Positions 1 to 64,000 of a stretch of 64,000 nucleotides of DNA are shown one piece after another (the stretch's first letter is position 1; every line of letters begins with the position of its first letter). Source of the stretch: Thermoproteota archaeon (GTDB taxonomy: Archaea; Korarchaeota; Korarchaeia; Korarchaeales; Korarchaeaceae); NCBI GenBank assembly GCA_027491415.1, contig JAOZFH010000056.1, positions 1 to 64,000 on the forward strand. Reading direction: 5' to 3'. Both the position numbers and the translations under genes were made by a program. Below the pieces are notes generated by a model, which saw nothing but the letters and a program-made list of their open reading frames with translations, was not told the origin of the DNA and made no database searches.

Positions 1-552
1 CTGAACCTGCTCTCGGCCTCGACGGCGGTGGCCACCGACTCTGGGGGGGTTCAGGAGGAGGCATTCACGCTGGGGGTCCCCTGCGCCATACTGAGGGACA
101 ACACAGAGAGGCCCGAGATCATAGAGATGGGAGGGGGACTGATCGTCGGCGCGCACCCGGGGCGGATCGTCAAGGCCGTCAGGGACTTCTTATACAAGTC
201 CACATGGAGGAGGAGAATTAGGAAGGCCGGAAATCCCTTCGGTGACGGGAGGGCGGGTGACCGGATAGCAGAGATAATAGCGGCGACGGACCTGGAGAGC
301 CTTCAACCGTCCTCTCCGTACTTCGAGGAGGGTGCGCCTGTCTATGCCGCCGTGAGGGTTGGGGGGCGGGTGAATGGCATGACCGTGAGCCAGGTCCAAG
401 ACGAGTTCAACCTGACAATTGTCGCGGTGTACGGACGACAGGGCAGAGCCTCCTGCCCCGAGCCAAACATGACGCTCACGACAGGGGAGGTAATCAAGGT
501 CCTGGGGGAGAAGAGGGCCGTGGAGAGGCTGAGGGCGGCGTGCGGGAGGTGA
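1..552 (+). CDS. wecB: UDP-N-acetylglucosamine 2-epimerase (5'-truncated by window) with C-terminal TrkA-C/RCK_C-like extension
   Basis: Frame open from base 1. Motifs TDSGGVQEEA, LRDNTERPE, NPFGDGRAGDRI. The extra ~65 aa tail (VNGMTVSQV..LTIVAVYGR..PEPNMTLTTGEVIKVLGE) resembles TrkA-C. Confidence 0.85.
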   Translation: MNLLSASTAVATDSGGVQEEAFTLGVPCAILRDNTERPEIIEMGGGLIVGAHPGRIVKAVRDFLYKSTWRRRIRKAGNPFGDGRAGDRIAEIIAATDLESLQPSSPYFEEGAPVYAAVRVGGRVNGMTVSQVQDEFNLTIVAVYGRQGRASCPEPNMTLTTGEVIKVLGEKRAVERLRAACGR

Positions 553-559
553 TGAACCG

Positions 560-829
560 GTGAATCCCGTTCAGACCCTCGGCCTCTTCATTATGGTCGT
601 GGGCCTGCTGCTGATAATGACCTCCCTGCTCGTCCCGGGTCGAGAGAGGGCAGAACGGGGGGAAGAGAGGGGCAGGTCCGAGGAGGTCGTGGGAGGAATC
701 ATCCTGATAGGCCCCATACCCATAGTGTTCGGCAGGAACCTGACGAAAGGGATGCTCTTGATGCTCGTGCTCTCTGGGCTCGCCATGGCGGTCACTCTTT
801 TGGCCCTGTATCTGATGACGGGGGGATGA
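560..829 (+). CDS. DUF131/TIGR00304 family small membrane protein
   Basis: Two hydrophobic segments and the family signature GGIILIGPIPIVFG. Confidence 0.8.
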   Translation: MNPVQTLGLFIMVVGLLLIMTSLLVPGRERAERGEERGRSEEVVGGIILIGPIPIVFGRNLTKGMLLMLVLSGLAMAVTLLALYLMTGG

Positions 830-832
830 GGC

Positions 833-1144
833 ATGGGGGTGGGGGAGAGTTTGGACATCGAGATCGGCAGGGAGATCCAGCAGGCCTTCTTCAGGGCGGC
901 GCTGTTCCTGCTGGGTGTGGCGATGGTCTTCATTGGAACCCTTCTCCTCGCACTAGGCTCTCTGGAGGGTGAAGGATCGGGAGGGGGCTTTGTGATCATA
1001 GGCCCCTTAATATTCGCATACGGGAGGGAAGTTCCGGGCTGGCTGGCCGCCGCCTTGGTGGCGGCGGCCTTGGGAGCAACGGCGCTCTTCCTCTACGTCG
1101 TCAAGAGGGCTTTACGGACGTATGAGGCCGCTCCAGCACCTTGA
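833..1144 (+). CDS. DUF131-like small membrane protein (second copy)
   Basis: TM segments and GGFVIIGPLIFAYG motif; 3-bp gap after the first copy. Confidence 0.7.
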   Translation: MGVGESLDIEIGREIQQAFFRAALFLLGVAMVFIGTLLLALGSLEGEGSGGGFVIIGPLIFAYGREVPGWLAAALVAAALGATALFLYVVKRALRTYEAAPAP

Positions 1145-1150
1145 AGGCGC

Positions 1151-4015
1151 TCACAGATACCTCCTGCGGATAGACTCCGACTCCAGCTTGGTAAGTTCCC
1201 TGAAGAACCTGTCGTCAGCCTCTCTATGATTGGTCAAAAGAGCCCTGAGGTCCTCTGGATCGACATCCCTGGTCGCGGCGGCCACCAGGGCCAAGCTTCC
1301 AAACCTTTTGGTCAGCGTGGCGAGCCGGAAGGCTCGGTCAGCCAGTTCTGAGTCTGAGACCGCTGGTCTACCCCTCTTCCTCGCCTCCTCGACCGCTTGA
1401 ACCGCGCGGGAGGCCCACCTGCCCGAGAACGCGGCCAGCGCCCTGGATCCGCAGGACGGGCAGGTAAGCGTCATGTCAGTCTCTAGGAGGGTCTTCACCT
1501 TCACGCTCGTCCACCAAGACCAGCAGAACGGGCAGACCACCACGAGATCCGTTCCCAGAATCCTGGCCTTGGCCGCCTGCAGGAGTATCCTGTCGAGGCT
1601 CTCTGGCGGAAGTATCTCCAAGAAGAACTGAGATCGGCGCAGCCCCAGCCAAGCGAGCGGGCTGGGCGAATCTCTCACTACGGTCGCCATCTGAACCTCG
1701 CCGGATTCCATTGCGGATACAATCTTCTCGGCTCCTTCCAAGTCGTAATCCTTGGTCAGAGACTCCGATATCGCTTCCTTGTAGATGGGCGTGCCCTCGT
1801 ACGCTTCTACTATCTTCTTGAGGCTGAGCTCCCTCAGGCTCGCGGCCTTGGAGATCAGCCCCATCCTCTTCGCCACCTGGAGGATCCTCACGCCGAACCT
1901 GCCGGTCCTTGGGAGGGTCCTGAGCAGGAGGTCCATCAGATCTCTTTTGAGAAGGGAGTGAAGCGCCCTCTTCACGGCCTCCACGCTGGCCGGCTTCAGG
2001 ATTATCCGATATGGGTCAGAGTTGGTAAGCACGCCCAGCCCGATCTCCTCCACCATTACCTGGGCTAGCAGCCTGGAGAGGGTTCTGTTTACGAGTGTAC
2101 CCGCGCAGGCGTGAATCACCACGTAGTTCGAGAACCCTTCTATCACCACCCTCCTGTCCGTCCCCACGGGGACTCCAAGCTTGACGTGCTCCCGTATCGG
2201 CCGAATGGCCCTCCTCACGTCCTCTGCATCGGCGAAGGGGTAGCCCCTCAGGATGGTTCGAACGGCTCCTTCGACCCCCGCCGACTTGATTTCCTCCTCA
2301 GCAATCCGCCTGAGCCTGCCAACCTCGACGGCCACGTCAAACGGGACTGGAAGGTCCTCTCCAACCCAACTGGGTATCGCGCCGGTGGGGTCGTCGGCCC
2401 GGACCACCAGTACCCTTCCAGCCTCTATCCTCCTGAAGACCCACACGGAACCCTTGAACACGAACTTGACGCCAGGATACAGATCGTCTAGTACGAAAGC
2501 CTCGTCGAGATAGCCGATCAGGAGGCCCGAACTCTCCTCGACCACGGGATACCGGCGCTCGTCGGGAATGGTCGAGAGGTTCTCGAAGTAATAGCGGTAC
2601 GAGTTCTCGCGCCTGTGCGGCAGCGCGAGGAACTCGCCATCTTCTGAGATCCACAGGGGTCTGTTCCAGCTGGAGTAGACGTACCTGAGCGTCTCCACGA
2701 GATCGTCCCTCGTGAGCCCGGCGTAGGCGTGAGCTCTCCTGAGGATGGAGAGGGCGCTCACTGTGGGGAGCCTCTTGTACTCCAAGAGGAGGCCGATGGT
2801 CTGGTGGAGGGCCACATCAAGAGGTTTGGGCGGTATCTTTGGGACCTCCAGCTCGCCGCTCTTGGCCCGCCGGCATATCACCAGAGACTCCAGAAACTCG
2901 TCCGCATCCGACGTCACGACGACGCCCCTGCTGACCTCCCCGACCCTGTGGCCGCTCCTGCCCACCCTCTGGACCAGCCTCGTGGCCTGCCTGGGGCTCA
3001 TGTACTGGACCACCAGGTCTACGTGGCCCACGTCTATGCCCAGCTCGAGGGAGCTGGTGGAGACGAGCGTGTCCAGCTCGCCGCTCTTGAGCGCGCGCTC
3101 CGCCTCAACCCTGGCGTCTCGGGAGAGAGAGCTGTGGTGCACCGCCACCGCGAGCTTGGGGAACCACTTTGCGAGCCTGTGCCCGAGGGCCTCTGCGGCC
3201 GATCTGGTGTTGGTGAACAGGAGCGTCGAGTTGGCCCGAGAGGCCACTTCGGTGATCGCTCTGATCCTCGCGACTACGCCCGGATCGGTTCCCGCCTCGC
3301 TTGCGACCTTGATATCCTCCTCGGAGGCCTCCGGGATCAGCACCCTCAGCTCCATCTCCTTCGTGGCTGAGACGTCCACGACCTCGAAGGGCTCTCCCCC
3401 GAAGAACGCCCTGCCGACCAAGTGGGGATCACCGACCGTTGCTGAGAGGGCCACCCTCTGGAAGGGCTGGCCCACGAGCTCCTTGAGCCTCTCGAGAGCC
3501 ACGGCGAGCTGTACTCCACGCTTGTCGTCCACCAACTCGTGCACCTCGTCTACCACAACGGCCGCCACGGACCTCATGTGAGACCTGAGCCTCCTGCCAA
3601 CGAGTAGGACCTGCAGGGTCTCCGGGGTTGTCACGAGTACGTCGGGTGGGTGGAGGGACTGTCTCCTCCTCTCCGACTGGGAGGTGTCGCCGTGCCTGAC
3701 GGCCACCGAGAGGCCCACACTGGAGGCCATCCACCGGATCCTGTCCTCGAGGTCCCGGTTCAGGGCCCTGAGCGGGGTCACGTAGAGGAGCTTCACCCCC
3801 TCCCTCGGGGGATGGGACTTGAGCCTTGCCAGCATGGGGAGGACGGCCGCCTCGGTCTTGCCGTACCCGGTGGGGGCCACCAGAAGGACGTTCTTGCCGC
3901 TGAGTATGAGGGGGATTGCCTCCCTCTGCGCGGGCGTGGGCTCCCTTATCCCCCTAGAAGCCAGCGCCTCTCTTATCTCTTCCGGGAGTTGGTCGAAGAC
4001 CGTGGGCACCCGCAA
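1151..4015 (-). CDS. lhr: Lhr-family ATP-dependent SF2 helicase
   Basis: APTGYGKTEAA, DEVHEL, LSATVG, SSLELGIDVG, QRVGRSGH, IPSWVGE; C-terminal CPFC..CPSC zinc finger. Confidence 0.93.
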   Translation of the reverse strand: MRVPTVFDQLPEEIREALASRGIREPTPAQREAIPLILSGKNVLLVAPTGYGKTEAAVLPMLARLKSHPPREGVKLLYVTPLRALNRDLEDRIRWMASSVGLSVAVRHGDTSQSERRRQSLHPPDVLVTTPETLQVLLVGRRLRSHMRSVAAVVVDEVHELVDDKRGVQLAVALERLKELVGQPFQRVALSATVGDPHLVGRAFFGGEPFEVVDVSATKEMELRVLIPEASEEDIKVASEAGTDPGVVARIRAITEVASRANSTLLFTNTRSAAEALGHRLAKWFPKLAVAVHHSSLSRDARVEAERALKSGELDTLVSTSSLELGIDVGHVDLVVQYMSPRQATRLVQRVGRSGHRVGEVSRGVVVTSDADEFLESLVICRRAKSGELEVPKIPPKPLDVALHQTIGLLLEYKRLPTVSALSILRRAHAYAGLTRDDLVETLRYVYSSWNRPLWISEDGEFLALPHRRENSYRYYFENLSTIPDERRYPVVEESSGLLIGYLDEAFVLDDLYPGVKFVFKGSVWVFRRIEAGRVLVVRADDPTGAIPSWVGEDLPVPFDVAVEVGRLRRIAEEEIKSAGVEGAVRTILRGYPFADAEDVRRAIRPIREHVKLGVPVGTDRRVVIEGFSNYVVIHACAGTLVNRTLSRLLAQVMVEEIGLGVLTNSDPYRIILKPASVEAVKRALHSLLKRDLMDLLLRTLPRTGRFGVRILQVAKRMGLISKAASLRELSLKKIVEAYEGTPIYKEAISESLTKDYDLEGAEKIVSAMESGEVQMATVVRDSPSPLAWLGLRRSQFFLEILPPESLDRILLQAAKARILGTDLVVVCPFCWSWWTSVKVKTLLETDMTLTCPSCGSRALAAFSGRWASRAVQAVEEARKRGRPAVSDSELADRAFRLATLTKRFGSLALVAAATRDVDPEDLRALLTNHREADDRFFRELTKLESESIRRRYL

Positions 4016-4083
4016 TCTGGATCCCAGGGCGAATTAAAGCGGCGCCGCACGCCCCTTTCGGCGGCGTGCCCATTGGTAAAGAG

Positions 4084-4091
4084 TTTTAAAT
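4084..4091 (+). promoter_or_regulatory. Putative BRE/TATA promoter of the thermosome gene
   Basis: TTTTAAAT preceded by purine-rich GTAAAGAG; SD-like GGGGTGA before ATG 4170. Confidence 0.55.
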
Positions 4092-4169
4092 GGGGATAAG
4101 AGCGACTATCCGCGCCAAGCCCCGCAGCGCGAGGGGGCGGACACACGTATTGATAGGGGGTGAGCTGAG

Positions 4170-5807
4170 ATGGCCGCAGCTGGAGGAGCTAGCGGAGCTG
4201 GAGGTGCCATCCCGGTTTTGATCCTGAAGGAGGGCACTTCCAGGACCAGAGGCAGGGAAGCCGTTCGGCTCAACATAACCGTGGCCAAGGCCATAGCTGA
4301 GGCCGTAAAGAGTACCCTTGGGCCGAAGGGCATGCAGAAGATGCTCGTCGACCCGTTCGGCGACGTGATCATCACCAGCGACGGTGCCACGGTGATGAAG
4401 GAGATCGAGGTTGAGCACCCGACCGCGAAGATGCTGGTTGACCTGGCCAAGAGTCAGGAACAGGTAGCCGGTGACGGAACTACCACCGTGGTCGTGCTCG
4501 CAGGTGAACTCCTCGCCAAGGCGGAGGAGCTGATGGACCTCGGCATCCACCCGACCCTGATCATAGAAGGCTACAGGAAGGCCGCCAGGAAGGCCTCAGA
4601 GCTCATCGACGAGCTCTCCATTAAGGTCCCGTGGGACGACAAGGAGATCCTGAAGAAGATCGCCAAGCTGGCAATGGGCTCAAAGGCCGTAGCCCACGCG
4701 AAGGATCACCTGGCAGAGATAGCCGTCGAGGCAGCCCTGGCCGTGGTCGAGGAGAAGGACGGCAAGAGGACCGTCGACCTGGACAACATCAAGAGGGAGA
4801 AGAAGGAGGGAGGCTCCATATTCGACACCGCCCTCATCAGGGGCATAGTGATCGACAAGGAGGTCGTCCACCCCGGGATGCCCAGGGTGATAGCCGGGGC
4901 CAAGATAGCCCTCATCGAGAGCGCCTTGGAGGTCAAGAAGCCAGAGCTGTCCTCCAAGATCAAGGTGGTCTCGCCGACCCAGATCAAGGGCTTCCTCGAG
5001 CAGGAGAAGGAGATGCTCAGGGAGCTGGTTGACAAGATCGCCGAGGCCGGCGCCAACGTGGTATTCTGCCAGAAGGGCATCGACGATGTGGCCCAGCACT
5101 TCCTCGCCAAGAGGGGCATCCTCGCGGTCAGGAGGGTCAGGAAGTCTGACATGGAGAAGCTGGCCAAGGCCACAGGCGCCAAGATCGTGGTGAACGTCAA
5201 GGAGATCAAGCCCGAGGACCTCGGCCACGCCGAACTCGTGGAGGAGAGGCGCGTCGGCGAGGACAAGATGGTCTTCGTCGAGGGGTGCAAGAATCCGAAG
5301 GCCGTGTCCATCCTCATCAGGGGAGGTTCCAAGCAGGTCATCGACGAGACCGAGAGGACCGTCCACGACGCACTCAGCGTCGTGAGGGACGTCATCGAGG
5401 ACGGCAAGATCGTCGTCGGCGGCGGGGCCGTCGAGATGGAGCTGAGCCTCAGGCTGAAGGAGTACGCCCAGCAGCTCGGCGGGAAGGAGCAGACCATCGT
5501 CCAGAGGTTCGCCGAAGCCATAGAGGTCATACCCAGGACGCTCATAGAGAACTCGGGCAAGGACCCCGTGGTCCTCATGGCCGAGCTTGTGAAGGCCCAC
5601 ACCGAAGGCAAGGTACACCACGGGTTTGACGTCTTCACCGGCGAGATCGTGGATATGAAGGAGAAGGATGTCATCGAGCCGGCCAGGGTCATCAAGAACG
5701 CCGTAGAGTCCGCCGCCGAGTTCGCAGAGACCATCCTAAAGATCGACGACATCATAGCCGCCTCCGCGAAGAAGTTCGGCAAGGAGAAGGGCGGCGAGGA
5801 GGAGTAA
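4170..5807 (+). CDS. ths: Thermosome (group II chaperonin) subunit
   Basis: [33 protein letters not shown] motifs. Confidence 0.97.
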
Positions 5808-5808
5808 G

Positions 5809-6063
5809 TTGACCGACAAGGGCGATCTGCTGGGCCCAAAGAAGCTCACGCGGTTCGAGAGGACGAGGATCATCGCGTTCAGGGCTCAGCAGATCGCCGC
5901 CGGCTCTCCTCTCTTTCTTAAAGACGACGAGATACCCGAGGGGGTCACCGACCCGGTGGAACTCGCCGAACTCGAACTGAAGCTCGGTCGAATTCCCGTC
6001 AAACTGGTCAGGCGCGTCCTCGACAGAGAGGTCATCGTTGATCTAGACGATCTCCTCGGCTGA
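5809..6063 (+). CDS. rpoK: RNA polymerase subunit Rpo6/K
   Basis: LTRFERTRIIAFRAQQIAAG..P, DPVELAELEL. Confidence 0.9.
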   Translation: MTDKGDLLGPKKLTRFERTRIIAFRAQQIAAGSPLFLKDDEIPEGVTDPVELAELELKLGRIPVKLVRRVLDREVIVDLDDLLG

Positions 6064-6176
6064 ACCCGCCCTCCGGTAAATGTTTATTATGTGAGGAGGC
6101 GCCCCTGGCACGCTGCCAGGCGCAGTCCCACTGAGACCTGGCGGACCTTGTGAGCAAGAGTAAGGGGGTGTGCGTC

Positions 6177-6458
6177 ATGTCTGCCGAGGAGGGAATCGTG
6201 TACGTGGGTAAGAAGCCCGCCATCAACTACGTGATGGCTACCACGCTCCAGATCAACCGGGGCGTGAAGAAGATCGTCCTCAAGGCCAGGGGCAGGTCCA
6301 TCTCGAGGGCCGTGGATGTCGCCGAGATCACCAGGCTCAAGTACTTCCCTGGTAAGCTCAAGATAACCGACATTAGGACGGGCACCGAGGAGATAATAGA
6401 CGAGGACGGCAGCAGGAGGGACATAAGCGTCATCGAGATCGAGCTCACCCAGGTGTGA
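6177..6458 (+). CDS. albA: Chromatin protein Alba
   Basis: VYVGKKPAINYV, KARGRSISRAVDVAE, ISVIEIEL; ATG 6177 with GGGGGTG SD. Confidence 0.95.
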   Translation: MSAEEGIVYVGKKPAINYVMATTLQINRGVKKIVLKARGRSISRAVDVAEITRLKYFPGKLKITDIRTGTEEIIDEDGSRRDISVIEIELTQV

Positions 6459-6490
6459 GCCGATCTCTCCCCCGCGATTTTTGAGGGATT

Positions 6491-6515
6491 CCCCTTTCCC
6501 CTTCTCACTATTTTT
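6491..6515 (+). terminator. Pyrimidine/T-tract, probable terminator after alba
   Basis: CCCCTTTCCCCTTCTCACTATTTTT downstream of the stop codon. Confidence 0.4.
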
Positions 6516-6612
6516 GGCCAAAGTCTTTCCGCCCTGCGCCTGCCGTCGAGCTAAAAAGCCAGGCGTACTTGGCGGCAGGACGGTGATGGGGCTGCGGTCT
6601 AAGCGCGGGCCG

Positions 6613-8208
6613 ATGTTCTGGCTGGACAAGCTGGCCCTCGAGGTGGTGGAGAGAGAGGCTCGCCTGAACAGGGGGATAGAGGTCTACACCGTGGAATCGG
6701 GCATCGGTGCCAGCGGGTTCCCGCACATAGGGTCAGTCGGCGATTCCCTGAGGGCTTACGGCGTGAAGTTGGCCTTGGAGGACCTCGGACACTGGTCGCG
6801 ACTCGTCGCCTTCAGCGACGATAGGGATGGCCTGCGGAAGGTGCCCGCGGGGGTTCCGTCGGATTACGAAAGGTACCTCGGAATGCCCGTCACCGACATT
6901 CCCGATCCCTGGGGATGCCACGGAAGCTACGGGGAGCACATGAGTTCCATGCTCATGGACGCGCTGGACAAGCTCGGCGTCGACTACGAGTTCTACTCGG
7001 GGACTCAGGTCTACAGGTCGGGTCTGCTCGACCAGTACATTGACAAGATCCTGAGGGAGAGGCACAAAGTCGAGAGGATCGTTCGGGAGGAGGTGGGGAC
7101 CAGCCGGCCAGAGGGTTGGATTCCCTACTGGCCCGTCTGCGAGAACTGTGGTCGGATATACACCACCCGAGTGGTCGAGGTTCACCCGGAGGAGGGTAAG
7201 GTAGTCTACGTGTGTGATCAGGAGTTCAAGGGGGTCAAGGGGTGCGGCTACAGGGGGGAGGTCAGCTACAGGAGGGGATCCGGCAAATTGCCTTGGAAGT
7301 GGGGGGAGTTCGCCGCCAGGTGGGCCGCGCTGGGAGTCGTGTTCGAGCCACACGGCAAGGACATCGCCGACAGCTTCAGGGTGAATCAGAGGATCGCCAG
7401 GGAAGTCCTTGGATTCGAGCCGCCCCTGACGATAAGGTACGAGATGTTCCTCGACGCGACTGGAGAGAAGATCTCAAAGTCCAAGGGGAACGTCATCACC
7501 CCCCAGGACTGGCTCCGCTACGCGCCGCCCGAGAGCCTGAGGCTCCTGATGTTCAAGAGGTACAGGGGGACCCGCGCGATCTCCCTAGAGAGGGCGCCCG
7601 AGTACGTCGAGGACCTGGAGAGGCACCTCAGGCTCTACTGGAACCTGGACAGGATACCCTCCGAGAGGGACAGGATCACCGTAAAGAGACTCGTAGAGTA
7701 CGCGTACCTGCTGAGGGAGGTTCCGCAGCCCCCCAAGTATACTTTCAGGTCACTCATCAACATCGTGGAGCTGCTCCACTGGAGGGAGATGAAGGAAGAG
7801 GAACTCCTCTCTGCTGTGGTGGAATTCGTGTCCGAGTACTACGAAATTGAATCTGGCTCGCTCCTGACGGATCAGACGTTCAGGGAGTGGTTCAAGAGGG
7901 CCCTGAACTACGTCAGGGACATCAAGTCCAGGTTCATCGAGGAGAGGCCCGAGCTGAGCCCCGAGGTCCTGGCGGCCATAGAGAAATTTCTCGCTGAGAT
8001 CGACGAGGGCATGGATGCTGAGGAAATTCAGTCCCGCGCCTTCGAGGTCTGCAGGTCCAGTGGAGTGAAGCCGAAGGAGTTCTTCTCGGCCGTCTACACG
8101 CTACTGGTGGGCGCCAAGAGTGGGCCGAGGCTTGGCCCGCTTATGAAGCGTCTGGGGGTTGAGAGGGCCAAGTCCTTAATACGCAAGTCAATCTCAAACT
8201 ATTCTTGA
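6613..8208 (+). CDS. lysS: Class I lysyl-tRNA synthetase
   Basis: SGIGASGFPHIG (HIGH-like), DDRDGLRKVP, CENCG, KISKSKGN, GPRLG; start placed at MFWLD. Confidence 0.95.
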   Translation: MFWLDKLALEVVEREARLNRGIEVYTVESGIGASGFPHIGSVGDSLRAYGVKLALEDLGHWSRLVAFSDDRDGLRKVPAGVPSDYERYLGMPVTDIPDPWGCHGSYGEHMSSMLMDALDKLGVDYEFYSGTQVYRSGLLDQYIDKILRERHKVERIVREEVGTSRPEGWIPYWPVCENCGRIYTTRVVEVHPEEGKVVYVCDQEFKGVKGCGYRGEVSYRRGSGKLPWKWGEFAARWAALGVVFEPHGKDIADSFRVNQRIAREVLGFEPPLTIRYEMFLDATGEKISKSKGNVITPQDWLRYAPPESLRLLMFKRYRGTRAISLERAPEYVEDLERHLRLYWNLDRIPSERDRITVKRLVEYAYLLREVPQPPKYTFRSLINIVELLHWREMKEEELLSAVVEFVSEYYEIESGSLLTDQTFREWFKRALNYVRDIKSRFIEERPELSPEVLAAIEKFLAEIDEGMDAEEIQSRAFEVCRSSGVKPKEFFSAVYTLLVGAKSGPRLGPLMKRLGVERAKSLIRKSISNYS

Positions 8209-8212
8209 GAGG

Positions 8213-8755
8213 ATGGGGTTAGGCTTGAAAAGAGAAGATAGGATGAGAAATCTCCTTGAGCTCAGAAACATGTTGAAGACCAGGATAGACGAGCTGGAGA
8301 AGGAGCTATTGAGGCTGCGGTCGATGCTGGACGCCCTCGATGACATCCTATTGGAGGCGACAATAACTACCGCCGACACGTTAACGTCGCCTGCCGCAGT
8401 CCCCGAGGAGGGTACAAAGGTCGAGGAACGCCTGGAGCCTCCATCACCGCAGGAGGTCGAGGAGAGGGAGATCCTCTCAGGAGAGGAGAGGATTGGGAGA
8501 ATACTGGTCAACAGGGCGAAGGGCATCCTCATACTTGAGACGGAAGGGGACGTCAGGGCCGACTCTGGTCCCATAGGGTGGCTCACTAGAAGGCTGAGAG
8601 AGCTGAGGAGATCGTCCCCCGGGGTCGCTTACAACATAGAGGCAGAGGATGGGGCACTTAGGCGCATAGTCGTGAGGGGCGTTCCAGCGGACGAGATGGA
8701 CAAGCTGGTCAATGAGATGAGGTGGGCGATAGACCGAGCCTATCGCAACCCATGA
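8213..8755 (+). CDS. Hypothetical protein with N-terminal coiled coil
   Basis: Heptad-rich N-terminus (LKTRIDELEKELLRLRSMLDALD); fills the space between lysS and a convergent gene. Confidence 0.7.
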   Translation: MGLGLKREDRMRNLLELRNMLKTRIDELEKELLRLRSMLDALDDILLEATITTADTLTSPAAVPEEGTKVEERLEPPSPQEVEEREILSGEERIGRILVNRAKGILILETEGDVRADSGPIGWLTRRLRELRRSSPGVAYNIEAEDGALRRIVVRGVPADEMDKLVNEMRWAIDRAYRNP

Positions 8756-9375
8756 CCCTCGCCCGCCGTCAGCCTCTCTCGAACCACCCTCCCCATGGGT
8801 TTTTCCTCCGCGAACACTATGGCGGTGAACCTGAACACCTCCACATCGGGTCTCATCCAGCAGCCTGGCGGCAACCCGGCCTTCACGCAGGTTTGGTCCA
8901 AGAATTCTCTGGAGTCCCAGCCCCACTCGACCGGGACCTGGGGTAGGAGGAGACCACTCCAAGGTCCAGCTCGAATGATCAGGCCATCCCGACCCACCCT
9001 TATGAGGCCGGGCAGCTCCCTCCTGTCGTCCACTCTGAGCGGCTCTGGCGGCGTTAGAACGCTGACCTCCAATGTGATGTTAGGGAGCTCTCCCGGCGTC
9101 ACTGGATAGAACCTCGGATCCTGCGTGGCCGCAGATATGGCTGCCTGAATGACTGCTCGGTAGAGAGGGAGAGTGGGTTCCGGATAGCCTATGCACCCCC
9201 TCAGGCGTCCCTCTGGATAGGTCTTCAGCGTGACGAACGCCCCCGCCTTCTCTTGGAGCCTGGGGTTGGGTGGTTGCTCCTCAGGGGTCTTTCCCTCGGT
9301 TAAGAAGAGGGTAATGGCCCGCCTAGCAAGCCTAACTAGGTACTCGCCCTCCTCGTCGGTGAGCTGCAGCGTCAT
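8740..9375 (-). CDS. AMMECR1/TIGR00296 family protein
   Basis: GAFVTL, LRGCIG, AATQDPRF, GLLLPQV, CVKAG. Confidence 0.93.
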   Translation of the reverse strand: MTLQLTDEEGEYLVRLARRAITLFLTEGKTPEEQPPNPRLQEKAGAFVTLKTYPEGRLRGCIGYPEPTLPLYRAVIQAAISAATQDPRFYPVTPGELPNITLEVSVLTPPEPLRVDDRRELPGLIRVGRDGLIIRAGPWSGLLLPQVPVEWGWDSREFLDQTCVKAGLPPGCWMRPDVEVFRFTAIVFAEEKPMGRVVRERLTAGEGHGLR

Positions 9376-9382
9376 AGCCCCC

Positions 9383-10000
9383 TCAACCGACGCCCTCTTC
9401 AGTTATGAAGTATCCGCCCTCTGCCAACACCCTCCTCAGCTTGTAGACCGCCCTCCTAACGTCCGCCTCCTTCTTGGCTCCGGTACACACCAAGCTCCCG
9501 GAGGCAAAGACCAGAAACACCACCGGCGGATCGTCCATCCTGTATATGAGTCCCGGAAACTGCTCCGGCTCGTAGAGAGTGTTGGGCTGCTCCATGGCCA
9601 ACCTCTCTATGTCAACCTTGAGGAACAGCTTCGCGGACGCGACGATGTTCTCGGCCCTGACCAGGGGTCTGTTGCTGATCTTGATGCCGTGCTGCTTCAT
9701 GAGGTCGATGGCCTTATTGACGGCCAGGGCGGACTCCTCGACAGATTTCGTCCCCGTGCACACGAACTTCCCGCTGCTGAAAACCAGAAGGGCGGCCTTT
9801 GGCTCCTTGAGTTTGAGTACCAGACCCGGGAACTTGTTGGGTTCGTACCTCGACTCCTTGATCTTCTGAGCTATTTCCTTGAGGTTCAGCTTCTGCCTAA
9901 TGTCAGCGGAGGACACGACGTTCTGGATGTTAATCTCGGGTTCACGTGGAAACCTGATCCCCGCGACGACCTCTCCCTGCTTTTCCTTATCGGGGGGCAT
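9383..10000 (-). CDS. tbp: TATA-box binding protein
   Basis: Two TBP repeats: NVVSS..YEPNKFPGL..FSSGKFVCTG and NIVAS..YEPEQFPGL..FASGSLVCTGAK. Confidence 0.97.
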   Translation of the reverse strand: MPPDKEKQGEVVAGIRFPREPEINIQNVVSSADIRQKLNLKEIAQKIKESRYEPNKFPGLVLKLKEPKAALLVFSSGKFVCTGTKSVEESALAVNKAIDLMKQHGIKISNRPLVRAENIVASAKLFLKVDIERLAMEQPNTLYEPEQFPGLIYRMDDPPVVFLVFASGSLVCTGAKKEADVRRAVYKLRRVLAEGGYFITEEGVG

Positions 10001-10021
10001 TCCAGAAACCTCTGTCGGGCC

Positions 10022-10041
10022 TTATAAAGGCTCCTTTATAA
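10022..10041. promoter_or_regulatory. Palindromic double-TATA element at the tbp promoter
   Basis: TTATAAAGG-CT-CCTTTATAA, a perfect 9-bp inverted repeat 22-41 bp upstream of the tbp ATG. Confidence 0.65.
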
Positions 10042-10042
10042 A

Positions 10043-10678
10043 TCACTCAGGGAGGCGCGACGGGTCTCCATGGTGAGATTCATCGCTGAACCCCGGTTCA
10101 GACTCCTGCGTCTGCTCGCCTTCTTCCTTAGTGGACGCCAAGAAGTCCCACACGATTAACAAGACCAGTGCCGACGCTATTGCCACCCTGACCAGTGGTT
10201 TCTGCAGGAAGAGGAGGAGATGCCCCATCTGAGGGACCGGTATGTGGAGGACGGGAACCCCCAGGATGAGTTCAGGCGGCACCCTGCCCCAGTCCGGCCT
10301 GGGATTGGTAACCGGGTTGTCCCCCTGGGTTACGAAGTAGGGCCTATCTCCCTCAGTCTCTATTCCAACTATCCTGTGGACGATCCTGCACCTCGGTGAG
10401 AAGTCTGGATCCGACTTGCACTGGGGCACGTTGGGATTCAGGAAAACTATCACGTCGCCGACCTTGAGGCTACTCGGATCGACGTGCTTCACCAAGAGGA
10501 TGTCCCCATCCTCATACGTCGGCTCCATTGAAGGACCGTGAACTACGGTGATCGGGGAATCGACCCCCATGGCCCGGGGAAGCACTACTCGAAAGAACAG
10601 GAAGAGAAGGGCGGCGACCGCTGCCAGTATCAGTAATTCCTTGAGGGGCCCTTTAACGTCGGGCATCTTCGGTATCAC
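10043..10678 (-). CDS. Signal peptidase I (S26, Sec11-type)
   Basis: TM anchor, GPSMEPT, GDVIVF, IVHRIV, TQGDN. Confidence 0.9.
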   Translation of the reverse strand: MIPKMPDVKGPLKELLILAAVAALLFLFFRVVLPRAMGVDSPITVVHGPSMEPTYEDGDILLVKHVDPSSLKVGDVIVFLNPNVPQCKSDPDFSPRCRIVHRIVGIETEGDRPYFVTQGDNPVTNPRPDWGRVPPELILGVPVLHIPVPQMGHLLLFLQKPLVRVAIASALVLLIVWDFLASTKEEGEQTQESEPGFSDESHHGDPSRLPE

Positions 10679-10681
10679 CCT

Positions 10682-10825
10682 TCAGATTGCCTTAACTCTC
10701 TTAGGAGTCTCTCTCCTCACCTTTCGGAGGATCCTGTAGCCGCACCTCGGACACTTGAAGACATTGAAGTACTCCTCCATCTCCTCCTTCGTGAAGACGT
10801 ACCCGCACCTGAGGCAGACGTACAT
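10682..10825 (-). CDS. rpoP: RNA polymerase subunit Rpo12/P (47 aa, absent from the ORF track)
   Basis: Manual translation MYVCLRCGYVFTKEEMEEYFNVFKCPRCGYRILRKVRRETPKRVKAI; zinc ribbon plus CxxCGYRILxK; GAGGAGG SD. Confidence 0.92.
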   Translation of the reverse strand: MYVCLRCGYVFTKEEMEEYFNVFKCPRCGYRILRKVRRETPKRVKAI

Positions 10826-10879
10826 CTTGGCCTCCTCTCGAGGGGCAAGACCTCATGGTGTAAAAACCTGTCGTCTCGC

Positions 10880-11875
10880 CTACTGACCCTCGGCTGACTC
10901 GCGGAAGGAGGCCATCTGCTTCTTCAGGTCCTCCGGAAGCTGCTCCAGCCAGAGCTTGTGGACCTTGGCGAGGAGTTCCTTGTACCTGTTTCGGACCGTG
11001 ACCTCGGTGACGCCCGCGGCCTGAGCAAGCTCTCTCTGAGTCTTGTGCTCACCGAACTCCTGGCTGGCCATGTATATGGCAGCCGCCGCAACGCCGACGG
11101 GCTCCCTCCCCATAGTCGCCCCCTGCTGACGGGCTATCTTCAGTATCCTGATGGCCTGGGTAGCCACCCTCTCGGGCAGCCCCAGCTTGGCGCATATTGC
11201 GTAGACGAAGTTCTCCGGCTTGGGAGGCGGTATCCTTATGCCCAGCTTCCTGAACAGGAAGCGAAAGCTCCTTCCCACCTCCTTCTCCTTCAAGTTGAAG
11301 AGTGAGGCGACCTCTTCCAGCGACCGAGGCACGTCCGTCCTCCTGCACGCCGCATAGATCACGGCGGCCACCATGGCGTCCATGCTCCTACCCTTCACCA
11401 GACCCTCACCGGCCGCCTTCCGATAGAGCATGGCGGCGTCCTCCACGGTCTCAGGAGGCAGGTTCAGGGTCTCGGCCGCGAGTCTTATCTTCCTGAGGGC
11501 TGGCTCCACCGCCTTTTCCCTAGCATCGCTGACGTGCCTGTGAGTCCTCCTGAGGGTCTGAACGGACTTCCTGCTCAATCCGCTGGTCATGGCAATGTCG
11601 GAGTCTAGGCCGTATCCGGATCGGGTTGGGGTTACTGGGGCCCCGGTGTGCGCCCTATCCATGTACTCATCGGCGTCGAAGGCCCTCCAGTCCTTATCCG
11701 TATCAACCATACCCGTGCTTAGAATCAACCCACAGCTCGCGCAGACCAGCTCCCCAGTGTTCGGGTCCTTGATTATCTGATCGCTCCCGCAGCGGGGACA
11801 GGTAAACTTTACCTCAGTAAACAGGCTCTCCTTATCGCTCTTCCGGCCACCCTCCAAGGGATCCCCACCATCCAT
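10880..11875 (-). CDS. tfb: Transcription initiation factor IIB
   Basis: CPRCGS..GELVCASCG zinc ribbon, WRAF B-reader, two cyclin repeats, TQRELAQAAGVTEVTVRNRY. Confidence 0.96.
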   Translation of the reverse strand: MDGGDPLEGGRKSDKESLFTEVKFTCPRCGSDQIIKDPNTGELVCASCGLILSTGMVDTDKDWRAFDADEYMDRAHTGAPVTPTRSGYGLDSDIAMTSGLSRKSVQTLRRTHRHVSDAREKAVEPALRKIRLAAETLNLPPETVEDAAMLYRKAAGEGLVKGRSMDAMVAAVIYAACRRTDVPRSLEEVASLFNLKEKEVGRSFRFLFRKLGIRIPPPKPENFVYAICAKLGLPERVATQAIRILKIARQQGATMGREPVGVAAAAIYMASQEFGEHKTQRELAQAAGVTEVTVRNRYKELLAKVHKLWLEQLPEDLKKQMASFRESAEGQ

Positions 11876-11879
11876 TTTC

Positions 11880-11903
11880 AAAGTTTTCGCTATATAAAAC
11901 TTT
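11880..11903. promoter_or_regulatory. Inverted repeat overlapping the tfb TATA box
   Basis: AAAGTTTT-CGCTATAT-AAAACTTT; the minus strand contains TTTTATATA. Confidence 0.55.
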
Positions 11904-11976
11904 CGTATGTGTTATAAAGAACTTTAGGCCTTCAGCGGGCCCGGGCCGCCCGTGGGCCGCATGCGCGCCGACTCTG

Positions 11977-12228
11977 CTACTTACCCAGCGACTGCAGGAG
12001 GCGGGTTATGGTCCCAGAAGTGAATGCCCCCAGCAGGGACTCCAAGAGCCCTTCCGTCACGTTCCTAGTGAAGGTGACGCCCAAGACGGTTGCAAGTGAC
12101 AGGACTGTCAAGCCCTTTATCCACCCGTTTGGTTCGGGGAGGGATGCGATGACGGCCGACACCAGCGCGCCCGTTGTGAAGGGGCTAGGGCCTCGGTTCC
12201 TTTTACTTGGCTTCATCGGAAACCTCAA
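11977..12228 (-). CDS. Small hydrophobic hypothetical protein (uncertain)
   Basis: Short ORF with 2-3 hydrophobic stretches; no recognisable family. Confidence 0.35.
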   Translation of the reverse strand: MRFPMKPSKRNRGPSPFTTGALVSAVIASLPEPNGWIKGLTVLSLATVLGVTFTRNVTEGLLESLLGAFTSGTITRLLQSLGK

Positions 12229-12462
12229 AACTATGAATGCCGCATCCAGTGAGACCGGTGTCTCTTTGGGGAAGTTTTCTCTGAATTCACTTCAGATTAA
12301 CGTTCCCTCTGCAATCCCAGGATTGGACATTAAGCATTCAAATGGGGAGTTCATCAAAAGTGTGGGTTGAACCTCGTCCTCTAGACGTTTTACTTCGTTA
12401 GGCGAGTTCGCATTCGTCTACAGGACCCTAGGATTTATAGTTACGCCAAATGGAAGGTCTAA

Positions 12463-12891
12463 GTGCCTCTTCCCTACAGTGACAGATTCAAAGACGGGCG
12501 CGGCAAGCTCATACCAGTCGGAGAGTATAGGCTCGATCGGGTTTACTCCGTCGGGGTTGTCAGAATCGCGAGGTACTCCAGGAAAGCGACTACAGCCTCT
12601 GGCGAGAGGGCCAGCGAGATAGTCCTGTGGGATGCCGAGGGCATTGGCGCCTGGAAGAAGCTGCCCCTACCCGCCACGAGGGCTAGAGTGTATGTGGAGA
12701 AGAGGTTCTACAGAGTTAGATGGCTGCCCTATCGAAGTGTGGCGAGCAGGAAGTGGCCGCACCAAATGTTAGACGGGAGGTTTCTCATTGCGAGACCGGA
12801 GGCTGAAGCTTACGTTCTCATAGTGGCAGACAGGGTCTTCAAAGAGGCGTGGGCATATGGTCCTAGGGGAAAGCGAGGCCCTTTAACCTGA
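12463..12891 (+). CDS. Basic hypothetical protein
   Basis: 142-aa ORF preceded by TTTATAG at about 12434; no recognisable family. Confidence 0.55.
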   Translation: MPLPYSDRFKDGRGKLIPVGEYRLDRVYSVGVVRIARYSRKATTASGERASEIVLWDAEGIGAWKKLPLPATRARVYVEKRFYRVRWLPYRSVASRKWPHQMLDGRFLIARPEAEAYVLIVADRVFKEAWAYGPRGKRGPLT

Positions 12892-12919
12892 CGCAGATCA
12901 GACCGGCTCAGACAAACTG

Positions 12920-12927
12920 TTTATAAC
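12920..12927 (+). promoter_or_regulatory. TATA box of tRNA-Pro
   Basis: TTTATAAC about 30 bp upstream of the tRNA 5' end. Confidence 0.6.
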
Positions 12928-12955
12928 CAGAGCTGGGACGAGATGGTTTGGCCGT

Positions 12956-13032
12956 GGGGCCGTGGTCTAGCTTGGTAGGATGCCAGCCTGGGGCGCTGGT
13001 GGTCCCGGGTTCAAATCCCGGCGGCCCCACCA
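12956..13032 (+). tRNA. tRNA-Pro(GGG)
   Basis: Cloverleaf; anticodon arm CCAGC-CTGGGGC-GCTGG; GTTCAAATC T-loop; encoded CCA. Confidence 0.96.
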
Positions 13033-13038
13033 CCTAGC

Positions 13039-14616
13039 TCAAGTCTTCTTGTTGAGAAACTCCGCCAGCAGCGCCCTATCCGACACGAGACCCGTCACGA
13101 GGACGCAACCCCTGTCGCCAACCCTGACAGACTTGGGAGCGCCTTTCACTAGGCAAGTTGGGCCCTCGCGGATCGGGTAGGCCACCCTGGCGCCCCTGTG
13201 GAAGTTGGACGAGAAGATGACCTCGAGCCTCTTTCCCATCATCCCGCGCTTGCGGGCGACGTTGAGCCTCCTAGCCGTTGACTCTATGAGCGCAGAGGCC
13301 CTGTCTTCTCTGGCAGGTGGGCCCGGCTGAAGGGACTCGAAGGCCGAACCCGGGAGGGGCTTGAACCTGTAGACGGTGAATTTCTCGACCCCGGCCCTGT
13401 AGAGCCTCTCCATCATCTCCACGGTAGCCCTAGCCGTCGCCATCGACTGCCCTGGGAGGCCGTGGATGAAGTACGCGTATACCCTCAGGCCGGCCTCCGC
13501 CGCCGCCTTAACCCTCTCCTCAGCGAGTGTCGAGCTGCAGGGCCTCCCCAGGATCCTCGCGTGAGAGTCGTCCCCCGTCTCGATCCCCACGTGAACGACG
13601 GAGTTTGGCAGGTAGTGCGAGAGCAGAGATACCGCCTCGTCGGTCAAGAGACAGGGTTTAACGTTCTCAATCCCCACGTAGACCTCGCCGTCCCTCACCT
13701 GCGGTATTGACGCTATTGACCGCAGGAGATCCTCGACGGCACCCAGGTTCGGTCCCGGCTCACACGGGTGTAACGCCCCTCCCTCCCGATCCCGCCCGTA
13801 ATCGAGAAAGTCGGCGCCGCTTAGTATGATCCGCTGAGCGCCCAGCGCTATCAGGCTCTCGACCTCGCGCACAACGTTGGAGATGTCCTTGGACTTGGGT
13901 GCACCGTACGTTGCTGGAATCGAGCAGTAACCGCATCCAGGAGGTATCCCTTGGGGACATACTTCCAGCGGCGGCCTGCTTCCGAGACAGGCTCCACAGA
14001 CATCGCAGATTTTTCGATCTGCCGTCAGCGCCGGTCTAATGAAATTTGAACAGCCTCTTTCGACCTCAACGTAAACCCGAGCGTAGCGGTAGTGGGGTCG
14101 GGATCTGTAGTGCCTGACTGCCTCCGTCGACGGTGAGAAAGAGTTGAATTCACCGGGGGTTAACCTTCTCCTCGGTCCCGCCACCACTCTGCCCCCGCGG
14201 TTCAGCAGCAAATTCGGGATATCGGGGGTTAGGCGGCTCGGTTCTGAAAGTCCGCTAGCCTCAATTACCCGCGCCAGCGCCGCCTCGCCTTCACCCCAGA
14301 TCCCGAAGTCGTACCCTAGCCTAGAGACGACGGTGGGGTCGTTGGTTATCGGCCCACCCAAGACCTTGACGGCCCTACGATGGCGGGCCGCCAGCCGCCG
14401 AGCGGCCGGCGCGTCCATGGTCATAGCGCTGACCATCAGGACGTCAAACTCCCTAGCTTTGGATATCAAGGCGTCCTCAGCGGTGACCAACCTGTATTCA
14501 ATTCCGAACGTCTCTAGAATCCCGGCAATCTGCCTAGGTCCTGCCCCGATCACGTCAATGGAGGATCTCCTTCTGCCTGAGCCTGAAGCAAGCGCGTCGA
14601 CCAAGAGTACCTTCAT
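13039..14616 (-). CDS. B12-binding-domain radical SAM protein with split cysteine motif
   Basis: N-terminal Rossmann-like B12 domain (VLGGPI, WGEGE), VEVERGC...GCGYC, GIETGD, YFIHGLPGQ; possible TRAM-like C-terminus. Confidence 0.85.
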   Translation of the reverse strand: MKVLLVDALASGSGRRRSSIDVIGAGPRQIAGILETFGIEYRLVTAEDALISKAREFDVLMVSAMTMDAPAARRLAARHRRAVKVLGGPITNDPTVVSRLGYDFGIWGEGEAALARVIEASGLSEPSRLTPDIPNLLLNRGGRVVAGPRRRLTPGEFNSFSPSTEAVRHYRSRPHYRYARVYVEVERGCSNFIRPALTADRKICDVCGACLGSRPPLEVCPQGIPPGCGYCSIPATYGAPKSKDISNVVREVESLIALGAQRIILSGADFLDYGRDREGGALHPCEPGPNLGAVEDLLRSIASIPQVRDGEVYVGIENVKPCLLTDEAVSLLSHYLPNSVVHVGIETGDDSHARILGRPCSSTLAEERVKAAAEAGLRVYAYFIHGLPGQSMATARATVEMMERLYRAGVEKFTVYRFKPLPGSAFESLQPGPPAREDRASALIESTARRLNVARKRGMMGKRLEVIFSSNFHRGARVAYPIREGPTCLVKGAPKSVRVGDRGCVLVTGLVSDRALLAEFLNKKT

Positions 14617-14666
14617 CCGGGTGGAGCGCCCTCCTGGATTATATTCAGGTGGCGGCCGTAACGGAG

Positions 14667-15221
14667 ATGTTGCTAAAGGGAGATGAGCTCATCGTCGACG
14701 TCAGGCTCAGAGACGAGTGCAGGGCTATATTGGCCAAACCCAGAGGCCCGTTGCGGGGGTCTCTGGGGGCCGAGGTATTCAGAGGCTGCAGTCTCATCGT
14801 GGCCGTTGGTGACAGGGTCTCGGCGAGCATGGTAGAGGCGGGGGTTGAACCCGACGTGGCCATAGTGGACATGATGGAGAAGAGGGAGAAGGTCGACTTG
14901 CCAGCCCTCCTTCTGGGGAGGAGGGTCATTGAGACAGGAAATCCCGCGGGCACGATAACCAGAGAGGCCTGGAGGTCCGTGAAGGACGCGATTGCCTCCG
15001 CGATCGGGGGGGAGAGGGTCACCGTATTGGTCGATGGAGAGGAGGATCTGCTGGGCTTCCCCGCGGTTATCCTCTCACCCACGGACGCGGCGGTAGTCTA
15101 CGGGCAGCCAGGGCGGGGGGCTGTGGTGGTTAGAGTCGATGAAGGGAGGAGGGCAGAGGCCGTAGAGCTGCTCGAGAGGTGCTTCGAGCCGTGTGGGCAT
15201 CAGGGGGGACTGGAGTGCTGA
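14667..15221 (+). CDS. GTP-dependent dephospho-CoA kinase (DUF359)
   Basis: AVGDRVS, PDVAIVD, NPAGTIT, VDGEEDL, VVYGQPGRG. Confidence 0.88.
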   Translation: MLLKGDELIVDVRLRDECRAILAKPRGPLRGSLGAEVFRGCSLIVAVGDRVSASMVEAGVEPDVAIVDMMEKREKVDLPALLLGRRVIETGNPAGTITREAWRSVKDAIASAIGGERVTVLVDGEEDLLGFPAVILSPTDAAVVYGQPGRGAVVVRVDEGRRAEAVELLERCFEPCGHQGGLEC

Positions 15222-16027
15222 GGGTTCGACCGATAGGTCCGATAGATCCCCCAATCGGAATCGGAGAGGACTACTTGGCCCGACTCGATCAGGAACTCGA
15301 TTACAGGGGCATCCACCTCTCGGACGGGGAGGTAATAGCGGTAGCCAGCAAGGTCGTCTCCTACAGTCAGGGGAGGGTGGTCCCCATCAGCCGGTGGTCT
15401 GAGGTTAGCGACCTAGCTAAGCGGATCGCTGAACACTACGGGGCGGAACCCTGGAAGACTTCCGCCGTTCTCGAAGAGGCGGACCTTCTCTTGGGCGGGT
15501 ACAGAGGGTACCTGTTCACCTACAAGAACGGAATACCGGTGGGCTCGGCCGGTATCGATCGATCTAACTCACCTCCGGGCTACGTGGTTCTCCATCCCGT
15601 CGATCCGGACGGGGAGGCCAGGAGGATAGTTGAGTGGTTCCTAGACCGCCGGGGTGTGGCTGTGGGGGCGATCATCGTGGACAGCAGGCTCACGCTGTTC
15701 AGGAGGGGGGTCATAGGGGTAGCGCTGGGTGTGTGGGGGCTGAATCCCCTTCGGGACCTTAGGGGAAAACCGGACATCTACGGGAAGCCTCTCAGGTTCA
15801 CGGTCGTAAACGTGGCCGACAGTCTGGCGGCCTCGGCGGCGCTGGTGATGGGAGAGTCGGCCGAGAAGATCCCCTTCGTCCTGATCGATTGGGAGGGGGT
15901 TGAGCCGGATCCCGGCCGCGGGGGGGAGGATTTGAGGGTTGAACCCGGGGAGTGCTACATCTATAACTCGCTCCTTAACCCTCCCCCGAGGTCTCTCTTG
16001 GGAGGGAGTGATGCCTCAGACGGATGA
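15215..16027 (+). CDS. cofE: CofE-family (F420-0:gamma-glutamyl ligase-like) protein
   Basis: ASKVVS, AGIDRSN, DPDGEA, DSR..FRRG, DLRGKPDIYG, AD.LAASAALVMGE. Confidence 0.82.
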   Translation: MLRVRPIGPIDPPIGIGEDYLARLDQELDYRGIHLSDGEVIAVASKVVSYSQGRVVPISRWSEVSDLAKRIAEHYGAEPWKTSAVLEEADLLLGGYRGYLFTYKNGIPVGSAGIDRSNSPPGYVVLHPVDPDGEARRIVEWFLDRRGVAVGAIIVDSRLTLFRRGVIGVALGVWGLNPLRDLRGKPDIYGKPLRFTVVNVADSLAASAALVMGESAEKIPFVLIDWEGVEPDPGRGGEDLRVEPGECYIYNSLLNPPPRSLLGGSDASDG

Positions 16028-17741
16028 ACTGATGTCTGCGGAATGATCTGTACTCAGCCGCAGATAGGATGGCTTTTCCAACGGCCAGAACGTTGTCGCT
16101 GCAGTCTACGACTATAACTTCGCTTCCGGGCCTTATCTCCGGATCAACCTCCTTGACGAACTTCACGAACACCGTCGTGCCCCTGGCCACCCTATCGGCG
16201 TACTCGTCCCTCACCACAACCCTCCCCTTTGGCCACGGAAGGGCCTTGATCAGCCTGATCGCTCCTTCTAAAGAGGGGACGAACATGCCGTCAGCCGGCC
16301 TTATGCTACCCACCCTAGTCTCTCCGTCGTACACATCGCGGGGCATTCCAGTCGCCCTCGACCGAGTGAGCCGAAGAGATCGAAAGGCTGCCGGTGCTTT
16401 AACGCCAAACTGATACTGGAGAATGGCTGAGATCAGTTCCGAGTCACTGGGGGACGCCGAGGGCTCGGTCCAACCCGGGACAATGGACTGTCCGAATGGA
16501 TACGTGTATCTGAGGCCGATGGGCACCTTGCCAAAAATAGGGTGCTCGAAGACCCGACCTCCCGCGGAAACCCTCTTCAAAGCCTTCTTAGCTCGAATGA
16601 TCTCGGGTCTGTGCTCGGACTCGGGCCCGGAGTAGAAGAGGCCGTGGAATTTGGTGAACGGCTCCCTCTCCTCCAGGATGTCCCGGTACTTCGAGAGTGC
16701 CCACTGGAGGGCCTCTAAGAGTCGCGGGTGGGCTCTTACCCTCTCCTGAACGAGTTCCCACAGCCACTGGCCCCTTATTGCCTCTCTGATCAGCCTCATC
16801 TCGCTCAGCAGGACGTGGAGGTTATGCTTTGATAGCAACGAGACCCTCTCCGCCTTGGGGAGGGATTTTATCTCCCTGGGGGTCCAGTTCGAGCAGACGG
16901 GGCAATCGCAGGGAAACTCTTCAAGCTCGTCTAAGAGGAGGGTTCCGTGTGGAGTCATGTACCGCCCACTCTCCGCGAACAGGGCGTAAGAGGCTGAATC
17001 AAAGCTGTCTGCCCCCAGCGCTGTGAACAGGGCCAGCGCCGATGGGAGGCCAACCCCCCAGAAGTGTATCGGCCTACCAGCCGGGAGCCACCTTCTGATT
17101 GTGAGGAGGAGATCGACCTGGACCTTGAAGTCGTAGGTCTCCAGGGCCACCTTAAGAGAGCCGGCGCCGTAGTAGTCGAACCCTAGGGCGGCCATCTCCC
17201 TGGCGGTGTACCCTATCAGGTCCCAATGGGTGGATCCCTGCGGGGTTCCAATCCAGAGGGTGCCTTGGAGTTCGTCCCTGTGCTCTCTCCACTCCCTCGC
17301 GCTGCGGACGGTCATCCTCACGCCATCGAGGGCTTCCCTCCTGGGGAGGTGGGATGCCATGGGAACGTCCACTATTGACGCGACGTCCGATCCTATGGCG
17401 TGCTGGAACCTGAGCATGTCTAGGTTGGTGGCCTCTATCCCGCCGAACCTGTAGATCTGGTAGGCACCCGAGTCCGTGAATACTATGCCGTCGAATCCAA
17501 GCAGGCCGTGGACGCCCCGTTCCAGGGCTACCTCTCTCAGGCGCGGGGTCCTCCATATTATGTAGGAGTTCGTGAATATCGCCTGGGCGCCCACCCTCCT
17601 CATCTCCGAGGGCGAGACGTAGGGCTTGTTGGGATTGTACACTGGTAGGAATGCGGGGAGTCTGAGCTTTCCGCTCTTCGTCTCGAGCTCAGCGAGCCTA
17701 GCTGAAGCGTCGGATGCCCTCACTCTTAAGTCTCCCAGCAT
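15975..17741 (-). CDS. tgtA: Archaeosine tRNA-guanine(15) transglycosylase
   Basis: TDSGAYQ, DSFDSASY, CDCPVC, HNLHV, C-terminal PUA domain. Confidence 0.95.
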   Translation of the reverse strand: MLGDLRVRASDASARLAELETKSGKLRLPAFLPVYNPNKPYVSPSEMRRVGAQAIFTNSYIIWRTPRLREVALERGVHGLLGFDGIVFTDSGAYQIYRFGGIEATNLDMLRFQHAIGSDVASIVDVPMASHLPRREALDGVRMTVRSAREWREHRDELQGTLWIGTPQGSTHWDLIGYTAREMAALGFDYYGAGSLKVALETYDFKVQVDLLLTIRRWLPAGRPIHFWGVGLPSALALFTALGADSFDSASYALFAESGRYMTPHGTLLLDELEEFPCDCPVCSNWTPREIKSLPKAERVSLLSKHNLHVLLSEMRLIREAIRGQWLWELVQERVRAHPRLLEALQWALSKYRDILEEREPFTKFHGLFYSGPESEHRPEIIRAKKALKRVSAGGRVFEHPIFGKVPIGLRYTYPFGQSIVPGWTEPSASPSDSELISAILQYQFGVKAPAAFRSLRLTRSRATGMPRDVYDGETRVGSIRPADGMFVPSLEGAIRLIKALPWPKGRVVVRDEYADRVARGTTVFVKFVKEVDPEIRPGSEVIVVDCSDNVLAVGKAILSAAEYRSFRRHQFIRLRHHSLPRETSGEG

Positions 17742-17794
17742 GCGGATTCCTAGCGATGGAACTACGGGGAAAATAAATGAAGGGGGGCGGGGGG

Positions 17795-18031
17795 TTATGC
17801 GTCGTAGCCGTCGCCGTGGTTCTCAAGGAAAAGAAGTCCCTTTTTGGTGATGAAGACTCGTTCCCCTCTGAACCTCCTCTGCCGTGCGATCCAACCCATC
17901 TCTGACAAGAAGCCCAGGACTTGCTCCCTGTCCACCCTGCTTGGGATTAGTTCAGAGGCGACAACACCTTCGTCACCGGCGTAAGCCAGTCGCCGGAGAA
18001 TCTTCAGGTGTGCGTTCAGTATTATCCTCAA
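17795..18031 (-). CDS. Small winged-helix DNA-binding protein
   Basis: LGFLSEMGWI...VFITKKGLLFL wing motif. Confidence 0.55.
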   Translation of the reverse strand: MRIILNAHLKILRRLAYAGDEGVVASELIPSRVDREQVLGFLSEMGWIARQRRFRGERVFITKKGLLFLENHGDGYDA

Positions 18032-18077
18032 TTTCCCCCACCGGGCACACTTTTTGGACGTTTAAGCCCGGGAGACG

Positions 18078-18093
18078 CCGCCCATATGGGCGG
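18078..18093. repeat. Perfect 16-bp palindrome CCGCCCATATGGGCGG
   Basis: Self-reverse-complementary; lies in the divergent intergenic region upstream of the wHTH gene. Confidence 0.7.
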
Positions 18094-18134
18094 GACGACG
18101 TTACTATACGGCCCCAAATAAAAAGATTCACGCT

Positions 18135-18270
18135 CTGAGTTCGGCTCGACCGAGGGCGGTGGGAGATCACACAGATCGTCCAAGGCGGATCGCTGGTCTG
18201 GTGTTCGAGGCGCTGCTTAGTTTGGCCTAGCGGCTGCGGGAGGTTCGTCTCCTGACGATGGAGGGCTCAG
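18135..18270 (+). ncRNA. Candidate structured non-coding RNA or leader
   Basis: Terminal helix CTGAGTTC/GGGCTCAG, three internal hairpins, followed by ACAC-TTTTT. Confidence 0.3.
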
Positions 18271-18307
18271 GTCACACTTTTTGACTGCGAAGTTCACGTC
18301 CTCCTTG

Positions 18308-19087
18308 ATGGCCGTTGAAATAACGGAGGGAGACCTCGCCCTCCTCGTATTCGAGAGAAGGAGGAAGGGTCCCAAGAAGTATCTGGTGAGGATAGAGAGA
18401 GGGAAGGTATTCCACACGCACCTGGGTCCCGTCGACCTAGGGGAGCTGATCGGCCGTCGCTGGGGATGCTCCGTGGAGGTCAAGAAGGGAATCGCGAGGG
18501 TGTTCCGCCCGACCACTGCCGACATCATGGAGAAGCTCGGTAGGAAGACGCAGATCATCTACCCCAAGGACGCCGCCTACATGATCATCAAGAGCGGGGT
18601 GAGGCCTGGCGACCTAGTAGTTGAGGGTGGAACGGGGTCTGGATCGCTCGCGTACGCTCTCTCGCTGTCGGTTGGGCCTACGGGAAAGGTCGTCAGCTAT
18701 GAGGTGAATCCGAAGTTCCACGAGATGGCCAAGGAGAACTTGAGGAGGTTGGGGGTCAGGAATGTGGAGCTGAAGTTGGGGGACCTCAGAACCGACATCG
18801 CCGAAAGGGACGTCGACGCGATGTTCTTGGACATGGCGGCGCCGTGGGAGGTGCTTCCGGCGGCCAGGGAAGTTCTGAAGCCCGGCGCCCCGCTGGCCGT
18901 CTTCGTCCCCTCTTGCGAGCAGATCAAGAAGTTCGCGGTGGCCGCCAGAGATGAGGGCTTCGGACACATCGAGGTGGTCGAGGTTCTAGTTCGGGGTTAT
19001 GAGGTAAACGAGCAGAGAACCCGTCCAGCGTCCAGAATGATCGCCCACACCGGGTTTGTCGTAACAGCCAGGAAGCTGGTGGATTGA
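18308..19087 (+). CDS. trmI: tRNA (adenine-N1)-methyltransferase (m1A57/58)
   Basis: RKTQIIYPKD, EGGTGSGSL, FLDMAAPWE, RTRP..MIAHTGF. Confidence 0.94.
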   Translation: MAVEITEGDLALLVFERRRKGPKKYLVRIERGKVFHTHLGPVDLGELIGRRWGCSVEVKKGIARVFRPTTADIMEKLGRKTQIIYPKDAAYMIIKSGVRPGDLVVEGGTGSGSLAYALSLSVGPTGKVVSYEVNPKFHEMAKENLRRLGVRNVELKLGDLRTDIAERDVDAMFLDMAAPWEVLPAAREVLKPGAPLAVFVPSCEQIKKFAVAARDEGFGHIEVVEVLVRGYEVNEQRTRPASRMIAHTGFVVTARKLVD

Positions 19088-19089
19088 CC

Positions 19090-19449
19090 TTAGCGTCCGT
19101 CTCCCGTCTCGCCCGTGAGCAGTCTGAACCTCCCGACCCCCTCCTCGGCCAGCTCGACCGGCGCCTCAAACAACCTCTCTAGGTCAACCCTGAAGATTCC
19201 CGGCTCAAGCTGAAATATTGGAGCCACGGGCTTCATTTTTGTCGCAATCGGGACACAGAACCTCTTCCTCTCAGAATTCTCTCCCTTCGCGGCCCTGGAG
19301 TCGTGCACCAAGCTGCGGTACGCCATGATTAGGATCTCGCTCGAGCCGCAAGCTGGGCACCTCTCCGGCGGAGAGTCCTCCGGGTCGAACGTCTCGGAGT
19401 ATCCGCACCAAGGGCATACCAAGATCAGGGTGTATCCCACCGTGGTCAC
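19090..19449 (-). CDS. OapC/DUF2072-like zinc-ribbon protein
   Basis: CPWCG..CPACGS, EPGIFRVDLERLF, EEGVGRF; third gene of the Era-like GTPase cluster. Confidence 0.7.
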   Translation of the reverse strand: MTTVGYTLILVCPWCGYSETFDPEDSPPERCPACGSSEILIMAYRSLVHDSRAAKGENSERKRFCVPIATKMKPVAPIFQLEPGIFRVDLERLFEAPVELAEEGVGRFRLLTGETGDGR

Positions 19450-19450
19450 C

Positions 19451-19738
19451 TCACAGCGTCATGGTGATGGTATCTCTCCTCTTCTTGAGGACCACTTACC
19501 CGGGAGCGATTACCATCGGTCCCTCCCGCCCCAGGGTCTCTACCTTGATCCCCAGTCCGTCATGACCATCTCCGTGTAGGAGGGCCTCCTGAATCAGCAA
19601 GAGCATCTCCGACATGTTTGGCCTGACTATGACCAGCGTCCTTCTGTTTTTGAGTACTTCCTGGAGGATCTCGCGGGCGCGCCCTCCTCGGGGCATTTCG
19701 CTGAGGACAAGCACCTCTCTTCTCGCTTTTAATCTCAA
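19451..19738 (-). pseudogene. OapB/DUF2073-like gene interrupted by an in-frame TAA (19496-19498)
   Basis: Sits between the oapA- and oapC-like genes; after ..MVIAPG* the frame continues VVLKKRRDTITMTL* to abut the next start. Confidence 0.5.
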
Positions 19739-20388
19739 GAGCCCTCACCTCTGCTAACCAGCTCGTAGATTTTCCTGTACAGCATGTCTATGTGCGTGCC
19801 CCTCAGGGCCGACACCGGAACGGATATCTTCTCGGGATAGGACTCGGCCACCTTCCAGGGTCGGGCGTAGGGGAGATCGATCTTGTTCGCCACGAGTATG
19901 TGCGGAATTCCCTTCGCCTCGACGTGGCTCAGGAGCAGGAGGTTCACCTGGCTCAGAGGATCCTTGGCTGAGTCTAGGACTATTAGGGCCACGTCTACGT
20001 TGTCAAGCGACTTTATGGCCTCAACAACGCCGCGTGCGGCCTCTTCTGCTCTCCTTATGGCCTCGTCCTTCGTGAAGCCGAACCTCAGGAAGGTTCTGTA
20101 GCTGATGTGGGTGGCAATGCCCGGGGTGTCGATTATGTCCATTACTATCGCCTTGCCTCCGTTGCCCTGGAGCCTCGCTCTGACCCCCTTGGCTATCTGA
20201 ATGGTCCGAGTCTCGTGTGGAACCTTGCTGACCGATCCGAGGTCTTTCCCAGTGAAGTCCCTGGTCATGCGGTTGGCGAGGGTTGTCTTGCCGGAGTTCA
20301 CCGGACCGTAGATTCCCAAGGCTATCTTCTGCCTCTCCTGCGATCCGAGCAAGAAGTTTAACAGCTTCCTGACAGCTTCCCCGAACAA
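19735..20388 (-). CDS. Era-like GTP-binding protein (OapA-like)
   Basis: GIYGPVNSGKTTLANR, VPHETR, DTPGIAT, RAEEAARGVVEAIK, VANKID, SAL. Confidence 0.88.
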   Translation of the reverse strand: MFGEAVRKLLNFLLGSQERQKIALGIYGPVNSGKTTLANRMTRDFTGKDLGSVSKVPHETRTIQIAKGVRARLQGNGGKAIVMDIIDTPGIATHISYRTFLRFGFTKDEAIRRAEEAARGVVEAIKSLDNVDVALIVLDSAKDPLSQVNLLLLSHVEAKGIPHILVANKIDLPYARPWKVAESYPEKISVPVSALRGTHIDMLYRKIYELVSRGEGS

Positions 20389-20490
20389 AGCTGGCTCCCC
20401 CTGCCGATGGGTGAGGGGCCCGCCCTCCAGGATGCACCTAACGGCGGTGGAATAATTATGTGGCTGCGCGCACGTAATACCGACGTCAGA

Positions 20491-21846
20491 TCACGCTCTG
20501 AGCGTCACCCGCTCGCCGACTCGAGGCACGTAGGAGAGGGTGCCCTTTGACTCAAGCTTCATGCTGAGTTGGCGGGACTTCTCCGGCTCTCCGTGGACTA
20601 CGAACACCTCCCTAACACCGGGTATGTGGGAGAGAAACGCGATTAGGCCGCTCTGATCCGAGTGCGCCGAGAACTCCGCAAATTCCACCCTCGCCTTGAC
20701 CTCTATCTCGTCGCCCTCGCCGAGGGTGAGCCTCCTCTGGCCCTCGAGTAGGGCTCTCCCCCTCGTCCCCCTGACCTGATACCCCGTCAGGTAGATGAGG
20801 TTCCTCGAGTCGCCAGCGAGGCCGCGCAGGTAGTCTACCACCGGCCCTCCCTGGAGCATCCCTGAGGTCGTTACCACTATGTAGGGCTCCGTGATCTCCA
20901 AGATCTCCTTCCGGTCGCGGACCTCCTCCACAAGCTCGTGGTCGAATGGACTCCTCTTGGACAGGCGAACCTTCCTCTGGAGTTCTGGCCTGAGCCAGCT
21001 CCAGTAGAGGGAGTAGATCCTATTTATCGTCACTATCATGCCGTCCACGAATATCGGAGTTGGAGGCAGCGACCCGCTGTCTATGTGGGCCAGGAGGGTC
21101 AGCAGCACCTCTTGGGCTCGGCCCAGCGCGAAGCATGGGATTATCACCTTGCCCCCTCGCAACACGGTCTCCCTCACGTCGGTGATGAACTTCCTCTCCA
21201 CCTTCTTCCTCGCTGGGTGAGCGTCCCCGTCCCCACCGTAGGTGGACTCGATTATCACGTAGTCCGTGGGAGGAATGTCCGTGTCGGCCCCGGACAAGGT
21301 TCTAGTTCCCCCGAGATTCAGGTCGCCCGTGTAGAGAATGCTAAACGCGTCGGGTATCTCTATCCTGACCATGACGCTCCCCAAGACGTGGCCTGCATCG
21401 TAGAGCGTGATGGTGGCGTCGCCTATCTCGAAGGGCGACCTCAAGCTCACTGGGTGCTCTAGGCTCCTCAGCCTCATGACGTCCTCGTTCTCGTAGGGCT
21501 TATCCTCACCGCTCTGCTCCTGAAGCGCGAGAAAATCAACCAGGAGCAGCTCAGACACGTCTCTGGTTGGCGGGGTGCTGTAGATGGGGCACCCCGTGTC
21601 CCTCACCAGCGCGGGTGAGAACCCGCTGTGGTCGAGGTGGGCGTGGGTGACTATCAGCGCCTCCACCTCCCCTCTGGGCCGGAGGGGATACCTGTCCTCG
21701 GCTGTCTTCGCGCCGACATGGACGCCCGAGTCGAGGATCAGGGACTTAGACCCGAGTCCCAGCTCCACGCTGGATCGGCCGACCTCCCTAGCTCCTCCTA
21801 GGAATCTGAGGTAGAAGTCCCCCTCCAACCCACGCCCCCCGGTCAA
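20491..21846 (-). CDS. MBL-fold beta-CASP ribonuclease (aCPSF-like, no KH domains)
   Basis: GGAREVGRS, THAHLDHSG, AGHVLGS, ESTYG, SGMLQGG, FSAHSD, VHGE. Confidence 0.92.
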   Translation of the reverse strand: MTGGRGLEGDFYLRFLGGAREVGRSSVELGLGSKSLILDSGVHVGAKTAEDRYPLRPRGEVEALIVTHAHLDHSGFSPALVRDTGCPIYSTPPTRDVSELLLVDFLALQEQSGEDKPYENEDVMRLRSLEHPVSLRSPFEIGDATITLYDAGHVLGSVMVRIEIPDAFSILYTGDLNLGGTRTLSGADTDIPPTDYVIIESTYGGDGDAHPARKKVERKFITDVRETVLRGGKVIIPCFALGRAQEVLLTLLAHIDSGSLPPTPIFVDGMIVTINRIYSLYWSWLRPELQRKVRLSKRSPFDHELVEEVRDRKEILEITEPYIVVTTSGMLQGGPVVDYLRGLAGDSRNLIYLTGYQVRGTRGRALLEGQRRLTLGEGDEIEVKARVEFAEFSAHSDQSGLIAFLSHIPGVREVFVVHGEPEKSRQLSMKLESKGTLSYVPRVGERVTLRA

Positions 21847-23207
21847 CCGGATATCGCCGCCCTGGCCGCCTCCTCTGCCCTGTCTAGGGCGGCCCTCGCG
21901 AGCTCGGGTCCCTCGCCGAGGTACGTAGAGGGTTCCATCAGGGCGTCTATCTCCTCGAGAGAGAGCAGCGAGGTAACCTCGGGCGAGGCCTTTAGGACCT
22001 CCGCCAGCTGCTTCTTCTCCGAGATGGCCCGCATCGCCAGGGATCTGACGAGTTCGTGGGCCCTCTGCCGACCGAGTCCTTTCCTGGCCAGCTCCAGCAT
22101 GACCCGCTCCGACATTATCAGGCTGGCGACCCTCCTCAGGTTTGACTCGATGGCCTCCCTCCTGATCCTTAGGCCTGAGACCACCTTGATCATGGTTTCC
22201 AGCTGCTCGTCTAGAAGGAGAAAGGCCTCCGGCACGATTATTCTCTCCGTAGAGCTATTCGTGAGGTCCCTCTCGTGCTCCAGGACCACGTTCTCGAGGG
22301 CGGCCACCGCGAGCCCCCTCATGACCCTGGCCAGCCCGCAGACCTTCTCCGACATTATGGGGTTTCTCTTGTGGGGCATCGTGCTGGATCCCACCTGTCT
22401 CCGCTCCTCAAACGGCTCCTCAACCTCCCCGATCTCCGTCCTCTGGAGGTTCCTCACCTCGTTGGCCATTAGGTCGAGCGTCGACGAGATCAGCGCCAAA
22501 GTGGTTATGAGCTCGGCCAGCGAGTCGCGTGGAACCACTTGAGTGGATATCTCAGAGGGTTCAAGCCCTAGAATCTCCATAACCCTCTCCTGGATCCTCC
22601 TGCCGACTCCCTGGAGGCCGGCCATTGTGCCCACGGCTCCGGCTATCTTGCCCCTGGCGGCCCTATCCTCTGCGGTCGCCAGCCTATCCAGGTTTCGGAC
22701 GAGGATCGAGCTCCACACGGCGAACTTGAAGCCGAAGGGTATTGGGAGGGCTGCCATCCCGTGAGTCCTCCCGAGCGCAACCAGGTCGAGCGTCTCTCGA
22801 CCCCTGCGAACCACTTCGAGCGTGAGCCTGGCCAGCTTCTCGCGGATTATCCCGCAGGCCCTCTTGATCTGAAGGGCCAAGACGGTGTCCAAGATGTCGT
22901 TTGAAGTCACTCCGAAGTGGACATATTCCCCCAGAGGCCCGGAGGCTTCGGCAAGAGCCAGCACGACCGCCATCGTCTCGTGTTTGACCTCCCCCTCCAG
23001 TTCGAGTATTCTCTCGACTCTCACTCTGCCCTCCCGAACGGCTGATTCGATTGCCTCTGCCGCCTCTCTTGGGATCAGACCCTCTTCCGCTTCCGCTCTC
23101 GCTAGGGCAGCTTCTACCTCTAGCATCAATTTGTACCGATTGTGGACATCGAAGATCTCTCGCATCTGAGGCGATCCGTATCTATACTCCACCGGGTGTA
23201 CGGGCAA
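21843..23207 (-). CDS. purB: Adenylosuccinate lyase
   Basis: HFGVTSNDI, GRTHG, GSSTMPHKRNPI, HERDLTNSSTER. Confidence 0.95.
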   Translation of the reverse strand: MPVHPVEYRYGSPQMREIFDVHNRYKLMLEVEAALARAEAEEGLIPREAAEAIESAVREGRVRVERILELEGEVKHETMAVVLALAEASGPLGEYVHFGVTSNDILDTVLALQIKRACGIIREKLARLTLEVVRRGRETLDLVALGRTHGMAALPIPFGFKFAVWSSILVRNLDRLATAEDRAARGKIAGAVGTMAGLQGVGRRIQERVMEILGLEPSEISTQVVPRDSLAELITTLALISSTLDLMANEVRNLQRTEIGEVEEPFEERRQVGSSTMPHKRNPIMSEKVCGLARVMRGLAVAALENVVLEHERDLTNSSTERIIVPEAFLLLDEQLETMIKVVSGLRIRREAIESNLRRVASLIMSERVMLELARKGLGRQRAHELVRSLAMRAISEKKQLAEVLKASPEVTSLLSLEEIDALMEPSTYLGEGPELARAALDRAEEAARAAISG

Positions 23208-23211
23208 GGCG

Positions 23212-25368
23212 TCACCTCGGCAGGAGGGCGGCTGCCTCCCTTATGATATTCTCGGCCAGCTTGGGGCCTATACCGGGGATGGCCTGGAGCGCCCTCGGGC
23301 TCGCCTTTGCCAGGTCCTCTAGCGTCTTGAACCCAGCCGAGTACAGGAGCCTCGCCCTCCTCCTGCCGACGCCCGGAATCCTGGTCAGGTGGAGTATCTC
23401 CTGCTTCACCCCAGCCTCCAGCCTCGCGGATAGGTTCCTCAAATATGCGGCCTCTTTCGGCCTACCAAACAGCCTGGCTATCTCGGAAAACGCGTACGCC
23501 AGCCAGGTCGCAACCTCCACGTAGCTCCTCAGGTCTCCCGGCTCGACGCCGTATGTCTCCTCGATGAGGGCCTCGGGCGCTTCCTCGATCCATGCCCTGA
23601 GCACGGCGGCCATCTTCACGGCCGAGAACCAGCTGAAGGTAACCTCAAGCGGGAGTTCCTCCGGTGGTATCAGCGGTTCAATTTCCTCCAAAAGTTCCTC
23701 AACCTCAGGGGACTCCCTGGATCTGACGGGCGCCTTGTACATGTCTGGGAGGAGACCTATCAGGTGGAGCGCCGACGCGTCCCTCACTCTCTCGTCCACG
23801 GACAACAGTCTCTCGGACGCCTTGGCCATCATCAGGGCGGACACCGGGTCCACGTAGAGCTGGGCGGTCCTGATGCCGAACATCGTGGCCGCCAACCTAC
23901 CACCCGAGACCTCCCTCACGAAGCCCTCTCGAACGAGGAAGTCCAGGGCCGGCGGTATCAGCCGAGACACCACCTCCTCACCGGCCTGAATGTGGAGGAG
24001 GGTGCGCTCCAACACCGTGGACACATCCCTCGCCGACGCTGGAGACTTGAGAACTATGAGGGAGAGAAGGTGCGTCCTGAACTTGTGGGGGTCGTCGAGC
24101 TTGGAGACTATTGGTTCGATTTTCCCCGCCGAGTACTCTCTGAGCAGCTCCTCAGCGTCCTTTCGACTTGAAGCGACGACTATGGCCTCGCCGACCTCGT
24201 CGAATCCGGGTCTGCCGGCCCTCCCTGCCATTTGGTGAAACTCCATGACCGTTATGGGGGCCTGCCTCCCCTTGGTGCGGTCGTACCTCTTGTGGCTCTT
24301 TATCACGACCGTCCTGGCGGGGAGATTTACCCCGGCCGCGAGAGTCGGGGTGGCCGCTATCGCGAGCAGTACGCCCCTCCTGAACGCTCCCTCCACCGTC
24401 CGCCTGGCCCTGTAAGGAAGGCCCGCGTGGTGGAATGCGGCCCCCCCTCTACATGCCTCAGCCAGCTTCTCCAGGAGGCGCGTCCTCGGCTCTAGGCTCA
24501 GGATGGATTCGGCCAGCTCCCGGGTGGCGTCCCTGTCGAACCCAATCATGTGAGCCGACAGGGCCCTGGCAACCTTGAAGGCGCCCGCGACCGATGATCT
24601 CCTAGTTGGGTAGAAGATGAGGACTTGTCCGCCGTCGCGGACGGACCTCAGTGCGAGATCCACTTCTGGCATCCCCGTCCTCCTAGGAATCTTCTCCTCC
24701 CCCCCATCCTCCCAGAGGATGATCCCGCCCGACCTTGAGTAGGCGCCCACCCTCAGGGGGACCGGCCTCCAGGGGACTGAGATCGGCTCGGCCTCGAGCC
24801 AGGCAGACACCTCTTCCAGATTGGCGACCGTGGCCGAGAGGGCGATTCTCCTGATGTTGGGGTTGGAGTCGATGAGCTTCGCCACGGTCATCTCAATGGT
24901 CGGCCCCCTCTCGGAGTCGTGGGCGAAGTGTATCTCGTCGAAGACCGCGGTCGTGAGCTCGGAGAGCCAGGCTGGATCGTGGCGGATTATCGAGTCTAGC
25001 TTCTCGTAGGTGGTGATAATCACGTCGTGCCTGCCCAGAGGCTCCTCCGAGGAGTCGTAGTCTCCCACGGACATCCTGACGGAGAACCCGAGGGGCCCGT
25101 ATCGCGCCCTAAACGACTCGTACTTCTCAGATGCGATCGCCCTGAGGGGAACCACGTAAACGCATTTTCCCTCGTGTAAGAGGTCGTGCAGTGCGGCGAT
25201 CTCGGCGGCCAAGGTCTTGCCGCTGGCCGTCGGGGATGCGAGCACGAAGTTGCCCTTCCTCACCAGTCCCCTCCGGGCCACCTCCACCTGTGGCGGGAAG
25301 AGTTCTGAGATGCCCCACTCGGTGAGGATGTCCGCGACTTCCGGAGGTAGGAGGTCTCGAACGGACAT
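23212..25368 (-). CDS. hel308: Hel308/Hjm Ski2-like DNA helicase
   Basis: PTASGKTL, DEIH, AFHHAGL, TPTLAAGVNLPA, QMAGRAGRP, C-terminal HhH. Confidence 0.94.
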   Translation of the reverse strand: MSVRDLLPPEVADILTEWGISELFPPQVEVARRGLVRKGNFVLASPTASGKTLAAEIAALHDLLHEGKCVYVVPLRAIASEKYESFRARYGPLGFSVRMSVGDYDSSEEPLGRHDVIITTYEKLDSIIRHDPAWLSELTTAVFDEIHFAHDSERGPTIEMTVAKLIDSNPNIRRIALSATVANLEEVSAWLEAEPISVPWRPVPLRVGAYSRSGGIILWEDGGEEKIPRRTGMPEVDLALRSVRDGGQVLIFYPTRRSSVAGAFKVARALSAHMIGFDRDATRELAESILSLEPRTRLLEKLAEACRGGAAFHHAGLPYRARRTVEGAFRRGVLLAIAATPTLAAGVNLPARTVVIKSHKRYDRTKGRQAPITVMEFHQMAGRAGRPGFDEVGEAIVVASSRKDAEELLREYSAGKIEPIVSKLDDPHKFRTHLLSLIVLKSPASARDVSTVLERTLLHIQAGEEVVSRLIPPALDFLVREGFVREVSGGRLAATMFGIRTAQLYVDPVSALMMAKASERLLSVDERVRDASALHLIGLLPDMYKAPVRSRESPEVEELLEEIEPLIPPEELPLEVTFSWFSAVKMAAVLRAWIEEAPEALIEETYGVEPGDLRSYVEVATWLAYAFSEIARLFGRPKEAAYLRNLSARLEAGVKQEILHLTRIPGVGRRRARLLYSAGFKTLEDLAKASPRALQAIPGIGPKLAENIIREAAALLPR

Positions 25369-25384
25369 CAGGCTGCTCCTCCTT

Positions 25385-28300
25385 CTATAGCGCCGTGGAG
25401 CCCGACGCGGGCTTCAGGAATCCAGGCCTTGGGGAGTATATGAGCCCGTTCTCCCTGAGGACGCGGATCTCGTTCCTCACAATTCTCTCCTCGATCTGGA
25501 GGACCTCCATCGCTTCCCTAATGAATTCCTCCTCCGAGACCATCCTCGAGTCCGCCTTTGTCGCCATCTCGTTCAGGAGCTTCATCAGCTCCTCCCGCCT
25601 CCTAGTGGCCGACATGTACGCCCCAACGACGCCCGTCATGTCTGGCATCCCGGTGGTCCGATCGAGGCCGACGTCGTAGAGCATCTCCCTCATGAGCTCG
25701 ACCGCCGTCAGGGCGTCCTCCTCCGTGACGTAGGATCGAAGGAACATCCTCGCCCTGGCCTCGGCCAGCCTTATCAGGGCCTCCAGCTGCCTGGCGGTGA
25801 GCGGAATTGGGAGCGGCCCCTCCATCTCACCCGCCAGCTTTCCGACCTCTCTCCTCATGCTCAGGTAGAATTCCCTGATCACCCTAGAGGCTTCCTCAGT
25901 CATCTGGGGTCTTATTCTTTGGCGGGCGTACGCTATGTACTTCTTCAGGAGGTCTGGTGGGATGGCGGGCTCCACGTCCGGGTTTACGCCCATCCTAGCC
26001 TTCAGTATGTGGTCCGCAACCCCGGCGTCGTAGTCCTCCTCCGGCACGTCCTTGATCAAGTAGATCAGGTCAAACCTCGAGAGGATCGTGGGCGGGAGGT
26101 TTATGTTCTCGGCAGGGCTCCTCAAGGGATCGTACCTACCATACTTCGGGTTGGCGGCCGCGATTATGGTCGTTCTGGCATTCAGCGTTGCCACTATCCC
26201 CGCCTTCGCTATGGATATCGTCTGCTGCTCCATGGCTTCGTGGATCGCCCTCCTGTCATTCTCGTTCATCTTGTCGAACTCGTCTATGCAGGCGACCCCC
26301 CTGTCCGCCAGAACCAGTGCGCCCGCCTCCAGCGTCCACCCGCCCGTCGCCGCGTCGCGGACGACCGCAGCGGTCAACCCTGCGGCCGTTGCCCCCTTGC
26401 CCGTAGTGTAGAGTCCTCTCGGCGCTATCTGAGCAGTGTACTTGAGCAGCTGGCTGTTGTGTACGATGAAGCCGTTCGCTACGAAGTTCCTGTTGTAGGG
26501 AACCTCCACGTCGTACACCCAGCCGTCCCCGTGGACCGTCCTGACGGACTCCACTTCATCCCAGGCTACGTCAGACTCAACTAGCATGTTGAGGTAGGCC
26601 AGCTCACGCCTGATCTCCCGTCCTGTTGGGTATGACCCGAGGAGGTCCCCCGCGGCCCTCTCGAGCTCCAGCAAGACCTTCCTGAGGCGAGACCTGGGGA
26701 TGTGGGCGAGACCCCTCTCGTACCGTATGAGCGTGGAGATCGGAATTCCCAGCTTTTCCCGGGAGACGCCGAGTGATCGCCTTATCCGGTGGAGGATCCT
26801 CCCTACGTGCGGGATCTTGTCGCTTAGATCGGAACCACCTGTGTCTCGCTTGATTAACGCCTCCGCTGGCAGGATCTCGGATAGGTCAACGTTTTGGTTG
26901 AGGACGGAGATCTGAGAGGCCGACAAGAGGAGTCGATGGCCCGACTTGGAGGGCTGAATCCTGGGGTGTGTCACGCCCAGCCTGGAGAGGATCAGGCGGA
27001 GCTGATGCATGATCTTCGGATTACGGGCCACGATTGCCAGACAGCGAGTCTTCTTTAGGTAGGACGACTCTGCCCTGAGATATCCCTTCAGGAAGGCTAC
27101 TAGGTGAGAAACTTCGGCTGAGACGATCCAAAATGGGATTTCGCGGGTGCTCGGGTGGCCGTCAAGTGTGGGTATAAGTCTCGAGAGATCAGCTGCCAGT
27201 CTCTTCTTCACGCGGAGCCTCACGTGACAGAGCCTTCCGTGCTCCTCCAACCTTACGACTCCGGCTTCTTTGGCCAGCTCGGCAAATCTCTGCGCGGCGC
27301 TTGGTAGCAGTAGAAGATGGTATTCTCTCCCTCGACCGGCGTCGAGGATCCTCGCCCTGGTGAGCAAGATTCCGAGGAGCTCCATGAGGGAAGGTGTGAT
27401 CTGGATCCAGTGGGTGACGGGAGGATGAACGCTCGGCGGCTGAAAGCTGCCCACGATGGCTACAAAGGTACCCGGCCTCAGCTCAGACGCCGGGAGGTAC
27501 TTAACGTAGCCGTCGGTGTCTAGGACAAGAAACGGGTGGTTCTTTGTCACCTTAATCCGCAGGCCGGTCTTGGTGCGGACCTCCAAGAGATCGCTGTTCT
27601 GAGAGCGCTTTGCGGCCGCCGTGGGGTCCACCCAATCCAAGGAGAGAGTCGGAGACATGGAGAGAACCCTCGTGTTGACCCCGCTTACCTTCCCGTCTGG
27701 AGCATCAAACGCCGTAGACTCGTCTATGAGCGAGTCCACTCGAGTCGGGCCATCTTTGGTAAACACCAGCGTGTCTCTACTCACGCACTTCGCCGTGCCC
27801 GGATCTCCCACGAAGAGGAGGTTGATCTCGCCCCTTATTCGGGTCCCATCCGGAAGGACTACCGGGTTCCCTCCGAAGAGGGCCAGGGCTATCGCCTTCT
27901 TCTTGATCCTGTGGCCGTAGATAGAAGGAGCTATCGAGTCGACGATCTTCTCCTCGAGCTTGGAGTCACGCGCTAACTCCAATATCGCTCTCTCGTCCTC
28001 CGGTGTTATCTCGATCTTCTCGTACGTCCTTGTCGGAACCTCCACGTCGTTCACGACGAGGTACCTCTTGAACAGGATGCCGTAACCGGAGTCTTCTTGC
28101 CGACGCGCCGGACGAAGGTCGATTATGGCGGTGAGAGTCACCCGGTCGCCCGGCTTGACCTCGTCGACGAGGTCGTCGGTTAGGATGGCGTCTACGTGCT
28201 TAGGCATGGCTCCAGGCGGGAGGTCCTCAGGCCGCTCCTGAACCCGAATAACCTGCCAGCTGACCAGCTCGGTCTTCTCCAAGTCCCTCTTTAGTGTGGC

Positions 28301-28843
28301 TTTCCCGCAGGTCGGGCAGGTCTTTGGTTTGGGTTCCATGGGATCTAAAAGGAGCGGAACTCCGTAATCCGGGCAGTCTGGGTTCCGGCACACGTAGGCG
28401 ATCTTCACTGGCTTGTCGAATACGTCGGAGACGCGGATGACTATTCCGGAGAGTTGGACAAACCTTCCGAGGGAGTAGGATGGGAGGTCTCTTATGGACG
28501 CCGTCGTGGGTAGGTTGTAAAACCTGATATGGAACTTACCGGAGGCGTAAAGCTCTAACTCCTCTCCGGAGATGTCACCGTACCTCCTTACTAATCTAGC
28601 CAAGGCCAGGGAGGCGGCCTCGAGGTGACGCTGTGGGTTCACCAGCAGATCCTTCGCAATTTCCCTGGAGGGGAGGTGGGAGAAGAGGTCTTGGTAGTCC
28701 ACCCTAAGGGATCTCTTTCGAGACTCCACCATCTCCGGTATCTTGTTAAGATACTTCCTCTCCCCGGCCTCGTCAACGAACGTTACGATGAAATCCTCGT
28801 AGACTGCGACCAGATCCCCGTCAAACTCCGCGGTCTCCCCCAT
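25385..28843 (-). CDS. mcm: Replicative helicase MCM (contains one intein)
   Basis: RGEINLLFVGDPGTAK|SQLL, AGLTAAV, IDEFDKM, MEQQTISIAKAGI, LSRFDL, TARQLEALIRL. Confidence 0.96.
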   Translation of the reverse strand: MGETAEFDGDLVAVYEDFIVTFVDEAGERKYLNKIPEMVESRKRSLRVDYQDLFSHLPSREIAKDLLVNPQRHLEAASLALARLVRRYGDISGEELELYASGKFHIRFYNLPTTASIRDLPSYSLGRFVQLSGIVIRVSDVFDKPVKIAYVCRNPDCPDYGVPLLLDPMEPKPKTCPTCGKATLKRDLEKTELVSWQVIRVQERPEDLPPGAMPKHVDAILTDDLVDEVKPGDRVTLTAIIDLRPARRQEDSGYGILFKRYLVVNDVEVPTRTYEKIEITPEDERAILELARDSKLEEKIVDSIAPSIYGHRIKKKAIALALFGGNPVVLPDGTRIRGEINLLFVGDPGTAKCVSRDTLVFTKDGPTRVDSLIDESTAFDAPDGKVSGVNTRVLSMSPTLSLDWVDPTAAAKRSQNSDLLEVRTKTGLRIKVTKNHPFLVLDTDGYVKYLPASELRPGTFVAIVGSFQPPSVHPPVTHWIQITPSLMELLGILLTRARILDAGRGREYHLLLLPSAAQRFAELAKEAGVVRLEEHGRLCHVRLRVKKRLAADLSRLIPTLDGHPSTREIPFWIVSAEVSHLVAFLKGYLRAESSYLKKTRCLAIVARNPKIMHQLRLILSRLGVTHPRIQPSKSGHRLLLSASQISVLNQNVDLSEILPAEALIKRDTGGSDLSDKIPHVGRILHRIRRSLGVSREKLGIPISTLIRYERGLAHIPRSRLRKVLLELERAAGDLLGSYPTGREIRRELAYLNMLVESDVAWDEVESVRTVHGDGWVYDVEVPYNRNFVANGFIVHNSQLLKYTAQIAPRGLYTTGKGATAAGLTAAVVRDAATGGWTLEAGALVLADRGVACIDEFDKMNENDRRAIHEAMEQQTISIAKAGIVATLNARTTIIAAANPKYGRYDPLRSPAENINLPPTILSRFDLIYLIKDVPEEDYDAGVADHILKARMGVNPDVEPAIPPDLLKKYIAYARQRIRPQMTEEASRVIREFYLSMRREVGKLAGEMEGPLPIPLTARQLEALIRLAEARARMFLRSYVTEEDALTAVELMREMLYDVGLDRTTGMPDMTGVVGAYMSATRRREELMKLLNEMATKADSRMVSEEEFIREAMEVLQIEERIVRNEIRVLRENGLIYSPRPGFLKPASGSTAL
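26456..27787 (-). mobile_element. 444-aa intein in the MCM Walker A, with degenerate LAGLIDADG endonuclease and HTH
   Basis: Begins CVSRDTLV after GTAK; block B VTKNHPF; ends VYDVEV..NFVANGFIVHN before Ser. Confidence 0.93.
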
Positions 28844-29396
28844 CCTCCCCCTTCTCGCCCAAGAGTAAGCTTATCCACCTACCGATTATAAGCCTGATCT
28901 GAGCGTAGACAACTCGTTCAGGTGGAGTTAGCCTCTCTACAAGCCTCTTTTCGACGACCTCAGATTCGGTCGCCAGAACAGCGTATCTGAGGGCCTTAGA
29001 CAGTCTCTTCTTGATCAGGTCCCGCCCGGTTATGTAGAGCCTTCGCGCGGCGAGCGGATCGCCTGCCTCGACCTCGATCTTCTTTCTCTCTCGCAGGAAC
29101 CATGTGAACGTAGCCGGTGGGAGTCTCGTGAGGCGAGAGGTCACCAGTTCCTTACTGAGAAGGGTTTCGAAGGACTTGAGGTCCAAGGGGTCCGCATATT
29201 CTGCGACTCCCAGCGATGTTAAGGTGTCGGCCAGCCATGCGGGGACGTCGATCTCCATGCCCTTCTTCAGCGGCCATGGGAACTCCTCAGGAAGGCCCTC
29301 TACAGTCTTAATCACCTTCACTCGGACCTCTGGGAGACTAATCAGCAGATTTGACGTCTCGGCCGACAGCGTGGGTAGGAGTCCCACCTTCTGCAA
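28821..29396 (-). CDS. GINS23 (Psf2/Psf3-like) subunit
   Basis: N-terminal B-domain (VRVKV..GMEIDVPAWLADTL..GVAE), RLSKAL, LTPPERVVY; overlaps the mcm start. Confidence 0.75.
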   Translation of the reverse strand: MQKVGLLPTLSAETSNLLISLPEVRVKVIKTVEGLPEEFPWPLKKGMEIDVPAWLADTLTSLGVAEYADPLDLKSFETLLSKELVTSRLTRLPPATFTWFLRERKKIEVEAGDPLAARRLYITGRDLIKKRLSKALRYAVLATESEVVEKRLVERLTPPERVVYAQIRLIIGRWISLLLGEKGEDGGDRGV

Positions 29397-29447
29397 GGTG
29401 AGGGCCTCAGCCTAATAACTTGGCTGAAGCCAGGGATCGCGAGCCTC

Positions 29448-30275
29448 ATGAGAGCTCACCCAATAGAGAGGGTTCACCTGTACGTGAGGGAGGATAGCCC
29501 GGAGGCATCAAGGCTGGCCGAGAGGGCGGTCAGGTTTCTCTCTGACCACGGAGTAGAGATACTCAGAGAACCCTCGCCGGTCGAGTCCAGGCCCGGCGCC
29601 ATCGTCATGGCGATCGGCGGTGATGGAACCCTGCTGAAGGCCTATCACGACTCAGGGGGAGCCCTCCCTTTGATCGGCGTCAAGGACGGAACGTACGGAC
29701 TCCTAATGGAGTTGGATGAAGGTAGCCTCCAGAAAGGTCTCAGGAGGCTTGTCGAGGGAGATTATGAGGTCGTCACGCACCCAGCCGTCCGGCTCGAGGG
29801 AGTTCCGGTTTCCCCCGCGTTAAACGAGGTGCTGCTGGCCTGTGGTATTAGGGGGAAGGCAAGCAAGCTCTCGGTGTACGTTGGTGGGGCGTTTGTGAAC
29901 TCGTTCATTGCGGATGGCTTGATATTCGCGACCCCGCTGGGATCGATGGCTTACTCGCTGTCTGCTGGCGGACCGCTAGTCGACCCCAGGGTCGACGCGC
30001 TGGTGGCCGCCCCGCTGGCGGCCTGGCCGCCAAGCATGATAGTGCCGGTCACCTCCTTCGTTGCACCCATGAACATAGAGGTGAGAGTGGAGTCCAATAG
30101 GGACCTCGTCGGAATCATAGACGGCCAAGTGGAAGTCCCGCTACAGAGGGAGGCGAAGATCAGGCTCGTCGGGGATGGGCCGAGATTTGCTAGGATGTAT
30201 CCGGAACCAGAGGGGTTCTACGGGAGGATAGTCGAGAGAGCCGGGAGGTGGTCGGCCCGCAAAAACGTCAAATAG
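29448..30275 (+). CDS. nadK: NAD(+) kinase
   Basis: GGDGTLL, LNE, DGLIFATPLGSMAYSLSAGGP, DGQ. Confidence 0.92.
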   Translation: MRAHPIERVHLYVREDSPEASRLAERAVRFLSDHGVEILREPSPVESRPGAIVMAIGGDGTLLKAYHDSGGALPLIGVKDGTYGLLMELDEGSLQKGLRRLVEGDYEVVTHPAVRLEGVPVSPALNEVLLACGIRGKASKLSVYVGGAFVNSFIADGLIFATPLGSMAYSLSAGGPLVDPRVDALVAAPLAAWPPSMIVPVTSFVAPMNIEVRVESNRDLVGIIDGQVEVPLQREAKIRLVGDGPRFARMYPEPEGFYGRIVERAGRWSARKNVK

Positions 30276-30299
30276 GAGGTCCTCCCACTATCAACACGG

Positions 30300-30388
30300 G
30301 CGGGGGTGGCCGAGCCTGGTCCAAGGCGGCGGACTCAAGATCCGCTGGGCGTAGGCCCGCGTGGGTTCAAATCCCACCCCCCGCACCA
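30300..30388 (+). tRNA. tRNA-Leu(CAA)
   Basis: Anticodon arm GCGGA-CTCAAGA-TCCGC, long variable arm GGGC-GTAG-GCCC, encoded CCA. Confidence 0.96.
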
Positions 30389-30403
30389 CTTCTTACCCGG
30401 GAT

Positions 30404-31564
30404 CTAATCCGAGGAACTCAGCAATCGAGAGGCCGTCTCAGATAGTTCGATCAGTTTGGTCCTCCCCAGGGTGGTTCTATTTATCAACCCAAGTTCTTCC
30501 AGCCTCTTGAGCATTCTAGAGACCTTGCTCTTAGAGAAGCCCACCATGGGCGGGATATCCCGCTGGGATACAGATCCACCGGCCGCCTGCACGGTTTCAA
30601 GGATCTTCATCTCCTCCGGAGAGAGTTGGGAGAGGACTGTCTTTGGCGGGGCCTCCTCCTTCACCGTGGGCGTCTCTCTGGGCTGCGTCAATTTACGCCT
30701 GAGCAGCAGGTAGGTGAGCGCGGCCGAGGTCAGGGCTGCGAGGCCATTGGACCCCACCAAGACGACCACACTCATGGGGGCTACCTGGCCCGACGTGGTA
30801 TTCCCCGGGGGATTCTGCTGGGACTGAGGCGGCGGGCTGGGGGTTCCCAGCAGGGAATAGGTAACGATAAAGAGCCTGCCCTCGCCGGGCGCCACCGTAA
30901 GATTTGTCCAGCTGACCTGCGTCCTTCTGGTAACCAGATTCGCCTCGATCACCGGCTTGTTGGGATAGAAGAGATTCATGAGCGGGCTGAGCTGGGTGAG
31001 CAGGGCATCCCTGGGAAGGAGGACTGTGACCTGCGTGTCTGTGATGCCCTGGACTAGGCTCAGGTTGGGGTTGTATAGGTTGAAGTTGAACATCCTGTAA
31101 CCTCCGGTCGTAGAGTTGCTGCCGATCGGCATCCAAGGCTTGACGTAACCCCCGGATAGGGCCACGTAGGAGATCTGAAAGGTCCCCTTCTCGCCCGGGG
31201 GTACGGGCGAGGGGAGGACTTCGACGAGCAATGTGGTGTCTGGTCCATTTAAGACCTCGACCCGCGCTCCCTCAGAGGTCGAGACGCTCGACTGGTCCAG
31301 TTTTATCAGTTCAGCTGGCCCGAGCGGAATAGAAATCGCCTTCACGGATATTCTGGAGCTCTCCGGGTTGAAGAATGTGCCCGATATGGTGACCTTGGAC
31401 GTATCGTCGCTCGAGATATCCACGTAGGCTCTGAACTCAACTAAATACGGGAACTCTTCTGGTGTTGGCTCGCATCTAACTGGCAGCGTCCCAAGCGCCA
31501 GCACTGATAGCAGAGCCACCGCCGAGATAGCGACGGCAAACGTCGAATTTATCGGCCAGCGCAT
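30404..31564 (-). CDS. Membrane-anchored regulator: signal peptide, extracellular beta domain, TM, C-terminal wHTH (COG2512-like)
   Basis: N-terminal hydrophobic leader, Pro/Gln linker, TM followed by RRK, LSPEE..VSQRDI..FSKSKVSRMLKRLEELGLI. Confidence 0.78.
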   Translation of the reverse strand: MRWPINSTFAVAISAVALLSVLALGTLPVRCEPTPEEFPYLVEFRAYVDISSDDTSKVTISGTFFNPESSRISVKAISIPLGPAELIKLDQSSVSTSEGARVEVLNGPDTTLLVEVLPSPVPPGEKGTFQISYVALSGGYVKPWMPIGSNSTTGGYRMFNFNLYNPNLSLVQGITDTQVTVLLPRDALLTQLSPLMNLFYPNKPVIEANLVTRRTQVSWTNLTVAPGEGRLFIVTYSLLGTPSPPPQSQQNPPGNTTSGQVAPMSVVVLVGSNGLAALTSAALTYLLLRRKLTQPRETPTVKEEAPPKTVLSQLSPEEMKILETVQAAGGSVSQRDIPPMVGFSKSKVSRMLKRLEELGLINRTTLGRTKLIELSETASRLLSSSD

Positions 31565-31689
31565 CGAGTCGACATTCCGAGAACTTAATTAATCGTTCAT
31601 AATCGTTTATTGACGGATCTATATGCCCAAGACTGTCGAACGAGATCGATGAAGACCTGGGAAACGAAAAGGGAAGGTGACCATGTCTA

Positions 31690-32067
31690 ATGACCAAGCC
31701 ACAGCTCGATGTTGAGGGGATAAAGCGCTGGGCCAAGACGCTCTCAGAGGAGTCCCTTCGGGGGGGGACCCTGATAGTCGTCGAAGGTAAGAGGGACGTT
31801 CAGGCTCTCGTAAAACTGGGGGTACGCGCCCACTTCATCACTGTTGTCGAGCTAGCGCGTGAAATGAGGGTAGAGGGCTCCCCGGCTGTCTGCGGCAAAA
31901 GATACGTGATCCTGACTGACTTCGATTCAGAAGGGAGGAAAATCAGGGAGAGGCTGGAGTCTGAACTGAGCCAGCTGGGCGCCACCATCGTCCGCTGGCC
32001 TGTCGCGGGATACCTTAGGCTAGGCCTCCCAGTGAGGGTGGAGGAGTGCTCCTCCCTGGAGGTGTGA
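31690..32067 (+). CDS. Small TOPRIM-domain protein
   Basis: IVVEGKRD, ILTDFDSEG. Confidence 0.85.
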   Translation: MTKPQLDVEGIKRWAKTLSEESLRGGTLIVVEGKRDVQALVKLGVRAHFITVVELAREMRVEGSPAVCGKRYVILTDFDSEGRKIRERLESELSQLGATIVRWPVAGYLRLGLPVRVEECSSLEV

Positions 32068-32069
32068 GT

Positions 32070-32585
32070 ATGGGTGAGGGTGAGGTGAGAATACGCGTCT
32101 CGACGTGGGTTAACAGAACAGAGAACCCGTCTAAGGTACTGAGGGCCATTAAGAACGTGGTTCCCGTCAGCGAAGAGGATGAACTCCCCGATCAGCTTGG
32201 GGAGGGCTGGCCGCGGCTCATGGCATTCGAGACCTCTGGCCTAGACAAACTGTACAAGCTGCGCAGCTCTTTCCGCACAAATAGAATACTAGACACCGCC
32301 CGCATGCTTCTCCGGTCGTCCCTGCGGGGAGCCGTCATGGAGCTGCTGATTCACAAGCAGGCCGCGCTCTCTGGCTCCATTGTGCTGTGCGAAGGAGAGG
32401 AAGAGAGCCCGCTTGGAGCTATCCACTTGGAGATAATCCTTCCAGAGCATATGGAGGATAATATCACCCTATTCCTTGACTGGTTGGCCCCTAAGACCTC
32501 GGGAGGGAGGATAGTGAGGGAGACTACGCAGGCAGAGGTCAGGGCCGCCCTTCGCAGTAGCGGGTTCACAGCTCAATCGCCATGA
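32070..32585 (+). CDS. UPF0201/DUF54 RNA-binding protein
   Basis: VNRTENPSKVLRAIKNV, ILDTAR, HKQAA, ESPLGAI, WLAPKT. Confidence 0.85.
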   Translation: MGEGEVRIRVSTWVNRTENPSKVLRAIKNVVPVSEEDELPDQLGEGWPRLMAFETSGLDKLYKLRSSFRTNRILDTARMLLRSSLRGAVMELLIHKQAALSGSIVLCEGEEESPLGAIHLEIILPEHMEDNITLFLDWLAPKTSGGRIVRETTQAEVRAALRSSGFTAQSP

Positions 32586-33471
32586 GGTCCCTAGCCACGA
32601 ACGCGTTTGGGAAGATCACCCTCGCGCGGTCCTCTATCTCCCTGAGGTCTTCTTCCTTGTATCGGGCGCTAAAGTGCGTGAGGGCCAGCCTGGCCGCCCT
32701 CGCTTTGAGAGCGACCTCGCAGGCCTCCTCAACCGTGCTGTGTCCGGTTGCCTCGGCCCTGTCGGCAAGATCGGACGTGAATGTGGCGTCATGGATCAGC
32801 AAATCGGCCTCGGTGGCCTCTTGGATCACCCGCTCCGTGGGTCTCGTGTCGGATGAGTAGACCACCGTCTTGCCGGGCCTAGGGGGGCCGACCACCTCTT
32901 CAGGACTGACCACTCTCCCATCGGGCAATCTGACCGGGATACCCTTCTTCAGCAGCCCTCGCATGATCGGAGGGACACCGAGCCTGTCAGCCAGTTCAAC
33001 GTCTAGTTTTCCTGGTTTGGGCCTCTCTACGACCTTTACCCCGAACGTCGGCGTGTCTCCGTGTTCTACTGGGAACACTTTAACCGTGTACTTCTTGAAT
33101 TCGAACTTGGCCTCGCTGCTAAACTCGACGAGCTTGAGAGGGAAATCTACTCTGAAAGAGGCATGCTTTGCGAGGCTGTCGATCAGCGCGCCAAGCCCCG
33201 GTGGAGAAAAGACCTCCAGGGGCCTGGTCCTACGCAGTATCCCCATAGTCTGGAGGAGTGGAAAGAGCCCTAAGAAGTGGTCCCCGTGGAGATGGGTGAT
33301 GAAAATCCTATTGAGGCGACCGAACCCCAGGCCAGCCTCGATGATCCTCCTCTGGGTGCCCTCCCCGGCGTCAATGAGGAGGTACTCTCCGTCCATGACT
33401 AGGGCTATGGACGTCAGGGATCTGTCCTTGGTGGGCACGGCGCTGCTGGTCCCGAGGAAGGTCACTTTCAA
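32566..33471 (-). CDS. rnz: Ribonuclease Z
   Basis: FLGTSSAVPT, DAGEGTQ, THLHGDH, exosite arm, DTRP, HDATF, GHST, LTHFSARY. Confidence 0.95.
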   Translation of the reverse strand: MKVTFLGTSSAVPTKDRSLTSIALVMDGEYLLIDAGEGTQRRIIEAGLGFGRLNRIFITHLHGDHFLGLFPLLQTMGILRRTRPLEVFSPPGLGALIDSLAKHASFRVDFPLKLVEFSSEAKFEFKKYTVKVFPVEHGDTPTFGVKVVERPKPGKLDVELADRLGVPPIMRGLLKKGIPVRLPDGRVVSPEEVVGPPRPGKTVVYSSDTRPTERVIQEATEADLLIHDATFTSDLADRAEATGHSTVEEACEVALKARAARLALTHFSARYKEEDLREIEDRARVIFPNAFVARDLMAIEL

Positions 33472-33477
33472 GGGCGG

Positions 33478-34518
33478 TCACCTTGACCTCGCCACGACTA
33501 TCCTCCTTGTTAGGCTTTTGTGCTCCCTGTAATCCACCACCTCCTCGACCTCTAGGTACGACGCGATCACCTCGTCGGGGTGGGCCTCCGCCGGATAAGC
33601 GGCGACGAGCCGGCCGCCCAGTCGGAGGAAATCTGTCACCCTAGACACGAAGGCCGAGAACGTCCGGAGGGGATGGTCTGTCAGCGGCGTGGAGCGGCCG
33701 TAGGGGGGGTCAGTTACTACGGCATCCACCTGACGGGCAAGTCGAAGGGAGGTAGCGTCGCAGACCCATAGATGGTAGCCCTCAGCGTAGCCGTAGTGCC
33801 GGAGGTTTAACTCGGTCCCTGCCACCATCCTCTGGTCAACGTCGCATCCCAGCAGGCGTCCCCCAACCGATAACACCTCAAGAGCGATCCCACCGGCGCC
33901 AACGAATGGATCTAACACCACGTCTCCTCTTCTGACCCTTGCCAGATTCACCATCGCCCTAGCGAGCCTCGGATTCATGGAGGCGGGGTGCTTGAAGGGT
34001 CTCCTGGACACGTCCCTCTCGCGGAACGCTGATCGGTCCACCTCGGCCAACAGGATTCCCAAGTGAATGAGATTTCCGCTCAGAATGACTAGAACGACGG
34101 TCTTTGGAGCCTCCAGATCCACCTTGAGGAAAGAGTTTGCCCTCAGGATGGACTCCGCAACCCGCTCGGAGATCTCCTCCCTACTGAGTTGCCTGAGGGC
34201 GCCCTGAACGCGTATTGCACGGACCGCAAAGGGGCCCCTCAGGCCTGACCAATCGATTCTATCGAGGAGTTCGTTAACGAACCTCAGGGATCCCCGTGCT
34301 GAGCCCAAGTAGGCGGATACGGATCTTGCGAATGAGGCCATCCTAGACACCGTCATCGCCGCTTTTAACGGGTCTAGCGCGGAGAACTGGGCGACCTGGG
34401 GGGACAGGAGACGCGGCTCCTCTCCAACGCGCTCGGCCTCTACTATCCCGCGGAGTTCGAGCATAGGGAGAGTTGGATGCTCCCCGCTAAGGAGAACCAC
34501 CAGCTCTCCTTCTTCCAC
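33478..34518 (-). CDS. trm11: tRNA (guanine-N2-10) methyltransferase, THUMP domain
   Basis: LSGEHP, RPFKHPASMNPRLARAMVNL, DPFVGAGG, TDPPYGRS, HKSLTR. Confidence 0.88.
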   Translation of the reverse strand: MEEGELVVLLSGEHPTLPMLELRGIVEAERVGEEPRLLSPQVAQFSALDPLKAAMTVSRMASFARSVSAYLGSARGSLRFVNELLDRIDWSGLRGPFAVRAIRVQGALRQLSREEISERVAESILRANSFLKVDLEAPKTVVLVILSGNLIHLGILLAEVDRSAFRERDVSRRPFKHPASMNPRLARAMVNLARVRRGDVVLDPFVGAGGIALEVLSVGGRLLGCDVDQRMVAGTELNLRHYGYAEGYHLWVCDATSLRLARQVDAVVTDPPYGRSTPLTDHPLRTFSAFVSRVTDFLRLGGRLVAAYPAEAHPDEVIASYLEVEEVVDYREHKSLTRRIVVARSR

Positions 34519-35551
34519 CTTGGAACTCCCTCCTGACCACCTCGAGAAGCTCCTCGATCCCTTCACCCCTCTCGGCAGACACTCTTAGGTGGGGAAAACA
34601 GAGGTCTCGGCACGCGTTGGTGAACTCTCTCGCTCCCCTCTCAAATAGGCCTCCGAGATCGGCCTTGTTGAGGACGACTATTATCGGCGATTCGCCGAAC
34701 TGAGAGGCTATCTCCCTCAAGAGACCGATCTGCTGTTCGATCCTATAGCCGCAGGTCTCTGAGGGATCCGACACGAAGAGGATCACGTCGGCCAGCCATT
34801 TAAGGGCCACGATAGCCTGGAGCTCAATCTCATTCCTCTCGTGGAGCGGCCTGTCCAGAAGCCCAGGTGTGTCCATCACCTGGACACGGCCCACCCCCCT
34901 GAGCGAGGCGTGGCCGAGCAGGATCCCCTTCGTTGTGAAGGGGTACTCCGCCACCTCAGGCCTGCCCGTGGAGATTCTCCTCACCAACGTGCTTTTTCCG
35001 GTGTTGGGAGGGCCGGCGAGGACCACTGTGGGCGTCTGAGGGTCTATGGAGGGAAGTTTCCTGAGCCTAGCGGCGGCCTCCCTGACGCACCCTATCTCCT
35101 CAGACACCCTTCTGACGATTGAGACCATCCTCGCCATGGCCCTCTTCCTCACAGACTCGAGCCGTGGGAAATCCTCTGCCCGGTAGAGATTGCGCACCTC
35201 GGCCGCGGCAACCTTTCTCGTCACCTTGGCTGCCCACTCTAGAGCCCCAAGGCAGTGGCGGAGCCGGTCGACTCCGAAAACCACATCTGCCAGCTCCCGA
35301 TAGAAGGGGTGGACCGAGTTCAGAGGGGGGAATGACCTCACGGATGAACGGAGCGTGTTCCAGACTACGTCCCTGAAAGCCACTATCCGGGCCCGCTCCC
35401 TGGCCCTGGCTCTCACAACTGGGTCGGGTATCTTACCGAGGGACTTCGGGGTGAAGGCGGCTTTAAACGCCCGGTCAATGAGGCTGGCTGGTTTAGGCGG
35501 CGGGGCAACCCCGAAGAATGGATTCCCCACCCGCTCTTCACGAGACGACAA
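34487..35551 (-). CDS. NOG1-family GTPase
   Basis: HPFYREL, GPPNTGKS, YPFTTKG, DTPGLLDRP..RNEIE, NKAD. Confidence 0.92.
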   Translation of the reverse strand: MSSREERVGNPFFGVAPPPKPASLIDRAFKAAFTPKSLGKIPDPVVRARARERARIVAFRDVVWNTLRSSVRSFPPLNSVHPFYRELADVVFGVDRLRHCLGALEWAAKVTRKVAAAEVRNLYRAEDFPRLESVRKRAMARMVSIVRRVSEEIGCVREAAARLRKLPSIDPQTPTVVLAGPPNTGKSTLVRRISTGRPEVAEYPFTTKGILLGHASLRGVGRVQVMDTPGLLDRPLHERNEIELQAIVALKWLADVILFVSDPSETCGYRIEQQIGLLREIASQFGESPIIVVLNKADLGGLFERGAREFTNACRDLCFPHLRVSAERGEGIEELLEVVRREFQGGRRRAGGSP

Positions 35552-36701
35552 ACCTGATCACCGAGTAGCCCAGATTCACCGCCAAGAGGACCCATATTAG
35601 TGCAGACACCGCGAGCACGATCCTCCCCTCGAAGGTGCCAGTTAGGTCCCGTTCGCCAGTGAGGTCGACCCCCAGGCGAATCGCCAGAACCTTGCCCACA
35701 TCCAGTGGGAGGGCGGGCATGGCGTTGATTGCCGCGGCGCTCAGGTTGAACAGGATCGCCAGCAGGATGTCCTTAGAGAGTTCGAAGGCCCAGGATGTGG
35801 GGAGGATGGAGATTCTCGGTGCGTAGTACCCCAGTGGAGAAAGTAACACGCCCATCCATGGCGCCGACTGGTTATCCGGCCTAGACCCAAGCCTCAGGGA
35901 CAGCGGTCCCTCGCTGGTGTCTAAGATCACCAGGTCCCCCGGCTTTGCCCCCCTGAGGATGGAGGAGAGCGCGTCTATCGTCGGGGTGGGTGTGGAGTTC
36001 ATGGCGTAGATTACGATGCCGGGCTGAATTACCCCCCAAGAGGGACTGTCTGGGACCACTCGCTCCACGTATATTCCAGAGGGCGTTCTTGGAAAGCCCT
36101 GAAGCGTGCCTAGGCCCACCACCAGAAGTAGAATGGCGAGGATCACGTTCGCCCCTATGCCGCTCGACAGGACCCTCGCGGATCTTCTCGGTGGGAGTGA
36201 GAGAAGTTCTCTCTCGTCAAGCTCAACGAAAGCGCCTGGTATCAGGAGAAGGATGAAGAAGCCGATCTTCCTGATCTGGAGTCCTTCGCCTACCGCTGCA
36301 TAGGCGTGCCCCAGCTCGTGGGCCAGCAGCGTGAGAAAGAGAGCCAGTACAACACCCCAGCTGAGAGAGAGCGTGAAACCCGGTATGGGAGGGAGTACCG
36401 AAGGAGGAGCCTGCCAGCCAGAGGAGATCAAGTTCCAAGTGATCCTTGCGAGCCAGGCAGCGGTGACCAAGCCGAGGGGAATGGCCAGAGCTGTGGAGAG
36501 ATCCCCAACTACTATGAAGGCCCTCCTGAAGACCTTTGCTGGTTTCAGCAGGATCTCCTTCATTCTACCTGAGGAGTTGATCTGGAGGTAGAGGGGCCCT
36601 CCTTCAAGCCACTCTATGCCCAACTTCCTGGCCAATATGGAGGTCGCCGAAGTCGCTATCGCGTAGGTCAGGAGGATGCCCAGAAAACTCATCTGTATCA
36701 C
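35538..36701 (-). CDS. Site-2 protease (M50) with PDZ domain
   Basis: HELGH, PGAFVE, NAMPALPLDVG, multiple TMs, PDZ-like insert. Confidence 0.9.
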   Translation of the reverse strand: MIQMSFLGILLTYAIATSATSILARKLGIEWLEGGPLYLQINSSGRMKEILLKPAKVFRRAFIVVGDLSTALAIPLGLVTAAWLARITWNLISSGWQAPPSVLPPIPGFTLSLSWGVVLALFLTLLAHELGHAYAAVGEGLQIRKIGFFILLLIPGAFVELDERELLSLPPRRSARVLSSGIGANVILAILLLVVGLGTLQGFPRTPSGIYVERVVPDSPSWGVIQPGIVIYAMNSTPTPTIDALSSILRGAKPGDLVILDTSEGPLSLRLGSRPDNQSAPWMGVLLSPLGYYAPRISILPTSWAFELSKDILLAILFNLSAAAINAMPALPLDVGKVLAIRLGVDLTGERDLTGTFEGRIVLAVSALIWVLLAVNLGYSVIRFVVS

Positions 36702-36722
36702 CGCTCGGGCTTCGCCCTTCCC

Positions 36723-37898
36723 TCAGCCCTGAGGGATCTCTCCCCGTTGGAGTGAGATTATCAGGTGGGCTAGCACGTTTGCCATATCGACGGCCGAGTC
36801 CAGATCGACGTACTCATCGGGAGAGTGCCTATTCCCCCCTGACGGCCCGAAAATTACCGCGGGGATCTGCGCCAGGTTGTGGAGGTAGCTAGCGTCGCTG
36901 ACAGTTGGTACGATCACGGTCTCCACGCCCCTGCCGGGCAGGGCCTCCTTGTAGGCCTCTGAGAAGGCCGCCAGGAAGGGGTGGTCGTCGGGTAGCTCGA
37001 AGGGGGTAAGGAAGGGGGTGGGCCTCTTGATTGGAGACACCTTCACCTCTGCCCGGAGCCCCTTGACACGCTTCAGGTAAGAGAGGAATTTCCTCTTGGC
37101 CGACGCCTCCTCTTCGCCAGGTGGGTAGTGTCTGTCCAGTCTCAATATGCAGAGGTCGGGGTGGACGATGATCGTCTCCTTCGACTTGATGCTGAGCGGC
37201 GCGACGGACCCTCCACCCGAAGACTTCTGTTTGGGGTAGTCGACGGCCCACAGGACGAGCTTCGCCGCCTCAACAATCGCGTTGACGCCCTCCTGCTCGA
37301 CGTCGGTCGAGGCCCTCCCCCTAACCTCAACGTCGAAGACCAGTCGGCCGTAGGCCCCACGTCCAATCCTCAACGAGGTCGGAGAACCCACCACGGCGCC
37401 TACTGAGCTGTTGGCCTTTCCGCTCTTTACAAACTCGTAAGTGCCCCGGCTGTATCCCTCCTCATCGCACACGGCTACCAGCATCACACCCCTCTCAAGG
37501 GTGGATGTGCCTCCGAGCGCGTTCACCGCCGCGAGGGTGGCTTCTATCATAGCAGCCAGGGAGGACTTGGCGTCAAGGGATCCCAGCCCGTAAACCCTAT
37601 TGTCCTCAACCTCTCCCCAGGGACTCCTGGTCCAGCCCGCGAAGACCTCCGTTGTATCCATGTGAGAGAGGAGGATTATCTTGTCCTTGGAGGTGTCTCC
37701 GAAGTGGGCAATCACGTTTCCACCGCAGTCAGGGACGGGCTGGTTCTCGACTCGATCGGCCACCGACGAGAGTCTGTCGATTAGGTAGTCGGCTATCTGA
37801 CCCTCGTCCCCGCTGTAGCTCTTTATGGACACGAGGTTCAGCAGAGTCCTCTTGAGGGATTCGGGATCTACCCTCGGGCTGGGACTCATCCTCCACAC
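36723..37898 (-). CDS. M20/ArgE/DapE family metallohydrolase (divergent active site)
   Basis: SHMDT, GLGSLDAKS, CDEE, GVNAI, GP..HSPDEY. Confidence 0.88.
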   Translation of the reverse strand: MWRMSPSPRVDPESLKRTLLNLVSIKSYSGDEGQIADYLIDRLSSVADRVENQPVPDCGGNVIAHFGDTSKDKIILLSHMDTTEVFAGWTRSPWGEVEDNRVYGLGSLDAKSSLAAMIEATLAAVNALGGTSTLERGVMLVAVCDEEGYSRGTYEFVKSGKANSSVGAVVGSPTSLRIGRGAYGRLVFDVEVRGRASTDVEQEGVNAIVEAAKLVLWAVDYPKQKSSGGGSVAPLSIKSKETIIVHPDLCILRLDRHYPPGEEEASAKRKFLSYLKRVKGLRAEVKVSPIKRPTPFLTPFELPDDHPFLAAFSEAYKEALPGRGVETVIVPTVSDASYLHNLAQIPAVIFGPSGGNRHSPDEYVDLDSAVDMANVLAHLIISLQRGEIPQG

Positions 37899-37928
37899 CT
37901 TGCGGCAAGATTGGATAAATAGTTGGAA

Positions 37929-38537
37929 TTACGGCTGAGGCCTCCAAGACGCCCTTAGTGGGACGAACTCCTCCCTAATTCCCTCCTCAGTCACTACGAG
38001 GATGTCTATCCCGTCGCCAGACATGGCGTCCCTCTCAATGGCCGCAATCATGGCTCTCTTGGCCAGCTCGATGGCTTCAGACTCTGACATGTCTTTCCTG
38101 AACTCCCTCTCAAGAATCCCGGTTGCGAGCTGGGCCCCTGTTCCCTCCGCCGCGAAGTCGTCTTCTAGCATTCCTCCGGCCGCGTCCACCGCGATTATCT
38201 TGGGTCCCTCAGGAGATAGGCCTCCAACCACCACCTCAGCCAAGAAGAACCGCGTGAACCTCCCGCTGTAGAGCAGGATCGAGAGCAGGCGGGCCACGTT
38301 GGAGGGGGTCGCCTTCCTCCCCTCGTCCATCTCGTAGATCCTCACGTTATAGACGAGCGAATCGTAGAGTTCCTGCATGTCTGCTGGGATCCCGGAAAAC
38401 GCCACACCTACGTGATCGTTCACTGGGAAGACCTTTCGGGCTGCCCTACTCAGCACGAAAGTCCCGTAGGAGACCCTCCTATCGGCCGCAAGCACAACGC
38501 CGTTCTTGAACTTTAGTCCAAGTGCCGTGGCTAACAC
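37929..38537 (-). CDS. psmB: Proteasome beta subunit (probably catalytically inactive type)
   Basis: GVVLAADRR, SGIPADMQ, G.LE..F, ERDAMSGDG; N-terminus ATALG instead of G|TTTVG. Confidence 0.9.
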   Translation of the reverse strand: MLATALGLKFKNGVVLAADRRVSYGTFVLSRAARKVFPVNDHVGVAFSGIPADMQELYDSLVYNVRIYEMDEGRKATPSNVARLLSILLYSGRFTRFFLAEVVVGGLSPEGPKIIAVDAAGGMLEDDFAAEGTGAQLATGILEREFRKDMSESEAIELAKRAMIAAIERDAMSGDGIDILVVTEEGIREEFVPLRASWRPQP

Positions 38538-38614
38538 CGTCTTTTATCGCCTCCAGAGGACCAGCCTGAGGAGTATTAAAACGCTGATAGGAGGCCTGAA
38601 AATTGAGAGCATGA

Positions 38615-38688
38615 AGCCCCGGGCGGGATTCGAACCCGCGACCCCCGCCTTACCAAGGCGGTGCTCCGCCGGGCTGAGCTACCGGGGC
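38615..38688 (-). tRNA. tRNA-Thr(GGT)
   Basis: Anticodon arm CCGCC-TTGGTAA-GGCGG; U73 discriminator; followed by TCA (CCA not encoded). Confidence 0.95.
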
Positions 38689-38737
38689 GCCGGTTTTGGA
38701 TCGGCCACCGGGATATTTAAAGCTTCGCAGGGCGTTC

Positions 38738-39070
38738 TCACGTCACCCCTGATCTTCCCCTCACGGCCAAGAGGTAGTGCATATCCATGAACTTGTAGCG
38801 AACTCTGAGAACGTGCTCTAGACTCTCAGAGAATGCGCAAGGGGCTCTGCAGTTTGGTGGCCTCTTGGCAGAGGCCGCGATCCTCATCCACTCCTCGCTC
38901 AAGCCGGCGAATCTGGAGGACTTTGTCACGCCATCCACAAACGCTAGAGCGAGGTCCGCGACGAGTTCAAGCGCCTTCTCCTGATTTATCCCGTTGGCCC
39001 GGGCAACCTCCTTCGCGGCGGCCCTAAGCCGCTCCCTGGCTCTTATGACCTCCTCGGTGAAATCCGACAT
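38738..39070 (-). CDS. Hypothetical protein between two tRNA genes
   Basis: ATG start, helical composition, CxxxC motif; no family recognised. Confidence 0.55.
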   Translation of the reverse strand: MSDFTEEVIRARERLRAAAKEVARANGINQEKALELVADLALAFVDGVTKSSRFAGLSEEWMRIAASAKRPPNCRAPCAFSESLEHVLRVRYKFMDMHYLLAVRGRSGVT

Positions 39071-39137
39071 GGCGGGAATTCCCGCAGAGTTATCGGATTA
39101 ATGGTTTCAGGTGTATCTCCCCCAGCTGAAGAGAGTG

Positions 39138-39230
39138 TGGTGCGGCCGCCGGGATTTGAACCCGGGTCTGGGGCTCGCCTCGCGGAGGCTTGGAGGGCCC
39201 CCATCCTGGTCCAGGCTAGACCACGGCCGC
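39138..39230 (-). tRNA. tRNA-Gly(TCC) with a 15-nt intron at 37/38 (39176-39190)
   Basis: GCGGCCG acceptor stem; BHB with central helix CCUC/GAGG; encoded CCA; position 33 is C. Confidence 0.9.
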
Positions 39231-39297
39231 TCGATCCTGAGAGACGCTCCCCGAATATATCTCTTACCCGTCCACACTGAATCGTGGGTGGTGAGGC

Positions 39298-40572
39298 TCA
39301 GGCGGGCCTATACTCGACCCCGCCTTCAATAAACCCATAGCCGACGAGCCTCCACCTCCCCCCTATCCTCATGGAGATGGCAACCCTCTGACCCTGCTCA
39401 GCGCACACCGGTATTCTCAGAAGGGCTCTAAGGTTGTCTTCGGGGTCTATCGCCTTTACTATCGCTGGAACTGTGGCGGTTCCCACGTTCAGGGTTATCA
39501 GCTCCTTAAGCTTGGGTTTGCGCACTTCAATCTCCTCACGGAGCCCAACTATCCTCTCGAGGAACTTGGCCTTGATGTCGAGTTCCTGCCAAGTGGGAGG
39601 TAGCTCGCCCGGCAGGCCGACTACGTTCCCAACCATGTTGTCAGCCTTCGTCAGGGCTGGGTCCAGCTTGGTCCCTACGCCTATCAGACCGCCAGCTATC
39701 GCGTAGTGGAGCTCGGTATTCTCGCTTCTGAGACTCACAATCTCCGTGGTTATGGGGATGAACTTCCCGCCCGCGTAGATGCCGGGCCTCAGCTCTATTT
39801 CGTCTCCCACGGAGAACTTGCCTTGTACGATGGTCCCCCCGAGGACTCCACCCACGAGCTTGTCTGGGCGAGTTCCGGGTTTGTTGACATCGAAGGACCT
39901 CGCGACGTACATCCTAGGAGGCTTGGTCAGGTCCCTCTCGGGCGGGGCGAACCTCCTCACCATCTCTCGAACAAGGAAGTCTATGTTCACGCCGTTGATG
40001 GCGGAGACCGGGATCACAGGGGGCACCTCGTCCAAGTTCCTCCTCAGGAACTCGACTATCTTCTCGTAGTTCTCTACCGCCTTCTCGTCGTCCACGAGCT
40101 CTATCTTGGTCTGAACCGCGATTATCTGCCTGACTCCCATTATCTTGAGGGCGGCCAGGTGCTCCCTCGTCTGGGGCTGTGGGACGTCCTCGTTGGCCGC
40201 TATCACCAGAAGCGCAGCGTCCATCAGCGTCGAGCCCGCGAGCATGGTGGCCATCAGCGTGTCGTGCCCGGGGCAGTCCACCAGAGAGATCTTCCTCATG
40301 AGGACAGTCTTCTCCCCGGGATGGAGGGGGCACTCCCTAGAGGTCGTGTAGCAAGACGGGTCGTCGTCTTCGCAGCTGGGACATTTCCTGAGATCCGCGT
40401 TAGCGTAGCCTAGCTTTATCGTTATCCCCCTCTTGAGCTCCTCGCTGTGTCTCTCCGGCCAGATCCCCGTAAGTGCCTGAACCAACGTGGACTTCCCGTG
40501 GTCGACATGACCAGCGGTCCCCACATTCATCTCGGGCTGAAGCGGCTCCCCGTCGGGCCCCCTCTCGGCCAA
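39298..40572 (-). CDS. eif2g: Translation initiation factor aIF2 gamma
   Basis: GHVDHGKS, RGITIKLGYA, DCPGH, RSFDVNKPG, RWRLVGYG. Confidence 0.96.
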   Translation of the reverse strand: MAERGPDGEPLQPEMNVGTAGHVDHGKSTLVQALTGIWPERHSEELKRGITIKLGYANADLRKCPSCEDDDPSCYTTSRECPLHPGEKTVLMRKISLVDCPGHDTLMATMLAGSTLMDAALLVIAANEDVPQPQTREHLAALKIMGVRQIIAVQTKIELVDDEKAVENYEKIVEFLRRNLDEVPPVIPVSAINGVNIDFLVREMVRRFAPPERDLTKPPRMYVARSFDVNKPGTRPDKLVGGVLGGTIVQGKFSVGDEIELRPGIYAGGKFIPITTEIVSLRSENTELHYAIAGGLIGVGTKLDPALTKADNMVGNVVGLPGELPPTWQELDIKAKFLERIVGLREEIEVRKPKLKELITLNVGTATVPAIVKAIDPEDNLRALLRIPVCAEQGQRVAISMRIGGRWRLVGYGFIEGGVEYRPA

Positions 40573-40592
40573 ATGAACCCCCCTCTAATTCC

Positions 40593-41015
40593 TCACTCCA
40601 CGGAGGCCTCTTCCTTGGGTAAGTAGTCCTCCAAAGGGGTGGAACCCTTCTCGATGACTTTCAGGTTGATCTGCTTGGTGTACTCGGAGATCACATTACC
40701 CCTAACCGTCTTGGCCCTCCTCTCCCCCTCTCTAGTTGGGTGGAATCCAGGAGGACCTGAGAGAAGCGCCCGCCTCTTGCCGGGGCCCTGGAGCCCTGGG
40801 TGCATGGGGAAGCCGTCTCGGTCGGTACCCCCGGTGATCTTGAACGAGTAACCAGGGAAGCCTATAGCGTCTCCGTGGACCACCTCGCCTATCCTCTTAC
40901 CTATTAGTGGTACCAGCCTCTCCTCGGGAACCTGAAAGTGGTAGGTCCTCCCAGTCTCAGGATCGGCTATGTCGAACACTATTACGTTCTCTTCCTTTCT
41001 CTTTCTCGCGTACAA
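40593..41015 (-). CDS. rps6e: 30S ribosomal protein S6e
   Basis: KITGGTDRDGFPM, GERRAKTVRGN, QINLKV. Confidence 0.95.
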   Translation of the reverse strand: MYARKRKEENVIVFDIADPETGRTYHFQVPEERLVPLIGKRIGEVVHGDAIGFPGYSFKITGGTDRDGFPMHPGLQGPGKRRALLSGPPGFHPTREGERRAKTVRGNVISEYTKQINLKVIEKGSTPLEDYLPKEEASVE

Positions 41016-41069
41016 ACGCTACACCTCCTCGTCACGCGAGAACTAGTTCCAGCAAAATAAAGCTGACCC

Positions 41070-42854
41070 TCACCGCCTCATCCTTAGGGCGAGTATCCGT
41101 CGGTAGAGTTCCTTCTCCTCCTCGGAGAGCATCGCGAAGAACATTGATCTCTTCTTGGGATCGTAAACATCGAACACCTCCGTGTAGAGCGTCCTGCCTG
41201 GTTTCACGTTCCTGCCGACTACCCCGCCCCTTATCGAGACGGCCACCTTGTCCCCGGCCTTGGCCTCCGGAAGCCTAACCCCCCTGTCCTGGATGTCCTG
41301 GATGACTCCGACCCTCCTCCCCGACTCGTTTATGAGGGGATAACCCGGCCTGATCTTCCCCCTGAGGACCTCAACCCCCACTATGGCTGGGTCGCTCCTT
41401 CGGAAGATGTAATCAGGGAGAATAAAAATCTCGGCCGGATATACCACGCTCGAGAGGAGTTCCTGTATCTCCCTCCTCTTTAGCTCCTCCAAGTATGACT
41501 CGAATTTCTCTATGAGCTGGTATATGATCACGTCGTGGAATATCTTGATGCCCCTGCTCTTGGCTTCCTGCTCTGCCTCCTCCGTGACCTTGACGTTGAA
41601 AGCGATCACTACTGCGTACTTCGGATCGTCGGACTTCATCGCGTGAGCCTCGAAAACGTCCGTCTTAGTCACAGGGCCAATATCTGCCCTCCTGACGGGG
41701 ATCCCCTTCGACCTCAGGTGGGAAACCAGGGCCTCTAGCGTCCCCAGGGTGTCCGCCTTGGCTATCACGCCCACCTTGTCTGTCCTGATCAGTATGGCGC
41801 CGACTTCCTCCTCGACGGCCTTAACGGCCCTCTGGAGCTTCTCGGGGTTCCTGACCACGAACAGCGGCGAGCCAGCGACGGCTCCCTCGAGGTCGACGGC
41901 GGAGACCATCACGCCAGCCGCCGCGCTTGCGGACGGCACCCTCTGGAACTTTGCCCCGGGTGCCCTCATCTCATCGAGGGGTCTCGGGCGGAAGAGGGCG
42001 CGCACCTTCGTCACGATAGCCCCCCTGAGGCCAGCCAGCACAATGGTATCCCCCTCTCTAAGTTCTCCGTCGTAGATTATCGCGGTGATGACTGTTCCGA
42101 GCCCGTGCATGGTTTTGACCTCTAGGACGACGCCCCTACCCTCTTCAGAGGTGATCTCAAGCCTGTCGAGCATGTACCTCTGGACGAGACCCAAGAGTAT
42201 GGCCAGCAGGTCCGGGACCCCTTCCCCAGTAGTGGCGCTCGTCGGGACTACGGCGAACGTTCGCGTGAAGTCGGTGATCCTGTCGTATCGCTCCGCATTG
42301 ATTCCGTGCTCCGCCAGCTGTCCCAAGATCGTGTAGAATCTCCGCTCAAACTCTGCTATGGCCCTCGGGGGCTGCTCCTTGAATGACTCTATGAAGGGCG
42401 CGCCGGGCTTGCTCCTCCATCCCGCTATGAGGTCAATCTTGTTCAGGGCTATGACGAACGGGGTCTTCCTCTCCCTCAGGATGTTTATCGACTCCACCGT
42501 CTGGGGCTGAACTCCCCCCATGATGTCTATGACCAGTATCGCGACGTCGGCGGCCGAACCACCCCTCTTCCTGAGGTTGGAGAAAACCTCGTGACCTGGA
42601 AGGTCTATGAAGAGCAGCCCCTTTGTCTTCAGCTCGAAGCGGACTCCGAGGGACTTGAACACCGGCTCACAGACCCTCTCGATGACATCCGCAGGGACCT
42701 CGGACGCTCCGACATGCTGGGTTATCGAGCCCGGCTCCTTCGCGGCCACGCGGGTCTTCCTTATGTAGTCCAGCAGAGTCGTCTTTCCCGAGTCAACGTG
42801 GCCAAGGACGGCCACCAGCGGCTGACGATACCTCGGGGGGCGCTCCTCAGACAT
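41070..42854 (-). CDS. infB: Translation initiation factor aIF5B (IF-2)
   Basis: RQPLVAVLGHVDSGKT, ITQHVGA, DLPGHE.FSNLRKRGGS, ADTLGTLEAL. Confidence 0.96.
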   Translation of the reverse strand: MSEERPPRYRQPLVAVLGHVDSGKTTLLDYIRKTRVAAKEPGSITQHVGASEVPADVIERVCEPVFKSLGVRFELKTKGLLFIDLPGHEVFSNLRKRGGSAADVAILVIDIMGGVQPQTVESINILRERKTPFVIALNKIDLIAGWRSKPGAPFIESFKEQPPRAIAEFERRFYTILGQLAEHGINAERYDRITDFTRTFAVVPTSATTGEGVPDLLAILLGLVQRYMLDRLEITSEEGRGVVLEVKTMHGLGTVITAIIYDGELREGDTIVLAGLRGAIVTKVRALFRPRPLDEMRAPGAKFQRVPSASAAAGVMVSAVDLEGAVAGSPLFVVRNPEKLQRAVKAVEEEVGAILIRTDKVGVIAKADTLGTLEALVSHLRSKGIPVRRADIGPVTKTDVFEAHAMKSDDPKYAVVIAFNVKVTEEAEQEAKSRGIKIFHDVIIYQLIEKFESYLEELKRREIQELLSSVVYPAEIFILPDYIFRRSDPAIVGVEVLRGKIRPGYPLINESGRRVGVIQDIQDRGVRLPEAKAGDKVAVSIRGGVVGRNVKPGRTLYTEVFDVYDPKKRSMFFAMLSEEEKELYRRILALRMRR

Positions 42855-43074
42855 TCTGGCCGAGTCTCCTCTTCTGCTTGAGCTCCCTGGCCTTTGCGGT
42901 CCACCTGACCCTCTCGGGCTTCCTGCCCAGGTGGAGCATGTTCTTCGCGCACTTGGACGAGCAGAAGTACCAGATGGTGCCGTCCGCCAGGACGTACATC
43001 CAGCCCTTCCCGGGCTCTATTTCAGCCCCACAGAACTTGCACGTCTTCAGCGCCCTGTAAGCCGCCTTGCTCAA
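42847..43074 (-). CDS. rpl24e: 50S ribosomal protein L24e
   Basis: CKFCG.EIEPGKG, FCSSKC, RKP..VRWT. Confidence 0.95.
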   Translation of the reverse strand: MSKAAYRALKTCKFCGAEIEPGKGWMYVLADGTIWYFCSSKCAKNMLHLGRKPERVRWTAKARELKQKRRLGQNV

Positions 43075-43089
43075 GCTTATCCCCTCGCC

Positions 43090-43308
43090 TCACCTCGGCT
43101 TCAGCTTGCGGGCCTCCATCTCAGTCTCCCTGAGCAGGAGGATGTCGCCGAGCCTGACGGGCCCCTTCACATTCCTGGTCAGGACTCTCCCCCTGTCCTT
43201 TCCCGCGAGAACCTTCGCCCTCACTTGGATCACGTCGCCGGCAACTCCCGTCCTCCCAATTATCTCCACGACCTCAGCTGGATACGCCTTGTCCTGTTCG
43301 GAGGACAC
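43090..43308 (-). CDS. rps28e: 30S ribosomal protein S28e
   Basis: [29 protein letters not shown]. Confidence 0.96.
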
Positions 43309-43374
43309 TTCACCTACCTCCCGTCGGTCCTGAGAGAGATCGAGGGTATATTAACCCGCCGCGGAGGGGGAGGC

Positions 43375-43767
43375 CTACGAAGAGGACTTCTTGACCTCCT
43401 CTATCTTCTCCACGAGGGCCTCCATGAGGCTCTTGGCCTGACCCGGATCGATTATGGCGACCGAGGAGGAGGCTACCTCTATGCCCGCCGCCTTCCCCAG
43501 CTCAGCCTTGCTGGGAACGTAGGCGTATGGAACGTTCTTCTCGTCGCAAAGCAGCGGGATGTGGGCCACTATCTCAGGCGGATCGACATCCTCGGCTACG
43601 ACGACAAACACGGCCTCGCCACGCTCTATGGACTTCGTCGTCTCGTTGACGCCCTTTCTGATCTTACCCCCGGTCGTCCTAGCGAGCTCGATGAGCTCGT
43701 ATATCTTGGGAACCAGGTCCTCAGGGGTCTCGAACTTCACGTAGAAGGGTTTGTCTCCTGCGGTCAT
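43375..43767 (-). CDS. rpl7ae: Ribosomal/RNP protein L7Ae
   Basis: [35 protein letters not shown]. Confidence 0.96.
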
Positions 43768-43770
43768 CCT

Positions 43771-44895
43771 TCATCCCCACCCTACAAGCCATCGAGGCGA
43801 CTTCATCCCGGGTTTATAAACTTGCCATCCGGGGCCCAGCCTCTGTTGGAGCCACTGAAGCGGCTCGCCTGTTACGACCGCACGACCTCGGAGCCTCAGC
43901 TCGGCTGGAGTCCTGCATCCCGCCAAGAACAGGGCCCACCTAAGCTCTGAGATGAACCTCTCCATGGCGTCCCTGAGAGAATCCCTCCCTCCCCTGTAGA
44001 AGGCTCGGAGGAAGGGGAGGGCGGCCCCGGCCATGTGGGCGCCGAGGGCTATCACCTTCGCGGCGTCCACCCCGCTGCGGACTCCGCCAGAGCCGATCAC
44101 CTTGACCCTAGACGTGAGAGAGGACACCTCGGCGACGCTCACCGGTGTCGGTATCCCCCAGGTCGTGAATCTGAATGGGGAGGGCGCCAGTATGTGGTCC
44201 TGCGGGTACCTCAGCCCCTCCACTATCGCCCAGTGAGTCCCGCCCGCGCCGCCGACATCAATCGCGTACGCCCCTGCCCTCTCTATGGCTCGCGCGGTCT
44301 CCCCCGAGATTCCGGTCCCGGTCTCCTTGACCACTATGGGCACGCCTGCCTCCCGTGCGAGGTCCCTCAGGGCCGCAAGGACCCCGGCGTACGTAGGGTC
44401 TCCCTCGGGCTGGACGACCTCTTGGAGCGCGTTTAGGTGAATTGCAACGGCGTCGGCTTCTATCATTGACGCAACCTCTTGAACGTTGCGGAGGCCCCGC
44501 TCACCGGTGATGTGGGTGGCCCCAATGTTCGCTATGAGCGGAACGTCGGGGGCCTCCTCTCTCCCCACTCTATATGTGCCGATGAGCTCGGGATGCTCCA
44601 GGGCCGCCCTCTGGCTGCCAACCCCTATGGCAACGCGAAACTCCTCTGCCACCGATGCCAGGGCCCTGTTTATCCTCTCCGCGGCCTCGTGTCCTCCGGT
44701 CATGCCCTCGATGATGAGGGGCGCGGCGACGGTCCTTCCTAAGAAGTCTGTTTCGAGGTTTACCTGGTCGAGGTCCATCTCGGGAAGGGCCTCGTGCGGA
44801 ATGTGTATCTGCGGCAGCCAATTGAGTCTCAGGGCCTCCACTTCCCGATCACGGGCTATGAGCAGGTGATCCAACTTTCGGGAAGGCGTGCTCAA
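43771..44895 (-). CDS. fni: Type 2 isopentenyl-diphosphate isomerase
   Basis: RKLDHL, GMTGG, GVGSQR, HLN.LQE..QPEGD, KETG.G, GAGGTHW, SGGVRSG. Confidence 0.94.
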   Translation of the reverse strand: MSTPSRKLDHLLIARDREVEALRLNWLPQIHIPHEALPEMDLDQVNLETDFLGRTVAAPLIIEGMTGGHEAAERINRALASVAEEFRVAIGVGSQRAALEHPELIGTYRVGREEAPDVPLIANIGATHITGERGLRNVQEVASMIEADAVAIHLNALQEVVQPEGDPTYAGVLAALRDLAREAGVPIVVKETGTGISGETARAIERAGAYAIDVGGAGGTHWAIVEGLRYPQDHILAPSPFRFTTWGIPTPVSVAEVSSLTSRVKVIGSGGVRSGVDAAKVIALGAHMAGAALPFLRAFYRGGRDSLRDAMERFISELRWALFLAGCRTPAELRLRGRAVVTGEPLQWLQQRLGPGWQVYKPGMKSPRWLVGWG

Positions 44896-45740
44896 GCGCG
44901 CACCACCACCGACGCGTAACCCACTACGGCCGAGTAATCCCCGGTGGTCTCACCGCTGTGAGTGTAGGCCAGGAGTTCAGCCTTCTCAGCCCCCATGAGC
45001 CTCGAGGCAACGAGCATGGCGGCCGCCGGGCCGTATCCACACATGGAGATGTTCAGCGCAGAGATTGCCTCGTAGAGGGCCTCCACGTTCATGGAGATGA
45101 TCGCCTCCAAGGCCCTTCTGTCCTTCCTCTCGGCCACCTCGGCCGGCTCATAGTGAGACATATCGGAGGAGGCTATCACGACGCAGTCCCTCCCCAAGCT
45201 TGAGCATGCCGAGGCGATGGCGGAGCCAAGTGATGTGGCGGCCCCCGGGGACTGATCTAGCATTGCTACTGGGACGATCTTCACTTCTCCAAATACAGCC
45301 TGTATGAAGGGGAGCTGAACTTCCAGAGAGTGCTCCTTCAGGTGGGCAAGCTTGTCGAACCGTGCCAAGGGGCAGCTCTCCCGTATCTCAGCCGCCAACT
45401 CGGAGTCGATGGGGACTCTCCCCAGAGGAGTTTCCCAGAACCCTCCCGGGTAGACGGAGATCATCTCACCCAGTCCGGTGTGGTTGGGTCCCACCAAGAC
45501 GAAGACGTCCGGCATGCCGTCTTCTGCCAACTTCGCGTACGCCGTGGCCGCGACGTGGCCCGAGTAGACGTATCCGGCGTGAGGGCACATGGCGCCCCTT
45601 ATTGAGCGGGGGCCGGATTCGGAGGCTCGGGGTATCTGTGCGTAACCTGCCCTACTGAAGGCCTCCTTCAGCGAGCGTAAGAGGGAGGATGGACCTGCAG
45701 GATAGAAGAACCCGGCGACGGCAGGCCTCCTGACGCTCAT
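44892..45740 (-). CDS. MEMO1-family protein
   Basis: RRPAVAGFFYP, PHAGYVYSG, GPNHTG, EHSLEVQLPF, SSDMSHY, SMCG, VVGYAS. Confidence 0.94.
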   Translation of the reverse strand: MSVRRPAVAGFFYPAGPSSLLRSLKEAFSRAGYAQIPRASESGPRSIRGAMCPHAGYVYSGHVAATAYAKLAEDGMPDVFVLVGPNHTGLGEMISVYPGGFWETPLGRVPIDSELAAEIRESCPLARFDKLAHLKEHSLEVQLPFIQAVFGEVKIVPVAMLDQSPGAATSLGSAIASACSSLGRDCVVIASSDMSHYEPAEVAERKDRRALEAIISMNVEALYEAISALNISMCGYGPAAAMLVASRLMGAEKAELLAYTHSGETTGDYSAVVGYASVVVRA

Positions 45741-45795
45741 GTTGTTCTCCCGGTTGATGGGAGTGGGCGAATGAAAAACTGTATCGGGGGAAATG

Positions 45796-46467
45796 TCACA
45801 TTATCCCCATGATCCTCGTGGCGAAGGCCTCGTAGCCCTCTGGGAGTTCGCCGTCAGGGGGAAGGTCTCCCCTCACCCTCAAGACCTCGCGGGCCAGCAG
45901 CCAGAAGATGAAGGCTAGGGATCTCCTACCCTTGTTGTTTGCGGGTATAGCGAGATCTATGTTCTCCAAGGTGTTGTCAGCGTCGACCAAGGCTATCACG
46001 GGTATGCCGACCTTGGCGCTCTCGTCATGGATCTGCTTGTCCACCCGGGGGTCTGAGAGTAAGACCACCTCGGGCTCGGTGTAGGAGGGAGACTGTGGGT
46101 TCGTCAGGAGCCCTGGAAGGATGCGGCCGGTGATCGCCTTGGCGCCCACGTACTCCGCGAACTTCCTGACGGGCTTGAACCCGTAGATCCTTGCCGAAAC
46201 CACCAAGATCTTCTCCGGATTCATTCGGGCGAGGAACTTGGCCGCGACCCTGATTCTTTCGTCAGTCTTGCGAATGTCTATCATGCAGAGCCCGTCGGGC
46301 CTCACCTTGTAGATGAACTTCTCCATGTCCTTGGTCCTGACCTTCGTGCCCACGTGTATCCCGGCGGAGAGGTACTTCTGCCTGGGGACCAGCAGGTCCT
46401 TGTCCTCGACGGGTATGGACATGAACTCGTCCCGAGCGTCCGGCATTTTTCGCATCACCCGCACCAA
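45796..46467 (-). CDS. rps2: 30S ribosomal protein S2
   Basis: [23 protein letters not shown]; exact start uncertain. Confidence 0.95.
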
Positions 46468-46498
46468 CCGAGTGGACGTATAAACCTTCGGCAGGCGC

Positions 46499-46717
46499 TC
46501 ACGGCGGAGCCATCTTCAGCTTTGCCATTGAGGCGAACTTGACCAGCTCGTCGCTGACATCGACGTGAGAGAGGAACATCCTCCTGCAGCAGTACCTCCT
46601 GATACCCATCTCGTCCAGGACCTTGCCCGGGGGCTCACCCTGGGAAACCCTCGAGATGTACTCCTCCCACTTATCTCCTATGACAGCCCCGCACGTGAAG
46701 CACCTTACCGGGAACAT
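46499..46717 (-). CDS. rpoN: RNA polymerase subunit Rpo10/N
   Basis: [15 protein letters not shown]. Confidence 0.96.
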
Positions 46718-46818
46718 CTCCCGTGGCGCTCCGGCCGGAGTTATAAAGGTGAGGATCGGTCCTTTGGACCGGCACCTAATTATTTTCCGGGAAGTCCCTT
46801 AATGAGGAGTTCGGAGGG

Positions 46819-47793
46819 ATGAATTTGGCGTTCGAACTTTGGATTGAGAAGTATCGGCCCAAGAAATTGGACGACGTGGTGGATCAGCAGGAAGTTGTAG
46901 ACGCTCTAAAGGGGTTCGTCGCCAAAGGGTCCATACCTCACCTGCTGTTCGCGGGCCCAGCGGGAACTGGAAAGACTACTACGGCAATTGCCCTGGCGCA
47001 CGAGTTCTTCGGCGAGGGGGAGGCCTTCCGTAGGAACTACATGGAGCTGAACGCCTCTGACGAGAGGGGGATCGACACCATCCGCACGAAGGTGAAGGAC
47101 TTTGCCAGGGCTATGCCCTTCGGAGATGCTCCCTTCAAGATTATACACCTAGACGAGGCCGACAGCATGACTGCCGATGCCCAGCACGCTCTCAGAAGAG
47201 TCATGGAGCTTTACTCCGACAACGTGAGGTTCATACTGGCGTGCAACTACTCCTCGAAAATCATAGAGCCCATACAGTCCAGAACCGCCGTGTTCAGGTT
47301 CAACCCCCTGCCGGACGAGGCCATAAAGGAGAGGCTCCGGTTCATCGCAGAGAATGAGGGCGTCTCATATGAGGAGGAGGGGCTGGATGCGATTGTGTAC
47401 GTCGCTGAGGGGGATTTGAGGAGGGCGATAAACCTCCTCCAGACCGCATCCGCCTTTGGGAAGGTCGTCGATGCCACCCTCGTCTACAAGGTGGCGGGGA
47501 TAGCGAGCCCTCAGGAAGTGCGTGATATGATCCAGCTCGCCCTGAAAGGGGACTTCATGAGGGCCAGGGCGACGCTGAGGGATCTCATGATCACATATGG
47601 CATGTCGGCGGAGGACATAGTCAGACAGCTCCACAGGGAGATAATGGCCCTGCCGAACCTCAACGACGCGGTCAAGGCGGAGCTTGCCTACCACATCGGA
47701 GAGGCGGACTTTAGGCTCACCGAAGGTTCACATGGCGACATTCAGCTGTCGGCCCTCCTAGCCAAGCTGGCCGCGGTGGGTGGCAGGACTTGA
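46819..47793 (+). CDS. rfcS: Replication factor C small subunit
   Basis: WIEKYRP, GPAGTGKT, ELNASDERG, LDEAD, IQSR. Confidence 0.96.
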   Translation: MNLAFELWIEKYRPKKLDDVVDQQEVVDALKGFVAKGSIPHLLFAGPAGTGKTTTAIALAHEFFGEGEAFRRNYMELNASDERGIDTIRTKVKDFARAMPFGDAPFKIIHLDEADSMTADAQHALRRVMELYSDNVRFILACNYSSKIIEPIQSRTAVFRFNPLPDEAIKERLRFIAENEGVSYEEEGLDAIVYVAEGDLRRAINLLQTASAFGKVVDATLVYKVAGIASPQEVRDMIQLALKGDFMRARATLRDLMITYGMSAEDIVRQLHREIMALPNLNDAVKAELAYHIGEADFRLTEGSHGDIQLSALLAKLAAVGGRT

Positions 47794-49043
47794 GCGAGGC
47801 CTCTCTCGAGAGGATACCCTGGACGGAAAAGCATAGGCCCAAGAGCTTGGACGAGATAGTGGGACAAAAGAAGGCGGTCGAGGCCATCAGGAAGTGGATC
47901 GAAGACGTCAAGATGGGAAAGAAAGTTAGGCCCCTCCTCCTGTACGGGCCCCCAGGAACCGGAAAGACCTCTGCGGCCTACGCAATAGCCCTGGAGTTGG
48001 ACATGGAGATCGTTGAGGTCAACGCGAGCGACGTCAGGAACAGAGAGCATCTATCCAAGCTGCTGGAGGGGCTGACTGCTCGGTCCCTCTTCACAGGGAA
48101 GAGGAGAATGATCTTATTCGATGAGATAGACGCCCTGCCCTCGGAGGCCCGCACCATCGCTTCCATACTTAGGGAGATCCTGAAGAGGGCACCGGTTCCC
48201 ATCGTGCTGACGGCCAACGACCCATATGAGCAGGGGCTCGCGCAGCTCAGGGGTCTCACGACGATGGTGCAATTCACAAGGCTTCGCTGGACGACCGTCT
48301 ACGCGGTGCTGAGAAGGATCGCCCAGCGGGAGGGGGTCCGCCTACCAGAGACGGCGCTGAAGGCTATCGCACAGAACTCCAAAGGAGACCTGAGGGCAGC
48401 GATAAACGACCTAGAGGCCGTCGCCAAGGGATCTAGAGAACTCGTTGGGGCCTTCGGAAGAATCTTCGGGAGCAGGGACGTAGAGAAGAACATATTCGAG
48501 CTGATGAGGGCCATATTTCTTGGAAAGAACTGCAGGTACACGGCCTGGATGACCATGAGCGTCGACGTCGATCCTGACATGATCCTCAGGTGGGTGGAGG
48601 AAAACGTACCACTGGTCTACAAGAGCCCGAAGACCCTCGCACTGGCGTACGAGTACCTGTCCCGCGCGGACGTCTTCAGGGGGAGGATCGTGCGAACTCA
48701 GAGCTGGAGGCTCCTGGCGTACGCAAACGAGATGGCGACTCTGGGCGTGTGCTCAGCCAAATTGACGACGGGAGAACAGACGGGCTATGTGAGGTTCTCG
48801 TTTCCGTCCTGGGTGAAGCAAGCATCTGCCACAGTCCAGTCCAGGAGGACGATTAGAGAAGTGTCCCTACAGCTGGCCAAGAGGTACCACGTGCCCTCCA
48901 AGGTGGTCGCAAGGGAGATTCTCCCGCTGATCAAGGCCGCGTTGGGCGACAGGCCAGCGAAAGTCATAGAGTTCGCGAGGAGGCACGGGTTGGATCCTGA
49001 GGCCCTTCAGTCCGCTCTAGAGAACGTTAGAGGGGTGTCCTGA
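47790..49043 (+). CDS. rfcL: Replication factor C large subunit
   Basis: PWTEKHRP, GPPGTGKT, NASDVR, GDLRAAINDL, WVEEN, LSRADVF. Confidence 0.94.
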   Translation: MSEASLERIPWTEKHRPKSLDEIVGQKKAVEAIRKWIEDVKMGKKVRPLLLYGPPGTGKTSAAYAIALELDMEIVEVNASDVRNREHLSKLLEGLTARSLFTGKRRMILFDEIDALPSEARTIASILREILKRAPVPIVLTANDPYEQGLAQLRGLTTMVQFTRLRWTTVYAVLRRIAQREGVRLPETALKAIAQNSKGDLRAAINDLEAVAKGSRELVGAFGRIFGSRDVEKNIFELMRAIFLGKNCRYTAWMTMSVDVDPDMILRWVEENVPLVYKSPKTLALAYEYLSRADVFRGRIVRTQSWRLLAYANEMATLGVCSAKLTTGEQTGYVRFSFPSWVKQASATVQSRRTIREVSLQLAKRYHVPSKVVAREILPLIKAALGDRPAKVIEFARRHGLDPEALQSALENVRGVS

Positions 49044-50175
49044 TTGGCCACTTCCCCACCTTCCTGTTCAAGATGCCCTCTACAATCTCCGACAGTTCTT
49101 CCGGCGGCGCTCGGAGGGAGATCAGGGTCGTCTGCCCTCTCATACCCTTCCCCGAGCGTCGTATCTCGAGGATTCCCAAGGCGCCAAGGTCCTTGACGCG
49201 CCTCCAAATGGCGGTATGTTTGAAGACAGGGATGCCGTAGCCCTCGGCTATCACGCGGTACTCCTCCTTGAGGACCCCCATCGTCACCCACCTCTCGCCG
49301 AGTCTGGAATGGAGTCTGGCGACGGCCAACAGTATCAGCTGATCGTGCAGGTCGAGACTTCCCAAGATGGAGAGGTCCACGGTGGAGACCTCCGCGCCCT
49401 CCTCCGCGCGTCTGACGTGTTCGACATCCAGCACGCGAGAACCCTCGCTCTCAGCCAAGAGGGCGGCCGCCCTCAGGAGGGATAGGGCGTATCTGGCGTT
49501 GCCCTCCTGGTAGCTGGCGGTCAGACGGGCGATCTCTCTCAGGGCGTCGTCAGAGAAGGCATCAGGCCTGAGCGCCTCTTGAGCCCTGGCCCTCAATATG
49601 TCGACCAGCTGCTCCTGACTGTAGGGCCTGAATCGAAGCTTGAGGGTGAAGAAGCTGAGCGTGGAACTCTCGGCCAAGAACTGAGGGCGCGTCTCCTCCC
49701 TGTATATGACCACGAGCCTGTTGAGAGATGGTGCCTGCCCATTCTCGTGGAGCCTCAGGAGGGAGTACACGAGTTCCTCCCCACCCCTGGTTAGATCCTG
49801 GACCTCGTCTAGGATGACTCCAACCTCCCCGTCGAGGTCTGCCACCATGGTCCCGAGCAAGGAGAGCCTATCTTGAAAGGAGATTCCCCTATCTGGCATT
49901 CCGTCGCTCAGCTGGCGAATTATCTCAGACAGCACCCTAGACGCGGTCCTAGGACTGAAGGAACAATTGACGTAGGCAAAGGGGGTACCAGTCGAGTCGG
50001 CCACGAGGCGGGCCGCAAGGCGCGACGCCGCTGTCTTACCGACGCCCGTCCTTCCGTAGACAAGGAGAGGACCAGATCCCATCTCGAGCGCGTAACGTAT
50101 CTTCTTCAGCTCTTCCTCTCGATGTGGAAGCCTGTTTGGGATATGGCTGTGTGAGAGCTTCTCCTCGTCCAGCAC
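49027..50175 (-). CDS. cdc6: Cdc6/Orc1 family replication initiator
   Basis: IPNRLPHRE, GRTGVGKT, YVNC, ILDEV, FRPYS..QL..IL..R, GNARYA, C-terminal wHTH G.RGQTT. Confidence 0.88.
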   Translation of the reverse strand: MLDEEKLSHSHIPNRLPHREEELKKIRYALEMGSGPLLVYGRTGVGKTAASRLAARLVADSTGTPFAYVNCSFSPRTASRVLSEIIRQLSDGMPDRGISFQDRLSLLGTMVADLDGEVGVILDEVQDLTRGGEELVYSLLRLHENGQAPSLNRLVVIYREETRPQFLAESSTLSFFTLKLRFRPYSQEQLVDILRARAQEALRPDAFSDDALREIARLTASYQEGNARYALSLLRAAALLAESEGSRVLDVEHVRRAEEGAEVSTVDLSILGSLDLHDQLILLAVARLHSRLGERWVTMGVLKEEYRVIAEGYGIPVFKHTAIWRRVKDLGALGILEIRRSGKGMRGQTTLISLRAPPEELSEIVEGILNRKVGKWPIRTPL

Positions 50176-50268
50176 TATGCTGCCCAGGAGCGACCCCTGC
50201 CTAGGCCGCTCTTGGGCAGATAATATTTTCGTGGGTAGGTCTGTCAGTAGAGCGGTGAGAGAAAAGTT

Positions 50269-51270
50269 TTACCGGCGCCTCATAAGTATGGCCGAGGCGC
50301 CGATGAGGACGGCGGCCACGCCTAAGGACGCCGCCCAGACGACGAGCGATGGTCCGGTGCCGCCAGAGACCTGAGTCGCTCTGGTTTTCAGGTCGGCGAG
50401 GTACGTCTGATTTACCGAGCAGAACTCCAAGAGGGTGCTCTTGGCGCGGCTTAAGTCGCTGAGGAGATCCTCTGCACGCCCATAGGCTGGCAAGCTCGAC
50501 TCGAGTTCCTGTATCTCCGACAAGGCCTCTTCATCCGGCCTGTCGAGAATGAAAAACACCGGACCAAAGCTCTTAAGGGTCGTCCCCCTTGTTTCCACAG
50601 ACGGGTTGGTGACGTGCCAGTTCAAGACGACTCTCTGGTTGGGGTACTCTCCCAAGAACTTCACCGCGGATGCGCGGGGTCCGCCCGTCTCGACGCAGAA
50701 TCCCGGCGGGAGTACGATCGTCAGGTTAAGTTCATGCAGGGGAACGACGACGCTGGTGTTCCCAAATCGAACGAGGATCGGCTGTGTGTAGAGCTGATAG
50801 AGCCAGGGGTGGCTCGCGTCCATGAGGTACATCAGCATCTTAGTCCCGCTGGCAGACTCACTGCCGCGCAGTACAAAGTCTATCAATATCTCCGCGCGGG
50901 GGAGTTCCGCTCCAGAGTAGCGAACCTGGACCTTGGGATCTCCATCCAATACGAAGTCGTATCTGCCCGTGATTAGGCTCCGGTTACCTATCTCTGCCTT
51001 GATTATGGCACTGACAGAGTTTAGGTAGACCTCCTCCCCGACGGCCTCGATCGACTGCCTCAGAGATATGGCAAGGTCCCCATAAAGGCTCTGCTTGATG
51101 GAGATCTCCGCGTAGTCGAGGGAGGGGAAGGCCATCAGGACATCCACCTTGTAGTAGTAAGGCGTGGTCGGCTCACCAAACGCGGCCTGGACACTGAGCG
51201 GCACAGTCAGCAGGAGGGTTAATGCCGTTATCGCCGTCAAAGTGGCCATATACGCGTATCTGGGACTCAT
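50269..51270 (-). CDS. Secreted/surface protein with C-terminal membrane anchor
   Basis: N-terminal signal peptide; C-terminal TM followed by RRR. Confidence 0.65.
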   Translation of the reverse strand: MSPRYAYMATLTAITALTLLLTVPLSVQAAFGEPTTPYYYKVDVLMAFPSLDYAEISIKQSLYGDLAISLRQSIEAVGEEVYLNSVSAIIKAEIGNRSLITGRYDFVLDGDPKVQVRYSGAELPRAEILIDFVLRGSESASGTKMLMYLMDASHPWLYQLYTQPILVRFGNTSVVVPLHELNLTIVLPPGFCVETGGPRASAVKFLGEYPNQRVVLNWHVTNPSVETRGTTLKSFGPVFFILDRPDEEALSEIQELESSLPAYGRAEDLLSDLSRAKSTLLEFCSVNQTYLADLKTRATQVSGGTGPSLVVWAASLGVAAVLIGASAILMRRR

Positions 51271-51378
51271 CTCGCTCGGTGGGGGCCTCCAAGAGATATA
51301 TTAATATTGATCGGCGTCGAGGGCAGTTAAGCCGCCGGGTTGCGATCATATATTAGGGGCGCGTGTGAACCTCCCTGA

Positions 51379-52503
51379 GTGGCCACATTGAGCACTTCGC
51401 GGGGAGCGCAGGCAGGATACCTAAGGTGGCTGCTGATAGGCAATCCATTCGCACAACTATCCAGTGAGGGCTTGGACGAGGTGACCCCTTTCCACGTCGC
51501 GACCGAGGTTGACAGGGAGCTCAGGGAGCTGGTCGTAAACACGCTGGAGTCCGGCGAGAAGGCAATGATTGTACTAGTGGGTGAGTTTGGAAGCGGAAAA
51601 ACCCAGAGACTCAGGTTCATCGCCGAACAAATAGACTGGGCAGACCGATTCTATGTGAAGGTAGATTCGGACGACTGGGTGGATGTGGCGAGGTCCATCT
51701 TGGGCGCGGTGAGATCGAGTATCCTGGACAGACTACTCATGAAGAAGGTCGGGGAGGAGGCTTTCTCGGACCCTCAGAGGGTTGGCAGGGACGTCGCTGC
51801 CGAGCTTAACAGCAGAGGATATGTGCTCTTCATGCTTGACGAGATTGAGAACGTTCTTACGGGGACTAGGAAGGACGCCGCGGCGTTCGCGAAGTTCCTC
51901 CGAGAGCTGTACCAGAGGCTTGATGGTGGGAAGGTAATACTCATCGCCTGCGTGCCCGAGGCCATCAGGATAATCGGCTCGTTTCTCGAGAACTTGGGCG
52001 CGAGAATTCTTAGCGTTGGTCCAGTCTCTCCTGAGGCGGCCGTAGAGATAATCCGTAAGAGAATGGCCCATTATAGGATTGAGGGATCTTCTCCCAATCC
52101 GTATTATCCCTTCACGGAGAAGGTGGTCAGGCTGATAGCAGAGAGGGCGAACTACAATCCAAGGGCGATGATCAGAATCGCTCGGGCCCTTTTATCGCAC
52201 GTCACGGTTGGCGAAGGAGGAAAAGTTGCCATCGACGAGGAGAGGATGCTTGAGGCTTTGGGAGCTAAGGGAAGGCGGGTTGAGAAGGCTGGAAGAGGGA
52301 GACCCTCAGCTCCGAACGAAATAGTTGAGCTGTTTCGCTCGAAAGGTCCATTTACCCTCAGAGAGGCGGCCTCGGCGCTTGGCGTCGGCATCGTTGAGGC
52401 CCTAGCCATCATGAGGAAGCTTGAAAGAGAGGGTGTTGTGGAGAGAGACCGGTCTGGTAGGTACGTCATATCCGAGGAGAGCCCCAGCCCTCAGTCTGAT
52501 TGA
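51379..52503 (+). CDS. AAA+/P-loop ATPase with C-terminal wHTH
   Basis: NPF N-terminal motif, GEFGSGKT, LFMLDEIE, YPFT, NPR, wHTH (LREAASALG..LEREGVV). Confidence 0.8.
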   Translation: MATLSTSRGAQAGYLRWLLIGNPFAQLSSEGLDEVTPFHVATEVDRELRELVVNTLESGEKAMIVLVGEFGSGKTQRLRFIAEQIDWADRFYVKVDSDDWVDVARSILGAVRSSILDRLLMKKVGEEAFSDPQRVGRDVAAELNSRGYVLFMLDEIENVLTGTRKDAAAFAKFLRELYQRLDGGKVILIACVPEAIRIIGSFLENLGARILSVGPVSPEAAVEIIRKRMAHYRIEGSSPNPYYPFTEKVVRLIAERANYNPRAMIRIARALLSHVTVGEGGKVAIDEERMLEALGAKGRRVEKAGRGRPSAPNEIVELFRSKGPFTLREAASALGVGIVEALAIMRKLEREGVVERDRSGRYVISEESPSPQSD

Positions 52504-52880
52504 CCTTCTTCCTCCATAGGAATCGAGATTGACCGCAATTCCTCAATCAGCTCCGACCACAGATAGATATACTGGGCCTCTTTAGGCGTGAGCTCTGTGA
52601 TGTCTTCTGACCAGGTGTCGAGGCGCTCTTGGAGGAGGCGAAGTAGTTCGCCGTCGCCCGCGGCGGCGATCAACTTGTGAGTGAAAGAAGAGGGCCACCT
52701 GCCCCCAAGGGCCTCTATAATCCCTCGGAGGGCCTGAATCTCACCTTCTTCCAAAGAGACGGATTCTTCGGCATCTTTTAAGGCGGTCTGAAGAACCTCG
52801 GTTGCTCTTGACCTGTCTCCACCACGGCTGACGTCTGTGAGAGCCTTGGCAAAGGTCCTAATCAATTCCTTTCGGTCCAT
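52491..52880 (-). CDS. Hypothetical helical protein
   Basis: ATG start with TATA-like element upstream; no family recognised. Confidence 0.6.
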   Translation of the reverse strand: MDRKELIRTFAKALTDVSRGGDRSRATEVLQTALKDAEESVSLEEGEIQALRGIIEALGGRWPSSFTHKLIAAAGDGELLRLLQERLDTWSEDITELTPKEAQYIYLWSELIEELRSISIPMEEEGQSD

Positions 52881-52939
52881 CTCTCGAGCAGAGGCCCTTG
52901 AGTGTATTTAATATCCCCAACTCCTAGAGAAGCTAGTGG

Positions 52940-53009
52940 GCGGGGAGGGATGAGCTAGCGAAGCCGCTGAATTCAGGGGTGAGGAGGATCTTGAGTAGTG
53001 ACCCCCCGC
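52940..53009 (+). ncRNA. Box C/D guide sRNA predicted to direct Cm34 of tRNA-Leu(CAA)
   Basis: Terminal stem GCGGGG/CCCCGC; C GGGATGA, D' CTGA, C' GTGAGGA, D GTGA; D guide GGATCTTGAGT perfectly complementary to the tRNA-Leu anticodon arm; TATA TTTAATAT at 52907. Confidence 0.8.
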
Positions 53010-53057
53010 TCTGGACAGTAGAGCTTAATACTCGCCTGACCGCAGATCACCCGCGCT

Positions 53058-53133
53058 GGGCCGGTGGTCTAGCGGCTATGACGCCGCCCTCACACGGCGG
53101 AGGTCGTGGGTTCGAGTCCCACCCGGCCCACCA
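53058..53133 (+). tRNA. tRNA-Val(CAC)
   Basis: Anticodon arm CCGCC-CTCACAC-GGCGG; encoded CCA. Confidence 0.96.
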
Positions 53134-53139
53134 ACCACC

Positions 53140-53835
53140 TCAATCTCCGTTGGATTGGGGCTCCAGGCGGACTACAAGCGGGTCGCCGTCTTTAAGCTTG
53201 AGGACCTCCCTCAGATTCTCGGGCGAGATCAGCTCTAGGACATCGTCTGAATAGTGTCTCCTTTCAGCGTAAATTGCGTGGACTGGTTGCTGAAAGCCGG
53301 GTATGGAGACTCTGTAGACCCTGACGGCTCCGAAGGTCCTGCCGCCCTCCCGAAACGCTGGGACCATCACAGGCGTGGAGGACACTTTCCACCTCCGAAT
53401 GGCCTCAAGATCCCTAGTAGAGGCTATACGGAGGTTGAGAGTCCCCGGGAACGGCTCGTATCCTAAGAGCCTGAGGAATTCCCTCTTGTATCCTGATCTT
53501 GAGACGTAGTAGGCGCCCTCCCCCATCCCGCTGAAGACGACTCCGGTGATCTCCACCGGAGATTCCAATTCCTCAAACGCTAGTTGAAGTTCCTCGGAGA
53601 GTTTCTTCAGGAGTTCCCTGCCCTTTTTGGTAAATTCAACCTTCTTGACCCTACCCTCCCCCCGCACCTCGACAAGTCCCTGAGACCTAGCCTCGGCAAT
53701 CCACCTAGCTAGCGTGGTCCTCGGCAGTCCCATCTCTACCCTCAGCTTGGCCACCTCGACCGGCGCCTGGACGGCGCCCAGCCTGGCCATGGAGATTAGA
53801 AAGTAGACCATCCGAGCGGCCTGCCTACCCTTCAA
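53140..53835 (-). CDS. ribK: CTP-dependent riboflavin kinase with N-terminal wHTH (RbkR-type)
   Basis: GVVFSGMGEGAYY, PFPGTLNL, RTFG, ELISP.NLR..L.DGD. Confidence 0.92.
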   Translation of the reverse strand: MKGRQAARMVYFLISMARLGAVQAPVEVAKLRVEMGLPRTTLARWIAEARSQGLVEVRGEGRVKKVEFTKKGRELLKKLSEELQLAFEELESPVEITGVVFSGMGEGAYYVSRSGYKREFLRLLGYEPFPGTLNLRIASTRDLEAIRRWKVSSTPVMVPAFREGGRTFGAVRVYRVSIPGFQQPVHAIYAERRHYSDDVLELISPENLREVLKLKDGDPLVVRLEPQSNGD

Positions 53836-54424
53836 AGGGCCCCCCTCCCGACGAGTAGAGTATGTCCGACTTGGTCCTGTCTATCAGGGCCCTCAAAGTG
53901 TCAACTTTGTGTCGAACGGGGAGAAGGGCGTCAGGATAGACTAGCATGGAGAGGCGATCCATGAGCCCCTCCATGACTGCGACCAGCCCTCTAGCCCCCT
54001 CGAGATCGCCCCTGTTGAGAAGGTTAAGGGCCGCCCTTCTGAGTTCTAGGGCCGCGTCGGCGAGGCCGAGCACGTACTCTCGGCACCCCACGCTAAGGTC
54101 TTCAGGATGGGGTGGATCGGTTCCTGAGAGCATCTTAACGACGAGGATGGCCTCAACGAGTTCCTGAGAGGCCTGTGCGAGGGTCTCATAGGCCAGCTGA
54201 CGAGCATCTCCGGACAGGCCGCCGAGAAAGGCGTTGTACCGAGAGAAGGCTGCTCGTACGACTTCCTCCGCCTCTTGTAAGCGACCCCGGTGGGCGAGCG
54301 AAACGGCCTTCCTAGCGTTCCTCAAGAGGTCCCGCGATAGTCGGATGGACTCCTCTCTGGTACCCTCGAGCCCCTTCAGGTGTTGATCGCAGCGGTCTAT
54401 TACCTCAGTTATTTTCTCGAGCAT
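53825..54424 (-). CDS. Translin/Trax (C3PO-like) family protein
   Basis: REESIRLSRD, QELVEA, YVLGLAD..LELRR, RHKVD. Confidence 0.85.
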   Translation of the reverse strand: MLEKITEVIDRCDQHLKGLEGTREESIRLSRDLLRNARKAVSLAHRGRLQEAEEVVRAAFSRYNAFLGGLSGDARQLAYETLAQASQELVEAILVVKMLSGTDPPHPEDLSVGCREYVLGLADAALELRRAALNLLNRGDLEGARGLVAVMEGLMDRLSMLVYPDALLPVRHKVDTLRALIDRTKSDILYSSGGGPFEG

Positions 54425-54489
54425 GCGCGTCGTCGGCCAGGCCTAGGCTGGTCCACTTTATTTTTCCCTCGACTACCCGCGCGAACCCG

Positions 54490-55473
54490 ATGGTCAACGA
54501 CGTTGTGAGGGTTCCGGACCACGTTAAGGAGCTGATGGAGAAGCAGGGATACAAGTTTGTGCTCAATCACTCTGCCGTCAAGCCGTGCTACTGGTTCCGG
54601 GAGGCCCTGATGCGCGGCAGGACTTGCTACAAGAACAAGTTCTTCGGTATCGCGACTTGGAGCTGCCTCCAAATGACTCCCGCCGCTTCGTTCTGCAACC
54701 TGCAGTGCCTCTACTGCTGGAGGCTGAACGCGAGTGACATGCCGCCGGATTTCAGGTGGAAGGAGATACCAGACGAGGTCGCCAGATGGGACGACCCCGA
54801 GGACATTGCCGAGGAAAGCATAAGGGTCCACAGGGTGCTCGTCCAAGGTTACAAGGGCGTCAAGGTGTTCAGCGAGAGGTGGCTCAGGGAGGCAGAGGTG
54901 CCCAAGCACGCAGCTATATCTCTGACCGGAGAGCCGATGCTCTATCCACACATCGGGGGGCTTGTGAACGAATACAGGAGTAGGGGGATGACCACCTTCA
55001 TAGTCACCAACGGAACCCTCCCGGAGAGATTGGAGTCCTTAGAAAGGGAGCCGACACAGCTCTACGTTACGGTACCGGCGTACGAGGAAGGCCTCTACAA
55101 GCGGATAACCAGGCCTCTAATACCAGACGCGTGGCAGAGGTTGAACAGAACCCTTGAACTCATTCAGTCGCTTTCCGCGCCGACCGTGATGAGGATTACG
55201 GCTATCAAGGGGCTGAACATGGATAAGCCCGAGGAGTGGGCGAAGCTCATTGAGAAATACGAGCCCACCTACGTGGAGCCCAAGGCCTACATGTACGTGG
55301 GCTACTCGAGGAGAAGGCTCTCAAGGGAGAACATGCCATCTCATGCGGAGGTGCGAGAGTTCGCCGAGGCTCTGGCAGAGAGAACCGGATACAGGATTCT
55401 CTCCGAGGTACCCGAGAGCAGGGTCGTCTTGCTGAGTAAGCTGGAGAAGCCCATCAGGTTCGACGGCAGGTAG
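54490..55473 (+). CDS. taw1: 4-demethylwyosine synthase Taw1/TYW1
   Basis: HSAVKPC, CYK..FFGI, CNLQCLYCWR, AISLTGEP, VTNGT, VEPKAYMYVG. Confidence 0.95.
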   Translation: MVNDVVRVPDHVKELMEKQGYKFVLNHSAVKPCYWFREALMRGRTCYKNKFFGIATWSCLQMTPAASFCNLQCLYCWRLNASDMPPDFRWKEIPDEVARWDDPEDIAEESIRVHRVLVQGYKGVKVFSERWLREAEVPKHAAISLTGEPMLYPHIGGLVNEYRSRGMTTFIVTNGTLPERLESLEREPTQLYVTVPAYEEGLYKRITRPLIPDAWQRLNRTLELIQSLSAPTVMRITAIKGLNMDKPEEWAKLIEKYEPTYVEPKAYMYVGYSRRRLSRENMPSHAEVREFAEALAERTGYRILSEVPESRVVLLSKLEKPIRFDGR

Positions 55474-55516
55474 CGATCCCATTATTTAATGGAAGGGCCG
55501 ATCGGCGCGGCGTGGT

Positions 55517-56197
55517 ATGATAATCACGCTCCTGCTCGGCGGCGTGGTGTTCGATAGGAGCCTCAAGGACCCATCGATCTTGGAGGAGTACAGAGGCGTT
55601 ATTTCGAACCTAGTGAAGCGAGGAACGAGTGTTGTCGTCGTCGCCGGTGGTGGGCGACTTGCGAGGAGATATATAGGCCTGGCGGAGGGATTTGGGGCGA
55701 ACAAGGCCTTTCTTGATGAAATAGGGATTCTGGCTACCAGGCTCAACGCCTCGATCACGGTGGCGGCTCTCGGCGAAATTGCTCACCCGACGGTACTGAA
55801 GAGCTACGAGGAGGTCGTATCAGCACTCAAATTGAGCCCCGTAGTCGTGCTGGGGGGGATTGCCCCGGCCCAATCTACAGATGCCGTGGCGGCGGTGGTA
55901 TCCGAGTTCGTGGGCGCTTCCATGCTCGTCAAGGCCACCGGCGCGCCAGGGATATTTGATCGACCTCCTTCCGAGCCCGGGGCCACTCTCTTGGAGAGGG
56001 TCTCCTACGAGGGTCTCAGAGAGATCGTGGCGAGATATCGGTTCGAGCCGGGCGGGTACGAGCTCTTAGATCCTATCGCGATCAAGGTCCTTGAAAGGTC
56101 ATCCATTCCATGCATCGTTTTAGATGGGTTGAGGCCCCGGCTCCTGCTGGACGCTGTCGAGGGAAAAAAGGTGGGTACAGTTGTGGGGGGAGATTGA
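55517..56197 (+). CDS. pyrH: UMP kinase
   Basis: GGGRLARRYI, DEIGI.ATRLNA, STDAVAA, D..AIK, GT. Confidence 0.88.
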   Translation: MIITLLLGGVVFDRSLKDPSILEEYRGVISNLVKRGTSVVVVAGGGRLARRYIGLAEGFGANKAFLDEIGILATRLNASITVAALGEIAHPTVLKSYEEVVSALKLSPVVVLGGIAPAQSTDAVAAVVSEFVGASMLVKATGAPGIFDRPPSEPGATLLERVSYEGLREIVARYRFEPGGYELLDPIAIKVLERSSIPCIVLDGLRPRLLLDAVEGKKVGTVVGGD

Positions 56198-56199
56198 TC

Positions 56200-56589
56200 A
56201 TGTATGCCCGTAAGAGAAGGCCGAAGAGGCACAGTTGGAGGGCCCGAGCCAGACCCAGGATGGAACTTCCATTCTCAGCAAGGATCGTGCTGATTGAGGG
56301 GATCTATGGGGCCACAGTGGGGGGGTTGGCGATCGGAGCAGGCCTCCTGATAGGCGAGTTCGGGGTGTGGGCGGCTATCCTATGGATGCTTAGCGCTGAG
56401 AGCATCATGCGTCTGTTCTACGGTCTGATGATCCTGATTTCTGGATTAATACTCTCGATTCCAATTGCGCAGAGAAGGCGGGTCAGGTCGGTGATCGCGA
56501 TCATAGTTGCCGCCTCGCTCTGGATCCTCATCTCAAGGCACTACGGATTTCACCCGATCTACTCTCTGTTTGGCCCCCTGCCCTACTGA
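56200..56589 (+). CDS. Small multi-TM membrane protein
   Basis: Basic N-terminus followed by about 4 hydrophobic segments; ATG 3 bp after the pyrH stop. Confidence 0.6.
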   Translation: MYARKRRPKRHSWRARARPRMELPFSARIVLIEGIYGATVGGLAIGAGLLIGEFGVWAAILWMLSAESIMRLFYGLMILISGLILSIPIAQRRRVRSVIAIIVAASLWILISRHYGFHPIYSLFGPLPY

Positions 56590-56625
56590 AGCTCGGAAAA
56601 CAGAGGATACCGTAATGAAATAGGA

Positions 56626-56703
56626 TGGTGCTCCGGCCGGGATTTGAACCCGGGTCTGGGGCTCGAGAGGCCCCTATGCTTGGCCTGGCTACACCACCGG
56701 AGC
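56626..56703 (-). tRNA. tRNA-Glu(CTC)
   Basis: Anticodon arm GGGGC-CTCTCGA-GCCCC; encoded CCA. Confidence 0.96.
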
Positions 56704-56737
56704 CCGACTTCGTCGGGAGAGGGAGGCTATATAAAAA

Positions 56738-57331
56738 TTGAGCCTCCCCGCGGCCCCGAACTTGCCAGTAATTCTAGTCACGGGAGTTCCCGGGTCTGGG
56801 AAGAGCACGGTCTCTAGGATACTAGCTGAGAAACTCGGTGGTGAAGTCATCGAAGTCAACGTATTCGCTATTGAGAAGGGGCTGGTCGTCGGGGCTGATG
56901 AGGACAGAGGGGTTCATATACTCGATATTGATGGTCTGAGAACCGCTCTCCGTCGAGAACTCTCAGAGAGGGAGGGGTGGGTGATCGTCTCCACGACCTA
57001 CCCGGAGGCGGTACCGGCAGATCATGTGAGCTTCGTCGTTGTTCTGAGGTGCGATCCGGAGGAGCTCGCGGGGAGGCTCCTTAGTAGGAAGTACGAGAAG
57101 CCCAAGGTCATTGAGAACTTAGAGGCTGAGATCGTGGACTTCTGCGGAACGTCTGCCAGACACCACCTCCCAGGAAAGCCGTTGCTGGAGGTAGATACCT
57201 CGCGAATTTCCCCGGAGGAGGTGGCCGACGGGATCTTGGAGGCGATTCGGAAGGGGGTTGTCCAGAGTCAGCCGATTCGCTGGCCGAGGGGCCCGCTGGT
57301 GATCCAGAGGCTTAAGGCGAGGGATCCATAA
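56738..57331 (+). CDS. AK6/Fap7-type adenylate kinase
   Basis: TGVPGSGKST, VVVLRC.P..L..RL..R.Y...KV.EN.EAE. Confidence 0.88.
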   Translation: MSLPAAPNLPVILVTGVPGSGKSTVSRILAEKLGGEVIEVNVFAIEKGLVVGADEDRGVHILDIDGLRTALRRELSEREGWVIVSTTYPEAVPADHVSFVVVLRCDPEELAGRLLSRKYEKPKVIENLEAEIVDFCGTSARHHLPGKPLLEVDTSRISPEEVADGILEAIRKGVVQSQPIRWPRGPLVIQRLKARDP

Positions 57332-57339
57332 GCTTGGAA

Positions 57340-59025
57340 TCAATTCCTCCACTCCAGCGTGTGAAACGAGGGGGCCTTTTGAGCGAGAATGGTGAGTTCT
57401 CTATCCGTTATAGGTGTGGCTTCGACTGAGGGCGGAGCCACCGTACACCTCACTGGAGCGGGTCTGCCCTCCATGATCACGACGGCTTCACCTGGTCTGA
57501 GGGTGAAGATAGCGCTTGCTGGATCGTTCTCACCATCCTTCAGGGGGGAGAGGAGGGGTTTCAGGATTTGAAAATCTCTGGGGGATCCAAGTGCGTGGAT
57601 CACCTTTATGGCCGAGTTCCTCATGGCGCTTCTCGAGAGGGCGTGGGGGGCCTGAGTCACTATCATCATGCCCACCCCAAACTTCCTCAGTTCCCCAAGC
57701 ATCTTGTCAGTTACCGTAGCGCCCCTCTCATCTGAGATCGTGGGTAGGACGCGCTCTCCCTCTTCGACCAGCACCACCTGCCGGAGCGGAGATCCGAGTC
57801 CCCACGCCCTTGCGCTGTCGTAGACCCTCTTCAGGATCACATGAACTAGGAGGTCCCTTACCGTATCGGACTCTACGCTCCCTAGAAGTATGGAGGTTGG
57901 CCTGTCCAGCTGGCTGACGTTAGGAAATCTCTCAACCAGAAGATGGGCTCTCCCCTCTCCTTCGACGAGAGGCTCCAGCTTCCTTAGAAGCGCCAGCTTG
58001 CTCTCCATCTCCGGCCCACTTCTCTCCCTGTATTCGGATACCTCGTCCATCAAATCGGCCAACGTTGGGTCTTCTCCTAGACTCGCCCTCAGGGCGCTTG
58101 AGAGGCACCTATGGACTATGAAAGTCTGGGAGGGGGTGAGGCTGAGGGCATCTCGTAAAACCTCTACGTACATGTCGGCCCCCTGCGGATTTGATGCGAT
58201 CCCCCAGAGGACGTTCAGGGAAGGGCCACCGGAGGCGCCGACGACAGATCCTCCTAACCTCGTCACAATACCAGTGTATTCGTTGTGGTGATCCAGTACC
58301 AAAAATGGGATGCCGTAGTCAGACCACAGTCTCTCACATATAGCCATCGCAGTGGTTGACTTTCCAGAACCAGTCCTCCCCATTAGGAGGATGTGTTTAG
58401 AGATCAGGTTCACCGGCAGCCTTACAGGCCTTCTCCCACCATCATACCCAAGGAGCACTGCCGGCGAGCGCTTGCCCACCTCGACACTGGGCAGCCTGAG
58501 CCTCGGGGTAGAGGGAGTCCCGGACTTGCGTCCATAAGTCAAAAGATCAGGCCAAGTCCGCCTACCCATGTCAACAACTTCAAGGTCGCGTCCAAGTACG
58601 CTTCGAAGGGCGGACAGGGCCGCCTTGGCTGAGATGGCTCCCTTTTCCCCGCGCTCAGCTACGGCAAGAATAGGGGCCGACGGGCCGGATGAACCCAAGC
58701 GCTGGAGGAGGTGTCCTTCTAGCCCTGTTGCCTCCAGAACCTGGTGAATGAGGGTAACGTCCACTTCGGCCTTACTTCGGGAGTCCTTGGGTGTGAGGAC
58801 GTATGCATGAAGGTCCGCCTCCTGACCGCGGAGTCTAGACCTAGCGAGTAGTGCCAAGATTCCGGTAATTAGAGCTGTGGGCAGCAATATGGGCACGACC
58901 GACAGCAGCGTCTCGGAAGAAAGGCCCCAAGAGAGTTGAACACCGCGTGCCAGCTTTTTCCGCAGCTCGTTGACCACCACCAAGGCCACGAGAAGGTACG
59001 GAATATTTTTGCCTCTCTCAGGCAA
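57340..59025 (-). CDS. Membrane-anchored HerA/FtsK-superfamily (DUF87) ATPase
   Basis: N-terminal hydrophobic segments; HILLMGRTGSGKS, LDHHNEY, VEEGE, ELRKFGVG..VTQ, L.PGEA. Confidence 0.85.
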   Translation of the reverse strand: MPERGKNIPYLLVALVVVNELRKKLARGVQLSWGLSSETLLSVVPILLPTALITGILALLARSRLRGQEADLHAYVLTPKDSRSKAEVDVTLIHQVLEATGLEGHLLQRLGSSGPSAPILAVAERGEKGAISAKAALSALRSVLGRDLEVVDMGRRTWPDLLTYGRKSGTPSTPRLRLPSVEVGKRSPAVLLGYDGGRRPVRLPVNLISKHILLMGRTGSGKSTTAMAICERLWSDYGIPFLVLDHHNEYTGIVTRLGGSVVGASGGPSLNVLWGIASNPQGADMYVEVLRDALSLTPSQTFIVHRCLSSALRASLGEDPTLADLMDEVSEYRERSGPEMESKLALLRKLEPLVEGEGRAHLLVERFPNVSQLDRPTSILLGSVESDTVRDLLVHVILKRVYDSARAWGLGSPLRQVVLVEEGERVLPTISDERGATVTDKMLGELRKFGVGMMIVTQAPHALSRSAMRNSAIKVIHALGSPRDFQILKPLLSPLKDGENDPASAIFTLRPGEAVVIMEGRPAPVRCTVAPPSVEATPITDRELTILAQKAPSFHTLEWRN

Positions 59026-59776
59026 ATCTGGCCACCTCCAACCCCTGCAGGAGGAGTTTAGTCCGCCTTCTCAGCGCCGAGGAGCTCACGCCTGCGGCGC
59101 GTGCCACCCTCTCCTGTGTTATGAACCTCAATCCCAGAGTCCTAGCCGTGAGCCACACGGTCGCCGCTGCCGTGACTGCCGGGCTCTTGCCGGCGAGTTC
59201 CAACCTCGTGACCTTGCCCGTCACCTTAAGCAGCTCGAGTGACTTCACGTGGAGCCTGTCAAGAGCGACGCCCCAATGTTCGCCGAAAAGGTCGCACAAG
59301 ATAGATTGAAGGGCGGGATCCCGCTTGAGGTGGGATACTATGGAGGATATGTATTGCCTCACCGACCTGCTGTCGATTACGGGTGACCTGCAAGCCGAAG
59401 ATACCTCACCCACCATGATCGCAAGCTTCTTGGGGCTTACCCTGAGCCCCACGCTGGCGGCAGCCTGTGAAACGGTCTTCAGTGTTAACGGAGTCCCGAG
59501 AATTCTGCTTGCCACGACCAGAGACGCCAAGTAGAGGTACCCCTTCCTCCTCCTGTGGAGGCTTTTTGGTAAGCCCGAGATAATCGCCTTAACCAGGTCC
59601 AAAAGTCGCGGAGGTGCGTCCAGCTCGCTTACTACCTCAGAGAGCCACCGGGGTAAGTGTTCTCTTCTCCCCCAAGCGAGGGGGTAGTGGTTTGCTAGGT
59701 CAGAGTAACTTACGTAGGGATCTACGGAGGACGACGGTTGCCACTCGCAGGCCGATGGAGGCAAGTCCCCCTCCAT
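59018..59776 (-). CDS. Divergent TFB core-domain paralog lacking the zinc ribbon
   Basis: Cyclin-repeat motifs LAS..ASR..GTPLTLK and GKSPAVTAAATVWL...TQERVARAAGVSSSALRRR, alignable by eye to the window's TFB; no N-terminal CxxC pair. Confidence 0.75.
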   Translation of the reverse strand: MEGDLPPSACEWQPSSSVDPYVSYSDLANHYPLAWGRREHLPRWLSEVVSELDAPPRLLDLVKAIISGLPKSLHRRRKGYLYLASLVVASRILGTPLTLKTVSQAAASVGLRVSPKKLAIMVGEVSSACRSPVIDSRSVRQYISSIVSHLKRDPALQSILCDLFGEHWGVALDRLHVKSLELLKVTGKVTRLELAGKSPAVTAAATVWLTARTLGLRFITQERVARAAGVSSSALRRRTKLLLQGLEVARFA

Positions 59777-59786
59777 GTTGACGGAA

Positions 59787-59847
59787 TTGAGAAATATTAG
59801 TGTGAATTATGGAGAAAAAATTTAGGAAAATTTCTCAAAAGTTTCCT
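59787..59847. promoter_or_regulatory. AT-rich promoter region with inverted repeats upstream of the TFB-like gene
   Basis: TTGAGAAAT(59787-95)/ATTTCTCAA(59830-38) and AGGAAA(59824-29)/TTTCCT(59842-47). Confidence 0.5.
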
Positions 59848-59852
59848 GCGAG

Positions 59853-60221
59853 TCAGGGGCTCGCGCTGACGATGTCTCTCAGCAGAAAGTAGACCTCGGC
59901 CCCCCTAGAGAAATTGGCCAGATCCGCCATTCGACCCTTAAGCTCCAGGATCACCAGTAGGCCGTATGCTGACGCTCGAAGGGAGTTCTCGTCAGACCGG
60001 TAGACCACAGTATTCATTAGAAGATCCCCTTCACTGGTGGTGGGCTTCTCCTCCACCAAAAGGGCCTCTCCCTCATATCCCTCTGATAGTCTTCGGGCAA
60101 GACCGAGTGGGACCTCGATCGAAAGGGCTCCCTCCACAGGGGACTCAACCGAGAACCTCAGAGTAGCTACTCCACCGACTGGATCTTCTTTCCTCTCAAC
60201 TAGCTTGACGTGGAGCTTCAT
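59853..60221 (-). CDS. rpoG: RNA polymerase subunit Rpo8/G (RPB8 homolog)
   Basis: OB-fold pattern with LMN.VVY, SAYGLLV.L, VYFLL, resembling the RPB8 S.GGLL and VYLL motifs. Confidence 0.7.
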   Translation of the reverse strand: MKLHVKLVERKEDPVGGVATLRFSVESPVEGALSIEVPLGLARRLSEGYEGEALLVEEKPTTSEGDLLMNTVVYRSDENSLRASAYGLLVILELKGRMADLANFSRGAEVYFLLRDIVSASP

Positions 60222-60301
60222 CGTCAGCTCACTTCTCCCTCTGGACTAAAAGTTATTCGCCAGAAGAAACCGTTAGTCTGTTCAGGGCCCTGAAGATTGA
60301 G

Positions 60302-60616
60302 ATGCGGGATCAGCGTCTAGACGACCTACTCTGGGCCCACCTATCATTCAAGAGAAAGCTCCGAGCAGAGCTACTGGGGAACGCCGGCTCCTTAGACCTG
60401 CAATCTATCCTTGAAATGGCATTAATCGTAGCAGAGGCGGCGTCCTACGTTCTTGCCGACAGGGAAAGGGTGCAGGAGATTCTGAGGAGGGTGAAGGAAC
60501 TCGCGCACTCTACGGGAGATGACGTTGAGGATGAGGCCATCCGGCTCTCTAGGGCCCTAACGAGGGTGGTGAACCAAGCCGTTGAGGCGGCGATGGGGGC
60601 GTCTAGATGGCCCTAA
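60302..60616 (+). CDS. Hypothetical helical protein
   Basis: ATG-initiated ORF filling the intergenic space. Confidence 0.55.
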   Translation: MRDQRLDDLLWAHLSFKRKLRAELLGNAGSLDLQSILEMALIVAEAASYVLADRERVQEILRRVKELAHSTGDDVEDEAIRLSRALTRVVNQAVEAAMGASRWP

Positions 60617-60619
60617 GGG

Positions 60620-60904
60620 TTACTCCCCCTTCGTCGCTATGTAGAGTTTTAGAAGGCGCTCGTCGACGACTATCATCTCGCGAATGTACTTCACCGTTGA
60701 GTAGGGGATGAGGACGTATCCCTCTCGATCCCTCTTCAGCTTCTTGGTCAGAGAGCCGGCCGCTCCCTTTGCCTCCTCCACGACGAGGGAGATCGCCTTA
60801 CCCGACAGCTCGTCGACAACCAGGTCGACGAGTTCTCCGAGCACGAGACCCCTATCCGTAATGACCCCCCGACCTCCCAATCTGCTGACGGAGTACCTGG
60901 CCAC
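60620..60904 (-). CDS. PRC-barrel domain protein (CdpB-like)
   Basis: L.GR.VITDRG..LG...DLVVD..SG, IPYS.V..I.E.IVV; GTG start with GGAGGT SD. Confidence 0.82.
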   Translation of the reverse strand: MARYSVSRLGGRGVITDRGLVLGELVDLVVDELSGKAISLVVEEAKGAAGSLTKKLKRDREGYVLIPYSTVKYIREMIVVDERLLKLYIATKGE

Positions 60905-60945
60905 GGACCCGTTACCTCCCGATCCCCGATCAGGGTTAACTCTGA

Positions 60946-61021
60946 TGGTGGGCCGGGTGGGACTCGAACCCACGACCTCCGCCTCGTCAAGGCGGCGTCA
61001 TAGCCGCTAGACCACCGGCCC
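60946..61021 (-). tRNA. tRNA-Val(GAC)
   Basis: Anticodon arm CCGCC-TTGACGA-GGCGG; encoded CCA. Confidence 0.96.
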
Positions 61022-61056
61022 AGCGGTTGGACCGGGGATCAGGCGAATAATAAACG

Positions 61057-61296
61057 TTAGGGGGGTCGGAGATCGGCCACCTCCAAGAGATCCTCTATTA
61101 AGGCCAGGGACCTCAAAAGTGAGTTCAGCTCCGCACGCAGCCTTCTAGGAGAGTCAGAGAATAGGACAAACGTCAGCAAGCCCTGTTCAACCGAAGGTCT
61201 GGGCAGGAAGTGGTCTGGAGAGAGGACCCCCAGGATCAGCGCGGCTACGTGAGGAGGCGCTTTCACGAATAACTTAGCGGAGTACCTTCCGGTCAT
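61057..61296 (-). CDS. pcc1: KEOPS complex subunit Pcc1
   Basis: L.PD, D...LRA.LNS.LR motif; canonical position after the Brix gene in the exosome superoperon. Confidence 0.7.
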   Translation of the reverse strand: MTGRYSAKLFVKAPPHVAALILGVLSPDHFLPRPSVEQGLLTFVLFSDSPRRLRAELNSLLRSLALIEDLLEVADLRPP

Positions 61297-61300
61297 AACG

Positions 61301-61864
61301 TCACCCGGGCTTCACGACCGCGCGGAGGAAGAGTCTGGGACCGACTTCCCTCGACCCCCTCGCCCCGGTCAGGTAGAAGCTCGCGGTGGGACGGGAATTA
61401 ATCCTCCTGATCCAAAGGACAACATCCGAGTCTGGGAGGTCTCTCTCCTCATTTGCCGCGGCGACTGCATTCACTCCCAGCCCTGACGCGAGGGCTGAGG
61501 CGTATTCGCCGTGTTCTTCACTCTCCTGGTAGGCAACCGCGAGGTCCAGAACCCTGGGGACTCTCTCAGGCTTCTTGCGGTACAGCTCCCTCCTAAGGGT
61601 CACCCCCTCCAGCAGGACGTGGGCTGCAGTCGGCCTGATCGCGACAACCGACGCCTCGTAGAACCTCAGTCCGCCCGGGTTCCCCTTCCTCTCGGTGACC
61701 ACGAGCACCCTACTGAGTCCCTGCCTGAGGGCCTCCAACCTGAGGTCGTCAAGGCTCTTTTTGCCGCGGTTCACTCGGACGGCCCTGGGTATCACGTGAG
61801 AGAGGTCTCGAATGAACGCCCGAGTTCTCTGAGAGGGGTCCCTAGAGGTCGTGATTAGGATCAA
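61301..61864 (-). CDS. Brix/Imp4-domain ribosome biogenesis protein
   Basis: MILITTSRDPSQRTR.F, NRGKKS, ERKGNPG. Confidence 0.9.
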   Translation of the reverse strand: MILITTSRDPSQRTRAFIRDLSHVIPRAVRVNRGKKSLDDLRLEALRQGLSRVLVVTERKGNPGGLRFYEASVVAIRPTAAHVLLEGVTLRRELYRKKPERVPRVLDLAVAYQESEEHGEYASALASGLGVNAVAAANEERDLPDSDVVLWIRRINSRPTASFYLTGARGSREVGPRLFLRAVVKPG

Positions 61865-61876
61865 GAGGGACCCGCC

Positions 61877-62137
61877 TCAGCGTCCAGTCACCCTAGCAAG
61901 CCCGGCCTCAGCTGTCGTGGACACTGAGGTCCTCGGTTCCCACGCGCCTCCGGCGAACTCAAACCCGCACTTCTTGCACTTCCAAATCCCCAGCCTGATC
62001 CTACGCAGGGCCTCGGCCCCGCACCTGGGGCACTTGTACTTGGCCTTGCTCTTGGCCAAGACCGCCTCGTACTGCCGCCTAATCCTCAATCCGTACCTAG
62101 GCGTCCTCAGCTTCGCCATAGGGGGTCTCTTGGTCAC
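61877..62137 (-). CDS. rpl37ae: 50S ribosomal protein L37Ae (eL43)
   Basis: RYG..IRR, CPRCG, GIWKCKKCG..FAGGAW. Confidence 0.94.
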   Translation of the reverse strand: MTKRPPMAKLRTPRYGLRIRRQYEAVLAKSKAKYKCPRCGAEALRRIRLGIWKCKKCGFEFAGGAWEPRTSVSTTAEAGLARVTGR

Positions 62138-62138
62138 C

Positions 62139-62957
62139 TCAGACCAACCCTCCCTGCTCCCTGAGTATCCCCTCCACCTCTGAGTACTTGGAGCGCGCTA
62201 TCGACACCGCCCTTTTAATCTCATCTACCCTGAAGGAGCCGTGCCTCTTCTGGATTGAACAGACCCTTCCTGAGGAGTCGATTGATATGGTTATGGCGGC
62301 GTCCGAGACGAGTTCCTCCTCAAGCGTGGGGTCGAGCATCAGGGCATCGCCAATCTTGATGAAGGTGAAGGTTATCGGGAGATCTCTGAGTGGGAGGTCA
62401 AACGTCTCCTCCTTCACTATCATCTCTCCGTCCTCGGTCACCTCCACGACCGGTATCCTCGTTCTGGAGAGAGCGACCAGCGAACCCAGCGCGAAGGCGT
62501 CGATTATGTTCCCGTCGTGGTCGAGGGCGTACATGTCCAAGAAGATCATGTAAACCAGCTCTCCTGACTTTATCGCGAGGGCCTCCATGTCGATGGCGTT
62601 CGATCCCCTCAGGGCCCTGTCCACGACTCTGGCCATCTCGATGGCGTTCTCGTCGGGCGGCCCCGGTTCGAACGTGGGCGAGGCCAGCGGGAGCAGTTCG
62701 ACGTTGGAGATCAGGACCCCCTTGTCTGGGGTGTCCGGGAAGGGGGTACCAACGTCAGCCTTGACGCCAACGAGCACCTGCGTGGCGCCCAAGGAGATCC
62801 AAGCCTCGCCCTCCGCCTTGGTGAAGGTACCGGGCCTGATCTTGATCTCTCGGATCTCGTCAAAGGCTCTCCCGTCCTTTCTCTGGCCGCTGGCGGCCAG
62901 CTCCCTGATGTAGTCACCTACCAGCTCGGCAGCTATCCTCTCGTCGAGCACTCTCAC
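62139..62957 (-). CDS. rrp42: Exosome subunit Rrp42
   Basis: R.DGR..DE.R, PFPDTPDKG, FEPGPPDE, RVVDRALR, DHDGN, DPTLEEE. Confidence 0.95.
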   Translation of the reverse strand: MRVLDERIAAELVGDYIRELAASGQRKDGRAFDEIREIKIRPGTFTKAEGEAWISLGATQVLVGVKADVGTPFPDTPDKGVLISNVELLPLASPTFEPGPPDENAIEMARVVDRALRGSNAIDMEALAIKSGELVYMIFLDMYALDHDGNIIDAFALGSLVALSRTRIPVVEVTEDGEMIVKEETFDLPLRDLPITFTFIKIGDALMLDPTLEEELVSDAAITISIDSSGRVCSIQKRHGSFRVDEIKRAVSIARSKYSEVEGILREQGGLV

Positions 62958-63712
62958 TCACCCCTCCTCAAGATCTCCAGCCTCACGGCCTCGTACGGCC
63001 TCCTCAGAGCCTCCTTCTGGACCTCGTAGATCAGATCAGCGGCCTGAGATGCGAGCTCAAGGGCCTTGTCGAACTGCTCCTGCGTCATCGGCCCGTCCAG
63101 CTGGAGGAGGGTAATCTCCTTCTCCTCCATCAGAAAGGCCACAGGGATGTCCGCGTCGCCCCACTGATCCTCGTCGTGGTTGGGGTCCACTACTACCCAG
63201 TCCCCGACGCGGCCAACTGCGACCGCCGTCACCAAGCCCCTCATCTCTATCCCGGCGTCCGCTAAGGCCAAAGAGGCCGCCGTTACGCCCGCTACCCTCG
63301 TCCCCGCGTCGGACCTCAGGATCTCAACGAACACGTCTATAGCCGTTCCCGGATATCTCTCCAAGAAGATGGAAGGTAAGAGTGCCTCTCGAATCACCTT
63401 TGAGAGTTCCACGCTCCGCCTGTCCGGACCCGGTCTCTTCCTCTCCGGAGTAGAGAAGGGAGCCATGTTGTACCTGCACCTCAGTAAGGCCCTATCTGGG
63501 AGAGTCATGTGCTTTGGGTGAACCTCCCTTGGCCCGAAGACGGCGGCGAGCACGCGATTCCCCCCCCACTCGAGGTACGCAGAGCCGTCCGCCCGGCTCA
63601 ACAAGCCAACCTGAATCTTAACGGGACGGAGGTCCAAGGGCCCCCTCCCATCGGTCCTGATACCGTCCTCGGTTATGAGGACCTCCGGCTTTTTCTCGAC
63701 GATAAGCGGCAA
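62954..63712 (-). CDS. rrp41: Exosome subunit Rrp41
   Basis: ADGSAYLEWG, GPRE.HP, YNMAPFS, DAGTR, DP..DED. Confidence 0.96.
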   Translation of the reverse strand: MPLIVEKKPEVLITEDGIRTDGRGPLDLRPVKIQVGLLSRADGSAYLEWGGNRVLAAVFGPREVHPKHMTLPDRALLRCRYNMAPFSTPERKRPGPDRRSVELSKVIREALLPSIFLERYPGTAIDVFVEILRSDAGTRVAGVTAASLALADAGIEMRGLVTAVAVGRVGDWVVVDPNHDEDQWGDADIPVAFLMEEKEITLLQLDGPMTQEQFDKALELASQAADLIYEVQKEALRRPYEAVRLEILRRGE

Positions 63713-63717
63713 ATCCT

Positions 63718-64000
63718 CTACACCTCCCCAGCCTCCGATCCCCGGGGGTCTATAATGCCGGAACTCTCGATCAGCTTGAGGACCCTGTCGCTAAGGCCGG
63801 AGACGTGAGACTCCCTCTCTATCTTAGCGAGAACCTGTTCCATGAGGAGCGCGTGCTTAAGTGACTTGGGGTTGTACCAGATCACCCCATTCTGGCCGAC
63901 GACGATTTCAGGTCCGAGCTTGCTCTTCAGCAGCATGAGCATGGACTGACGCTTTCCTATGACTCTCGGGACCCTCGTCGGGTTAATCATGTAGACACGG
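63718..64000 (-). CDS. rrp4: Exosome RNA-binding subunit Rrp4 (5'-truncated by window)
   Basis: KH motif P.RVPRVIGK..SM, VGQNG.IW, IE.ESH.SGL.DR. Confidence 0.92.
   Translation of the reverse strand, partial: RVYMINPTRVPRVIGKRQSMLMLLKSKLGPEIVVGQNGVIWYNPKSLKHALLMEQVLAKIERESHVSGLSDRVLKLIESSGIIDPRGSEAGEV

What the first reader, a model, noticed from the sequence alone, without database searches (positions are those of the whole stretch)
57340..59850. Zinc-ribbon-less TFB core coupled to a membrane-anchored HerA/CedB-like ATPase: candidate uncharacterised regulatory / DNA-transfer module
Seen: 59018-59776 encodes two cyclin-like repeats and the TFB C-terminal HTH (TQERVARAAGVSSSALRRR vs TQRELAQAAGVTEVTVRNR in the canonical TFB here). 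It has no zinc ribbon or B-reader, and the recognition helix residues differ. Its stop overlaps by 8 bp the start of a HerA-type ATPase with N-terminal hydrophobic segments. Established: in Sulfolobales the truncated TFB3 (which keeps the N-terminal zinc ribbon) activates DNA-damage genes, including the Ced DNA importer whose motor CedB is a membrane-bound HerA/VirB4-like ATPase. Inference: this is the mirror-image truncation. It could be a TBP/BRE-binding repressor, an alternative-specificity factor, or half of a split TFB, wired to a DNA translocase. No nurA/mre11/rad50 neighbours, so it is not the standard HerA repair operon.
Basis: partly seen in the sequence, partly recalled or inferred. 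Interest (0 to 1): 0.72.

Follow-up and report, generated by a model that had tools for sequence, protein, structure and literature searches.

The report
Stripped TFB paralogue with CedD-like ATPase
A cut-down copy of the archaeal transcription factor TFB is fused into one operon with a membrane-anchored, DNA-pump-like ATPase next to an RNA polymerase subunit gene, and this trio is kept across a whole group of hot-spring archaea, echoing the TFB3/CedD DNA-exchange circuit of Sulfolobus.

Summary
ORF 59018-59776(-) folds as a two-cyclin TFB core with a C-terminal HTH and has no zinc ribbon, B-reader or B-linker. Its stop overlaps by 8 nt the start of a 561-aa ATPase that has an N-terminal membrane hairpin.

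The ATPase is not generic HerA and not CedB. Its ATPase domain is closest to CedD, the second ATPase of the Sulfolobales Ced DNA importer, but it scores far below the family cut-off and its N-terminal domain is not covered.

The pair is an old, vertically inherited module. 39 of 43 genomes of the phylum carry the paralogue. In 37 of those the ATPase follows it directly, and the other two loci end at contig edges. An Rpo8/RpoG gene usually lies just upstream.

The missing ribbon is a derived loss. 22 of 38 orthologues keep a CxxC..CxxC ribbon, and the tree needs about 3 changes of state. No frameshift can restore it here.

Published tables place tfb3 two to three locus tags from cedD in 7 of 7 Sulfolobales, with rpoG nearby in one of them. 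The korarchaeal-type cluster may therefore be the counterpart of that circuit.

My best reading is a dedicated promoter-binding factor co-made with a DNA-import motor. Its function is inferred, not shown. This scan has noted the same module before on other DNA.

The parts
59853..60221 (-). Rpo8/RpoG-like small RNA polymerase subunit gene (122 aa), directly upstream and co-directional
   Evidence: The window copy has no Pfam or PDB sequence hit. Atlas features score 0.91 to PF16992 clusters. The positional counterparts upstream of the TFB paralogue hit PF16992/PF03870 in 14 of 16 ORFs scanned, 6 of them over a cut-off. tblastn of the window copy finds it at that position in 11 of 19 loci.
59777..59852 (-). 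76-nt AT-rich spacer; candidate promoter of the operon
   Evidence: Sequence read. It leaves no room for a ribbon-coding exon. Promoter function is inferred only.
59018..59776 (-). Short TFB paralogue (252 aa): disordered N-terminal vestige (aa 1-40), cyclin repeat 1 (about aa 43-129), cyclin repeat 2 (about aa 134-251)
59063..59122 (-). C-terminal helix-turn-helix of repeat 2 (aa 219-238), the most conserved stretch of the family
   Evidence: Invariant or near-invariant columns G215, R217, Q221 and R236. It aligns to the BRE-reading HTH of TFB/TFIIB.
59018..59025 (-). 8-nt stop/start overlap of the two genes
   Evidence: Overlap or a 2-nt gap is seen in 6 of 17 related loci measured. The other 11 have a 105-143 nt spacer.
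57340..59025 (-). Membrane-anchored CedD-like HerA/FtsK-superfamily ATPase (561 aa)
58828..59007 (-). N-terminal helical hairpin (aa 7-31 and 40-66), predicted membrane anchor
   Evidence: Kyte-Doolittle maximum of 2.37 at aa 43-61. Two long helices in the model. Two hydrophobic segments in all 17 orthologues printed.
57436..58413 (-). ATPase domain (aa 205-530) with Walker A (aa 216-224, 58354-58380) and Walker B acidic pair (E421, E422)
   Evidence: Invariant columns in 18 orthologues. The CedD model aligns to aa 205-516. Fold matches HerA, the VirB4 C-terminal domain and DndH-C.

Best explanation
This is one copy of an ancient, vertically inherited gene cluster of a small archaeal phylum. 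The order is rpo8, then a short TFB paralogue, then (in some genera) a roughly 45-codon coiled-coil micro-ORF, then a membrane-anchored CedD-like DNA-translocase ATPase.

Shown:
- The paralogue is a TFB core (two cyclin repeats plus HTH). The whole family lacks the B-reader/B-linker, and this genus has also lost the zinc ribbon.
- It is co-directional with, and here overlaps, an ATPase whose catalytic domain is closest to CedD.
- The linkage survives rearrangement of the flanks across the phylum.

Inferred:
- The paralogue still binds promoter DNA, probably with TBP through its conserved HTH, but it cannot dock on RNA polymerase or open DNA by itself.
- It therefore acts as a promoter-specific gate, either an auto-repressing competitor of TFB or a co-factor working with TFB. 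It would act on its own operon and on other DNA-exchange or cell-surface genes.
- The ATPase is the cytoplasmic motor of a DNA-uptake or DNA-exchange machine.
- The circuit is the counterpart of Sulfolobales TFB3 activating cedD, where tfb3, cedD and rpoG are also neighbours.
For: Fold and homology of the paralogue. About 70 TFIIB residues between the ribbon and repeat 1 have no counterpart in the family profile.

HTH conservation.

Distribution: 39 of 43 genomes of the phylum carry the orthologue. The ATPase lies directly downstream on the same strand in 37 of those 39, and the other two loci end at contig edges. It also does so in all 20 loci held in full.

Rearranged flanks: the radical-SAM/UMP-kinase/membrane/kinase block sits on the other side in L047, L049, L050 and L052, while PRC-rpo8-TFB-ATPase stays together.

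ATPase identity: all 18 orthologous ATPases have CedD as their best NCBIfam hit. The seven whose tables I saw score 112-175 bits, against 50-68 bits for the next family.

Rpo8 upstream. The same adjacency was printed for a korarchaeote (PMC2234397, passages).

Sulfolobales literature:
- TFB3 ChIP enrichment at the herA1 (SiRe_1715, now cedD) promoter (PMC6101594, passages).
- Saci_0667 is among the genes reported as upregulated under the paper's heading 'TFB3-dependent UV stress response' (PMC6101591, passage).
- cedD is essential for DNA import (PMC11823120 sections 14 and 16; PMC11868833 abstract and sections 6 and 9).
- CedD and TFB3 locus tags lie 2-3 apart in 7 of 7 Sulfolobales (Table S1 of PMC11823120).
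- RpoG is SSO0277, beside tfb3 SSO0280 and cedD SSO0283 (PMC1794556 passage).

Second paralogue: another short TFB paralogue in this genome sits beside a type IV pilus-type cluster. This parallels the TFB3 regulon of pili plus Ced.
Against: No expression, binding or transport data exist for this organism.

The ATPase never reaches the CedD equivalog cut-off (112 vs 600 bits). The CedD model covers only its ATPase half, positions about 197-525, in all 7 proteins inspected.

No CedB and no VirB4 were found in a genome that is 96% complete. CedD co-occurs with CedB, or with VirB4, in the Crenarchaeota analysed in PMC11868833. CedA could not be searched.

Repeated loss of the ribbon, about 3 changes among 38 orthologues, suggests that RNA polymerase recruitment is dispensable. 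That fits a non-transcriptional DNA-binding role equally well.

In the 11 loci with a 105-143 nt spacer the genes are not directly overlapped.

Five distant CedD-like ATPase loci from metagenomes had no TFB-like neighbour (0 of 5; two of them are cut at the upstream edge).

The Sulfolobales neighbourhood is read from locus-tag numbers only. Strands were not seen, and a thermosome gene lies between tfb3 and cedD in S. acidocaldarius (PMC4569737 passage).
Confidence: 0.5

Rival explanations
1. The TFB-core protein is not a transcription factor here. It is a structural partner of the ATPase, a DNA-binding adaptor that captures or hands over the DNA substrate at the membrane motor. This would resemble the accessory DNA-binding proteins that work with coupling ATPases in conjugation.
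For: Stop/start overlap in the window, and chained overlaps through the micro-ORF in other genera, suggest stoichiometric co-production. The gene order is fixed across the phylum. The ribbon that docks TFB on RNA polymerase was lost about 3 times while the HTH and cyclin repeats stay conserved. CedD was proposed to act like the VirD4 coupling protein (PMC11823120 section 14).
Against: No TFB/TFIIB-fold protein is known to me in such a role (recalled, not searched). The gene lies directly after an RNA polymerase subunit gene, which points to the transcription apparatus. In Sulfolobales the TFB paralogue next to cedD is a proven transcription activator (PMC6101594 passages).
Confidence: 0.2
2. 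The adjacency has no functional meaning. The paralogue is a general alternative TFB tied to rpo8, and the ATPase is an unrelated housekeeping membrane ATPase that has simply stayed next door in slowly rearranging genomes.
For: The wider neighbourhood is housekeeping (exosome subunits, L37Ae, Brix, UMP kinase, tRNAs) and is largely syntenic within the family. GC content is uniform. Eleven of 17 loci have a 105-143 nt spacer.
Against: The flanks were rearranged while the pair stayed together. The pair persists down to 24-29% ATPase identity, including in other families of the class (L053, L054). The spacer, where present, is filled by a conserved micro-ORF whose start and stop overlap both neighbours. 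The same kind of pairing, tfb3 near cedD, occurs in 7 of 7 Sulfolobales.
Confidence: 0.15
3. It is one half of a split TFB. It works together with a stand-alone zinc-ribbon/B-reader protein encoded elsewhere.
For: The core alone cannot recruit RNA polymerase (established knowledge of TFB domains). Sulfolobales TFB3 shows that ribbon-only TFB fragments exist.
Against: Pfam Zn_Ribbon_TF finds only the canonical TFB in this genome (1 match). In 22 of 38 relatives the ribbon is attached to this very protein with a short linker, so the family is not split but stripped. The second paralogue on C51 has its own Cys-rich N-terminus and its own core.
Confidence: 0.04
4. It is part of a mobile element, a conjugative system or an anti-phage HerA system.
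For: HerA/VirB4-type ATPases occur in such systems, and weak NCBIfam hits to anti-phage HerA and VirB4-like families exist.
Against: There are no integrase, nuclease, Sir2 or DUF4297 partners, and the context is housekeeping. Composition is uniform. Inheritance is vertical, with a gene tree that follows genera. The CedD score exceeds those families by about 60-100 bits.
Confidence: 0.03

Closest known systems
CedD (Saci_0667 / SiRe_1715), second ATPase of the Sulfolobales Ced DNA-import system; TedD of Thermoproteales
   Same: The architecture is the same: an N-terminal membrane anchor, then an N-terminal domain, then a HerA/VirB4-like ATPase (PMC11868833 section 6). CedD is the best NCBIfam hit for all 18 orthologues. 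The gene lies next to a TFB paralogue, as in 7 of 7 Sulfolobales.
   Different: It scores 112 bits against a cut-off of 600, and only the ATPase half aligns. No CedB or VirB4 was found in the genome. It is directly operonic with the TFB paralogue rather than separated from it by a thermosome gene. The lineage lies outside those listed in the papers' tables.
TFB3 of Sulfolobales (Saci_0665 / SiRe_1717 / SSO0280)
   Same: Both are truncated TFB paralogues. Both are encoded beside cedD and near rpoG (PMC1794556). TFB3 is functionally tied to DNA-exchange genes (PMC6101594, PMC6101591 passages).
   Different: TFB3 keeps the zinc ribbon plus a coiled coil and lacks the DNA-binding core (PMC6101594 passages). 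This protein keeps the core and HTH and lacks the ribbon. In relatives the ribbon is present, and a separate coiled-coil micro-ORF follows the gene.
Canonical archaeal TFB / eukaryotic TFIIB core
   Same: Two cyclin repeats and a C-terminal HTH, with structural and profile matches.
   Different: There is no ribbon here and no B-reader/B-linker in the family. Identity to the genome's own TFB is about 20%. A roughly 20-residue insertion extends the helix between the repeats. The recognition helix is changed.
HerA of the HerA-NurA-Mre11-Rad50 repair operon
   Same: Same ATPase superfamily. The best solved-structure sequence and fold hits include S. solfataricus HerA 4d2i.
   Different: It has no HAS-barrel, no NurA/Mre11/Rad50 neighbours, and a membrane anchor instead. 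The genome's true operon is on C36.

Membership tests
TFB/TFIIB | Two cyclin-fold repeats forming the core domain | tested here: met
   Model and Foldseek. Profile against PDB sequences covers both repeats. hhalign probability 98.2%.
TFB/TFIIB | C-terminal HTH in repeat 2 (BRE-reading element) | tested here: met
   It aligns to the TFB/TFIIB HTH and is the most conserved segment of the family. DNA binding itself was not tested.
TFB/TFIIB | N-terminal zinc ribbon (RNA polymerase dock binding) | tested here: not met
   There is one Cys in aa 1-40 and none in other frames upstream. Pfam Zn_Ribbon_TF hits only the canonical TFB in the genome. The ribbon is present in 22 of 38 orthologues elsewhere.
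TFB/TFIIB | B-reader and B-linker between ribbon and core | tested here: not met
   About 70 TFIIB residues are unmatched between profile positions 14-27 and repeat 1. Ribbon-bearing members are only 243-277 aa long.
TFB/TFIIB | Curated HMM thresholds (Pfam PF00382, NCBIfam NF001658) | tested here: not met
   20.2 vs 23.6 bits and 21.8 vs 384 bits.
TFB/TFIIB | Binds TBP-DNA and supports initiation | not testable with these tools
There is no biochemistry.
TFB3 (Sulfolobales) | Ribbon plus coiled coil, no cyclin core | tested here: not met
   The domain content is the opposite. The TFB3 domains are as described in PMC6101594 passages.
TFB3 (Sulfolobales) | Gene neighbourhood with cedD | tested here: met
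   Here the two genes overlap. In Sulfolobales the locus tags lie 2-3 apart in 7 of 7 species (supplement table; strands not seen).
TFB3 (Sulfolobales) | DNA-damage induction and activation of ced/ups genes | not testable with these tools
   No sequencing run was listed.
CedD / TedD | N-terminal transmembrane anchor | tested here: met
   Some published CedD proteins lack it (PMC11823120 section 14).
CedD / TedD | HerA/VirB4-like ATPase domain with intact Walker motifs, nearest to CedD | tested here: met
CedD / TedD | NCBIfam equivalog cut-off (600 bits) and full-length match including the N-terminal domain | tested here: not met
   The seven proteins inspected score 112-175 bits, and only model positions about 197-525 are covered.
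CedD / TedD | Co-occurrence with CedB (Ced) or VirB4/TedB (Ted) | tested here: not met
   NF041017 gives no match. TIGR00929 gives only P-loop noise. The genome is 96% complete.
CedD / TedD | Co-occurrence with CedA/TedA channel and CedA1/TedC pilins | not tested
   I had no model accession for them. Two guessed accessions turned out to be unrelated families.
CedD / TedD | Clade membership in a phylogeny with CedD, CedB, HerA and VirB4 references | not tested
   Reference sequences could not be reached. The word-indexed searches returned only unnamed relatives.
HerA repair helicase | HAS-barrel N-domain and NurA/Mre11/Rad50 neighbours | tested here: not met
   The true operon with a HAS-barrel is on C36.

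The most novel reading that the evidence does not exclude
The rpo8 / TFB-paralogue / coiled-coil / cedD cluster predates the split of this phylum from the Sulfolobales lineage, and Sulfolobales TFB3 is the orthologue of this stripped TFB. The two lines would have kept complementary halves of one ancestral DNA-exchange initiation factor.

TFB3's odd 'ribbon plus coiled coil' architecture could then have arisen by deletion of the cyclin core. That deletion would fuse the ribbon to the coiled-coil micro-ORF, which still follows the gene as a separate reading frame in 10 related loci.

If so, a dedicated transcription-factor/DNA-pump unit for DNA exchange would be an ancestral trait of this group of archaea. 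The core-only form here would be a natural 'DNA-binding half' that could be tested against TFB3's 'polymerase-binding half'.
Probability: 0.15. Interest if true: 0.8.

Novelty: new variant of a known kind. Interest (0 to 1): 0.62.

Why it matters

A phylum-wide operon that hard-wires a TFB paralogue to a CedD-like motor, beside an RNA polymerase subunit gene, suggests the factor-motor link is much older and more varied than described.

It also offers natural domain-deletion variants for dissecting what each TFB module contributes: ribbon plus core, core only, and a separate coiled coil.

Finally, it gives a testable candidate for DNA uptake in an uncultured lineage that has no recognisable CedB or VirB4.

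Tried and rejected
- Complex prediction (paralogue against the soluble part of the ATPase) was not available. No binding test was done.
- The look-up of sequencing runs listed no run, so no RNA holder was listed.
- A tree of the ATPase with named CedD, CedB, HerA and VirB4 references could not be built.
- The metagenome scan with the ATPase profile gave only 5 distant loci, and 0 of 5 had a TFB-like ORF in the DNA held. Two of them lack upstream DNA, so this says little.
- Guessed NCBIfam accessions for CedA turned out to be unrelated families. CedA remains unsearched.
- The Pfam RpbG model finds nothing in the own genome, and phmmer of the 122-aa ORF against PDB finds nothing. The Rpo8 assignment for the window copy rests on position, tblastn to relatives and Atlas features.
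- A search of the own genome with the micro-ORF profile found nothing credible (best E 0.63).
- The supplement of PMC11868833, which may hold distribution tables, could not be read. It may bear on whether this lineage's homologues were already listed.
- The split-TFB, mobile-element and defence readings were considered and rejected (see rival explanations).
Full report
**The observation**

One is a 252-aa ORF at 59018-59776(-). The other is a 561-aa ORF at 57340-59025(-).

The TGA stop of the first gene and the TTG start of the second share 8 nt. An orthologue has ATG at the aligned start position (L014).

The window is about 59% GC throughout, with no compositional break. The surroundings are housekeeping genes: exosome subunits, L37Ae, a Brix protein, UMP kinase, a Fap7-type kinase and three tRNAs.

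**The upstream protein is a TFB core**

On its own it only grazes the curated models. Pfam TFIIB gives 20.2 bits against a cut-off of 23.6, and NCBIfam TFB gives 21.8 against 384.

The evidence is clear once relatives are added:
- A 13-sequence profile (A2) hits human TFIIB at E 4e-14 and the Pyrococcus woesei TFB core at 1.5e-11, with both repeats aligned.
- hhalign to the window's own canonical TFB (10880-11881(-)) gives 98.2% probability over TFB residues 131-305, at about 20% identity.
- The AlphaFold model (pLDDT 79.5, core mostly above 90) finds TFIIB/TFB cores first in the PDB (1d3u_B TM 0.69, 1ais_B 0.67; 20 hits at E<=1e-3; cyclins follow).

The first 40 residues are predicted disordered and hold a single cysteine. 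Only 76 AT-rich nucleotides separate the start codon from the stop of the preceding gene, and no other frame carries a CxxC pair. The ribbon really is absent here.

**The family is rare, and its ancestral form had a ribbon**

The full HMMER scan of 1.84 billion representatives returned only 10 proteins at E<=1e-3, all 167-271 aa long. Several of the distant ones begin with a CxxC-x13-CxxC ribbon followed almost at once by the first cyclin repeat.

In the profile-to-TFIIB alignment, about 70 TFIIB residues between the ribbon and repeat 1 have no counterpart. Those residues are the B-reader and B-linker. The family as a whole is therefore ribbon plus core without a B-reader or B-linker.

Across the phylum the window belongs to (43 species genomes held), 42 have some match to the profile. 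Of these, 39 have a full-length orthologue-type match. The exceptions are G001-G003, which show only canonical-TFB-type partial hits, and G032, which is 63% complete.

Among 38 orthologues with an N-terminus, 22 have the double CxxC and 16 do not. On a tree built without the ribbon columns, the state needs 3 changes, or at least 2 on well-supported branches. The ribbon-less sets are:
- the window's genus plus a sister genus
- a second clade of seven
- a pair
- one singleton

Ribbon-bearing copies occur in the most distant families of the class. Loss is therefore the likelier direction, although the root is not secure.

In the alignment, ribbon-less members carry a short aromatic-Pro motif where the others have the first Cys-Pro knuckle. 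This looks like decay rather than truncation. That reading is my inference.

**The ATPase**

Pfam sees DUF87 (4e-17) and HerA_C (6e-10), with no HAS-barrel.

Among NCBI's curated families the best is CedD at 112 bits, against:
- HerA: 50 bits
- a VirB4-like family: 25 bits
- CedB: 18.5 bits

All 18 orthologous ATPases I assembled have CedD as their best hit, with a best E of 9.7e-54. In the seven proteins whose tables I inspected, the scores are 112-175 bits against 50-68 for the runner-up. The match always covers only model positions of about 197-525, the ATPase half, and never approaches the 600-bit cut-off.

Walker A and the acidic Walker B pair are invariant.

The model (pLDDT 81.5) has three parts: two long N-terminal helices, an alpha/beta N-domain, and a RecA-type domain. 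The last matches S. solfataricus HerA, the VirB4 C-terminal domain (TM 0.74) and DndH-C. The second helix is strongly hydrophobic, and all 17 orthologues printed show two hydrophobic N-terminal segments.

[quoted passage not shown] It has homologues (TedD) in Thermoproteales (PMC11868833 abstract and sections 6 and 9; PMC11823120 abstract and sections 14 and 16).

I therefore call the protein CedD-like and do not file it as CedD.

**Linkage**

tblastn with the window ATPase finds it immediately downstream, on the same strand, in 37 of the 39 orthologue loci. The other two loci (L040, L042) end at a contig edge.

In all 20 loci held in full, the two stop-to-stop frames abut or overlap. With my choice of start codons, 17 loci break down as follows:
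- 5 overlap by 4-28 nt
- 1 has a 2-nt gap
- 11 have a 105-143 nt spacer

The flanking block of radical-SAM, UMP kinase, a small membrane protein and a kinase lies downstream in the window. It lies upstream in L047, L049, L050 and L052, while PRC-barrel, rpo8, TFB paralogue and ATPase stay together. So the linkage has survived rearrangement. It also extends to other families of the class, where ATPase identity is 24-29%.

**Two further members of the cluster**

First, the 122-aa ORF just upstream (59853-60221(-)) has no Pfam or PDB sequence hit itself. Its positional counterparts hit RNA_pol_RpbG/Rpb8 in 14 of the 16 upstream ORFs scanned, 6 of them above a cut-off. The window copy finds those counterparts by tblastn in 11 of 19 loci. 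Atlas features place it with RpoG clusters at 0.91. Koonin and colleagues already noted that rpoG has a 'TFIIIB' gene as a co-directional neighbour in the one korarchaeal genome then known (PMC2234397, passages).

Second, the spacer in the 11 spacer-type loci is not empty. In 10 of them a 42-50 codon ORF is conserved at the protein level (A4). Its start overlaps the end of the TFB paralogue and its stop overlaps the ATPase start codon. Its profile matches GCN4-type and designed coiled coils in the PDB. I found no counterpart in the window's genome (best E 0.63). This genus appears to have lost both the ribbon and the micro-ORF, leaving the minimal pair.

**The rest of the genome**

- The standard NurA-HerA-Mre11-Rad50 operon is on contig C36. 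Further HerA/NurA-type pairs are on C27 (with an intein), C18 and C10.
- No CedB and no VirB4 were detected at 96% completeness.
- Only one TF-type zinc ribbon exists, that of the canonical TFB. This speaks against a split TFB.
- A second short TFB paralogue lies on C51. It is nearer to this family than to canonical TFB (E 1.2e-23 over profile positions 14-201) and is broken by an in-frame stop in this assembly.
- That second paralogue lies back to back with a T2SSE-type ATPase, two T2SSF-like proteins and a prepilin peptidase.

**Comparison with what is known**

In Sulfolobales, TFB3 consists of a ribbon plus a coiled coil and has no core. It activates the ups pili and ced genes after DNA damage and is enriched at the promoter of herA1 (SiRe_1715, now cedD) (PMC6101594 passages). 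Saci_0667 is among the genes reported as upregulated under the heading 'TFB3-dependent UV stress response' in PMC6101591 (passage).

Table S1 of PMC11823120 lists CedD and TFB3 locus tags that lie 2-3 apart in all 7 Sulfolobales shown. They are not close in the 5 Desulfurococcales that have both. No member of the window's phylum is in the table.

RpoG is SSO0277 (PMC1794556 passage), next to tfb3 SSO0280 and cedD SSO0283. The gene between tfb3 and cedD in S. acidocaldarius is a thermosome subunit (PMC4569737 passage).

I saw only tag numbers, not strands, and none of the passages I read comments on this neighbourhood. It suggests, but does not prove, that rpoG, a TFB paralogue and cedD formed a cluster before the two lineages split.

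**Mechanism**

These points are shown:
- a DNA-binding-type TFB core without the parts that dock on RNA polymerase and open DNA
- co-production with a CedD-like membrane ATPase
- position directly after an RNA polymerase subunit gene

I infer that the protein still occupies promoters with TBP through its conserved HTH. I infer that it gates transcription of its own operon, and perhaps of DNA-exchange or pilus genes, and that the ATPase powers DNA uptake. My confidence in this is about 0.5.

The main rival, at about 0.2, is that the core protein is a DNA-binding adaptor of the motor itself. The repeated loss of the ribbon and the chained overlaps fit that reading equally well. Mere inherited adjacency (0.15), a split TFB (0.04) and a mobile or defence system (0.03) are less likely.

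**Novelty and caveats**

I found no paper that describes this pair. The searches were:
- CedD plus archaea: 35 papers, of which I took two as relevant
- Korarchaeum plus TFB plus paralog: 3 papers, of which I read passages of one, which does not describe the pair, and saw the other two only in the listing
- Korarchaeota plus CedB: 0 papers

The supplement of PMC11868833 could not be read.

The scan has noted the same module before on other DNA (e1-6896286, e1-3163195; related notes e1-1225404 and e1-3629600). I re-tested its core claims here independently.

The lineage name is not given by the tools. Record titles of two relatives say only 'Thermoproteota archaeon' and 'Nitrososphaerota archaeon'. 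The earlier notes say public members are labelled Korarchaeota.

Start codons, and hence the exact overlaps, are my choices.

Noticed in passing
L049:4567-4701(+), L050:4612-4743(+), L047:3945-4079(-), L046:4548-4676(+), L064:5325-5459(+), L065:5528-5668(+), L070:6235-6384(-), L067:5030-5155(+), L045:4673-4801(+), L048:3922-4050(-): A conserved 42-50 codon coiled-coil micro-ORF fills the 'spacer' between the TFB paralogue and the ATPase in 10 related loci. Its start and stop overlap both neighbours. It is absent from the window's genome (best E 0.63). TFB3 of Sulfolobales is described as ribbon plus coiled coil, which invites comparison.
   Followed up: partly
G000 contig C51 = L058:3755-4786(-), with neighbours L058:1079-3931(+): A second short TFB paralogue with a Cys-rich N-terminus and a TFIIB repeat at 31 bits. 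In this assembly an in-frame stop splits it into 207-aa and 132-aa pieces in one frame, whereas it is intact in same-genus relatives. It lies back to back with a T2SSE ATPase, two T2SSF-like proteins and a prepilin peptidase.
   Followed up: partly
window 59853-60221(-): The Rpo8/RpoG-like gene of this genus has diverged beyond detection by the Pfam RpbG and Rpb8 models, although its positional orthologues in other genera are detected.
   Followed up: yes
G000 contig C27 = L071:9861-13672(-), and L071:6543-9713(-): A 900-aa HerA-like ORF carrying an intein splicing domain, next to a NurA gene, and beside a 1056-aa PLD-like nuclease with a lamin-tail domain. Further HerA/NurA-type pairs lie on C18 and C10, in addition to the canonical operon on C36.
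   Followed up: no
L051 (G039:C79:397-1215): One genome has a second copy of the short TFB paralogue (83 bits to the family profile) on a small contig, with no ATPase after it.
   Followed up: no
window 60946-61021(-) and 60620-60973(-): tRNA-Val (GAC) overlaps the first 28 nt of the longest PRC-barrel ORF, so that gene probably starts further downstream. tRNA-Glu (56626-56703) and tRNA-Val (53058-53133) also lie in the neighbourhood.
   Followed up: no
Genome search table (e.g. G023, G021, G019, G024, G018, G029, G015): Several orthologue matches are reported with one in-frame TGA or TAA inside the matched stretch. I did not check whether these are match over-extensions, assembly errors or real interruptions.
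   Followed up: no
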